The translations under genes were made by a program, and so were the position numbers. Under the pieces are notes generated by a model. That model was not told the DNA's origin. It saw only the letters and a program-made list of their open reading frames with translations, and made no database searches. From Octopus vulgaris (lineage: Eukaryota), in contig OX597817.1 in assembly GCA_951406725.2 (NCBI GenBank), positions 166,780,001 to 166,844,000 on the forward strand: a stretch of DNA of 64,000 bases, in the 5' to 3' direction. This document shows positions 1 to 64,000 of the stretch, piece after piece (the first letter of the stretch is position 1; each line of letters starts with the position of its first letter).

Positions 1-799
1 AAAGATCAGAAGCAGTCCAACGTGTCGTGTATGCAAGCAACAAAATGAAACCATTGACCATGTGGTCTCCAAGTGCAGTCTTCTAGCGCCTACAGAGTAT
101 CTCAACAGGCACGATAGAGCTGCACAATATATTCACTGGGTAATCTGTAAAAACCTGGATTTGCCCCATGAAAAAAACTGGTGGGAACACAAACCACCCC
201 CAGTGCTTGAAAATGACCACATCTCACTCCTCTGGAACTTCACCATTCAAACTGACAGGAAGATAGATGCAAATAGGCCAGACATCATATTGAAAGACTT
301 CAAACAAAGAACATGCCTCCTCATTGATATGACTGTCCCAATCGATATAAACGTATCTGTCAAGACCTACCAAAAACTGAGCAAATATAAAGATCTTGAA
401 ATAGAAATCAGCAAAATGTGGAAGCTGAAGACTAAAACAATACCTGTTGTCATAGGTGCCCTGGGAATGATAGCAAAAGGGGCTGATAGCTACCTAACTC
501 AGATACCAGGAAACCCAAAAATGGCAGAAGTTCAAAAGATAGTGCTCATGGGAACTGCTCATATCCTACGCAAAATACTCTCTATGTAATCTCAAGGTTT
601 AAAACAAACATAATTTTCGGTTTAAAAAAAAAAAAAAACACTTTTTTTTTAGACATTCATTAGTACAACATCCCCATCCCCCAAATATATGGCACACTAG
701 GCATAACAACAACATGAACTTCCAACCCTGTTGTCTCTTGAGGTCTCTGGGTGAGACTTGGAGCCAACTTGTACAAATATAAAGCAAAAGTCAAACATA

Positions 800-800
<1 letters not shown>
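1..800 (+). mobile_element. 3' end (ORF end plus ~210-bp 3'UTR) of an R4/Dong-like LINE ending in a (TAA)n tract
   Basis: RLE ORF, then a 3'UTR, then (AAT)n at 801-946. A near-identical shorter copy lies at 29191-29460. Confidence 0.85.
2..589 (+). CDS. C-terminal part of an R4/Dong-clade (RLE-type) non-LTR retrotransposon ORF, running off the window 5' end
   Basis: Frame is open from nt 2. It has the CCHC knuckle CRVCKQQNETIDHVVSKC, then RHD, RPDII, LLIDMTVP and K..KY, which is the PD-(D/E)xK restriction-like endonuclease layout of R2/R4-type LINEs. Stop TAA at 587-589. Confidence 0.9.
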   Translation, partial: KIRSSPTCRVCKQQNETIDHVVSKCSLLAPTEYLNRHDRAAQYIHWVICKNLDLPHEKNWWEHKPPPVLENDHISLLWNFTIQTDRKIDANRPDIILKDFKQRTCLLIDMTVPIDINVSVKTYQKLSKYKDLEIEISKMWKLKTKTIPVVIGALGMIAKGADSYLTQIPGNPKMAEVQKIVLMGTAHILRKILSM

Positions 801-871
<71 letters not shown>

Positions 872-905
872 CAACAATAATAATAATAATAATAATAATA
901 ATAAT

Positions 906-946
<41 letters not shown>
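801..946. repeat. (AAT)n microsatellite
   Basis: Directly visible. Further (AAT)n tracts at ~1492-1573 and ~1794-1950. Confidence 0.98.
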
Positions 947-948
<2 letters not shown>

Positions 949-1159
949 TCAACGTTCATGCTCGTCATGCCTCAATAATAACAAAGCAAAATACGAACCG
1001 ATTCGTCGTCACTCGGAACACCATGGACCGCGTAGTCGAATTATGAACCAAATTCGATACGAAAAAATGCTACTGGTTCAAGTCCTCCCGAAACACAGGA
1101 GCTGGAAGTACCCCACAACCGGAATATTCCAACAGATGGTCATCCATGCTCGTCATCAA

Positions 1160-1398
1160 ATAACGGAAAGAAAAAGAATAAAAAATGGTCTATGGGAACA
1201 GTAAAGAAGTTCTTACAGCCTTCTATCATGCGATATATTTCCCGACAAATAAATCTAATACTGTACAAACCTATATAAACTGGAAATAGAAGTACCTTGA
1301 AGTAAGAACCTACACAGACAGTAACAAGATGCCAACATCAGAAGAAACATTATGAAAAGGAAATTACAAACTAAATTAGAGACTGACCAAATTAAATA
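1160..1398 (+). pseudogene. Degenerate N-terminal region of an R4/Dong-like LINE ORF
   Basis: With frameshifts it reads KKNKKWS..KEVLTAFYHAIYFP....TYINWK*KYLEVRTYTDSNK/ANIRRNIMKRKLQTKLETDQIK. This resembles the KW...Y...TY..WR...D.NKLAN.RR.I motif I recall at the N-terminus of R4/Dong ORFs. Confidence 0.65.
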
Positions 1399-1491
1399 AC
1401 AGAAGAGCAAAGGTGGGAGTGTGTCAAGGTAGAGGATGAAAAATCTGCACTCAGCAAGTTGAGCATTCCTAATTCCAAACAAAAAAAATGA

Positions 1492-1577
<86 letters not shown>

Positions 1578-1587
1578 GAATAATAAT

Positions 1588-1792
1588 GGTTTCAAAATTT
1601 GCGACTAGGGCAGCAATTTTAGGGGAGAAGATGAGGCGATTACATCGACACCAGTGTTCAAGTGGTACTCATTTTATCACACGATGAATAGTAAAGTGGA
1701 CCTTGATGGAATTTGAACTCAGAACGCAGCGACGGGTGAAATACCGCTAAGCATTTTGTTCGGCGAGCTAGCGATTCTGCTAGCTCGCCGTC
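1588..1792 (-). mobile_element. tRNA-derived SINE family B, degenerate
   Basis: Reverse complement matches the 5947-6177 element (ggcgagctagcagaatcg...gagttcaaattcc). Confidence 0.8.
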
Positions 1793-1925
<133 letters not shown>

Positions 1926-2166
1926 TAATTATAATAATAATAGTAATAATAAACGCATAAATGAATATAATTGGGGAGTGAACGAAAAGAACTGCACACG
2001 TATCGGATCTAGATAATGAAATGTTATCCAGTAGATGACATTTAATGATCTTTTATGATCTAATTTACTGTAAAAATATTTTTTGACTGTGGCAAATGTA
2101 GATCAGTTCAAAATCTCTAACATGTTGAAATTCAGCATTCAGCGTAAACATCTTTAACCTTATCCG

Positions 2167-2197
<31 letters not shown>

Positions 2198-3410
2198 AGA
2201 AGATGTGTTTGAAAAGATTAATCGAAAACGCTCACACACACTAGGAAAAAACTTCTTTCAAAAAGGTTAATAACATTCTGATAAAAGTTTTTATAACGTT
2301 TTTTTAAGATATCCCGTTTATGCTTAAAAACAGGTTTAAGTAATCTTCACAAAGACTTTCATACATATATATATATGTACAGATATGGTGATGGCAATAT
2401 GCAGATTTGGAAAACAGCTGTGACTGACTTTGACATTGTTTATATTGAAAAACTTTTTATCGGTAACTTGGGTGGGAATTGTCTACGCATAAAATATAGG
2501 AAACAGGGCTTTATTGTGTGACATTTTTAAACTGAAGAAATGCCGGGAGTGAATCCCGGAATATTTCTATTTCTGATTTTTCTTACATTTATACAATTAT
2601 CCAGTTGAATACATTCCATTATTTTAAAATCCATTCTCCATTTACGCATTAATGTAATAATCTACGACGTTGTTAAAAGATTCAACGTTTAAAGATCTCT
2701 TTGGTATTCTTTTACTGATGTTGCAAAGTAAATGCTTCATAAATATATAACTAAGAGTGTGTGATTTCAGAATATATATTAATGTAATGTAATTTTACTA
2801 TTAGATTCTTCTGTATGTGTGACGTCTGCCTTTATTTAATATTTACGTTATGTCTAGCATGTTCAATACAGCTATCTCCTAGGGCGATCGTTAAATGCTT
2901 TCAAACGAACTACAAAACCTTTTCACATTCAGTTTAGACGACGGCCTTTTCATACAAAGATATGTTATTAAAACACAATTTTCGCATAGATATAGTTCTG
3001 AAGTGTTTATATATATATTTATTTATCTACTTATATATTTGAAATATATCTTCATACATTTCCTTTTTGCCATGCAACCCATCGATATATCAAACTGAGT
3101 GTCTTTATACTTTTTTCTGTTTTTACATCGACATTTAGTCTTTCCTATTCATAAGTTTATATATTCCTATCCATATCTACATTTACTTAGTCATATCAAC
3201 ACGTAGGTTTATTGGTTCTTCTTAGAATGGGATTGACCATATTGTTAGTAAATTTCATTATTTTCTCTCATTGCTTTGTTGTAATGATCTGCGTATTCTT
3301 AAAAGCGCAAATATTGCTTACTACGTTCTTCCACCTACATCCAATTTTTATCTCCTCTCTGAAATAATGGAAACCATCCTGCAAACTTTGAATGTATTGG
3401 GAATTGGTAA

Positions 3411-3826
3411 AAGCAGGAGTGGCTGTGTGGTAAGTAGCTTGCTTACCAACCACATGGTTCCAGGTTCAGTCCCATTGCGTGGCACCTTGGGCAAGTGTCT
3501 TCAACTATAGCCTCGGGCCGACCAAAGCCTTGTGAGTGGATTTAGTAGACGGAAACTGAAAGAAGCCCGTCATATATATGTAAATATATGTGTGTGTGTG
3601 TGTGTGTGTGTGTTTGTCCCCCACCCACCCCCAACATCGCTTGACAACCGATGCTGGCGTGTTTACGTCTGCGTAACTTAGCGGTTCGACAAAAAAACGT
3701 CCGATAGAATAAGTACTAGGCTAAGAAAGAATAAGTCCTGGGATCGATTTGCTCGACTAAAGGCGGTGCTCCAGCATGGCCGCAGTCAAATGACTGAAGC
3801 AAGTAAAAGAGTAAAGAGTAAAGAGA
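3411..3826 (+). mobile_element. tRNA-derived SINE family A (internal microsatellite, CR1-type tail)
   Basis: A-box-like TGGCTGTGTGG, B-box-like GGTTCAGTCCC, a CORE-like ccttgggcaagtgtctt, internal (TA)/(TG)n, and tail ggcggtgctccagcatggccgcagtcaaatgactgaa + (gtaaaaga)n. About 20 copies or fragments occur in the window. Confidence 0.92.
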
Positions 3827-5509
3827 GAGTGTGAGGGTGAACATTTTGAAACTACTAATTATACTGAAGAATAACTTTCAGTTTACACCTATACACACTC
3901 ACACCCGCGGGCACACACACACACATCTATAATCCTATCCTTAAATCCTTAAAAATGTTTTAGCCAGAAGGCCGCGGCCATGCTAGGGCACCATCGCTAT
4001 GTATATTATACACATTTATATTTGTATGTATTGATATATGTGTATGTGTATGGGTGTGAATATACTAACACCCGTTTGCTTCACGTTAAATCTATTTTAT
4101 CAATGATTTTTCATACTTTTTAAAATTTGTTCTTTATGTTTGTTTTGAAATAATGAAGATGATAGATCCATTAATATTTCAGTACAGTTTTTGTCTCATC
4201 TAAATTGATACAAATAAAAGTGAATTTTTGAATGTGTTCACATAGCTTCTTGGTTTATACACTCAACACTTTGTATGGGGAGGGGTGTCCGCCTTCACAA
4301 ATGTTTTATATTTAGAGTCAGGGTAATCCTCGGAGAATTCTTCTCTGCCATTTTCGTCCACCAGCCTGCAGCTCAAATTTGCCCCTTCCCGTAGTACATT
4401 GAGGTTTACGACCAGCAAAATACAAGCTAAGAAATATAACAATATACAATAAGTAGCAGTACTGAAAGCAACCAAGCTGATTATTGGCGGGGCATTATAT
4501 TTAACCAATCCCCAAACTGGATGGCATGCAATGAGAATAATTAGTATATATTTGAACCGTCTTGAAGTTTTGCTTATGATTCGTCAGTGAAGAAATTTTT
4601 TTTTTCGCTGATGTGGGTTAAGATAACTCGGAGCAGCAGTTTATTTATTGATAAAATTCTTTCCGACCAGAGGAAATTCATAGAAGCTGAAATAGTTGTC
4701 AGGTTTTATCATGTAGGATCTGATCTCCAGAAAGAAAAATTGTTTGTATCATAGATTTAATTTCATTTTTAAATGTGTTTTTAAAAATCAAATTAGAATG
4801 CGCGAACGGTAAAAATTAATTAATTTTATTTATTATTTTCATTGAAACGGTATTAGAAAAGTTGTAGACATATGTATCAAGGTCTAAAGATAGCAAAACA
4901 AGATCAGAAATGAGAAGATACATATATATTGAAAAAAACATCAAATGTTTGAACATTGAAATCCTTTAGTCTCCAGCGAAAATGAGGAAAAAAGATTCTC
5001 TTAAGTTTTGACCTGACATGATCGAGTGAAGTCTTACACAGGATAAGTTCCCAAAAATGTGATACAAAAATTTTAGAAGACCAGGTGAAGTTTGAACTCA
5101 GCAAATTTTCATATGATAAATTATGTTTATGCAATAAAGAATTGATATCAGTAGCTCATATTTTCCTTCTTACAGGTTCTTCAATATCCTTAATTTAGGC
5201 TGACAGCTGAACTGCTCTCCACAGAAACAAGAGGAAGCGTTGGACCATAGTGTGAACTTTTGGGCAGTTAAATCGTGAAGTGGCGCATAGTCGTCGCGTT
5301 TGTAATAAACAACAGAAAATCAAGGAATTGATTTTGTAATCAATGAAATCGTTAAAATCGGATTTTAAATTATTTCATATTTAAGTCCTGGTTATTTTGA
5401 TACTTCTCTTTTATGTGTTTTCAGTATTTTTTTTTTGGTGGGGGAGGCGGGGGTTTGCCTGTATTGTGCTATTTATTAATCTTTGAAACTCAATGGCAAA
5501 GTACTTTGT

Positions 5510-5609
5510 ACAAGCCTAGCTACGTGGTTAAGAAGCTTGTTTTGTAACTATGTGGTTTTGAGTTCGGTTATATTGCATGGCACCATGGGCAAGTGTAGTG
5601 CATATTTAA

Positions 5610-5647
<38 letters not shown>

Positions 5648-5845
5648 GCCCCCATCCACCCCCACACACAACTACTGAACAACCGGAGCATGTCCCCGTA
5701 ATTTAGCAGTTCTGTAATACAGACCGACAGAATGATTAACGGACTTAATAAGATAAGTACTGGGGGCGACCTATCTGACTAAAACTCTTCAGTGGGTTGC
5801 CCCAGTTTAGCCGCAGTCCAGTGACTGAAACAAATAAAAAGAAAC
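5510..5845 (+). mobile_element. SINE family A, old diverged copy
   Basis: Recognisable head (gtggttaagaagcttg...caccatgggcaagtgt) and tail (ccgcagtccagtgactgaaacaa). Confidence 0.7.
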
Positions 5846-5946
5846 AAATATTTCAGAACTCAGCAAACGCTAATAGTATTATCATTCATGTCTTTCTACA
5901 TAGGTTTGCTCACATTCCTCTTTGTCATATGCTATAATGTATCCTT

Positions 5947-6177
5947 GGCGGCGAGCTGGCAGAAACGTTAGCACGCCGGGCGAAATGCGTAGCCGTATTT
6001 CGTCTGCCGTTACATTCTGAGTTCAAATTCCGCCGAGGTCGACTTTCCCTTTCATCCTTTCGGGGTCGATAAATTAAGTACTAGTTTCGCACTGGGGTCA
6101 ATGTAATCGACTTAATCCCTTTGTCTGTCTTTGTTTGTCCCCTCTATGTTTAGCCCCTTGTGGGTAGTAAAGAAATA
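5947..6177 (+). mobile_element. tRNA-derived SINE family B (probable Meta-domain SINE), full length with TSD
   Basis: Head ggcggcgagctggcagaaacgttagc, B-box GAGTTCAAATTCC, central cctttcatcctttcggggtcgataaa. TSD tataatgtatcctt at 5933-5946 and 6178-6191. The Meta-domain assignment is from memory of the consensus. Confidence 0.92.
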
Positions 6178-6652
6178 TATAATGTATCCTTGCTGTTAAT
6201 ATATGGTTAACCGACCAGAAATCGTCATTGTGTCCGCGTTGCCGGAATTGAGCCATGAAGTGTATAACTTACATTTTTCTCTGAAATTTATATATCATAC
6301 TGGTTGTCTGAAATACGTTCTAAGATCAGCAGGTCGTGGCATCATGCTGTGACTTGAATCTAATATTCTTTATAGTATTGTAACAGATGATTTGTGATTA
6401 GGTGTAATGTATAATGTGTTCTGCATTATGAATGAAATATAATTTAATGTGCTGATCCATTTTATACTTGCGGTGTATTTAGTTTATATAATATACTATT
6501 TGTGCAGTTTCTCTGCTGTTATAGGGTGTTGAAGCCATTGTATTTTTTGTGGGTGACTTTGGTCTACGTGTTGGCCTTCTAACATGGGAAATAATGTTGT
6601 AGCAAACAGAAAATAAAGCACCAAATATTCTTAATAAAATAAATTAACCCGA

Positions 6653-6824
6653 ACCTCACGGCAGGAGGTGCAGATGAGGGCAGCTGCATCAAACTCTCTC
6701 ATGCACCAAATGGCAGTTGCTAAAAAGCATTCGTGAGGTAAAATCATGTAGCAACACCAAATGGCGGTGCCCCAGCATGGCCACAGCTCAAGAGCTGAAA
6801 CTGGAAAACATAAAACATAAAACA
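6653..6824 (+). mobile_element. 5'-truncated 3' end of a CR1-like LINE
   Basis: Reads TSRQEVQMRAAASNSLMHQMAVAKKHS* (RAAxSNSL is typical of invertebrate CR1 ORF2 ends), followed by ggcggtgccccagcatggccacagct..gctgaaac and (aaaacat)n. Confidence 0.7.
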
Positions 6825-6847
6825 TATATATATATATATATATATAT

Positions 6848-7011
6848 ACGACGGACTTCTTTCAGCTTCCGTCTACCAAGTCCACTCACAAGGCTTTGGT
6901 CGGCCCGAGGCTATAGTAGAAGGCACTTACCTAAAGTGCCACGCAGTGGGACTGAACTCGGAACCATGTGGTTGGTAAGCAAGCTACTTACCACACAGCC
7001 ACTCCTGCGCC
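6848..7011 (-). mobile_element. SINE family A, 5' half
   Basis: Reverse complement of the family A head, up to the internal (TA)n. Confidence 0.9.
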
Positions 7012-8158
7012 TATATGTATATGTATATATGTGAGATGCATATGCAAACATATACTTATTATAAATATTCACTTACACATATATATACATATGTACATAC
7101 ATACACACATATGTACATGCATATATACACTCATACATACATATATGGATACATACATACATATTTCAGCCTAAAATTATTTACTTAAAGAATTAGTTCA
7201 AAACCTTGTGCAAAAGTTATCTGAGAAAATGCTGTTCATTCATGTATCATTTGCTTAAAGATATAAAGAATGGCGTTTAAGCCTCGTCATTATCACCCTT
7301 GCCATTTGGGACAGAATTTTCTCATATTTAAAATGAGCACTTATTATCACCGAAGACTGAGTCTATGGATTCGCTCCTGTTACATTCATCGTTACAACTT
7401 CTGTTATTTAACAATCTAGGCCTGTCTTAAACTCACTGTAGTTAAAAGAATCCTCGAATGACCGTAAAATCAATCGAAGCCATTGTTGTTTCTCTTTTAG
7501 ACACCGGACTTTGAAGAAGAAATTGCAAGTGAGGGGTGTCAGATATCTTAACCGAACATAGTAAAAGGATTGACTTACTAATTAAATGTCTTACATCATT
7601 ATCTTTTTCTAATTAGAACATCCATCACCCTGCCGGCAATGTTCTGCTTGTATATGGATTTTACAATCTTTATTGCTTGGTCGTAAAAATATTCACTTCT
7701 CTTCTCTGTTTGAAGTGAATGTATTTCTCTCACACTTTAATGACGTTTCTTACAGTATTCACATTAAATTTAGCTATCATTATTGTTTTACAATGAAAGC
7801 AGTTTCATACGCATTTCGATTTATTGGACGGGCTAGATTCTGACTATAGTAGAGCTTAAGTGAATTTAATCCATGCTAAGCTTGAGACAAATAGCCACCT
7901 ATTTTAGCTAGTATTTCGTACTTAATATCAATTGTTGAGTGATATATTGTCTCTCTTGTTTATTATAGATGTATATTTTTTATACTGTATTTATCATAGT
8001 TACAGTGTATCGAATTAAACAGTTAACGTTGGGATACAATCTGTTGTAATTAATTTATTGCGTTATACACATACACACAGGCATGCATATATAGATATAT
8101 AGTTGTATACTCGTATATATGGAGAGAGAAAGCTGCAATCAGTAGATAGGTAGACAAG

Positions 8159-8262
<104 letters not shown>

Positions 8263-8411
8263 CTGACAGGTAGCCAGGCAGACAGAGAGACAGACAAACA
8301 AACAGAAAGACGGCTGTATTTTAGATGCTTGGATGAATTGAAAACGTTTCACGTAGTCACACCCAGTTTGACTATTTCTGCCGGAAGATGGACCAGGTTT
8401 TTAACTAGTTA

Positions 8412-8476
<65 letters not shown>

Positions 8477-8493
8477 TTGATAGACAGACAGAC

Positions 8494-8567
<74 letters not shown>

Positions 8568-9292
8568 AAGGACGGACGTATGGACAGACAAACAGACAGA
8601 CAAGCTTTGTATCTAGTCTATAGTAGAAAGGATTATCATAAATTTTGTTATATTAAAGTAGATGGCGGAATCGGTAGAACATCGGACAAAATACATTGTG
8701 ATTTTTCGTTGTATTCTTTTACACCTCATAAGTTTAAAATCTGCCACAGTCGACTGAGTCGTTTTGCTTTACCGGTTCGATAAGTTCTCTAGGAAATAGT
8801 ATCGGGGTTGATTTAATTCACTACTTGCTCGTCCCCAAATATGTGACCTCGTCCTTTTGTTATAAAAATTATGATTACTAAAGTTGTTGTTGCTGCAATT
8901 CAGAAACCTGGATCAATTGTAAACGTTCCACGTGATCACCCAGTTTGACTATTTATACCTGAAGATGGACTCGGTTTTTAACTATACAATGTCTAATGTA
9001 GTTTTAAATGAGTTTATCAGAGACTTTTTCTCATAATATATTTCTGTTGCTGTGTAAATCCCAACGGTAGCAACACCTTTCAATTTTGTCAGCTGATATA
9101 ATTAATCTAAGGTATGGTAATCAATATAATTCATCAGCTACGGATATGGATCTGCATGGGACAATACGAAATATCGATAATCCAATATTTGCGTTATCCT
9201 AATAACGAGAGACGGAGAATAGAGCAAATATCTCTACGACCCGACTTTCAACGAATGGGTTTCAATTCTCAATCGTGGTATTAACCTATTTC

Positions 9293-9681
9293 GTGGAGGC
9301 GCAATGGACCAGTGGTTAGGGCAGCGGACTCGCGGTCATAGGATCGCGGTCTCGATTCCCAGACCGGGCGTTGTGAGTGTTTATTGAGCGAAAACACCTA
9401 AAGCTCCACGAGGCTCCGGCAGGGGATGGTGGTGATCCCTGCTGTACTCTTTCACCACAACTTTCTCTCACTCTTACTTCCTGTTTCTGTTGTACCTGTA
9501 TTTCAAAGGGCCGGCCTTGTCACTCTCTGGGTCACGCTGAATATCCCCGAGAACTACGTTAAGGGTACACGTGTCTGTGGAGTGCTCAGCCACTTACACG
9601 TTAATTTCACGAGCAGGCTGTTCCGTTGATTCGGATCAACCGGAACCCTCGCCGTCCTAACCGACGGAGTGCTTCCAGTCC
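9293..9681 (+). mobile_element. tRNA(Arg)-like SINE family C with 13-bp TSD
   Basis: Head gtggaggcgcaatggaccagtggttagggcagcggactcgc..tcgattccc. TSD attaacctatttc at 9280-9292 and 9682-9694. Confidence 0.92.
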
Positions 9682-9747
9682 ATTAACCTATTTCATTTTG
9701 CTGCTCTTGAAAAACAAATTAAACTTTGCAACTCATAATATATGACT

Positions 9748-10080
9748 AGCACTCCGTCGGTTACAACGAGTGTTCCAGTTGCTCCGGTCAACGGAACAGC
9801 CTCCTCGTGAAATTAGCGTTCGATCCGCTGAGTATCCCACAGACACGTGTACTCATAACGTAGTTTTGATGAAGATTCAGCATGACACGGAATGGAACAA
9901 AGCTGGCCCTTTGAATAAAGCTCTGCTCATTTTTGCCAGCTGAGTGGAGCATTTTCGCCAGCAATGTGAAATTAAGTGTTTCGGCAATGTGGAGTTAAGT
10001 GTCAAGGTCACAGAGCGCCGACGGTTATCGTCCTCTCGACGTCAGCCGAATACCCTAAGCGCTAATCCAGGGTCTTCACA
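9748..10080 (-). mobile_element. Older SINE related to family C, inverted relative to 9293-9681
   Basis: gcactccgtcggttac..caacggaacagcct..ctcgtgaaatta..acagacacgtgtac is the reverse complement of the family C 3' region. Confidence 0.8.
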
Positions 10081-10480
10081 ATTATAATTATATGTATTCA
10101 AGTGACTATGGGCTTTGCGTTGGTCCCAACACACCTTGGCAACTACTGTTGGTTTGTTTACGTCCCATTAATCTAGCAGTTCAGCAAAATTAAATGATAA
10201 AATAAGCACCAGACTTCCAAACAATAAGTTCCATGATCGAGCTGTTTGACACAACCCTTTAAGTGTTTAGAATGGCACCGCTTTAAAGTATAAACGCAAT
10301 CTAATGACTGAAAAAAAAACTAAAACTAAAAGATATATAAATTAATAAATTCAAAGATAATTTATTTGCAAATCAGATTCTCCTTCCCCCTTTTTGTTGA
10401 AAAAGCTGGGATTTGGTAAGAAGTCATCGTCTTCTAAAGTCGTCTATGAAGACGCAACATTTTATATATATTTGAACATT

Positions 10481-10816
10481 GGCGTAGGAGTGGCTGTGTG
10501 GTAAGTAGCTTGCTTACGAACCACATGGTTCCGTGTTCAGTCCCACTGCCTGGCACCTTGGGTAAGTGTTTTCCACTATAGCCTCGGGCCTTTGTGAGTG
10601 GATTTGGCAGACGGAAACTGAAAGAAGCCCGTCGTATATATGTATATGTGTGTGTTTGTGTATCTGTGTTTGTCTCCCCAGCATCGCTTCACAACCGATG
10701 CTGGCGTGTTTACGTCCCCGTGACTTAGCAGTTCGGCAAGAGAGGCCGATAGAATAAGTACTACAAAGAAAGGCTTACAAAGAAAGAGTCCTGGGGTCGA
10801 TTTGCTCGACTAAAGG
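10481..10816 (+). mobile_element. SINE family A, 3' tail replaced by another insert
   Basis: Family A sequence runs to cgactaaagg, followed by an unrelated ~110-bp segment that ends in (TA)n. Confidence 0.88.
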
Positions 10817-10931
10817 GTCGTTCTTTATGTTACTTGTCTTGTTTTCCATTTGTTTCTCTCGTTGTTCGCACACCCAAGGTAGACTTCGTATTTCCTGTTG
10901 TTTACGTTTTGTGACCTCCTGTACCCATATA

Positions 10932-10994
<63 letters not shown>

Positions 10995-10995
<1 letters not shown>

Positions 10996-11623
10996 GCAAT
11001 AATAATTCACTAAATGAGATATAGACAGCAACTGCTCCATAACATAAGGGACTAAAGCCATCTGAATATGGCTAGGGACAGGGCAGGGTGGTGGGGGTGT
11101 TACTGTTGCATTTAGCCCCAGGCGAACATCAACGTCGCCAGATAGGCTTGACACCATCACGGGGTCCTCTATCCTGCAAAGGGAGATAATTCCCCGATGA
11201 AGCGGAAACCACACACGGACCTAGGTTTCAAGGTGTTTGCCTATTATCAACGTATGGTAGGCAACCGCTTCCTCGACGAACAACCCACTCTGCAGGATAT
11301 TTATATAGATTTTCAAGCAAAATACATTTGCTGATTTCGAAAATCTGTTCGACAGCAATAATAATTCTCTAAATGAGATATAGACAGCAACTGCTCCATA
11401 ACATAAGGGACTAAAGCCATCTGAATATGGCTAGGGACAGGGCAGGGTGGTGGGAGTGTTACTGTTGCATTTAGCCCCAGGCGAACATCAACGTCGCCAG
11501 ATAGGCTTGACACCATCACGGCGTCCTCTATCCTGCAAAGGGAGATAATTCCCCGATGAAGCGGAAACCACACACGGATCTAGGTTTCAAGGTGTTTGCC
11601 TATTATCAACGTATGGTAGGCAA
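10995..11623. repeat. Two ~270-bp near-identical direct repeats (10995-11265 and 11354-11623)
   Basis: Both start agcaataataattc(a/t)ctaaatgagatatagacagc and end caacgtatggtaggcaa, with only a few substitutions. Confidence 0.95.
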
Positions 11624-11810
11624 TTTTAACCAACTTTCTTGAACCATCACTTTTTATGTATCCCCAAAGCATCAGACTCTTTCCCGCAAACTTCACTATT
11701 TTCGTCGTGTAACGTGGATCGTTTCGCTTTCCTGAAGACTTGATAAATTCTCGCTTATTAGAAGATGGCGAACGGTTTGTATGCAAATCTTCCCATGTGC
11801 ATTGAAGCAA
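11622..11810 (-). pseudogene. Tc1-like transposase fragment
   Basis: PRYTTKIVKFAGKSLMLWGYIKSDGSRKLVKI resembles the Tc1 TVK(H/F)GGGSxMVWG motif. Confidence 0.75.
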
Positions 11811-12352
11811 TTATTCAAGCTAATGGAAGCCACACGAAATATTAACAATGTACAGTAACTTCTTGAAATGTAGATTATGCAATAAATTTTCATTATAAAC
11901 ATTTTTCTGTTTTAAAACACTCTATCTTGATTGGTTTGTGTGAGGTGGTTTTGCAGGGCCATTTTTTTGGTGGTCGTCTCGCATCTTCCCCTCTCATTCA
12001 GAACTCTTACTACAAAATATAATGATTAGGTGTGGAAATTACTCCAACAGGGACAATGTTTTAGTTGTGAAAAGCTTAATGCTAAACATCCACTTATAAG
12101 TTGGCAATTAGTAGATATTTACAATAGTTTAAAGTGGCCGAAGAGCACATATTATTACTTAGCAATGTTGTTATCTAATATCCGATTATCCCATATCATA
12201 AGCGATCTGTAATGTTGTATACTTTGATTAACAAACCCATTCCTTTGAGAAATATACAAGTACATCAAGTACATTTTTTCAGACTTATAGATTCTTAGAC
12301 GATTATACATGTGTGTGTGTGTGTGTGTGTGTGCATTCCTCAGCCGATATAT

Positions 12353-12545
12353 ATTTCTTTACTACCCACAAGGGACTAAACACAGAGGGGACAAACAAGG
12401 ACAGACAAAGGGATTAAGTCGATTACATTGACCCCAGTGCGTAACTGGTACTTAATTTATCAACCCCGAAAGGATGAAAGGCAAAGTCGACCTCGGCGGA
12501 ATTTGAACTCGGAACGTAACGACAGACGAAATACGGCTAAGCCGA
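12353..12545 (-). mobile_element. SINE family B
   Basis: Reverse complement of the body and tail of 5947-6177. Confidence 0.9.
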
Positions 12546-12569
12546 TATAGAGGAAGTAGTCAAGCCAAT

Positions 12570-13180
12570 GGACAGAAACATTGCTGTATAGGCTTGTAGT
12601 TATCCCTCGATTTATCCCACGTTTTACAACGAGGTAAGAACATTTGTTTTGACCAAACTTCTTTGAGAATCTCATCAGTCAAGGCGCTTTTGCATACCAT
12701 TCGTATTCTTGGCATACACTTTTAAATCCTTTTCAAAGAACAGCTGTTACTTTGATGTTTTACGAATTACTGAAAGATTAATCGTCATTCGTCATTATTG
12801 TTGTACTGTTTTCTTTTTTAATATACCCTGGTCATTCTGAAACTCTACTTAATTTCCAGACGGCTGTTACTTTGATGTTTTACGAATTACTGAAAGATTA
12901 ATCGTCATTCGTCATTATTGTTGTACTGTTTTCTTTTTTAATATACCCTGGTCATTCTGAAACTCTACTTAATTTCCAGACGGCGGATCTGAACGAAGTC
13001 AGGTTCCCTATAGCATTCATAAATGCACCTTAAACTTTAACAGCTCGTAGGGCTTCTGGCATCTACGAATAAGGAGCAAAATCGAATGCTTTCGTGTAGT
13101 CCGGGCTGATTGTGGTCAAGTTCCTCTTAATACCGTCACGCTTCTGATATCACGCTTTTGCCAATCAAAGTCTTTTACAA
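12570..13180 (-). pseudogene. Degenerate R4/Dong-like reverse transcriptase fragment
   Basis: The minus strand gives KRNLTTISPDYTKAFD (DYKKAFD motif), QLFFEKDLKVYAKN (decayed F.DDLKLY) and KFGQNKCSYLVVKRG, with stops and frameshifts. Confidence 0.75.
12743..12982. repeat. Perfect 120-bp tandem duplication
   Basis: 12743-12862 is identical to 12863-12982. Confidence 0.97.
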
Positions 13181-13238
13181 GTTGTATGTATGTATGTATG
13201 TATGTATGTATGTATGTATGTATGTATGTATGTATGTA

Positions 13239-13271
<33 letters not shown>

Positions 13272-13449
13272 ATGTATGTATGTAGGTAGGTAGGTAGGTA
13301 GGTAGGTAAATATGAATGCTCGTATGTATGTATGTATTATGTATGTATGTATGTATGTATGTATGTATGTATGTATGTATGCATGTATGTATGTATGTAA
13401 GTATGTATGTATGTTTGCATGTATGTATGTATGTATATTTGTATATATG

Positions 13450-13495
<46 letters not shown>

Positions 13496-14077
13496 TGTAT
13501 GTATGTATGTATGTATGTATGTATGTATGTATGTATGTATGTATGTAGGTAGGTAGGTAGGTAGGTAGGTAGGTAGGTATATAGGTAGGTAGGTAGGTAG
13601 GTAGGTAGATAGGTAAGTATGTATGCTCGTATGTATGTATGAATGTCAGTATGTAATACGTTTGTATTTATTCAAGCATGGATAACATTATATATTTCAT
13701 CACAACTGTAATTTCACATTCACTAAGATAGTATTCAAAGTTACCAAATATAGCTTCTTTAACTACCTCTTCCTTCTTTCACTTCTTTTTCATCTTCTTC
13801 AGCATTATTAATAGTAATATTAGTATTATGTCCCTTAACTCGTATTTGCATTTTCCTCTTTCATCCGGTACTTTCTTTTCCTCCTTATATCTTCTCTCCG
13901 TACTTTCTCTCCTCTTCTTCTTCCTCTCCCTTCTCCTCTACCCCGCTCACTAGAAAGCGTCCGATCAGTAATATTAGTTTTGAATTCTTGGCTGTAGGCA
14001 AAACTGTTCATCAAATTTGATCTGCATAATATAGCAGCTTCTTATGGAAATCTCCGTCTTTCACCCACTTCTCTATC

Positions 14078-14160
<83 letters not shown>

Positions 14161-14418
14161 CAAATTTCTGTTTCTATCTCCCTGTCTGTCTGTAGTCTTA
14201 TCTATATATATTTCTCTGACTATTAATACAACTAAATACACACACGTACTTATATGAACCTATACTTATACGCGATATGATATTTGTATTTATCTACCTA
14301 TACCTCTCTTTCTTTTTCTCACTCTTTTTTTCATATATATCTATGTTTGTGTGTGGGGAATGCCTTTGTATCTGCATATATGTATGAGCAAATACATGTA
14401 TGCGATATATATAAAAAA

Positions 14419-14452
<34 letters not shown>

Positions 14453-14495
14453 TACACACACATGCATATATATATATATGCATATATATTATATA

Positions 14496-14549
<54 letters not shown>

Positions 14550-14577
14550 GTGTATATATATATACATATATATATGC

Positions 14578-14611
<34 letters not shown>

Positions 14612-14728
14612 ATGCATGTATACATTTATGTATGTATATCTACGTCTAATTTCTCGGTTGATGTAACTATTTACCCGGATATCTATCTACCAATCTATTT
14701 GTCTACTTATTCTTATACAAACATACAT

Positions 14729-14770
<42 letters not shown>

Positions 14771-14771
14771 G

Positions 14772-14811
<40 letters not shown>

Positions 14812-15425
14812 CACCCCATACACACACATATATACACATATATATACATATACATATAACGAGAGATAGATAGATAGATACATAGGATACATACATACAG
14901 GCATACATAACAGTATATGTATGTATATGTGTACATATGCATACCTACGCACACAGGCACATACGTATATGTATGTATGTATGTATATATGTACATATGT
15001 ATGTATGTTTGTGTGTAAATAAGTATATAAGTATCAACGTCACCCTGTGTGTCCAGTCATTAATCAACCATTATTGAACGATCAGCTCAATCTCTACTCA
15101 TGTCTGTTTATCAATCTACTTCATGGCAAGAACGTTGTGCTATGATCAAGCTACGATATACCGACACAAGATATAACAATACGCAAAATCCCAGAAGAAA
15201 TAAGCAGGCACGTACATTCTTAGAATTTATTGTGATCCAACATGAAATTAGAGGGATTTTCATTGATTTGCGGGCGCACATCCATTAGTTTTATTCCGGT
15301 ACATAGGAAAAAGGAAATCATTTTTTGTATAGTTTCACTTCCTCTGAACTTGCATATCATATATATATATATATATAATATATATAGCATTCTGGCCGGC
15401 TACCTAGCAGGCCAGCCCTATATAC

Positions 15426-15511
<86 letters not shown>

Positions 15512-15737
15512 TTCCGCCACATTGTATCAGTCATGTACGTGTTATACAGTATTTGGGTAGAAGTGTTTACTATTGAAATATGTTTCCTGATGCAAACGGA
15601 AATTCCGTTTGGACTTGTGCATGTACGTAACAAAAACAAAAATACACATGCATGTCCGCACTTACACACACTCATATATATATATATATATATATATGCA
15701 TACATAACACACGCACATACACACACGTACACACACG

Positions 15738-16300
15738 TACAAGGTGTCACCAAAAGATGTGTACGCAATTTGAATTTCTCAGTCTTTTTAAAATACCTTT
15801 TGTTTTCAAAATTCAATATAACGCACAGACAGAAATTAATATTTTTATGAACGCCTGTTTTCACATTGATCACCCTTAAGCTCCAGTCATCGCTGATGAC
15901 GCGAAGCAATGTACCCAAAAGCATCAAGAAATATTTCGTTCGGTATTTGTACGCGTTCCGGTTCAATGAGGATCCCCTCATTTCGTCGAAGGTTACCAGT
16001 TTTGTACAGTAAAATTTGCCTTTTAAGTATCCTCACAAAAAACATGTTTACGAGTGCGAGGTCCGGTGAACGTGGAGAGTGAGTATTCGAGTATTCTACG
16101 GAACTTCTCCGTCCTGTTAGGTAATATTTCTTCAAGATTGGCCCTACATTTCTATGATAGTTTCAGGGGTCTCGTCTTGCTCCAAATAAAACTCCAAGTC
16201 TTCAGAATCCTATTGAATGCTTTGCATGGCAGATTGTAGCAGCAAGTTGAAGTAAATGGGACCCAGTCAGAGTACTGTGAAAGGAAAAGAAGGGTCTAAT
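15738..16300 (-). pseudogene. Tc1/mariner-superfamily transposase relic with possible terminus
   Basis: SPRSPDLALVNMFFVRILK resembles WPPRSPDLTP.DFFLWG.LK. TA-CAAGGTGTCACCAAAA at ~15738 resembles a TIR. Confidence 0.65.
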
Positions 16301-16537
16301 TAACTGTTTTGATGATAAGCTGCACCATAGAGTAACTCGTGGTAAATTAGCATGATATTCATCCGTAATATGCAGATTCTCAGGCCCCCAATAGGTAAAA
16401 TTTTATCTTTTATCTTTTACTTGTTTTGTATATTCCGAAAGTATCTTAATGTAATCCTTATCTTTGTCTAAAAACACTGACTATTTTCTGAAAGTAACCT
16501 AATGTAATCCTTATTGTCCTCTTAGGAGATCGAAAAT

Positions 16538-16580
16538 CCACCTGACGAATGTCATTGAAGACATGAAACGATTGTAGTGG
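16538..16580 (+). ncRNA. Minimal type-I hammerhead ribozyme motif with intact core (Penelope-like element relic)
   Basis: Stem I ccac/gtgg, core CUGACGA, stem II atgtc-attgaa-gacat, GAAA, quasi-palindromic stem III ACGAUUGU, cleavage triplet GUA. Confidence 0.8.
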
Positions 16581-16759
16581 CGGTTTATTTCTTTATATTA
16601 AAATTTTTTATGTATTGATTAAGTCTTTCCTTGTATGTTTTGCAAAATAGTGGTTTTGTCTCGAATTAATATTATATAATATTTTACTATAAAATTGGGT
16701 TTAATCCTAAATCTGATTTTTTCCCTGTAAATTTGGATTTATTCCCTAATATTTATTAT

Positions 16760-16810
<51 letters not shown>

Positions 16811-17561
16811 TGGTGCTATTAAGTTAGACATGGCCTGGACCAATCATTGGTCGAAACATATCTAAATTTATCTAAGTTTATATATATATATATACAGCGG
16901 ACGTCATGCAGTTTCTGCCTACCAAATCCATTCACAAGGCTTTTGTCGGCCAGAATGTAAAGTAGAAGACACCTGCCCAATGTCCACGGATTTTCGGAAC
17001 GTTAGTTGTGCACATGAACAGTTTCATCTGCTTCAACCTTACCTCTAATTTCAATGATGGTAAGTGATGTTGGGAGATCTGTTTGAAACTCCCTCCTAAA
17101 CTATCATTACACTTCGACCGCGTTTTTCAATTTTACGTAGCATTTTAGGGAAACGTTCTTTTGTTCAAATCTTTGTCAGGTTTCCTTCAGTACTTATAAT
17201 GAGTTAAATCCGAAGAGAAAAAAAAATTGAATTATCAGTTGAAGCTTTTGTGGGGGGATGCACCGAACAAATACACACGTACATACATACATACATACAT
17301 ACATACATACATACATACATACATGCATGCATGCATGCATACATTATAAGTACATTATAAGTACATGCATACATACATACATACATACATACATAAATAC
17401 ATACATACACACATAAATACATACATACATATATAAATACATACATACATACATGCATACGTAAATACATACATACATGCATACATAAATACATACATAC
17501 ATACATACACACATCTATATATATATATTAAATATACCCAACTGTACCGAGGATCTAACAC

Positions 17562-17592
<31 letters not shown>

Positions 17593-17593
<1 letters not shown>

Positions 17594-17788
17594 TTGAAAA
17601 AAGAAAAAGAATGATTTCACTGGTTATTCTAATTAGTATAATTTATTATTTAATTTTTTTTTAATAATATAAATTTTACACTAGATGTACGAACTAAAGT
17701 ATCAAATTTGTATTATTAAAAAACTTTTAAATAATAAATTAGATTAATTACAACTACCAGTGAAATTATACTTTTTTCTGTTTTCAAA
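17593..17788. repeat. AT-rich fold-back element between (TA)n tracts
   Basis: Imperfect arms of ~85 bp: tttgaaaa..atttcactggt..aatttattatttaa versus ttaaataataaatt..accagtgaaat..ttttcaaa. Confidence 0.8.
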
Positions 17789-17798
17789 TATATATATA

Positions 17799-17837
<39 letters not shown>

Positions 17838-17892
17838 GTGTGTGTGAGTGTGAGTGTGTGTGTGCGTGTGTGTGTGTGTGTGTGAGTGTGTG

Positions 17893-17925
<33 letters not shown>

Positions 17926-18829
17926 TAATTTATTAATGTATTCAGTGACCAGTTGGGGGTTGCGGAAAACCAAGTTGCGAGGTCCATATCTTGCATTATA
18001 AATATTCAGTGACGCATTATCGAAGCCAGAATAAAATTAAAATTCATAATATATATATATATATCTGAAACATTTTTATTTCTCTTAAAGTTCAAATGAA
18101 TTTGATACAAGATTCATATTTTCGAAAAATAATTCGATAATTTAGTCTGAACAATTCTCGTCTTTCTTTTCTGTTTTCCTTTTTCCATACAGGTCTTTGC
18201 AACATCGAAGCTAATTTAGCAATACTTGCCCAACTTTTATGCTTCTTTCATTACCTGAATTTGCATTCATAGTTTTCTCATAACGATCGTGTAAATCACA
18301 ATAAATTCACTCCATTTTATGCATCTTAAATTCTATCTACTTTTTCTTTCGTGAGATTTCCATTTAAATTTTCTCGTTCTTCTTCATAAGCACTTTGTTT
18401 GGGAATTGCAAAAGACATTTCAGCATTGAGGTCCTTTGTACGTTGATTGAAGGACAATGTGAGAAAGGAACATTACCTGTATTGAGTATTTCAAATTCTA
18501 GGCTTTTTCCTCGGTGAGCAACGTTTTCTGCAAATGTCTGAATTTGTGACTCAAAAGCAGGAAAATTCGTTTGATCATTTCAATCATGAGCCTGCCTGAC
18601 AATTGATTACGTGAAATTCTGAGTAACAGTTTCGGAAGTCAATACAACACACACAAACATACACACACACATAAACCACACACTCACACATCCATCTTTC
18701 TCTCACTCTGTATTTCTCTCTCCACTTATATATGTAATTATACATGTGTGTATATGTATATATTATATATATTTATATGTATGTATATATATGTGTGCGT
18801 GTGTGTTTTCTATGTATATTTATATAATT

Positions 18830-19037
18830 TTTTACTTGTTTCAGTAATTCGATTACGGCCATAGTGGAGTCCCACCTTGAAAGATTTTAGTCGAACAAAG
18901 CAAACCCAGGACTTTTTTAGCCTAGTATTTATTATATCGGTTTCTTTTGCCGAACCGCTATTTAATATATATATATGTGTGTGTGTGTGTGTGTATGTGT
19001 GTGTGTGTGTGTGTGTTTGTGTGTGTGCGCATGTATG

Positions 19038-19084
<47 letters not shown>

Positions 19085-19244
19085 CGGGCTTCTTTCAGTT
19101 TCCATCTACCAAATCCACTCACAATGCTTTGGTCGGCCCGAGGCTATAACAAAAGATACATGCTCAAGGTACCATGCAGTGTGTCTGAACCCGGAACTAC
19201 CTGGTTGGGAAGCAAGTTTCTTACCACACAGTCACACCTGCGCC
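18830..19244 (-). mobile_element. SINE family A, diverged
   Basis: Reverse-complemented tail, internal (TA)/(TG)n and head. Confidence 0.85.
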
Positions 19245-19311
19245 TAAATATGTAAATTATATATATTATATATTATATACTATATATATATATACACATG
19301 CATATATATAC

Positions 19312-19347
<36 letters not shown>

Positions 19348-19934
19348 GGGTGTGGGTGGTTGGGTGCATACACAACAATTATTGGCGAATACCAACATAG
19401 GTACAGATGTTTTGGCAGAATGATATTCGGGTAATGTGTGCAATTAATTGAACCCGACTGAGTATATAATGAGCCCTTCAACTATTCAGAAACATATAGT
19501 TTATAAATATACAGTCCCTGATATACTTCGGATCCCTTGAAGGGCAGGTTTCGAGCGAGGTGAATTATAAGTAAATAACAACTGATGGAGCGGTGTCAAT
19601 TCATTACAGCCGTTTCTAACAATTTTTTTAATTGATCAATGAGTACATTATATCATTACAAGAAAACCCTTGCTACCAAGCCAACAAAACCTTATTAATA
19701 CTATAGATATACCCATCCCTTATATGTAGGGGCGGCAGGCCTTCCTACTAAACATCTTGAATTTGTTTTATTTTGGTTTGACTGTTATTCTGCGTTTAGC
19801 ACCGATTGTGAAATCACTAAATATGTATGCCCCGTGGATTTTAATATGTTTCATTTTTTTTTTTTTAATGTCATTGATTGTAGAATTCATGTATTCATCT
19901 GATAAAAGCGGGTTTTTTTTATAATGATATAATT

Positions 19935-20365
19935 TTACTCTCTCTCTCTCTCTTTTACTCTTTTACTTGTTTCAGTCATTTGACTGCGGCCATGCTGGAG
20001 CACCACCTTTAATCGAGCAACTCGACCCCGGGACTTATTCTTTTGTAAGCCCAGTACTTATTCTATCGGTCTCCTTTGCCGAACCGCTAAGTTACGGGGA
20101 CATAAACACACCAACATCGGTTGTCAAGCAATGCTAGGAGGACAAACACAGACACACAAACACACACACACGCATATATATATATATATATATACATATA
20201 TACGACAAGCTTCTTTCAGTTTCCGTCTACCAAATCCACTCACAAGGCTTTGGTCGGCCCGAGGCTACAGTAGAAGACACTTACCCAAGGTGCCACGCAG
20301 TGGGACTGAACTCGGAACCATGTGGTTGGTAAACAAGCTACTTACCACACAGCCATTCCTGCGCC
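19935..20365 (-). mobile_element. SINE family A, full length
   Basis: High identity to other family A copies. Confidence 0.93.
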
Positions 20366-20465
20366 TTACTCTTTTATTAATTTTTAAAAATTCGTTAGAG
20401 ACGGCTGTAATGAATTAACACCTATCCATAAATTTTTACTTACATACATGTGTATCTGTATGTGT

Positions 20466-20881
20466 TTACTCTTTTACTCTTTTACTTGTTTCAGTCATTT
20501 GACTGCGGCCATGCTGGAGCACCACCTTTAATCGAGCAACTCGACCCCCAGGACTTATTCTTTTTTGTAAGCCCAGTACTTATTCTATCGGTCTCTTTTG
20601 CCGAACCGCTAAGTAACGGGGACATAAACACACCAGCATCGGTTGTCAAGCAATGCTAGGGGGACAAACACAGACACACAAATACACAAACACACACATA
20701 TATATATATACATATATACGACGGGCTTCTTTCAGTTTCCGTCTACCAAATCCACTCACAAGGCTTTGGTCGGCCCGAGGCTATAGTAGAAGACACTTGC
20801 CCAAGGTGCCACGCAGTGGGACTGAACCCGGAACCATGTGGTTGGTAAACAAGCTACTTACCACACAGCCACTCTTGCGCC
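20466..20881 (-). mobile_element. SINE family A, full length
   Basis: High identity to other family A copies. Confidence 0.93.
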
Positions 20882-21082
20882 ACTCCTGTTTGTATACATG
20901 CATTGTATATTTTTCGTTTATATTTCACTGAAGTTTCTAATTTTACATTCATGCATTTATTTAAAAGTTGTACCAGACCAAGAAGATGATTTGATCACAT
21001 ACACCATATGTTGAAACTGAAGCAACAATTTAATAGCATTTAGTAAGATTAAAGAAACATTTAATAGCATATAAATCTGTTA

Positions 21083-21307
21083 TACTCTTTACTCTTTTTA
21101 CTCTTTTACTTGTTTCAGTCATTTGACTGCGGCCATGCTGGAGCACCGCCTTTAGTCGAGCAAATCGACCCCGGGACATATTCTTTTGTAAGCCCAGTAC
21201 TTATTCTATCGATCTCTTTTGCCGAACCGCTAAGTGACGGGGACGTAAACACACCAGCATTGTTGTCAAACAATGCTAGGGGGACAAACACATACACACA
21301 AACATAT

Positions 21308-21350
<43 letters not shown>

Positions 21351-21515
21351 TACGACAGGCTTCTTTCAGTTTCCGTCTACCAAATCCACTCAAAAAGCAT
21401 TGGTCGGCCCGGGGCTATAGCAGAAGACACTTGCCCAAGATTCCACGCAATGGGACTGAACCCGGAACCATGTGGTTGGTTAGCAAGCTACTTACCACAC
21501 AGCCACTCCTGCGCC
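21083..21515 (-). mobile_element. SINE family A, full length
   Basis: High identity to other family A copies. Confidence 0.93.
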
Positions 21516-21897
21516 TATGCTCACTTCAAATTTAGATTTATTTCATGAAACGTCGAAACATTTATTTCATGCAGTGGAACTGTGTCTGTACTCTGGTCCC
21601 AGTTGTGCGTTCAAAATTTTGCCTCCTCGTGAAATAAATGTAAATTTAAAGGGAATTTAAGAACTTTGTGTGGAATCAAATGGATAGAATGGTTCATGGA
21701 CGGTGTATTTGCAACAAGTAGTTGATTCTAGTTCATTACACGCTAAGTTGCAAATGAATGTATTACATTCTGAGATTTAAATGTCTGAAGAATTGGTGTA
21801 CGCTAGGCGAATCTTAGAGTAGCAAAGGACTCAATATATATTTATATATATACATACATACATACATACATATATATATATATATAAAATGTATATA

Positions 21898-21942
<45 letters not shown>

Positions 21943-21977
21943 ATATATTGTATATATGTATGTATATATATATATAA

Positions 21978-22029
<52 letters not shown>

Positions 22030-22149
22030 GTGTGCAGAGAGAGAGACAGAGAGAGAGAGACAGACAGACAGACAGAGAAACATGCATACATATATACATA
22101 CATACATACATGTATGCATGCATATATGTATATATAAGATCAGAACTTA

Positions 22150-22318
22150 TCTGCAGCTCTTGGTGGTCCAAATCGGATGGGCAATCTATGTGGCTGTTTT
22201 TTCAGAACATTGTCTGGTTTAAAAAGCCATATCAGACGCCATGATGGTGCTGTGCAAAGGTGTAGGTACAGGAGGTGGTCAAACTCTGCATAAGGAGTAG
22301 ACAAGACAACCACCACCA
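22150..22318 (+). mobile_element. 3' end of an RTE-like LINE (terminal C2H2-like finger)
   Basis: NLCGCFFRTLSGLKSHIRRH followed by a short UTR-like tail. RTE ORFs typically end in GL.SH.R.H. Confidence 0.6.
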
Positions 22319-22571
22319 TATATAATATGACGTGCATTTGCTACCCAGTTATCGATTAACCGAATTATCCTTACTAGGATAATTCATTCATCTACTTAAA
22401 TATATATATATATATCGTTGCTATTTCCGCTCTACAGTACCACACAATCATCCGCGTTCCGGGGCGATTTCCTTTCACCTATCTTTGAGGTATAGTGTAT
22501 TTCTAAACACAATACTTCTTTAATGAGATCTCCCCTAGAAGTAGCGCAATTTCACAGTGTTCAATAACAGC

Positions 22572-22759
<188 letters not shown>

Positions 22760-22866
22760 CACATAAAGAGAAAGAGAAAGTGAGAGACAGACAGACAGAC
22801 AGACAGACAGAGAAGAGAGAAAGAAAGAAAGAAAGAAATAGAAAGGGATCGATTGATCGATCGATC

Positions 22867-22947
<81 letters not shown>

Positions 22948-23539
22948 ATGTAGATTTCTTCATATTCTGTTATTGGCTTTTCTATCTGTCCGACCATGTT
23001 ACATATTCGAACTGCAGCACTTTCACACCAGTTTTGTGTGTATAAGTGTGTGTAAGTATGCATCTATTTCTATATGTGTGTATGTCTTTGTGTTTGTGTT
23101 CCTACCGAACACTACTTGACAACTTTTATCGGTTAAGGAAAAGGAGAGTAAAAAAATTAGTACCAGTTTTAAAAACTTCAAGGAGGTGCCCCAGCATGGC
23201 CGAAGCTCAATAACTGAAGCAAGTCAAAAAAGAAAAATAAAGTGAGTCAACATAACAGACAAGAACCAAATAAAATCATAATAACCAAGGACTTCTCCAA
23301 ACAAAATCCCCCAGCACCCATTACATTTGAAATAAAATGCAACACCAAACCTCTAAACGAGAAAACTGCCGAAATGTTGTTTTTAGTCTAAGCACAAGCC
23401 CCAAAATTTTTGGGAAGGGGGCCAGTCGACTAGGTCGATCCCAATCTGCAACTGATACTTAATTTATCGACCCCGAAAGGATGAAAGGCAAAGATGATCT
23501 TTTAAATGAGAATATCTGAAATAAATACCGATTGCGCCC

Positions 23540-23805
23540 ACAAACGACAATATTAAAAATGAACCCGACCGCTCTCAAAAATTAAGTAGAAAAACAGGAA
23601 AAATTATCCAGAATCCTTATCCGATACCGGATCGATCTTAAAATCTAATCAGTTCGTGCCAGTTACAAGGCCAAACATCTCTGAAAGTTTCATCCGAATC
23701 CATCCAGCGGTTCTCGAGATATCTTGTCCACGGACAAACAAACAAACAAACTAACAAACACGACTGAAAACAATATCCTCGCCTTTCGCTAAGGCGAAGG
23801 TAATA
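23540..23805 (+). mobile_element. Helentron/DINE-1-like non-autonomous element, 3' part
   Basis: aagtttcatccgaatccatccagcggttctcgagatatc, then an (acaa)n microsatellite and a terminal hairpin cctcgcctt-tcgct-aaggcgaaggtaataa. Confidence 0.6.
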
Positions 23806-24379
23806 AGACAGGAATACAAAATAAAATCAGCACACTTTCTAGACTATAATTTGACCCTCTTCCTTCCATCAGACATACAACCTAATTGCCTAATCTGAAG
23901 ATTCAAAAAGTTTTAGGGTCAGATAAACGGCCAAACAAGCTAAAAACACAAGGGTTGAACGAATCCTTATACTTCTGTAGCTGTTCGTGCCAACACTGTC
24001 ACAGAGTTTTAAAGTTGGGCAAAAGCACAACAATAATAAATCATAAAAAAGTCCCCCCAAGTGAAACAGCATCATACGGACCTACCATCTTTCTGTGAAC
24101 ACATTAGTATAATTAGTAAAGTTTTAGTATAATTTATCCACACATCATTGAAACACAAGTCAATACGTAACCCGAAAGCTGAAAATAATATATGATGGTT
24201 TGATACAAGAAAACTTCCTACCGTACAATTCGAATGACCGTCGATATTAACAAAACTTCCGACTCTATTCCCCGTTCTCTACTCACATAAAAGTGCTAAA
24301 TTACAGCTTAAGATGCAGCTAAAAGCATTCCTTATAAACTAATTGTCATACCACCAAACTAACTGAGAGTAAAAGAGCA

Positions 24380-24516
24380 ACAAATATAGAGCCTGTAATT
24401 TCACGATTGATGTACAAGAGGGAACCGTCTCCTACCACTTTATTTTTATCCTGTACCTAAACGACCTACCTAGACTTTCATAAACCTTGTACAAAAACAT
24501 TCTCATACAGATGATA
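24380..24516 (+). pseudogene. Very old CR1/L2-type RT relic (probably part of a longer decayed LINE spanning ~23850-26700)
   Basis: VQEG..FILYLNDLP and a decayed Y.DD (tcatacagatgatata) occur in the expected order. Confidence 0.5.
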
Positions 24517-24657
24517 TAAGGTTATCCCAAAAGTTCGTAGAAAGTCTTGGAAAATAATGGTCTTTATTTTGAGGAATAATTTTTTTTGTTTTTGTTAGTA
24601 CTTGGCGAGTAAAAATTCAATTTTCGCAAGTGTTTACGAACTTTTGGGACAACCTAG
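24517..24657. mobile_element. Mariner-type MITE (141 bp)
   Basis: TIRs aggttatcccaaaagttcgta / tacgaacttttgggacaacct, with TA at 24515-24516 and 24658-24659. Confidence 0.85.
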
Positions 24658-25082
24658 TATTATTCTCACATCCTTCCCACCATTTTTCATTCCCAACTGT
24701 ACAACTATTCTAGCCCTGCTTAAATCATCTCGAAACTTGACTTCACAGCAACAGACTTAAAGTAGCAATGGCCAGCTCCGCTGTTAAATAGCTACTAATT
24801 CTTATCAGCAACAGTAAAAGATACCGAATGTAGATGACACACTCACGTTCTCTCACTATTCTCCGGACACTGCCACACAACTACCTTAAGTCTATTTAGA
24901 TCCCCTTTAAACCTGGCACCTATACAGCAAACCGATCAAATCCGTTGTCTTTCTTTGTAACAGTATCATCAAAAACATCAAATACGATTAATCAACACAT
25001 TCAACAATATAAACGTAGGTCACGCGAACAAAAGCTAAAATTCTAGGAGTTACATAAACCCCTTCCACGCTGTTCACATCAT

Positions 25083-25482
25083 ACTCTTCACTCTTTTATT
25101 CGTTTACTTGTTTCAGTCATTTGACTGCGGCCATGCTGGAGCACCGCCTTTAGTCGAGCTAATCGACCCCGGGACTTATTCTTTGTAAGCTCAGTACTTA
25201 TTCTATCGGTCTCTTTTTGCCGAACCGCTAAGTGACGGGGACCTAAACACACCAGCATCGGTTGTCAAGCACATACACACAAACACACACACACACATAC
25301 ATATATATATACATATATACGACAGGCTTCTTTCAGTTTCCGTCTACCAAATCCACTCACAAGGCTTTGGTCGGCCCGGGGCTATAGCAGAAGACACTTG
25401 CCCAAGATGCCACGCAGTGGGACTGAACCCGAAACCATGTGGTTGGTTAGCAAGCTACTTACCACACAGCCACTCCTGCGCC
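25083..25482 (-). mobile_element. SINE family A
   Basis: High identity to other copies. Confidence 0.92.
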
Positions 25483-25586
25483 TATACGTGTATAAAACAT
25501 CGTAAAGAGAGCTGAATGACGTTCACAGCTATGTAACGTCTATCACATGTACCACATCTGGCTCTCGGAAACAAAATATCCGCAAT

Positions 25587-25801
25587 TTACTCTTTTACTT
25601 GTTTCAGTCATTTCACTACTGTGGCCATGCTGGAGCACCGCCTTTAGTCGAGCAAATCGACCCCAGGGCTTATTCTTTTGGAAGCCTAGTACTTATTCAA
25701 TCGGTCTCTTTTTGCCGAACCGCTAAGTAACGGGGTCGTTAACACACCATCAGCGGTTATCAAGCGATGGGGGGGGACAAACACCGACACACAAACAAAC
25801 A

Positions 25802-25846
<45 letters not shown>

Positions 25847-26190
25847 ATATATATATATATATATATAACTTAACTTAATTTAACTTAATTTAATTTAATT
25901 AAGTAGGTTTGCCATTAAAAAGACCGAAACAATGCATTGTCTAAAGATGAATTAGGGTAAATGTTTTTAAATTTTCCTTTAATTTCTGAATTACTACTAC
26001 TTGGCGGTTTGAGTCCTGGCTGCTCTTTCTAGTGGGTCGAATGGCCTATTAAGGCCATTCCTCAATTGTTGTTGAATTTATATATATACATATATTCATA
26101 TATACGACGGGCTTCTTTCAGTTTCCGTCTAAAAATCCACTCACAAGGCTTTGGTCAACCCGAGGCTATAGTAGAAGGCACTTGTACAAG
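25587..26190 (-). mobile_element. SINE family A with a ~210-bp foreign insert (25867-26080) in its internal (TA)n
   Basis: Both SINE halves are present. The insert shares ttctagtgggt..gaatggcctatt..ggcc..tcct.aattgtt with 49325-49430. Confidence 0.85.
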
Positions 26191-27088
26191 CATTGCATTA
26201 CACCTGTCCTAGATAATATCAGTCTTACCTGGACCCACTACCACTCACGACAAACTACAATGAATAAAAAAAAATATATAGCAAAATAACTATGCATCAT
26301 CTAAGGTTATACATGAGCCACAGTAACTGACAACGTTGGAAGCAAAACCCCGCCCCCAAAAGTTAAAAATGAGAGGATATGGTCATGTGAGAAGCACAAT
26401 TTACTGCTTCATCATGCTTCTGACCTCTCAGTCCCTGCCATAACATGAAAATTCACCTCCAAATACCTCCATCACTTCAGCAATCTATTTGAAACACTCC
26501 CCAGAAATTTATCTCATTCACTCAGCCCAACATAAAGAACATACTCAGCAAGAGATAATAGCAACGTCAGTTGTGTCACTGACTCAAAACACTATGGTGG
26601 GATACACATCATTAACAATAAGTTCAGAGTATCAGTAACTGTTGCACTCAAAGCGATTCCATTTGATCCACAACTGCTGTAGGCACTATCCGAAATTTTA
26701 CATGCACATAGACTGGGCAGTAGAGGCAGTGCACCATCGCCAGACTGTCATACTGTCCCTCTCTATATGATGTCGCGCATGTAACAGGTCAGAGCTTGTA
26801 ATATGCTCCAAAGCTAAAACGTAGACAAATGACTTGCCAGGTATCTTGACAAATGACAAATTACTTGCCAGGTGAATCTATGAGCTGCGTCTTGTTCGTC
26901 TGAATACATCCATATCATAAACTTGCTTGGTTAGGGCTGACCTGAAATTACGCAACAACAGCACAACACCGTATCACTTAACACTACACCACATTAAACA
27001 GTGCCATACTATCCTCTACTACACCACTCCATACTACAGGTTATGTGGTTGATGCACAATTCCTTGAAAGACGACAAGAATCATTTAA

Positions 27089-27455
27089 TCTCTCCATATA
27101 TAAACGGCAAAATGTCTGCGTGTGTGTCCTTTATACAAATCCACAATTTTTCAGTTAGAGGGCTCGCATTTTCTATGGTCAGTCATTCAAAACCGTCCAA
27201 GGGTGGTCATGCACATCTTTACATTTCCCCAATCACCCTGCAAAACCATTAAAGACTCAATAGAAGTGACTTTTTTGTGAATTTTCTATCCAAAACCCAA
27301 TCAAAATACCCGAAACTTGATACACCAATTGAATGCCAGCTAGCTGTATGTGATTGGTAGGAGATTTGGACAGTACCTGCGTGTATATGCGCACGCACGC
27401 AGCAGTATATGCATGCACAAGCACTATGACCCGGAGTTGCCGGGTCATAGTGCTA
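27089..27455 (+). mobile_element. Non-autonomous Helitron
   Basis: Starts A|TCTCTCCATATATAAA and ends with a perfect 14-bp hairpin gcactatgacccgg-agttg-ccgggtcatagtgc plus TA. No TSD. Confidence 0.75.
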
Positions 27456-28541
27456 TATGTTATAAAATTCTATGTTTCTACTGCTACATACATTAAGCCT
27501 TGCCATGTTATCCTCTACTACACCTTTCCATATTACTGGTAACGTGGTTGATGCTTAATTCCTTGAAAGATGACAAGAATAATTTCATACATGCTATAAA
27601 GTTTTATGTATTTATTACTATATACATAAATATATTGCCAGTCTATCGTAAATAAATCATTCTCATTAATCGAAGCTAAGTAAACTGATTATATATTCGA
27701 GTCCGGTTGAGAAATACACTAGAAAATCTTGTGGCTGATTTATTATCCTATCGGATCAACCATTTCGTTTGTTCGTCATTTAGAACTTCCCAAATTAATC
27801 CTGTTTTATGACAGGATGAAACCTATGTTACGGGACGTCGAGAGATAACTGCGATGGAATTACAGTGAACATATGCTCCGTAAAGGAAGAAAATGTGCGA
27901 ATGACTGACTGACTGACTTGTGAGTTATTTTAGTGATTCTGTTTGTTCGACCAGAACTAATTTCACGCGTCGACGATTCCTGTAATTTATGATTTCAACT
28001 GCGGTTCTCAGTGCTTATGTGACAACTTGGTAACCCAACTAATGGTACTTATCTCACAAACAACTGAATATTTCCGGTTAACATCTCTATTGACTTTTTC
28101 CTCGATATCTTCTGTTGAATGATAAATCCAAGACAGAAATAACGCCCCTGCTCGGTTTCAATCTGCAATTTCTGTAAATAGTATTGTCCACACTCACAGA
28201 CACACACACACACGTATACACACATATACACGCACACTCACACCTAGACAAACATGCACTCATATACATACATGCTCGTATTTATTAACATTTAAAATAC
28301 AAATATATCGAGATATATGTATGTACATGCATGTGTGCATATGTATAAAATGTACATATTCATCTTTATATTTATTCATCTATGTAACTATGTATAAGTG
28401 TGTGTATACAGAGGTATGTATGTATGTATGTATATACACATATATGTGTGTGTACATAAAAGTGAGTCGACCTCAATGGAATTTGATCTAGACCATAGCG
28501 ACAGGCGAAATACCGCTAAGCATTTCGCCCAGCGCGACGCC

Positions 28542-28607
<66 letters not shown>

Positions 28608-28610
<3 letters not shown>

Positions 28611-29164
28611 GCCCTGATGCTGTACCAGGCAGTGGCTCTCATGGCTTCTGATCTTAACTGATTGGAAGTGTTATCATGTACATTGTTTTGTCTTGGTATA
28701 AAAGATGGGCTACAGCAAATATTCTGCTCAATATCACAGATTTGCTTGTCAGTTGTTTGACCTTAACCAGTTGAGCATGTCCCTTAGTGGCTGACGATAT
28801 GTGCATCTCTGATCACGAGCAGAAGTAGTGGGGGTGCATCATAGCCATGTGTTGAGTGGGATTCTTTGGGGTTTGAATAATTCACCTCTGGAAACATGGG
28901 TGGTTCTTTCAACATCCTTAAACAACCCTTATTCAGGGACCTTTTGAGCGGGATGGGCTACTCAACCTGAAGAAAATTCTAACTGGGCTCCACCTGCAAG
29001 GTCATGTGCTATTTATCTTGATATGAGATCACCATGTCGCGCACATATGGTTGTGATGCATGTGCCTGGTGTACCCTTATCAGACGGGTAGTCATGATGG
29101 GTATATTGGGCTTCGTATATTTTACCCCAGTGTCACTTTGATGGCATGAACTGTTCTCTCACTC
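28608..29164 (+). mobile_element. ~555-bp non-coding element bounded by (AAT)n on both sides (probable 3'UTR of a TAA-targeting LINE)
   Basis: Complex sequence sits exactly between (AAT)n at 28543-28608 and 29165-29190. The identity is inferred from context only. Confidence 0.5.
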
Positions 29165-29190
29165 AATAATAATAATAATAATAATAATAA

Positions 29191-29460
29191 TGGGAATGAT
29201 AGCAAAAGGGGCTGATTGCTACCTAACTCAGATACCAGGAAACCCCAAAATGGCAGAAATTCAAAAGATAGTGCTCATGGGAATTGTTCATATCCTACGC
29301 AAAATACTTTCTATGTAATCTCAAGTTTTAAAACAAACATAATTTTCGTATGGTTTTTTAGGCATTCACTAGTACAACACTAACATGAACTTCCAGCTTG
29401 TTGTCTCTTGAGGTCTCTGAGTGAGACTTGGAGCCAGCTTGTGCAAATGTAAAGCAAAAG
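29191..29460 (+). mobile_element. 5'-truncated copy of the R4/Dong-like LINE 3' end
   Basis: Aligns to 462-790 (GMIAKGAD.YLTQIPGNPKMAE.QKIVLMG..HILRKILSM* plus UTR). Confidence 0.92.
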
Positions 29461-29462
29461 TA

Positions 29463-29544
<82 letters not shown>

Positions 29545-29583
29545 GAGACAAGCTAGATAGATAGATTGATAGATAGATAGATC

Positions 29584-29622
<39 letters not shown>

Positions 29623-29643
29623 GGATGGATGGATAGATGGGTG

Positions 29644-29718
<75 letters not shown>

Positions 29719-29719
29719 G

Positions 29720-29798
<79 letters not shown>

Positions 29799-30167
29799 GT
29801 GGGTGTGTGTGAATATACATAATCCCCCTATTGACACATACATACCCAAACATGTACTGAGTTGGGTGGGGACAAATAATTACAAATAAACGAAAGATTT
29901 GTCCTAGACGGAATTCCAGCATCTCTAGATTTGTGAAATCATAAAATATAACATAACCACCCGTACGCCAGCATTACTAACCATTTATCGTTTGTCATCA
30001 TTATTGTCATCGTTACCATCCTCATTATCACTCATCGTCGTCGTCATCATCATCAACGTCCTCCTCGTCGTCATCGCTGTCATCATCATCAGCAGCATTA
30101 GCAACAGCTGAGGTGGCAGAAGCGGCAGGGGCGGCACTAGAAATTGCTATTGTCTTTTTTTTGCAGC

Positions 30168-30221
<54 letters not shown>

Positions 30222-30292
30222 GGTGGTGGTGGTGGTGGTGGTGGTGGTGGTGGTGGTGGTAGTAGTAGTGGTGGTGGTGGCGGTGGTGGTAA

Positions 30293-30341
<49 letters not shown>

Positions 30342-30342
30342 G

Positions 30343-30387
<45 letters not shown>

Positions 30388-30577
30388 TATTGGTCGGTGG
30401 ATTGGCAAAGTAAATAGAATAATGGGCAAAATGCTTCGCAGCATTCAATGACGTTCCTTTTTAATATCTGAGATCAAATCCAACTGAAGTCGGTTCTGTC
30501 TTTTATCGTTTCAGGGTCGATAAAATAAAATACCATTACCAATCAATAACTGGTGTTGTTTTAACAAAATTGTACAT

Positions 30578-30723
30578 GGCGCAGGAATGGCTGTGTGGTA
30601 AGTAGCTTGCTTACCAACCACATGATGCCCGGGTTCAGTCCCACTGCATGGCACCTTGGGCCTATCAAAGTCTTGTGAGTGGATTTGGTAGACGGAAACT
30701 GAAAGAAGCCCGTCGTATAAATG

Positions 30724-30806
<83 letters not shown>

Positions 30807-31012
30807 TTGTGTGTCTGTGTTTGTCTCCAACATCGCTTGACAACCGATGCTGGTGTCTTTACGTCCCCGTCACTTAGCGGTTCGGCAAAAGAGAACGCTA
30901 GAATAAGTACTAGGCTTACAAAGAATAAGTCCTGGGGTCGATTCACTCGACTAAAGATGGTGCTCCAGCATGGCCGCACTCAAATGACTGAAACAACTAA
31001 AAGAGTAAAAGT
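30578..31012 (+). mobile_element. SINE family A
   Basis: Head, internal microsatellite and tail are present, with a small internal deletion. Confidence 0.9.
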
Positions 31013-31524
31013 GTTTCTCTCCTCTCTCTCTCTCTTCCCTCTTTCTCTTCTCTACCTACCCTCTCTCCCCTCTCTCATCTATCTCTTCTTTCTCCCCCTC
31101 TTTTTCTTGTGTCTCCCCCTTTCTCTTTCATCTCTCAACCTCTTTTTCTCAAATTTGAAACTCTGTACCTGTGTAACAAATCAGTTATTGCTACTGTGAC
31201 GTTGAGGCATGCATGGCAGATTCTGTTGTTGTTGTTGTTGCTGCTGCTGCCGTTCTTTCTATTGTTATTGTTGCTACCTCTGTTGCTATTGTTGCTGCTG
31301 TTAATATTGTTGCTGTTGTTGCAACTGCTGCATTCATTTACACCATGGCAGCTCTGATTGACCATACATATTTAAGGCTAAAGGCATTTCCAATCACAAC
31401 CGTTTCACTTTATTTTTTTATTTTTTAGCTCTTACGAGATTTTGATATTACCATCTCTAATACACCTCCCGAATAAGTAGATTTTGACATTACCATATCA
31501 TTGTCATAATCACCTATCAAATAA

Positions 31525-32270
31525 ATAGAACATTTTCCATATTTAGGCAACCTTTTATCAAACAAGTGTACCTTAGAAAAAGGATGTGGAACACAGAAGT
31601 GAAACTACACACGGGGCATTTGGAAAGTTAATCAAAGGCGTCTTCAAGAACAAAGACCTGAACTCGACAATGAAAATGATCGTTTATAATGCTGTTGTCA
31701 TTTCAACCTTGCTATATGGCTGCCAAATTTGGATTTTATATCGTTGCGACATCCAAAATTTAGAACGCTTTCAACAACAGAAGCTTCGTTTAATCCTGAG
31801 CATCAAATAGGAACACTATGGGACCAACAACAAGGTCTTGAAATGAGCCAACAGTGAAAGCATCGAATCGCTGATCACGAAACACTGTTGTAGATGGTCA
31901 GGACGTGCAGCAAGAATGGAAAACTCAGTGTTACCACACCAAGTCTTATTCAGCGAGCTCACTTCAGGGAAAAAACTACGGGGTTGCACTCTTCGAAAAT
32001 ACAAGGACCAACTCAAAACGACACTGAAAGCCACTGGATTTGAACCTAAATCGTTTGAGTTACTAGCCCGGGACCGTACAAAGTGGCGGTGATCTATCAG
32101 CATAGGAAACACAAATTTCGAAGCCTCCAGAAGAGAAAAGAAGGTAATCAAACAAGAGAGAAGGGCCCGATAAAACCAGTCTGATCCTGAACCAACATTG
32201 ACCTGCAACCAATGGCATCGGCTCTTCTATGCAATAATTAATCTACGCCATCGCCATAAAGGAAACGGTC
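31525..32270 (+). pseudogene. RTE/BovB-clade LINE, degenerate 3' part of the RT ORF
   Basis: IEHFPYLG..AFGKL..VYNAVVISTLLYGCQIW..LERFQQQKLRLILSIK*..RWSGRAARM..LPHQVLFSEL..G..RKYKDQLKTTLK..LARDRTKWR*, with several stops. Confidence 0.92.
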
Positions 32271-32370
32271 AGCGAAGAAGAAAATAAAGTCGAAAGAGAA
32301 AAAAAATTGACGATGATTTGTGTGCGTGTGTGTGTGTGTGTGTATGTGTGTGTGTGTGTGTGTGAATATG

Positions 32371-32532
32371 TGCGTAGGAGTGGTTACGTAGTAAGTAGCT
32401 TGCTTACCAACTACATGGTTCCGGGTTCAGTCCTACTGCGTGGCATCTTGGGCAAGTGTCTTCTACTATGGCCCCGGGCCGACCAAAGCCTTGCGAGTGA
32501 ATTTGGTAGACGGAAACTGAAAGAAGCCTGTC

Positions 32533-32602
<70 letters not shown>

Positions 32603-32724
32603 ATGTATGTATGTATGTATGTATGTATGTATGTATGTATGTATGTATGTATGTATTATGTATGTATGTATGTATGTATGTATGTATGTATGTATGTATG
32701 TATGTATGTATGTATGTATGTATG

Positions 32725-32758
<34 letters not shown>

Positions 32759-33237
32759 TGTATTATGTATGTATGTATGTATGTATGTATGTATGTATGT
32801 ATTATGTATGTATGTATGTATGTATGTATGTATGTATGTATGTATGTATGTATGTATGTATGTATGTATTATGTATGTATGTGTGTATGTAGGTATGTAT
32901 GTATGTATGTATGTATGTATGTATGTATGTATGTATGTATTATGTATGTATGTATTATGTATGTATGTATGTATGTATGTATGTATGTATGTATGTATGT
33001 ATGTATTATGTATGTATGTATGTATGTATGTGTCTGTGTTTGTCCCCTGCCAAATCGCTTCACAACCGATGCTGGTGTGTTTACGTCCCCGTAAGTTAGC
33101 ATTTCGGCAAAAGAGAACGATAGAATAAGTACTAAGCTTACAAAGAATAAGTCGTAGGGTCGATTTGCTCCACTAAAAAGCGGTGCTCCAGCATGGCCGC
33201 AGTCAAATGACTGAAACAAGTAGAAGAGTAAAAGAGT
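32371..33237 (+). mobile_element. SINE family A with a ~500-bp expanded internal (TA)n/(TATG)n
   Basis: Head at 32371-32533 and tail at ~33030-33237. Confidence 0.9.
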
Positions 33238-33329
33238 ATGTGTCTGCATGTGTGTGTATGTGTGTGTGTGTGCGTGTGTATGTGTGTATGTGTGTGTGTG
33301 CATGTTTGTGTATGTGTGTGTGTGTATGT

Positions 33330-33423
<94 letters not shown>

Positions 33424-33523
33424 ATGTTTGTGTATGTGTGTGTGTGTATGTGTGTATGTGTGTGTGTGTGCATGTTTGTGTATGTGTGTGTGTGTATGTG
33501 TGTATGTGTGTGTGTGCATGTTT

Positions 33524-33609
<86 letters not shown>

Positions 33610-33612
33610 ATT

Positions 33613-33646
<34 letters not shown>

Positions 33647-33683
33647 TGTGTGTGCATGTTTGTGTATGTGTGTGTGTGTATGT

Positions 33684-33730
<47 letters not shown>

Positions 33731-33820
33731 TATGTGTGTGTGTGTGCATGTTTGTGTATGTGTGTGTGTGCATGTTTGTGTATGTGTGTGTGTGTATGTG
33801 TGTATGTGTATGTGAGTGTT
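33238..33820. repeat. Long compound (TG)n/(TATGTG)n microsatellite
   Basis: Directly visible. Confidence 0.97.
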
Positions 33821-34185
33821 TGTGTCCTATAGACACGACTATATCAAATGTTGTCCCCTTTTTGTTTTAAGACAACAGTATTTAATATGAAGGAGAACCA
33901 GCTACTATTTCTTGCAGTTTAAGCGACAATATATCACTTATTTCTTTCGATATTGTTATTGTTCAGTTAAGATAGGGTTGATACAACAGTCCTATGATGA
34001 AGATCTTTCCAGCCCTGGTCATCATTTGTTTATTATGTACAGGGAAGTTAGAACCACATTATTCGGCAGGTCCTATTTTCAAGACAGTAGATTATGAGTT
34101 GAGGTAGATTTTTAGGCTATGTGTGGCCAGTTTAGTCACAACATAGGGAATCCCATGAACCCGTGTTAGCTCGAGTCCTGACAAG

Positions 34186-34237
<52 letters not shown>

Positions 34238-34256
34238 CAGCAGCAGCAGCAGTAGC

Positions 34257-34311
<55 letters not shown>

Positions 34312-35434
34312 AGGGGGGGATGCGCTGTAAGATCGCGTCGCTGCATCCACCATTTGTTGGTGATTTCCCACTAGCCTTGGCGGATGACACCCTTTCATCA
34401 CTCAAGCGAGAACCCTCCAACGCATGGTTTTGTCTGGGTAATAGTAGTAGTAGTAGTAGTAGTAGTAGTTGTTGCTGTTGAGGGTTTTTGCGAGGTCGGG
34501 GTGAAAATCCTACCACAACCTATTTTCGTCGCCTTTTACAACTCGCACATGAAACGTTGGTTGTAATCTTTGACACGTCGGTCCCCACAAAGCACCTAAC
34601 GAAAATATTGGAGAAAATCTGCTGCTCATCCCGCTCCTATGGTGCCGTGTTCTGTCCTATTGTGTGATACATTGGGCAACTGTCTTCTACTTTGGCACCA
34701 GGACGACCAAAGTTCTGTGAGCAGTTCAAAGTAAAGGCCACTTTTTTCTATCATAGTTCAACATTTGTCATTGGCACCAGCGGACAAAATGGAAAGGGCG
34801 TTGCCCTGGTTTGGGGTAACCAACATTTACGCAAACAATAAACAGCAAAAAAGAAGCCCGTTGTAGATGTGTGTATGTGTGTGTATGTGTGCTTGTGCCT
34901 GTCATCCTCCACCGTTTAACTGGTGTTGGTGTGTTTACGTCCCCGTAACTTATCAGTTCTTAAGGGTACTGTTGTTGTTGTTGTTAATAGAGGAGGCAAC
35001 GATGGTGAGAGTACGATAGATGCGAGTGTGGAAGGTAAAAGAGGGAAATAGGGGTAACAAGTGGTGACGAGGGTATCTGGTGGTGGTGGTGGTGGTGGTG
35101 GTAATTGAGGGGGTAGTGGTGATGGTGATTGTGATGGCAGTTGTGGCGGTTGTGATAATGGCGATGATGTTGGTGGTGGTGATGGTGGTTTTGGTAGTGG
35201 TGATGGATGGGGTGTTGGTAGTGATGTGATGACGGTAGTAGTAATAGTGGTGGTAGCAATGCTATACGAAGCGGAGATGGAAGAAGAGAAGGATGTAAAA
35301 GAGGAGGAGGAGGAGGTGTAAAGAGGGACACAGAGACAGAGAGTCAGGGGGTGAGACAGAGGAAGGGAAATTGAGAGAGAGGGAGAGAGAGAGAGGGAAG
35401 GAGAGACAGGGTGATGGAGAGATTGACAGAGAGT

Positions 35435-35474
<40 letters not shown>

Positions 35475-36029
35475 TAGAGATATAGAGAAGAAGCGACAGA
35501 TCAATGGAGCATGGAGTGACAGTTGCATGACAGCTAAGCTTCATCACTCACTCACTGTCACTCAAACGTCCACTCACACTTTGTACAAGTTTCGCTCACA
35601 CTTATACCCACTCACTCCAAAATACAATTTCCCTCACACGCAGCCCCTTCCCCCATCCCCACCATCACTCTCTCTCTCTTTCTGTTTCTTTCTCTTCTCT
35701 CATTCTCTTTCTCTGTCTCTCTCTCTCTCTCTCACCTTTATTCAATCCCTCTCTCTCCATTTTCTAATATTTCTTTTTGTCTTAGTCCAAAAGTGACCAC
35801 CACCACCACCACCATCACCACCAAAACCATCATTATCACTATCATTATCACCATATGCCCCAGCAGCAGCAGCAGCAGCAACCCATACCGTCACCACCAC
35901 CATCACCTTCATCATCATCACCATCATCAAGAACACCATTGATGAGGATGGCACAGTAAGCACCACCACCACCATCACCACCATCGCCACTACCATTTCC
36001 ATCACTGGTAGAATACCATCAATAACATA

Positions 36030-36060
<31 letters not shown>

Positions 36061-36089
36061 TTGCTGCTGCTGCTGCCGCTGCCGTTGCT

Positions 36090-36897
36090 ACCACTACCAC
36101 CACTACCATCACAACTACTATCACCACCATCACTACTACTACCACTACCACCAGCACCACTCTACCACCCCTACCTCCATCACCATCACCACCATCACCA
36201 CCACCACCACCATCACTACCACCATCACTACCACTACCACTACCACCACCAGCACTCCACCAGCACTCCACCACCCCTACCTCTATCACCACCATCACCA
36301 CCATCACCACCACCACCACCATCACTACCACCATCACTACCACTACCACTACCACCACCAGCACTCCACCAGCACTCCACCACCCCTACCTCTATCACCA
36401 TCACCACCATCACCACCACCACCACCATCACTACCACCATCACTACAACTACCACTACCACCACCAGCACTCCACCAGCACTCCACCACCCCTACCTCTA
36501 TCACCATCACCACCATCACCACCACCACCACCATCACTACCACCATCACCATCACTACCACTACCACTACCACCACCAGCACTCCACCAGCACTCCACCA
36601 CCCCTACCTCTATCACCATCACCACCATCACCACCACCACCACCACCATCACTACCACCATCACCACCACCACCACCATCACTACCACCATCACTACAAC
36701 TACCACTACCGCCACCAGCACTCCACCAGCACTCCACCACCCCTACCTCTATCACCATCACCACCATCACCACCACCACCACCACCATCACTACCACCAT
36801 CACTACCACTACCACTACCACCACCAGCACTCCACCAGCACTCCACCACCCCTACCTCTATCACCATCACCACCATCACCACCACCACCACCACCAT

Positions 36898-36929
<32 letters not shown>

Positions 36930-36930
36930 A
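36090..36930. repeat. C/A-rich minisatellite of ~7 units of ~105-140 bp built from CAC/CAT/CTA triplets
   Basis: Recurring anchor ccagcactccaccagcactccaccacccctacctctatcacc. Confidence 0.9.
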
Positions 36931-36972
36931 CTATTGTCAGTGTTGTTGCTGAAGCTGCAGCTGTGACTTTTA

Positions 36973-37007
<35 letters not shown>

Positions 37008-37139
37008 ACTTGTTGATATTCTCCGCTGCTGCTGCTGCTGCTGCCGGTGTTGTTTACAACTGTTGCTCTCACTACTGCTGCTGTGCTTCTATTGTCGCGG
37101 TCGTAGTTCTGGTTGTTGTTGTTGTTGTTGTTGTTACTG

Positions 37140-37172
<33 letters not shown>

Positions 37173-37289
37173 GTTGTTTGCTTGCAAGATGTCCTGTCCT
37201 GCAAAAATGACGGAGCAAAGAGTGATCAGGGAGAGCATGGTGAGTAACATTAAAAAAAAAAAACCCATTTAAAGCCGAAATGACACAAA

Positions 37290-38680
37290 AAAAGAAAAAA
37301 CCCCGCTTGTAACGTTTATGATGTTGTTTTTAACGAATGCTTTTTTTTTTTCGAGTCTAGATGTGCGCGTATGTGTGTAGCTGTATAAGTGCGTTTGTAT
37401 GTATGCGTTTTGTAATTTTGCATAATCCATCTCTACATGTTGTTGTTTGTATTTTGTAGCATAACATTTAAAGCCAAAAAGAAAAACAAACTTGTAACGT
37501 TTATGATGTTGTTTTTAACGAATGCTTTTTTTTTTTTTTCGAGTCTAGATGTGCGCGTATGTGTGTAGCTGTATAAGTGCGTTTGTATGTATGCGTTTTG
37601 TAATTTTGCATAATCCATCTCTACATGTTGTTGTTTGTATTTTGTAGCATAACATTTAAAGCCAAAAAGAAAAACAAACTTGTAACGTTTATGATGTTGT
37701 TTTTTAGCACGCCGGGAGAAATGCTTAGCGGTATTTCGTCTGTCGTTAAGTTCTGAGTTCAAATTCCGCCGAGGTCTACTTTGCCTTTCATCCTTTCGGG
37801 GTCGATTAAATAAGTACCAGTTTTGCACTGGGGGGGAGTCGATGTAATCGACTTAATCCGTTTGTCTGTCTTTGTCCTCTCTGTGTTTAGCCCCTTGTGG
37901 GTAGTAAAGAAATAAGTATTTCATGTGTCGCTACATTCTGAGTTCAAATTCCGCCAAGGTCTACTTTGCCTTTCATCCTTTCGGGGTCGATTAAATAAGT
38001 ACCAGTTACGTACTGGGATCGATATAATCGGCTTGATCCGTTTATCTGTCCTTGTTTGTCCCCTCTGTGATTAGCCCCTTGTGGGTAGTAAAGAAATAGG
38101 TATTTCGTCTGTCGCTACGTTCTTAGTTCAAATTCCGCCGAGGTCGACTTTGCCTTTCATCCTTTCGGGTTCGATAAATAAAGCACCAGTTTCGCACTGG
38201 GGGTTGATGTAATCGACTTAATCCGTTTGTCTGTCCTTGTTTGTCCTCTCTGTGTTTAGCCCCTTGTGGGTAGTAAAAGAAATATATATCTAGATATGTG
38301 CGTGTGCGTGTAGCTGTGAATATGTGTTTGTATGTATGCGTTTTGTACTTACGTGTAACCCATCTGTATATATCGTTGCTGTTGTTATTGCAGTTGATGT
38401 CGTTGTAATTGTGATTGTTATTATTGTATGGGAGTAGCATAACATTTATAGCCCAAAAGAAAAACAAACTTGTAACGTTTATGATGTTGTTTTTAACGAA
38501 TGTCTTATACTATATCTAGATATGTGCGTGTGCGTGTGCGTGTAGCTGTGAATGTGTGTTTGTGTGTATGCGTTTTGTACTTACGTGTAACCCATCTGTA
38601 TATATTGCTGTGGTTGTTGTAGCAGTTGTTTGTCTTTGTTATTGTGGTTATTATTATTGTATGAGAGGTAGTAGTAGTGG
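37290..38680. repeat. ~185-190-bp tandem repeat (about 4 units) interrupted by a SINE B array
   Basis: Anchor cttgtaacgtttatgatgttgttttt at 37306, 37491, 37679 and 38469. Confidence 0.9.
37704..38284 (+). mobile_element. Head-to-tail trimer of SINE family B
   Basis: Three units (~37704-37915, 37916-38098, 38099-38284). The later two restart at gtatttc.t.tgtcgctac. Confidence 0.9.
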
Positions 38681-39390
38681 TGAATGCTTCCATGGCGTTG
38701 CTCCAAATTTTAAACAAACAAACAAACAAAAAAAAAAAACTAGTTCTTGTTTTCGAATTTTTTATTGCTGTTTATTGTTTGCGTAAATGATAGCTACCCC
38801 ACTCCGGGGCAACGCCTTTTCCATTTTGTCCGCTGGTGCCATGACAAATGCTGAACTATGATAGAAAAAAAGTAGCCTTTACTTTGACTATTCGGTATTC
38901 TGTTTATGCTTACCGTACTTAGGAATTTGGATCGCACCAAGTATTAGCTGTGGTGATGATAAATGACAGTGATGGTAGAGGTGCTGGTGGTATTGATGGT
39001 GCTGGTGATGCTGGCGTGGGTTGTGGTGGTGATGGTATTGCTTTGCCCCAGATCAGACCTCATCGTATAGAACTATGATCACAAACGTCCCAGCTGTGAC
39101 CGTCCTCTTTCTTTTTCCATCTTTCTCTCTCGCTCCGTTTCTCTCTCCCTTTCCTTCTCTTTTTATGCTATAGCAAGTACTGCATTACCCAATGTATTCC
39201 TAGGGCGCATTAGAGGGGTTTCAGCTGTTGTTTCTAGCAGGTCTTATGATCACATGGTACCAAGAGTGATGGTTGTGATGTTGCTATTTACAGAGCTATT
39301 TACTTAATGACAATGGTGCTGACGTTGGTGGTGTCGTCGTTGTTGTTGTTGTTGATGATGATGATGATGATGATGATAATGATGATGATG

Positions 39391-39433
<43 letters not shown>

Positions 39434-39674
39434 CGGCGACGACGACGACGATGATGGGAGAGACGGTGCTCATATTGTTAATGTTTGTGATGCAAAAAGT
39501 ACTGCACTACCCAATGTATTCCAAGGGCGCATTAGAGGGGATTCAGCTGTTGTTTCTAGCAGGCCTTATGACCACATGGTACCAAGAGTGATAGTCCTGA
39601 TGTTGCTATTTACAGAAAAAATAAGAAAAAAATTATTTAACCACGGGTCAAATCTGTCAAAATAGAGCTACTAT

Positions 39675-39924
39675 CTTTTTACCTTCTTATTTGTTTCGAT
39701 CATTAGACTGCGGCCATACTGGGGTACCGCCTTGAAGAACTTTTAGCCGAATGTATCGGCCCCAGTACTTATCTTTTCTTTATGCCTTGTACTCATACTA
39801 TCGCTCTATTCTGACGAACCGCTAATGTACAGGGATGTATACACACTAACACCGGTTAGCAAGAGGTGACAGGGGATAAACGCAGATACAACCCCACACA
39901 CACACTTATATATACATACATACA

Positions 39925-39977
<53 letters not shown>

Positions 39978-39991
39978 TTATATATATGTAC

Positions 39992-40049
<58 letters not shown>

Positions 40050-40053
40050 GTAC

Positions 40054-40086
<33 letters not shown>

Positions 40087-40094
40087 CATACATG

Positions 40095-40155
<61 letters not shown>

Positions 40156-40164
40156 GTATATATA

Positions 40165-40201
<37 letters not shown>

Positions 40202-40328
40202 GACAGGCTTCTTTTAGTTTCCGTCTACCAAATACACTCATAAGACTTCGGTCTGCTCAAGACTGTAGAAGAAGACACTTGCCAAAGTTTCCACGCAGTG
40301 GGACTGAACCCGGAACCATGTGACTCGG
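39675..40328 (-). mobile_element. SINE family A, diverged, with long internal (TA)n
   Basis: Tail and head fragments are recognisable. Confidence 0.8.
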
Positions 40329-40989
40329 AATTTCAGAAGTACGTTTGACATTATTTAACGTATTTCATTTACAATTATGTGATTTGAGGGAGATTTGGCT
40401 GCTGGTTCTAATAGATCTCTTGATGGAATGCTAAAGTGATGGTACTGCTGGAGTCGTTCAGCCCCAGCTTAGATCCCATCGATGAGGACAGAGATCAAAA
40501 ATATTCCAGCCATGCGCATCCTCGTCCTCTTCGAAGAAACATTGCATTTAAAACTAATATTCAAAGTACGTGTGATTTGAGGAAGATTCAACTGCCTGTT
40601 TCTAGCATGTCGATCGGTCACAGAGACTCTTTTTCGTTGATGATACATATGGTGCTTTTGATGCTGATATTGATGTTGACAATATGGCTGTCGGAAGTGT
40701 TGTATAAGAAAATTTGATTTGTTTTTTCTCTAACAGTTTCATAGATTTTCTTGTTTTCCTAAATTATTTTCTTGAACTCACATAGCATATATATATATAT
40801 ATATGTAATATGTTATGTCAGTGTGTGCGTGTGCGTGTGTGTGTAATATATATGCATGCATACATACAAATAAACATCCATGTATAATGTACATACACGC
40901 ATGCATACACATATACATATATGTATATAAACATACACATATATATATATATATATACATACACACACACACATTTTTTGCGCCCTTTT

Positions 40990-41226
40990 AAAGCCCAGCC
41001 AGGTTCCTGGGCCCGGTTTTCCGGTTTTTATGATATATGTGTCCTCCAGCCGGACGGGACGCCAGTCCATCGCAGCGTTACTCATTTTTGCCAGCTGAGT
41101 GGACTGGAGCAACGTGAAATGAAGTGTTTTGCTCAAGAATACAACGCGTCACCCGGTCCAGGAATCGAAACCACAATCTTACGATCATTGTGCTGACACC
41201 CTAACCACAAAGCCACGCGCCTCCAC
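40990..41226 (-). mobile_element. tRNA-derived CORE-like SINE (family D)
   Basis: Minus strand: gtggaggcgcgtggctttgtggttagg..ggtttcgattcc..cttgagcaaaacactt..gctccagtccactcagctg..gcgatggactggcgtcccgtcc. Confidence 0.8.
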
Positions 41227-41814
41227 ACACACACATACACACACACACACACAGACACACACATACACACACACACACACACACATACACACACACACAC
41301 ACACACACGCACATGTATATACACACAGACACAGATCCAGCCATACATGCATAAATTTAATCAGAAAAAGTTAAGAATGAAAAATAAAAACATTTATGGG
41401 CTGTTCACGAGGAAACAAGTGATCCAGTAGGCACTTTTAGTGTTATATTAGCTATTGCCAGCGGGACATGAAATGCCGCACCCCACTTAGATCAAAGTAT
41501 GGCTAAACTTGGGTTATTGGAGAAAGTGCGTAGTGTGTAGTTCTCGCACTACAGAAGATCACAATTTCTGGGACAGTACAAGTCCGAAAGCCCTTAAAAT
41601 ATATGGAGAGTTGCGCACAGGATGACGGAAAGAATAAAATCTCAATTTTTTTTGCTTTATATTATAACAGTTCCTTTTCTATACAACCCTGCAATCGCGT
41701 AAGCGGTCAGTTTAAATATAGTTAGACTACAAACATGAAGATATATATCACACATGCATGCATACATACATACACACATACATACATACATACATACATA
41801 CATACATACATACA

Positions 41815-41900
<86 letters not shown>

Positions 41901-41956
41901 TGGATTCACACATCTTATATATATATGCTTACACATATACATGCATATATGAATTC

Positions 41957-41991
<35 letters not shown>

Positions 41992-42888
41992 CATATATGC
42001 ATTCATACATAAATACAAAAATAAATAAGTACATACATACACACATACATACGTATATATATATGTACATATACATACAGACAAACAAACACTCTCACAC
42101 AAACATTCATACATACATACATACATACATACATACATACATACATACATACATACATACATACATACATACATACATGATGGCTGTCTATTCATTAATT
42201 GAGTATGATTTTATTATTATTTTTATTAAAATCCGAATAGAATTTAAGTCTCCCGCAACTTCCTCGGCATTGCAAAGTCTCTCTTTAGTAGTTCTAAGTG
42301 TTCCAAAGACAACCTGGAGCTAGATGTTTGGCCCCGCAATTATAGTGGCTCTTACATCAGAGTATCTTCCTCTTAATATTCCCCAACCAAAGCTGGCCTA
42401 CAAGACAAACTCCTAAAGAAAAATATACATACTTACATACATGTATATATGCATTCATACATGCATTCCACATATATATAAGCTTGCCTGCATGCATAAA
42501 AACATACATACATACAAAGATATAAAAATACAAATACATACATTCAAACACACGCAACAGGTGATACCGATATCTGGGGCTAGAAACAACTGCAAATCCT
42601 TCATTAGATTAGTGGATGATGAACAAAACAAGATGCTTTCTTCAAAACCTTGCTCCCAAACAGGTGACCAGTCAAAATTTATTCTAACTTAAAAACAGAA
42701 ACACATACATACATACATTTTGGGGCACCATTATTGGGGCGCTAGGATATATATTAAATTACTTAAACACCAAAGTTGGGCTTTTCAAAACCAGAAAGAA
42801 GAAAGCTAATTAGATCGCAAATACAAGCCATCATTGTAACTATCAAAAGTTAGTAAAACATTCTAAACGTTTAGCATTCAAGTATGAA

Positions 42889-43038
<150 letters not shown>

Positions 43039-43049
43039 CATGTATATAT

Positions 43050-43227
43050 AGGGAGAGTTCACGAAAGAAACAAAAGACGAAGACAGGTGGTGTACAAAAC
43101 AAACAGATGCATTAGTATAACGCTCAGGAATAGAAAAAGTCTTTTACGTTTCGAGCCTATGCTCTTCTACAGAAAGGGACACAGAAAAAAAACAAGGAGA
43201 GACAAAAAATGTGTGTAGTGGCTAACA
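43050..43227 (-). mobile_element. Short (TA)n-abutting element with a degenerate hammerhead (43141-43176)
   Basis: Minus strand: cttt-CTGTAGA-a-gagc-atag-gctc-GAAAC-GTA-aaag. Homologous to 45281-45475 and 48240-48410. Confidence 0.7.
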
Positions 43228-43627
43228 TATAAATTCAGAATATTAGGGGTGAAAAATTGAACATTAGTTTGATTAATATCAATTTAAAACCAGTTGTCTA
43301 GCATATTAAAATCTAATAATTCACAAAAATTATATTACATACATATGAGGGAGGATACAAATGAAAAGAAACAAAATATTTTGTTTCTTTTCATTTGTCT
43401 TCCTCGCTTACGTTCTGGCGTTTGCTAAATTTTTCTTGAGAACATTCCTTTCTTAGCGGTAAGACCATAGCGGATCTACTTCTAGCATAATGGATGTCCA
43501 TGTAGTGATGATCCCACTTATATGTATGTAATATAATTTTCTGAATCTTCAGATTTTAATATGCTAGACCACTGGTTTTAAATTGACATTAATCAAATTA
43601 GTGTTCAATTTTTCACCCTTATCTTAA

Positions 43628-43673
<46 letters not shown>

Positions 43674-43707
43674 GTATGGATGTATGTATATATATATATA
43701 TATATAT

Positions 43708-43773
<66 letters not shown>

Positions 43774-45081
43774 TATAATTTATGGTATCTAAGAGATACC
43801 TCAACGCTGGAAATACCAGCCAAAACTTGACTCTAAAGATTTGGCTGCTATTTCCACCGCGGAGGTACCTCTTAGATACCCTAAATTATAATTTAGGATA
43901 ACTAAATTATAATTTTAATAATAATTGTTACCTTTGAAGGGGTTTTATTCCCATGCTGGCCACTTGATAAGATCGATATTTAAATTAACGATCTTATCCG
44001 TATATATATACATGTGCATGTCCAGACATGCAACTATATACATTGGAAGACATGCATAAAACAAAACATACAATTTTGCACTTGTACTGGCTCTATATAT
44101 TTACTCACGCACATATAGAAAAAATGCCTATTTGAGGTTTTTTTTTAAATTCCATTGAAGGAGCCTTGGATTAAGGTTCGAAACCGACTCTTTCTCTATT
44201 AGCATGAAATCTTGAAAGCTAGAAATAAAACTGAATAACTACATATATACATATATACATGCTTACATACATACATACACACATACATACATATTCATCA
44301 TCATCATTATCAACATCAATGACATTATTTAATCTAGAGAGACTGCGGGTCAGCGACTGAAGTGGACATAGGACTAGGAAGTCTAGGGGCTCTATGGAAG
44401 ACCAGTAATCACCCATACAACAGGTCACTTCAATCCACGCCACCGATGTCGTCCAAACAGATGGCGGGGACCAATACAAGTTGGCCGCATTGTTCTTGGA
44501 GGAGATGCCAGAACGATGCTGTACACAACTTCGGACAAACTTTGGGACACCAACATCTTATTTGAAGTCAATTATATCGAACCCATCACGTCATTGCTAC
44601 TAGTACATTTTTATCGAGCCCGGAAGGATGAAAGATGCAGTTGACTACTTCTAGATTGAAAAGAGAGCGTAAAGGGCCGGAACAAATACGGCAAAACAAT
44701 TTGTCCGATGTACTAACGATTTTATCGACCGTCCTATATACGTTTATACATACATACATACATACATACATACATACATACATACATACATACACAGACA
44801 GACACAGTTGCATAAATACAAATTCGTAGGCATATACACAAACATATTTCACATAATATACATATATGTATGTGTGCTTATATATATAGATTTATATGTA
44901 TATTCATATCTAGGGAGGGCGCGTGACTTAGTGGTGAGGGTATTCGATTCCCAGTGGCTCATTGTGTCCTTGAGCAAGACACTCTATTCAGAAATAAAGT
45001 GAAGAGACTATATTTCTGAAGCGTACGTAATTAAATGCTTTGAAAATATCGCTATTTGGTTTGACCTCATTGTACTTCTCC

Positions 45082-45124
<43 letters not shown>

Positions 45125-45136
45125 TATATATATATA

Positions 45137-45179
<43 letters not shown>

Positions 45180-45182
45180 TTA

Positions 45183-45475
<293 letters not shown>

Positions 45476-45647
45476 TATATATATTTGTTGTGCAAGATTT
45501 TTTATGTGAAGTCGTGTGTTGAAACATATTGTTATATTTCGGAATGGTCATTTTGCCAGTTTAGCCAGTAAAAACACACGCACTATATATTTGATGTTAT
45601 TTTGCTTCAGTGTTATTTATTTTTTACATTAATCTTAATCTTATTTC

Positions 45648-45691
45648 GGCCAGAGTTCTTTCGTCACATCCTGTGACCGCATCAGTGGTCC
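45648..45691 (-). ncRNA. Hammerhead-like motif with a variant core
   Basis: Minus strand: cca-CTGATGC-g-gtcac-aggat-gtgac-GAAA-gaac-TC-tgg. Confidence 0.55.
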
Positions 45692-45989
45692 TTTGTTTTC
45701 TTCTTTCTTATTTGTGTCTCTCCTTACTAACCGTCAGCCATTTTGTATTTCTATTGTATGTCTTCATTTGCGCATGCTTATATCTCTATGTGCGTCTATG
45801 TTTAGTTAGTGTGTGGGGGGATGCCTGTAATATTTGTATCTTCTGTTTATATACGTTCGTGTAATTTGTTTTTGTTGTTGTTGTTTTTGTTTATTCTTAT
45901 TTTGTTCATGTGTTTACTTTCACTTATTATTACTATTATTACGTATGCTTGTATGTATGTATGTATGTATAACAACAATACTAGTAATA

Positions 45990-46050
<61 letters not shown>

Positions 46051-46117
46051 TATGTATGTATATTTATATATGTATGTATGTATATATATATATGTATATG
46101 CATATATATATACACAT

Positions 46118-46170
<53 letters not shown>

Positions 46171-46214
46171 TGCATGAATGCATGTATGTATTCATGTATT
46201 ATGTATTATGTATG

Positions 46215-46312
<98 letters not shown>

Positions 46313-46407
46313 TGCCAATTCTGCGTGAATTAGGAATTGGTGGGAGATTGAAATTTTGTAGAGTTATAAGGCTAAACCGTTTATTGACTATAGAAAATAA
46401 ACAAATA

Positions 46408-47218
46408 CGTAGTCTGATCAATAAGTATCCGGACATTTACTATAGTAACGAAGCTAAAGCACGAAGAGCGAAGCTGCTCGGCACAGACTAACCTTCTACG
46501 CTGCTGTGCAGGCACACTAAGTTTTAACGTTCTATATCACTTCCACTATTTACAGCAGTGCTTGGAAGGAAGGTGTTCAGCGTGTGATCGTCGCATTCAC
46601 CATGACAAATTTAAGCAAAAAATCTGTATCAAACTTTGCCAAAATCTTGGCGATACCTGCTCAGAGGCCTACGCAAAATTTTCAGAAATCTTTCTCGACA
46701 CAGTCACGGAGATCTTGTGCAACCGAAACCCAAGTGTCCTTTTGGTCTGCTGCAAGCAGTTTTGGCACAAACTTGGCAGATGCGCGTCTCTTCAGTGATA
46801 ATGGACTGAATTGAACCGTACCTACTCTACACATCCTCTGATAATTCACAGATGGGGATTCGACGATTCCCTCTAACAGCTTTACGCACATCTACGATGT
46901 TTTCCTCAGATCTGCTGATTGCGGGTCTCCCAGAACGTTCGTCAATATCGACATTTTTCGGCCATCCTGAAAACGTTCGAACCACTCGTACACCTGTGTG
47001 CGGCTCACACACTCCTCCCCATACATTTCCTACATAGGCCATTTTACATTTGCGTAGGCCACGTTACAGGTACCACCATGACAACTTTCTCTGTCATGGT
47101 CAATGGGACGATCATACGCGACACACCATCCTCCCCAAGCACTGCTGTAAACAGCGGAAGTGGGCTTGACCGTTAAAACTTAGTTCACATGAATAGCAGA
47201 GTTCACGGTCAATCTGTG
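46408..47218. mobile_element. Rearranged mariner element: two 5' halves in inverted orientation
   Basis: Plus strand: QKICIKLCQNLGDTCSEAYAK (HTH). Minus strand: SRTQVYEWFERFQDGR..DERSGRP..VRGNRRIPICELSEDV..AKFVPKLL. 46482-46680 aligns with the reverse complement of 47048-47218. Confidence 0.85.
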
Positions 47219-47283
47219 GATATTACCTATGTAATATCCATGGATATCAGGTGGATCTTTGTTCATGTATTCATTTCTTCAGG

Positions 47284-47323
<40 letters not shown>

Positions 47324-48001
47324 GCACACACACACATACACACACACACGCACACACACACACATTATATATGGAAAGGGAGAAAATTTAACGCAGGAAA
47401 AATATAGAATTTGTTTTGGAAATTGCCCCTTAATTTCAAAAACTTGTAATTGTTTTTAAATATATTTACATACATACCAAACTAGTTTCAACAATTTTTT
47501 TCTTTATCAATATATACACGTATATAAAACAATATATATCAATATATACACGTATATAAAACAATGGAATTTTAACAATTTAAATTTGCGCAATAGAAAA
47601 GGTTTAAACAACATTCAATGACGGGGATAAAATCGAAAATGATCGGCGAAGAATATAAAAAAATATTTGAATCATTAAATATTCACAAAATTCAATGACA
47701 GGAGTAAACAATATCAAAGATGATCGATGAAGAATATAAAAAAAATTGGATTACTGAAAGTTCGGTCATATTGAGTTATAGGATAAGTGGTCAAGAGAGA
47801 GAGAAATAAAGAGAGAGACAGCAAAGGGGAGGAGGTTTTTTTTTACAGTTTCTGTCATTTTGCGTGTGGTTTTCTTTTTCCGTCGCGTGCAGGGCTTTAT
47901 TTTATACATACACACATACTCATGCACGCATATACATATACATATAACGTTGGCGATTTTTTTCCTCTGTCATCCCTTTTCTGGATCTTTCCTTCTCCTA
48001 T

Positions 48002-48036
48002 GTTTCCGACGAAGAGCTCCGCTCGAAACGTTAAAC
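48002..48036 (+). ncRNA. Minimal hammerhead-like motif (U4C variant) within a short (TA)n-flanked insert (~47950-48135)
   Basis: gttt-CCGACGA-a-gagc-tcc-gctc-GAAAC-GTT-aaac. Confidence 0.65.
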
Positions 48037-48144
48037 CCTCCTTCTTTCCTTCTTTCCTGAGCGTCCAATAATACTATATTTGTTCCACGTCCTCGCGTTG
48101 TTGTTTTTTTTGTGCTTTCCTGTTTGGATTAACTACATATACAT

Positions 48145-48211
<67 letters not shown>

Positions 48212-48239
48212 CTGCTTTAATCTCCTACACTTTGGGCTT

Positions 48240-48410
48240 ACACATCTCTACTTTTTTATTCTCTGTCTATTTTCTCTTATTCCTTTCTGTTAAAGAGCAT
48301 AGGCTCGAAGCGTAAAAGATTTTCTCACTTTCCCGACCGTCAAACAAATCCACCAGGTTGTTGCTCATATACCTGTCTTCGTCTTTTGTTTGTCTGTAAA
48401 TTTCAACTCC
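48240..48410 (+). mobile_element. Third copy of the (TA)n-abutting hammerhead-relic element (motif at 48283-48318)
   Basis: cttt-CTGTTAA-a-gagc-atag-gctc-GAAGC-GTA-aaag, then acctgtcttcgtcttttgttt.. ending at (TA)n. Confidence 0.65.
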
Positions 48411-48441
<31 letters not shown>

Positions 48442-48731
48442 ACGTTATCCAGCGTCCTTTCCAGGACAGACACATTATGTTGGCAAACAGCCTTTACATT
48501 AAAGAACTATTACTGAATATCTCTGAGAGATTTAGAAATAATAATGTTTATATATATAAGAAATATTGAATTTCTAAATCTCTCGTAGAGACATGTACGG
48601 TGGTGGGGTGATAGAATGGTTGTATACTGTCAATCTAACAAGAACGTGATAGTAGGGGGTACACCACGGCTGTATAGCCCTAGGAAGCATCGAACGCCTC
48701 CTGATAGCTTTGACACATTTTTTCCCTGTGT

Positions 48732-48767
<36 letters not shown>

Positions 48768-49246
48768 GACGGACTTCTTTCAGTTTCTGTCTACCAAATC
48801 CACTCACAAGGCTTTGGTCACACCAAGGCTATAGTAGAAGACACTTCTCCAAAGAGGCATGTGTGGGACTGAACCCGGAACCATGTCCTTGGGAAGCAAG
48901 CTTCTTACCACATAGCCATTCCTGCTTTGTATATGCACATAGAAAGGTTAACACCCAAATGAAGTCATTATGCATATATATGTGTGTGTGTGTATCGGAA
49001 GGGAGAGAGAGAAAGTGGGATAGAGAACCAGAATAAATAAATATAAATATATATGTATATATGAATGACTCGAAAATTTAAAGAAATTAACAGCCATGAA
49101 ACGATCGTAGTGTGATATTAATTATATTGTTTTAATAATTTTGTTATATATTTAAGTAATATAAATTAAATAATCTTATGTATTGGCTTAAGTTTTTCAT
49201 TGTATGATTTGCCTAATAGTGGTTTTGTCTCTAATTTAATATAATA

Positions 49247-49296
<50 letters not shown>

Positions 49297-49677
49297 CACA
49301 TATATATATATATATACATATATAATTAATCAATATAGGGTGGCAAGGAAAATTTTGCAGAATTTCTTTTTCCGTCGCGTTATTCTAGTGGGTGAATGGC
49401 CTATTATGGCCGTTCCTTAATTGTTAATTATATACATATATATACACTAATATATATATATATGGATATATATGCATACATACACATACACACTCACACA
49501 CACACACTCACACGCGCGCGTCTGTATATTTAAAAGTTTTTGGTATTTTTTCATAGGCTTATCGATTTTATAGTCACTCACTTAATCTATCTCCTGTATA
49601 TACATTTATCCATGTTTCTCCATCTGTCTTCTTATCTATGTATCTATCAACCTATCCATCTATCTATCAACCTATCC

Positions 49678-49758
<81 letters not shown>

Positions 49759-49779
49759 ATCTATATATATATATATATG

Positions 49780-49837
<58 letters not shown>

Positions 49838-50418
49838 CATTTCTTCTTATCTATCTTGATTATTATCTAGTCACTTTTATCCTATCCTCATCCAACTAGA
49901 TTTCCTCTTAATATTTTAGTCCTTTATTAATCACACGTTATATTGCCCTTAACCACCTGTCTCTCTCTCTCCCTCTCTCTCTCTCTCTCTCCCTCTATCT
50001 CTCTCTCCCTCTATCTCTCTCTCTCTCCATCTGCTCTCTGCTCTCTCCTCTCTCTTCGCGAATCTCTTCTCTCTCATCCCTACCTATCAAAATATTTCTT
50101 CTCTATTCAACATCCAAACCTCTCTGTTTTTCATCCAAAACTACTTAATCCCCACCTCATTCTCTCGCCTACTTCTCTCTCTCTCTCCCCCTCTCCTCCT
50201 CTCTCTCTCTCCCTCTGCTCCTCTCTCTTTATTTCCCTCCGTCTTCATGTTAACTACCACCTATTCAAATTGTCTTTTTCTTTTATGTGTACATTCATTT
50301 ATATGCGTATGTATGTCTGTCTGATTTATTCTACACTGTATATATATGTTATATATTCTGATATATGTAAACATGCATATGTATGCATATGTGTGCGTGT
50401 CTTTGCACCCGCGTACGT

Positions 50419-50469
<51 letters not shown>

Positions 50470-51067
50470 TGTGTCTATGTGCGTGAACATGTATGCTTTA
50501 TTGATTTAATATAGCTGGGAAATCCATAGAAATACCTTCAATCAATTGAAAATAATAAGCAATCAATTAGTATACTGAGTTAAGTAGAATCGATCTCTTA
50601 CACCAAAGCATCGAATCAGGCTATTTGTTCGATTATAGCACATGTAAATACTTGTAAAAGCTTCCAGCTACTCCAGAATTCGATCTGTTTAAGACATGAC
50701 AGAGAAGACAAAGATGTCCCTTTGCAATAGGTACACTGCTGTATCAATGTATAAGCACAGTTGATGGTTGCCCGGGGCTCCTTGCAAATCTAAGGCCTCA
50801 ATGCTAATCTATGTATGTTGTGGCTTGCCTTCAATAAGTAAATACTATAGACACCCATCCCACCCAAGGTGTTGCTTTGCTCGGGCTGGGATGGGAGCTA
50901 TAATGTTTGTTAAGACAGTCCTGTTATAGGGGGGGGAGTCTAGGGTTGGCGGTGGGGGTCAGTCTATTATAGATAGCGTTACTCCAGGTTATCGGAAATC
51001 GATTTCATTAAAGTACACGACGTTGATCAGAGCTTGGTTTCATAAACAACAACTATTACTACTACTA

Positions 51068-51107
<40 letters not shown>

Positions 51108-51201
51108 CACTACTACTACTACTACTACTACTACTATCTACTCAACTACTACCAACACTATATTATCACCACAATTACTAACTATAACACTACCAACACT
51201 G

Positions 51202-51234
<33 letters not shown>

Positions 51235-51375
51235 TTACTACTACTACTACTACTACTACTACAACTACCCCTTACATCTACTCATACACCAAGGATAAAA
51301 TGAAGTAGATAAATGTTTTGAAGGGGTTGTCAGCAATCGATTTCAAGATACCTGGATCGAAAATAATCTGAAATT

Positions 51376-51783
51376 ATTAGACCGATACCTATTCCTAAGA
51401 GCAGAGGAAACTCGTAGTATATAAAGTAAAGTGCACTACCTTATCAATGCTGTGAAGATAGATTTATCTCCCCTTGGATTGAAAGATAAGTCGTTCACAT
51501 GGGGTGGCGTCTCCGTCAATGAAGACTGATTGTGCGTCTGCACATGTATGCGCTGGTCAGGACAAGTCCCTCTTCTTCATGTTACTGATATTTGTCCAGG
51601 GGAAAGGCCATCGACTTGAGCCAATGCAGTTTCATACCATTGGCGGAGACTCTACACCATGTGAACGACTTATCTTTCAATCCAAGGGGAGATAAATCTA
51701 TCTTCACAGCATTGATAAGGTAGTGCACTTTACTTTATATACTCCGAGTTTCCTCTGCTCTTAGGAATAGGTATCGGTCTAAT
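51376..51783. repeat. 408-bp near-perfect inverted repeat (146-bp arms, 116-bp spacer)
   Basis: 51376-51502 versus the reverse complement of 51657-51783 shows 1 mismatch in 127 nt. The inner 19 nt have 4 mismatches. Confidence 0.97.
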
Positions 51784-52344
51784 CATTGCCGTCTTCTCTC
51801 AGAACGCAAAGAGGCGGATTAGATAATGCAAGTCCTTTCACTGGACCCTCTGGCATTTCTGCTTGCTAAGCAGCCAGCAAGCCGACCGGCCTGCCAGCCT
51901 AGATTGGCACGTTTTATACCAACCCCGAAAGGATGAAAAGTTCGGCTGACCTCGATGGAATTTGAGTTGAGAGCACAGTGAATCGGGACAAAGACCACAA
52001 GGGATACTATTTAACAAAGCGGTGAGCTAGCAGAATCGTGAGTGCGTCGAACAAAATGCTTGGCAGCATGTCTTCCAGCTATTTATATTCTGAGTGCTAA
52101 TACCTCCGAGGTTAACTTTAGCTTTCATCGTTTCGAGGTCGATAAAATTAAGTACCAGTCAGATACTAGGGTTGATGTTATCTACTTGTCTCCTCATATC
52201 AATATTGCAGGCCTTGAACTCTGGGGCGGAATCATATTTCGTTCAGGAAGAATGCTGCAATCTGGGCCACTCACGCGCTATGGAAACCAGGTAACCAGCT
52301 TTAAAAGTCCAAGGGCTCAGGAAAAATAAAACCAAACTTTAAAT

Positions 52345-52568
52345 CTTTTTTCTTTTACTTGTTTCAGTCATTAGACTGTGGCCATGCTGGGGCACCGCCT
52401 TGAAGAAATTTTAGTCAAATGAATTGACCCCAGGACTTATTTATTTTAAGCCTGGTAATTTGTCTATCGTTTATCATTTTACCGAACCGCTATGTGATAG
52501 AGGTGTAAACAAACCATCACCGCTTGTCAAGCGTGGTGTGGGACAAATACAGAGACAAACATATATGA

Positions 52569-52604
<36 letters not shown>

Positions 52605-52630
52605 CTAGTTGGTTAGTAAGTAAGTAAGTA

Positions 52631-52710
<80 letters not shown>

Positions 52711-53080
52711 CGTGAATTAGTTCGTTAATTAGTTCGTTAGTTAGTTAGTTAGTTAGTTCGTGAATTAGTTCGTTAATTAGTTCGTTAGTTAGTGAGTTCG
52801 TTCGTTCGTTCGTTTGTTAGTTAGTTAGCTAGTTAGTTAGTTCGTTAGTTAGTTCGTTACATAGTTAGATAGATATGCGACGGGTTTCTTTCAATTTCTG
52901 CCCACTAAATCCACTTACAAGGCTTTAGTCGGTCCGAGGCTAGAGTAGAAGATACTTGCCCAAGGTGTTACACAATGGAACCGAACCAGAAACCATGTAG
53001 TTGGGAAGCAAGCTTCTTTATTTCATATAATTTGCCACAAGGGCATCACACAGCTTCTTACTACACAGCTACGCTTGCGC
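52345..53080 (-). mobile_element. SINE family A, diverged, with an internal ~300-bp (TTAG)n/(TTCG)n tract
   Basis: Tail at 52345-52560 and head at 52877-53080. Confidence 0.82.
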
Positions 53081-54349
53081 TACAATACAAGCTAACGCTC
53101 TAAAAGCTCAGATTTACCGCCTTTCATAAGGAATATAAAACATATATTTTGCATATAATATATTACATATAATACATCACATATTATAAATACATCACAT
53201 GCAATATTCTTAAATTATTTTCGTTCGTATTTCTGGTAAACGGCTGGCCTGTAGAATTCAATCAGAATGGGAGGATTGGGTGGATCCGTTTTACCAAATT
53301 CTTGCAATGAAACAGAAGCTTATTGCAAATAGAAATTTAGATCGCTTATCAGTTTTCCAGCGTCAGTATGCAGCTTTGCTTTGCACAAAATTTTCTGCTC
53401 GCATTGCCAAAATATTATCTTATTTTTAGGATCGGTGAATCTCGAAACAAAAGTGCTCTAAATGATAGCGTGGAAATAGTGGATTAAAAACAGGGAACGG
53501 TGAATCATGAAGGAAATAGAGCAATAAATAATAGGCTATAAATGCTGGATTAAAAGACACTTTGGATAGAAAAATATCGAAGGTTGCCAGTGGAACAAAA
53601 ATCTATATCTCCTCTAAACATGACAGGCGTTCTACTATTGGATCAAAGCAATTCTTTGACCTTCTCTATCCATTTTAGAAAGTCTATAATATCAACAGTG
53701 TGTGGATTCACGCCATGGGGTCAACCTTCGGTTTTTCTTTCTAAAGAGTTTTTAACCAATATTTATAGGCTATTATTTATAGCTCTATTTGCTTCAGGAT
53801 TCACCGTTCCTGGATTAGTTCACGTTCTCGAAAATTCTATATCCCTATGACATCAAAATTATAAGCTCAATATTTCCTTTGCTTGCATTATCGAAAAGTG
53901 GAAAGATTCATTATGCACGAAGTTTTCATTTCTAAGTTTCATAGATATTTCGTCGGCCATCTTATGCGTAAACGAAGAATATAAACCTAAAGATACGTAA
54001 TATTATGTAAAAACAAAAAAAGTAATGACGAACGCAACACATGTTCCAGTGAACATGTAGTAAATACAATTCAGTCATCTGTGCGGAACAGTAGCACCAT
54101 CTGTTGTCTAAGCAAGCAGCTAAACATAGTTTAATAACTTAGTTGCTTTGGAAGTGTCAACTTCTGAATTCGAAATAATATATAGAACGGAAAACTATTT
54201 TCGTATAAAAATGTTCTTTGAGCCAAAAGATACCTGACTTGAATTGAATATAATGATATCTGTGATGGTAGATGTGTTGGTGTATATGTGTACGTTTGTG
54301 TGAGGGAGAGAGAGGCATGCCTTTATGTATGTATGCATCTGAGAATGTT

Positions 54350-54422
<73 letters not shown>

Positions 54423-54614
54423 GTATGTATATATGCGTACATGCATACATATATACATACAGCATACATATATATATATATACACACAGAGCCTACATTC
54501 ATATATATATATATATATATACAAGCATGCATACATAATGCATACATACATATATACATACATTCATACATACATACATACATACATACATACATACATA
54601 CATACATACATACA

Positions 54615-54648
<34 letters not shown>

Positions 54649-55879
54649 CATCAAAAATTCATTCACAAACTACGACAAAACCTCTTAGACCACTCCCAGC
54701 AAGAAACAATGTTCCTTTTCAAAAATTCAACGGCAACAGATTTTACATCATGGTCACTGCAATAAAGCAACAATGCCTACTGTTAGCACTCTCTAATAGA
54801 AATAGCCAATAAATAGTACCCTCTTGCAACGGGAAAGAAACATCGCATACGGTAGTCTTAAATGCCTGCTGCCACTGAGGATGATGGCCATAGCTGGAAC
54901 GCTTTTGATCTTAAGTCTGATCAGGCATTTGTTTGCTGGTTTTTATAAATCGAAACAAGATCTCTTGTTAGAATCATCGATTCGGTAGGGTAACTTTGAC
55001 TGAGGAGACATACAAGAAGGTCGAAACATGACAGTGTCCCAAAATAGCCTAACACCAGTGAATTACGTGTGTTATGAACTCATGTCGTCTAAAGAGAGAA
55101 GGTATTCTCCGATGACAAAAGAAAGCAACAACAGCGATGAGATATTCATGTGCAAATCAGCTAGAATATAATATAGAATGAATAGATACGTTACAGTTTG
55201 TATTCTTGCTATTCTGTGCAGAACTCATAAAATAGTTAACGAGTGACAAAACTACTTAATAAAAATAACTAAATAATAAATCTAATAAAAGCGTTAATAA
55301 CGAAAGTACGGAAAACTGCCACCATAAGTCATAAAACAAGCAATTGTACAAACTTGTCGTTAAGATCTTCATCAATCGTACGCTTTTACAGCGTGTTGCT
55401 GACTAGAACGAGTCTTCCCGATTAAGCGCGAGATCTCCAATCGGATGAAGCCGTAGCGTTACTTCGTTCTGACTTTCTCATACTGTTTCTTGGCAGAGAT
55501 ATTGGGGAAGTTTTCTAGTGTCTTCAACTGGATAGCCGTTGACCCACAAGGAGCTCGACCGTCCTGCAACAGGTTTTTTTTTTTTAGTTTTGCTTAGTAT
55601 CTAGATGCAATATCAAGTATATATTTCGTAAGTTTTCATTGCAGGGTTTGATAGCAACTTTGAGACAGTGTTACTCGAAAGGGTTGGTTTCCTCTTTGAT
55701 CAAATTAATTTGGATTATACTCAATGATAGATAAGGAACATTTTGCAAGAGAGGTCTTTTGACAAACACAGATCAGTGGTGTTCAGTGGCTACCAGGATG
55801 TGCATAGGGATGAATTTGGGGCTCACATTCGTTGATATTGTGGCTAAGACTTCTTAAATTCCGTATATTATAATCCTTT

Positions 55880-56310
55880 TCTTACTATAGGCACAAGACG
55901 TAAAATTCTGAGGGATGGGTCTAGTCGACAACGTCAACCTCAGTATTTCACTGGTATTTAATTTATTGAATCGGAAAGGACGAAAAGCAAAATCGACCTT
56001 GGCGGAATTTGAACTCAGAATGTAAAAACGGGCGAAATGCTGCTGAACATTTAACCCGGTGAGCTAACGATTCTGCCAGTCCACCGCCTTGTGTGTATAG
56101 TATACACACAATGTATAATAGATTCAAAATTTAGCGAGACCCAGCAATTTTTGAAGGGAGTATAAGTCGGTTACATTGATTCCTGAACTTGACTAGTTCT
56201 TATTTTATCGACTCCGGTAGGATGAAAGGGAAAGCCGATTTCAGCAGAATTTAAACTCAGAACGTAAAAACAGACGAAAGGTCGCTAAGCATTTTGTCCG
56301 GTCTGTTAAT
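55880..56310 (-). mobile_element. Two old SINE family B copies
   Basis: Each carries gaaagg/aaagc..ggaatttgaactcagaa..ac.g.cgaaa motifs. Confidence 0.7.
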
Positions 56311-56555
56311 GGAAATTGTGTATATTATAATAGTTATTAGCGACATTTACGACACAATTACACTATATTACAGAACAGCTTCGAAAATGGAAACGTATTT
56401 AATATTTATATAACATTTTCTATGATTAAAAGATATCTAATCCTGGAGCAGAACAACGCTATTAGGATTATAACCTCGAGTATTTTCGAGAAGCTGCTTA
56501 ATCAGCAACGGAGTGAAGAGTCAAATAAATTGCTTAAAAATTTTGGGCTATAACC

Positions 56556-56594
<39 letters not shown>

Positions 56595-56615
56595 TCATCA
56601 TAATCATCATCATCA

Positions 56616-56658
<43 letters not shown>

Positions 56659-57024
56659 CCACCACCATCATCATCATCATCATCATCGTCGTCGTCATTA
56701 GCGTCAACATCATCATCATCTGCAGCAGCACCGTCTTCGTTGTTATCTTCGTCCCCATCACCGTTTTCACATCCACTTTTCCTCGCTTGCTTGGTTCTGA
56801 CAGAATTCGTTGAGGCAGATATTTTTACAGCTGGACGCCCTTTCGTGTCGTCATCCCTCAATGGTTTCCAAGCATTGTGACGTTTCCCTCGGGCCAGATA
56901 TTTTTCCATGAAAGACTAGAAGCGAATAACACCGCACGTATTACGGTAACGCTAATTTGCAACAATCACGCGATGTCGAATTAAGATGTACAAATACACA
57001 CACACACAATAAAGGATTTTTGAG

Positions 57025-57660
57025 GAAAACTTTCAAAAAAATTTTGACCAAAAATTTTCAAAAAATTTTGACCAAAAATTTTCAGAAAATTTTTCAAATA
57101 ATTTTGACCAAAAATTTTCAGAAAATTTTTCAAAAATTTGACCAAAAATTTTCAGAAATTTTTCAAAAAATTTTGACCAAAAATTTTCAGAAAATTTTTC
57201 AAAAAATTTGACCAAAAATTTTCAGAAATTTTTCAAAAAATTTTGACCAAAAATTTTCAAAAAATTTTGACAAAAAATTTTCAAAAAATTTTGACAAAAA
57301 TTTTCAAAAATTTTCAAAAAATTTCTCAAGAAATTTTGACCAAAAATTTTCAAAAAAAATTTAACAAAAATTATCAAAATATTTTGACCAAAAATTTTCA
57401 AAAAATTTTGACAAAAAATTTTCAGAATATTTTTCAAAAAATTTTTTAAAATTTTGACCAATATCTTTCAGAAAATTTTGACCAAAACTTTTCAAAAAAT
57501 TTTGATTAAAAATTTTCAGAAAATTTTTCAAAAAATTTTGACAAAAATTTTCAAAAATATTTTGACAAAAAATTTTGACCAAAACTTTAAAAAAAATTTT
57601 TCAAAACATTTTGACAAAAAATTTTCAGAAAATTTTGACGAAAATTTTCAGAAAATTTTA
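57025..57660. repeat. A/T-tract minisatellite (AAAATTTTCAG / AAAATTTTGACC units)
   Basis: Dozens of AAAATTTT cores at ~10-13-bp spacing. Confidence 0.95.
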
Positions 57661-57851
57661 CACACACATATACAAATCAGACACGTGGCCATGTGCTGAG
57701 AAGTTTGCTTCCTAACCATATGGTTCCGGGTTCAGTCCCAATGTATGGCTCCTTGGATCTTCCTATTATCTTCTACTATGACCTCAGGCCGACCAAAGAC
57801 TTGTGACTGCATACATACATACATACATACATACATACATACATACATACA

Positions 57852-57885
<34 letters not shown>

Positions 57886-58250
57886 CATACATACATACGT
57901 ACATACATATATATATGTATGTATCTATCGTTATAATCCCAATATCATTGTACAATGGTAAGATTACATAGGATTTAATCTTTCACCGTTTACTTCTTTT
58001 AGTCATTAGATTGTGGCCATGCTGGAGCACCACCTTGAAGGGTTTGAGTCGAACGAACCGACCCCAGTACTTTTTTAAAGTCTGGTACTCATCCTATCAG
58101 TGTGTTTCGCCGAAGTTTTAGGTTACGGGGACGTAAACGCACCATCACCAGTTGTCAAGCGATAGTGGGGATCAAACACTGACACAAAGACTCACACACA
58201 CGCTCGCACTCACACACACGCTCGCACTCACACACACACACTCACGCACT

Positions 58251-58293
<43 letters not shown>

Positions 58294-58351
58294 AAAGATG
58301 TATATATACATATATATATATATAATAAAAGATATATGTATATATCTTTTA

Positions 58352-58574
58352 TTTTTTCTCTTTTACTTGTTTCAGTCATTTGGCTGCGGCCGTGCTGGAG
58401 CACCGCCTTTAGTCGAGCAAATCGACCCCAGGATTTATTTTTTGTAAGCCTAGTACTTATTCTATCGGTCTCTTTTGCCAAACCGCTAAATGTCCAAGGT
58501 GCCACGCAGTGGGATTGAACCCGGTATCATATGGTTGGGAAGCAAATTTCTTACCACACAGCCTCGCCTGCGCC
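58352..58574 (-). mobile_element. Internally deleted SINE family A
   Basis: The tail is joined directly to the head (ccgctaaatg|tccaaggtgccacgcag), and the microsatellite middle is missing. Confidence 0.85.
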
Positions 58575-59171
58575 TATAATCACAGAAAATATTTTATATA
58601 ATCCCAATATTATAATGTCATAAATAAATGTAATGTTTTTGTAAGGCAGCACGAGTTATATCATAATCTTATAAAGGTTAGTTTTAGATATTTCACATAA
58701 CGAAACTGTCTTGAGTACATGATGTATGTCATTTCATAAATTTTTATACAATTGTTCAGCTCTGGTGTCAAATTTGATATAATGAAGCACTTTCAATCAG
58801 AACAATACTATATCATCTTCAGAAGGAAAAAAGAAATCAACCATCAGATCGATAAAAGCTGACTTATTGACCGTTTTTTATATCTGGATTATCCTCATGA
58901 CGCTTGTCTAGACTGTCTTTATTATCTACTAGAACAGATTCGTTTCTTTAGAACTTTCTAGCCGCAGCTCACCTTCCTAGCCATTCATTCCACCCGAACG
59001 ATGTTTCTCTCCATAAACCCAGTTCTATAGATAAGACTGATCTTGTCTATTATTTCTTCATCTGGGAACTAGAACCAGACAAGCGTTAAGAAAATTACTT
59101 CTAAACCAATTATACTCTAGAAATTATTAAAAAACAAAAGTATCTACAGACTTCCGAAATACCTATCCCAC

Positions 59172-59224
<53 letters not shown>

Positions 59225-59226
59225 AA

Positions 59227-59297
<71 letters not shown>

Positions 59298-59299
59298 GT

Positions 59300-59348
<49 letters not shown>

Positions 59349-59458
59349 CATATATATATGTATATGTTTATGTATGTATGTATAGATCGATAGATAGATG
59401 CACACATATGCGTACATATGTTTACACATAAATATACATAATACATATATATATATAG

Positions 59459-59503
<45 letters not shown>

Positions 59504-59578
59504 GTATATGTATATTCATGTATACGTGCGCGCATACACACATACATACATACATACATACATACATACATACATACA

Positions 59579-59653
<75 letters not shown>

Positions 59654-60557
59654 CTTCTACTTTGCCATAGTAATACTAACAACTAATTGTTTAGAACTCA
59701 ATATACAAAGCATATTATGCACAGTGTTATTTAGCTCCGGTAGAGGGGGAAAATGAACTCACTGACGTCTTCTGCTCTGAATTCTTTATATAAAACAGAA
59801 GGTCAGTACAGGACGAAATATTACTTAATAAATGAACAAAAAAATAAACAGGGATTATGTAATATGTGAGTGAATGCATAATGTGTGTATAAAGAATAAA
59901 TTGATTATTCCAATAAATACGAATTCCACGAAAAATCGACATATTTAGCATCGAAATACCTGCTGTAGATTCCAACTTAAGGCCTATTTGCAAAATATTT
60001 ATTGATCATTTTGAATATGCTCTCTTCTCTTAGAGATTGTTTATGAAACAGTTGATAATGGATCAGTTAGCCTTTCGATGTATCAGCAATATTCACCATA
60101 TCGAAGGGTGGTGAGCAGAATCGTTTGCCTTTCATCCTTTCGAGGTCGATTAAATAAGTGCCAGTTACCCACTGGGGTCGATATAATCGACGTGATCATT
60201 TTGCATGTCCTTGTTTGTCCCCTGTGTTTAGCCCCTTCCCTGTGGGCAATAAAAAAATATATATTCACCATATCACTCGTACCCTTTTGGTTTCAAAGCC
60301 AAGACAAGTTGTTTGATGTGCCCAGTGAATACAACGTAGGTGACACAGTATGAAGGTGTGCTAATTTGTAGTGGTGCGCCACTTTATAGAGTATTGGGCC
60401 CACGAACACGACGTCGTCAATTTGATTCTTGGACCGGCTGAAAATTAGTATGGTATTATCCATATAATTGAAAATGAGGTGATTACAATCAAAATAAGCA
60501 ACAAGGATATCCAGAGGTAATGCATTACCTCTGAATATCCTTGTTACTTATTTTGAT

Positions 60558-60600
<43 letters not shown>

Positions 60601-60734
60601 ATCCCCCCACCATCGCTTGACAACCGACGTTGGTTTGTTTGTATTTACATGCCCGTAACTTAGCGGTTTGACAAAAGAGCAAAAGAATACATATATATAT
60701 ATATATATACATGTATATATCTACGCATACACAC

Positions 60735-61957
60735 ACATATGTATGTATGTATGCATGTATGTATGCATGTATGTATGTATGTATGTATGTATGTATGTAT
60801 GTATGTATGTATGCATGCATGCATGTATGTATGAATGTATGTATGTATGCATGTATGTATGTATGTATGTATGTATGTATGTATGTATGTATGTATGTAT
60901 GTATGTATGTATGCATGCATGCATGTATGTATGAATGTATGTATGTATGTATGTATGCATGTATGTATGTATGTATGTATGTATGTATGCATGCATGCAT
61001 GTATGTATGAATGTATGTATGTATGTATGTATGCATGTATGTATGTATGTATGTATGTATGTATGCATGCATGCATGTATGTATGAATGTATGTATGTAT
61101 GTATGTATGCATGCATGCATGTATGTATGAATGTATGTATGTATGCATATATTTATGTATGTATGTATGTATGCATGCATGTATGTATGTATGTATGTAT
61201 GTATGTATGTATGTATGCATGCATGTATGTATGTATGCATGTATGTATGTATGTATGTATGCATGCATGTATGTATGTATGTATGTATGTATGCATGCAT
61301 GTATGTATGTATGCATGTATGTATGTATGTATGTATGCATGCATGTATGTATGTATGTATGCATGCATGTATGTATGTATGTATGTATGTATGTATGTAT
61401 GCATGTATGTATGCATTCATGTATGTATGTATGTATGCATGTATGTATGTATGTATGTATGCATGCATGTATGTATTTATGCATGTATGTATGTATGTAT
61501 GTATGTATGCATGCATGCATGCATGTATGAATGTATGTATGTATGCATGCATGTATGTATGTATGTATGCATGCATGTATGTATGTATGTATGTATGTAT
61601 GTATGAATGTATGTATGTATGCATGTATGTATGTATGTATGTATGTATGTATGCATGCATGCATGCATGTATGAATGTATGTATGTATGTATGCATGCAT
61701 GTATGTATGTATGTATGCATGCATGTATGTATGTATGTATGTATGTATGTATGTATGTATGCATGTATTTATGTATGTATGTATATATTATGTATGTATG
61801 TATGTATGCATGCATGTATGTATGTATGCATGTATGTATGTATGTATGTATGCATTCATGTATGTATGTATGTATGTATGTAAGTATGTATGCATGCATG
61901 TATGTATGAATGTATGTATGTATGCATGCATGTATGTATGTATGTATGCATGCATGT
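60735..61957. repeat. ~1.2-kb (TATG)/(CATG)n microsatellite, continuing at 62298-62870
   Basis: Directly visible. It is the source of the 200-370-aa spurious ORFs. Confidence 0.98.
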
Positions 61958-62298
61958 AAGGGGTAAAGGGTAAAGACCCCCTTCGGTCATGAATGACCAT
62001 GGGATTGCACCTAGAAAGTTACCCTCCTAGACACAAGTCCGGGTGAGGTTGTTTATGGGAGACCAGCAGTCACCCATGCATACCAGCCTCCCCTCTCCAC
62101 ACCACTGATGTTATCCAAGGGAAAGACAAAGGTCGATACAGCTTGGCACCAGTGACGTCGCAACTCATTTCTACAGCTGAGTGAACTGGAGCAACGTGAA
62201 ATAAAGTGCCTTGCTCAAGAACACAACACGCAGCCCGGTCCGGGATTCGAGCTCACAACTTCACGATCGTAAGCTCGACGCTCTAACCACTGAGCCAG
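61958..62298 (-). mobile_element. tRNA-derived CORE-like SINE with an RTE/Ceph-like 3' body, inserted in (TATG)n
   Basis: Minus strand: tggctcagtggttagagcgtcg..tcgaatcccggacc..cttgagcaaggcacttt..gctccagttcactcagctg..ttcccttggataacatcagtgg..tail (tttaccc)n. Confidence 0.8.
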
Positions 62299-62555
62299 CA
62301 TGTATGTATGTATGTATGTATGCATGTATTTATGTACGTATGTATGTATATATTATGTATGTATGTATGTATGTATGTATGTATGTATGTATGTATATAT
62401 TATGTATGTATGTATATATTATGTATGTATGTATGTACGTATGTATGTATGTATGTATGTATGTATGTATGTATGTATGTATGTATGTATGTATGTATGT
62501 ATGTATGCATGCATGTATGTATGCATGTATGTATGTATGTATGCATGCATGTATC

Positions 62556-62589
<34 letters not shown>

Positions 62590-62729
62590 TGTATGTATGT
62601 ATGTATATATTATGTATGTATGTATATATTATGTATGTATGTATGTATGTATGTATGTATGTATGTATGTATGTATGTATGCATGCATGTATGTATGCAT
62701 GTATGTATGTATGTATGCATGCATGTATC

Positions 62730-62763
<34 letters not shown>

Positions 62764-63414
62764 TGCATGCATGTATGTATGCATGTATGCATGCATGTAT
62801 GTATGCATGTTTGTATGTATGTATGTATGTATGTATGCATGTATGTATGTATGTATGTATGTATATGTATGTGTATTTAAGTTTTCTAGTTAAAACTACA
62901 CCACATTTTTTTTATGGCTTATATGTTAATGGCCAGAATCTTTTTTCATCTATTTAACTTAGATTCAGCCACTAATGCCCTCTATAAATATCGCTTCTAT
63001 GTTAGTTTCCGAAATATTAATAAAGTTCTATATCTACCTATTTTATAGCTTCATTATCTGTTAATTACATGCTATTAATTTCCATTATGTTAGTATCTTT
63101 ACGCATCAATCTATTCTCCTATTCACTGAACGATTCATCTACTGGATCTCAAAACAGTTATCACCTTCGGCTAAAGGAAAGAGCCTCTCAATGAGGTGAA
63201 TTGGCCAGCTAGAAATAGCAGTCGATTATTCGTCAAATCACAAATTACTATCTTACAGAAAGACAGATACGCTGAGTTAAATAATGTAGTATTAAATAAG
63301 CTATATCTGTAAAACAATAAGATTATACACTGTGTGGATGCCTTTCATTAGAGGTCTGTTCAGTTTGAGCTGATCGTCCTGAACAACGGCAGATGAGATC
63401 TATGTACTAACAGT

Positions 63415-63830
63415 GCTGGGACACTGCCTTGAAGGTTTTTTGTTGTTTTTATTTTTAGTTGACCAGATCGATCTCAGTACTTATGTTTCTGAAGTCTACT
63501 ACTTATTCTACTAGTCTCTTTTGCCGAACTGCCAATTTGCTGGGGCGTAAGCAAATCAAACAAGGTTGCCAAGTGGTGTAGGAGGAACTAACACAAGCGC
63601 ACACACACACACACATACATACACACAAGTAATGATGTGTGTGTATGTATATGTGTGTCTGTGTGCGAGTGCGAGAGAGAGAGAGAAAGAGAGTGAGAGA
63701 GCGACAGGCTTTCACATAGTCTGCATTTAGTAAAGTGTTTCAAGAAGCATTGGTCTACTAGGGGCATGAAACAATGCCCAAGGTGCGGCCCAGTGAGACC
63801 GAACCTGAAAACACGTGGTTGCAAAACGAA
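63415..63830 (-). mobile_element. SINE family A, old
   Basis: Degenerate tail and head motifs. Confidence 0.65.
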
Positions 63831-64000
63831 CTTTGTCTTCTCTCTCTCCTTCTCTCTGTCTCTCTCTTCTCTCTCTCTCTCTTTCTATCTCTCTCACTCT
63901 CTCTGTCTTTCTCTTTTTACTTCTGTTTTGTAATCTCTAATACCAATCGTCTTCTATCCATCTTTCTAAGTTTCCCTCCAAGTTATCTATCTCTTTCACA

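What the first reader, a model, noticed from the sequence alone, without database searches (positions are those of the whole stretch)
16538..16580. Catalytically complete minimal hammerhead ribozyme in a (TA)n-terminated insert
Seen: every conserved core nucleotide (CUGANGA, GAAA, UH as GUA), a 4-bp stem I, a 5-bp stem II and a tiny quasi-palindromic stem III (ACGAUUGU, one change from ACGAUCGU). Downstream sequence (16610-16680) is homologous to 49177-49246, and that second copy is preceded by the half-motif catGAAACGATCGTAgtg at ~49095-49112. Both inserts end at (TA)n. Established: minimal type-I hammerheads with palindromic stem III are characteristic of Penelope-like element pseudo-LTRs and can cleave as dimers. 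Inference: this could be a live self-cleavage site in any transcript crossing it on the + strand.
Basis: partly seen in the sequence, partly recalled or inferred. Interest (0 to 1): 0.75.

Follow-up and report, generated by a model that had tools for sequence, protein, structure and literature searches.

The report
Hammerhead in spliced Penelope retrocopy
This complete hammerhead ribozyme motif, predicted to cut only as a pair, lies in one of hundreds of short genomic copies of a known type of jumping gene; these short copies lack the gene's intron exactly at its splice signals, so they were likely copied from its spliced RNA, which may explain why only the intron-keeping copies still carry the gene.

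Summary
The hammerhead is real: all core nucleotides are present, 0 of 200 shuffles give such a motif, and the genome holds 298 exact copies. It belongs to the pseudo-LTR/5'UTR of a young Hydra-clade Penelope-like element (PLE) with ~840-aa RT + GIY-YIG ORFs, where such ribozymes are known. Two copies fold as a double hammerhead; a monomer does not. Cutting is not shown, and most copies were made from uncut RNA.

Spliced junctions outnumber intron-keeping ones 230 to 62, follow each subfamily's own donor, and stop at an Inr-like start. All 18 ORF-bearing leaders seen keep the intron. Head-to-head pairs are 21 spliced/spliced, 10 unspliced/unspliced, 0 mixed. This argues for sense-RNA templates and against the published antisense idea. 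I found no paper reporting it in 10 searches. The scan noted spliced PLE retrocopies before in two other genomes, and the short/long-end rule in this one.

The parts
16522..16528 (+). Last 7 nt of exon 1 of the parent PLE (TTAGGAG); the copy is 5'-truncated here, 20 nt short of the inferred start site
   Evidence: In parents L043 and L075 these bases are followed by the donor GTATGT; 230 exact spliced junctions in G000
16529..16537 (+). Start of exon 2; in the parent it follows the intron acceptor (TATTTTAG)
16538..16580 (+). Minimal type-I hammerhead: stem I 16538-41/16577-80, core 16542-48 and 16565-67, stem II 16549-53/16560-64, self-complementary helix III 16568-75, predicted cut after 16576
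16581..16682 (+). Rest of the pseudo-LTR / 5'UTR up to the 'short' 3' end (inferred RT start site 1)
   Evidence: Inverted partner arms end here
16683..16760 (+). 78-nt 'tail' up to the 'long' 3' end (inferred RT start site 2); in parents the sequence runs on about 55 nt to the ORF's ATG
16762..16808 (.). (TA)n target run
49068..49245 (+). 5'-truncated copy of sister family D, cut off inside stem II; it keeps only GAAA-CGAUCG-UA and the 3' side of stem I, and ends at the 'short' end plus (TA)n

Best explanation
The motif is a complete minimal hammerhead in the 5' leader of a Hydra-clade Penelope-like retrotransposon, and this window copy is likely a dead-end reverse transcript of that element's spliced RNA, inserted at a (TA)n run. 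Shown: the parent unit is exon 1 (27 nt), a 1.1-1.9-kb GT-AG intron, the hammerhead, the rest of the 5'UTR, an ~840-aa RT/GIY-YIG ORF and a long spacer, repeated as a partial tandem. Short copies join exon 1 to exon 2 exactly, and ORF-bearing copies keep the intron. Inferred: transcription starts at an Inr-like site (TCACTT) and the intron is spliced. The protein nicks both strands of (TA)n and starts reverse transcription internally, at two fixed sites in the 5'UTR, one per strand. On a spliced RNA those sites lie only 180-260 nt from the 5' end, so the product is a short ORF-less cDNA; two such cDNAs are usually joined head to head by microhomology. Only longer, unspliced precursors that reach the next repeat's start sites would give ORF-bearing copies, so 'intron retention' would be a survivor effect. 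The ribozyme would cut only as a dimer through its 8-bp self-complementary helix III, probably inefficiently, and cutting is not needed for insertion.
For: Parent and clade: (9 of 20 fetched regions hold an ORF from Met to the end of the nuclease); Hydra hallmarks match. Splicing: 230 spliced against 62 intron-keeping exact junctions in subfamily B. In subfamily A, 14 of 30 are spliced, 15 keep the intron and 1 ends at the junction. The junction follows each subfamily's own donor: B GAG|GTATGT; A CTT|GTAAGT, shifted 4 nt; A2 TAT|GTAAGT. Family D copies are also mostly joined, with a donor seen only in a relative. 55 of 57 spliced B arms end between -27 and -7, 10 of them exactly at -27. 0 of 18 ORF-bearing leaders are spliced. 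61 of 61 close inverted pairs have one short and one long end. Pairs with both junctions: 21 S/S, 10 U/U, 0 mixed (P about 2e-8 if arms were independent). Dimer: co-fold MFE is the double hammerhead, -20.8 against 2 x -7.8 kcal/mol. Helix III variants ACGAUCGU, ACGAUUGU and ACAAUUGU all stay paired, and the stem II closing pair swaps A-U/U-A. Internal RT start at two sites, on both strands, with uncut RNA as the main substrate, was shown in vitro for another PLE (PMC11167929).
Against: No raw RNA reads were available, so the spliced RNA, its start and any cut are not observed. One locus (L243, 2 of 57 arms) is spliced but runs about 100 nt past the inferred start. A few intron-less master copies could have been re-amplified. 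No intact ORF was found for the window's own subfamily B (L043 is frameshifted; L075 and L086 hold only the 3' half), so the mobilising protein is inferred. No poly(A) site was located. Covariation is thin: 1 pair changed on both sides, 23 of 500 shuffles reach the score; subfamily C has a U-U mismatch in helix III. 23 of 78 arms end at +47..+70, just 3' of the cut site (+48), against 13 at +1..+46, which may mean that some templates were cut.
Confidence: 0.75

Rival explanations
1. The short copies form non-autonomous (SINE- or retrozyme-like) families: splicing was captured once per subfamily, and a few intron-less masters were then transcribed and copied many times.
For: Spliced B copies are very uniform (mean 1.13 substitutions per 145 nt, 63 arms). 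One indel allele occurs in 17 of 43 unspliced arms but only 2 of 63 spliced ones. L243 starts upstream of the normal start. An intron-less Penelope promoter construct was still transcribed (PMC2377424).
Against: No substitution separates spliced from unspliced B arms. The junction recurs with at least three different donors seen directly. 55 of 57 arms stop at or 3' of the start site, so they lack the upstream promoter half. No tandem array of the spliced unit was seen in the loci fetched.
Confidence: 0.15
2. The hammerhead does cut in vivo (as a dimer or with protein help), and a sizeable class of inserts is copied from the 3' cleavage product and trimmed back to the nearest A/T microhomology.
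For: Arm ends are about 3-fold denser at +47..+70 than at +1..+46, and 8 of 49 loci have both arms ending at +55..+70. L146 and the ORF-bearing L113 begin at the cut site. The core is invariant across subfamilies.
Against: Only 1 of 78 arms starts at +47/+48, whereas the transcript start (-27) is the commonest single end. The +55..+70 ends lie in an A/T-rich, partly palindromic stretch where fold-back or centre deletion is expected. The queries excluded ends beyond +61/+70, so the right edge of the cluster cannot be seen. Tests in subfamilies A and D returned nothing.
Confidence: 0.3
3. The exact loss of the intron is a DNA deletion in a master element, not splicing.
For: In B and C, exon 1 and the intron both end in AG, a 2-nt microhomology.
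Against: In A and A2 the junction has no AG homology and moves 4 nt to a new GTAAGT donor. The copies stop at an Inr-like site.
Confidence: 0.03
4. This particular copy is a functional self-cleavage site in a host transcript.
For: The core is intact and identical to the family's commonest form.
Against: It is a solitary copy with a monomer active-like fold probability of 0.02 or less. No host coding exon was detected among the 150 longest of 211 complex ORFs scanned. It is one young copy among hundreds.
Confidence: 0.05

Closest known systems
Hydra-clade PLEs, e.g. Hydra-1_Obim (Craig et al. 2021, PMC8557442; passages, section 11, supplement File S1/S2 tables and alignment excerpts seen)
   Same: C-terminal GIY-YIG, DKT, a WK motif (RIKWK), CxCX5C linker, no CCHH, CxxC and CxH, YRDD, (TA)n targets, a hammerhead with a non-G-C pair closing stem II, and inverted 5' copies with a tail.
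   Different: A different family from Hydra-1_Obim (other hammerhead sequence). The unit is ~6.3 kb against <3 kb for those described. It has an Asn-rich linker, a kilobase 5'UTR intron and a 78-nt tail (30-40 nt is typical). No intron or spliced copies are reported for Hydra in the parts seen.
Minimal PLE hammerheads and D. virilis Penelope (Cervera & de la Pena 2014, PMC4209133, parts 1-2 of 4; Schostak 2008, PMC2377424, passages)
   Same: Type I, short helix I, palindromic helix III, predicted dimer. A 5'UTR intron ends right at the hammerhead, and the start is Inr-like. Close pairs on opposite strands were already noted.
   Different: The conserved G10.1-C11.1 pair is absent (A-U, U-A or U-U). 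In Penelope the spliced form is described as RNA; here it is the majority form of short genomic copies in subfamily B.
PAc / Poseidon of Anolis (Frangieh et al. 2024, PMC11167929, parts 1-2 of 4)
   Same: Two internal RT start sites define the tail, both strands are cut and extended, and uncut RNA is the substrate.
   Different: A different clade; its start sites lie inside the ORF and no splicing is involved. The strict one-short/one-long pairing is not reported in the parts read.
Adineta vaga Penelope elements (Arkhipova et al. 2013, PMC3846280, passages)
   Same: Head-to-head inverted pLTRs, a tail on one arm, a TCACT Inr-like motif and Asn-rich ORF inserts.
   Different: That paper proposes self-priming on an antisense template to explain inversions and intron retention, and leaves the sense alternative open. 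Here both arms of 21 inversions carry a sense-strand splice junction.
Animal non-LTR retrozymes (Cervera 2020, PMC7229834, passages; Li et al. 2026, 10.64898/2026.07.22.740005, part 1 of 5 and passages)
   Same: Non-coding hammerhead repeats linked to PLE pLTRs.
   Different: Retrozymes are tandem arrays; these copies are single or head-to-head. One local 69-nt tandem exists (L067-L071).

Membership tests
Type-I hammerhead ribozyme | Core CUGANGA, GAAA, UH with three helices | tested here: met
Type-I hammerhead ribozyme | Match to an Rfam hammerhead model | tested here: not met
   no hammerhead family at E<=10; one search showed none among the 150 listed of 371 matches
Type-I hammerhead ribozyme | Self-cleavage at the NUH site | not testable with these tools
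   Genomic 5' ends inconclusive; no raw reads
Minimal PLE hammerhead (Cervera 2014) | Palindromic helix III allowing a dimer | tested here: met
   subfamily C has one U-U mismatch
Minimal PLE hammerhead (Cervera 2014) | G10.1-C11.1 pair with an extra nucleotide after A9 | tested here: not met
   A-U, U-A or U-U at this place, as in many published Hydra motifs
Hydra-clade PLE | Single ORF with RT and C-terminal GIY-YIG | tested here: met
   by motif inspection against the published alignment; Pfam and PDB gave no RT or nuclease hit
Hydra-clade PLE | DKT and RWK motifs | tested here: met
   QSDKTRN; RIKWK, with K in place of R
Hydra-clade PLE | CxCX5C linker, no CCHH, CxxC and CxH | tested here: met
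   CTCRDKSNC / CTCRDKFKC, CYLC, CRH
Hydra-clade PLE | (TA)n insertion, pLTR hammerhead, partial tandem and inverted copies, tail | tested here: met
Hydra-clade PLE | Placement in an RT phylogeny | not tested
   Reference sequences were seen only as excerpts in the supplement; no tree was built
Hydra-clade PLE | Generally short (<3 kb) | tested here: not met
   Hammerhead-to-hammerhead unit about 6.3 kb; a descriptive rather than diagnostic feature
PLE (general) | Intron retained after retrotransposition | tested here: inconclusive
   Met for 18 of 18 ORF-bearing leaders; not met for most short B copies
Non-LTR retrozyme | Head-to-tail tandem units, each with a hammerhead | tested here: not met
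   one exception, the 69-nt tandem
Non-LTR retrozyme | Expressed circular RNA | not testable with these tools
   Only contigs were available

The most novel reading that the evidence does not exclude
Penelope-like elements do not avoid spliced RNA; they copy it constantly. Because reverse transcription starts inside the 5' leader, spliced mRNA yields only short, ORF-less head-to-head cassettes, both arms copied from one sense RNA at two fixed start sites, while only longer unspliced precursors give coding copies. This would explain PLE intron retention, the inverted pLTRs, the one-sided tail and the mass of solitary genomic hammerheads by a single rule, and it would rule out the antisense-template model.
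Probability: 0.5. Interest if true: 0.7.

Novelty: new variant of a known kind. Interest (0 to 1): 0.5.

Why it matters
The ribozyme itself is ordinary for its clade. What matters is the record left by a young family with intact masters. Why PLEs keep introns is called unknown (PMC8557442), and whether they copy antisense or unspliced sense RNA was left open (PMC3846280). Hundreds of exactly spliced inserts, spliced on both arms of inversions and never on the ORF-bearing copies seen, make both questions directly testable. They also give fixed RT start sites, a transcription start and intact ORFs for an in vitro Hydra-clade system.

Tried and rejected
Rfam: no hammerhead hit; the miRNA hits in the window are microsatellite artefacts. 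Monomer folding z-scores are unremarkable. The sequence upstream of the insert is not the parent: 15785-16402 is an old repeat at about 68-70% identity, and tblastn finds no PLE ORF in the window. Pfam and PDB did not recognise the ORF. One search gave 40 homologues, 39 at 26-43% identity and 1 at 63% over 12% of the query; three are named cephalopod records. No RNA holder was listed on record. Contigs of four runs only guessed to be RNA covered the pLTR part, and one had a loose end at the acceptor that reads like subfamily C exon 1; genomic spliced copies could supply it, so it is not used as evidence. A splicing-controlled fold switch (the intron end extends helix I) appears in B, with stem I about 0.9 unspliced against 0.3 or less spliced, but not in A or D, so it was not adopted. 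A cap-derived extra G at -28 was considered; the inverted arm supplies that G in most cases, so it is ambiguous. Cleavage-site tests in A and D returned nothing because common words are skipped. A genome-wide unbiased map of 5' ends was not obtained; the sample is 80 arms in 49 loci. Ten paper searches found no report of abundant spliced PLE inserts. Arkhipova 2003, Evgen'ev & Arkhipova 2005 and Pyatkov 2004 were seen only as citations, and PMC2377424 says 'the majority' of PLEs contain introns, so some intron-less copies may be in print. The supplements of the bioRxiv preprint were not seen.

Full report
Observation. The 43-nt motif at 16538-16580 is as described: a 4-bp stem I, CUGACGA, a 5-bp stem II, GAAA, a C-GAUU-G helix III and GUA. 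It is the only descriptor hit in the window, and 0 of 200 shuffled windows contain one. Rfam does not detect it at E<=10. G000 (2.8 Gb, microsatellite-rich; octopus-like by inference from its repeats and the named homologues) holds 298 exact copies. The insert spans 16522-16760 and is 98-99% identical to the 39 other best-scored dispersed copies. It ends at (TA)n and sits beside an older repeat. The piece at 49068-49245 is a 5'-truncated member of sister family D, whose full copies have a whole hammerhead.

Parent. Two same-strand hammerheads 2.1 kb apart led to L043: leader, RT ORF and partial tandem repeat. A protein search gave 152 matches among 150 scored of 4731 candidates. Of 20 regions fetched, 9 hold an 821-852-aa frame running from Met to the end of a GIY-YIG domain. 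The motifs DKT, RIKWK, YRDD, CxCX5C, CxxC and CxH, and the lack of CCHH, match the Hydra clade as defined in PMC8557442 (section 11; alignment excerpts). That paper already lists hammerheads, (TA)n targets and an Octopus bimaculoides family with a different motif. So the ribozyme is a new member of a known kind. Most intact ORFs belong to sister subfamily A. One (L128) carries a B-like inverted arm. No intact ORF was found for B proper.

The spliced junction. In parents the bases 5' of exon 2 are an intron ending in TATTTTAG, and 1.1-1.9 kb upstream lies TTAGGAG followed by GTATGT. The window copy reads TTAGGAG|ATCG, which is exon 1 joined to exon 2. Exact counts are 230 spliced and 62 intron-keeping; arms count singly, 5 of the 62 come from one tandem, and the window copy is too short to be among the 230. 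In subfamily A, 14 of 30 copies are spliced, 15 keep the intron and 1 ends at the junction. There the junction lies 4 nt further 5', at a GTAAGT donor, and a variant exon (A2) gives its own junction. A single ancestral deletion cannot give this. Family D copies are mostly joined too (1 of 20 shows an intron end), but its donor was seen only in a relative. Of 57 unique spliced B arms, 55 end between -27 and -7, 10 of them exactly at -27, the A of an Inr-like TCACTT. Two arms, at one locus, run on about 100 nt. All 18 distinct ORF-bearing copies with a recognisable leader keep the intron. Ten further loci had no leader hammerhead match; of the nine printed none showed a spliced junction.

Insertion geometry. 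Many inserts are head-to-head pairs between two (TA)n runs. All 61 close pairs have one arm ending at the short end (window 16682) and one at the long end (16760); one three-armed locus showed two long arms. Among 77 pairs, 31 have both junctions readable: 21 spliced/spliced, 10 unspliced/unspliced and none mixed. The arms differ at 0-6 of about 148 aligned positions. This suggests that both arms come from one sense RNA, or one pool, primed at two sites. That fits the in vitro behaviour of another PLE (two internal starts, both strands extended, uncut RNA used; PMC11167929). It does not fit an antisense template (PMC3846280), which could not be spliced at sense GT-AG sites unless it was transcribed from an already spliced insert. 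The window copy has only the long arm and no (TA)n on its left.

The ribozyme. The monomer's active fold (-5.1 kcal/mol) is less stable than its MFE (-7.8), while two copies co-fold as the double hammerhead (-20.8). The helix III variants ACGAUCGU, ACGAUUGU and ACAAUUGU all form 8-bp duplexes. Across 9 hand-picked variants, 98% of pair cells hold, with one pair changed on both sides, which is modest evidence. The G10.1-C11.1 pair conserved in PMC4209133 is absent, as in many Hydra motifs. Such motifs did not cut as monomers and cut weakly as dimers.

Genomic evidence for cutting is inconclusive. In a sample chosen 3' of the site (80 arms, 49 loci; 2 unspliced arms set aside; 3 ends were walk failures and 1 junction arm is spliced on inspection), 36 arms are spliced, 13 end at +1..+46, 23 at +47..+70 and 2 beyond. 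Only 1 begins at the cut itself, as does one ORF-bearing copy. At least the spliced arms were copied through an uncut ribozyme. Nothing suggests a host role for this copy.

Model and limits. Shown: the structure, the exact junctions, the counts and the pairing rules. Inferred: transcription start, splicing in vivo, RT start sites, dimer cleavage, and the survivor explanation of intron retention. The main rival is re-amplification of a few spliced masters. No substitution separates spliced from unspliced B arms, but one indel allele is uneven. Samples come from top-scoring candidates, not the whole genome. No raw RNA reads were available.

Novelty. Hammerheads, inverted pLTRs, tails and a 5'UTR intron next to the hammerhead are published. 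Abundant spliced inserts were not found in ten searches, and key older papers were not readable. Earlier AI notes of this scan report spliced Hydra/PLE retrocopies in two other genomes and the short/long rule in this one. I reached both before seeing them, and they are not independent support. Verdict: a new variant of a known kind, interest 0.5.

Noticed in passing
window 16809-16884: A short repeat right after the TA run. It recurs beside (TA)n in other loci and, on the opposite strand, inside the intron of a related PLE (L238). It has a hairpin followed by GAAAC but no CUGANGA.
   Followed up: partly
window 15785-16402: An old dispersed repeat (68-70% identity to 39 other places scored). 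Its left flank looks like a Tc1/mariner-type end (recalled, not tested).
   Followed up: partly
window 16403-16521: A spacer with a 33-nt imperfect direct repeat (16429-16461 and 16482-16514), directly joined to the insert's truncated 5' end; origin unknown.
   Followed up: partly
window, at least 10 places (e.g. 16878-16988, 20174-20297, 48735-48852): An abundant SINE-like repeat that starts at (TA)n runs.
   Followed up: no
L067-L071 (G000:C6:72319139-72319440): A local tandem of a 69-nt unit holding the acceptor and the whole hammerhead, on both arms of an inversion; it looks like a newborn retrozyme.
   Followed up: partly
L243:1150-1750: Both arms are spliced yet extend about 100 nt upstream of the usual start; possibly a read-through or second start site.
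   Followed up: partly
L026/L149 inverted arm: One arm carries B'-type changes and the other is plain B (6 differences); possibly two templates or conversion.
   Followed up: no
L120-L128 ORFs: A variable Asn/Lys-rich segment between RT thumb and nuclease, like the N-rich inserts of Adineta Penelope elements.
   Followed up: no
L225-L232: Other intact 730-907-aa Hydra-like ORFs with FEDD in place of YRDD at the RT active site; long-stem-II hammerheads lie near several of them.
   Followed up: no
window 2-586: A weak zf-RVT match (E 5e-4, below the cut-off), probably the 3' end of a LINE.
   Followed up: no
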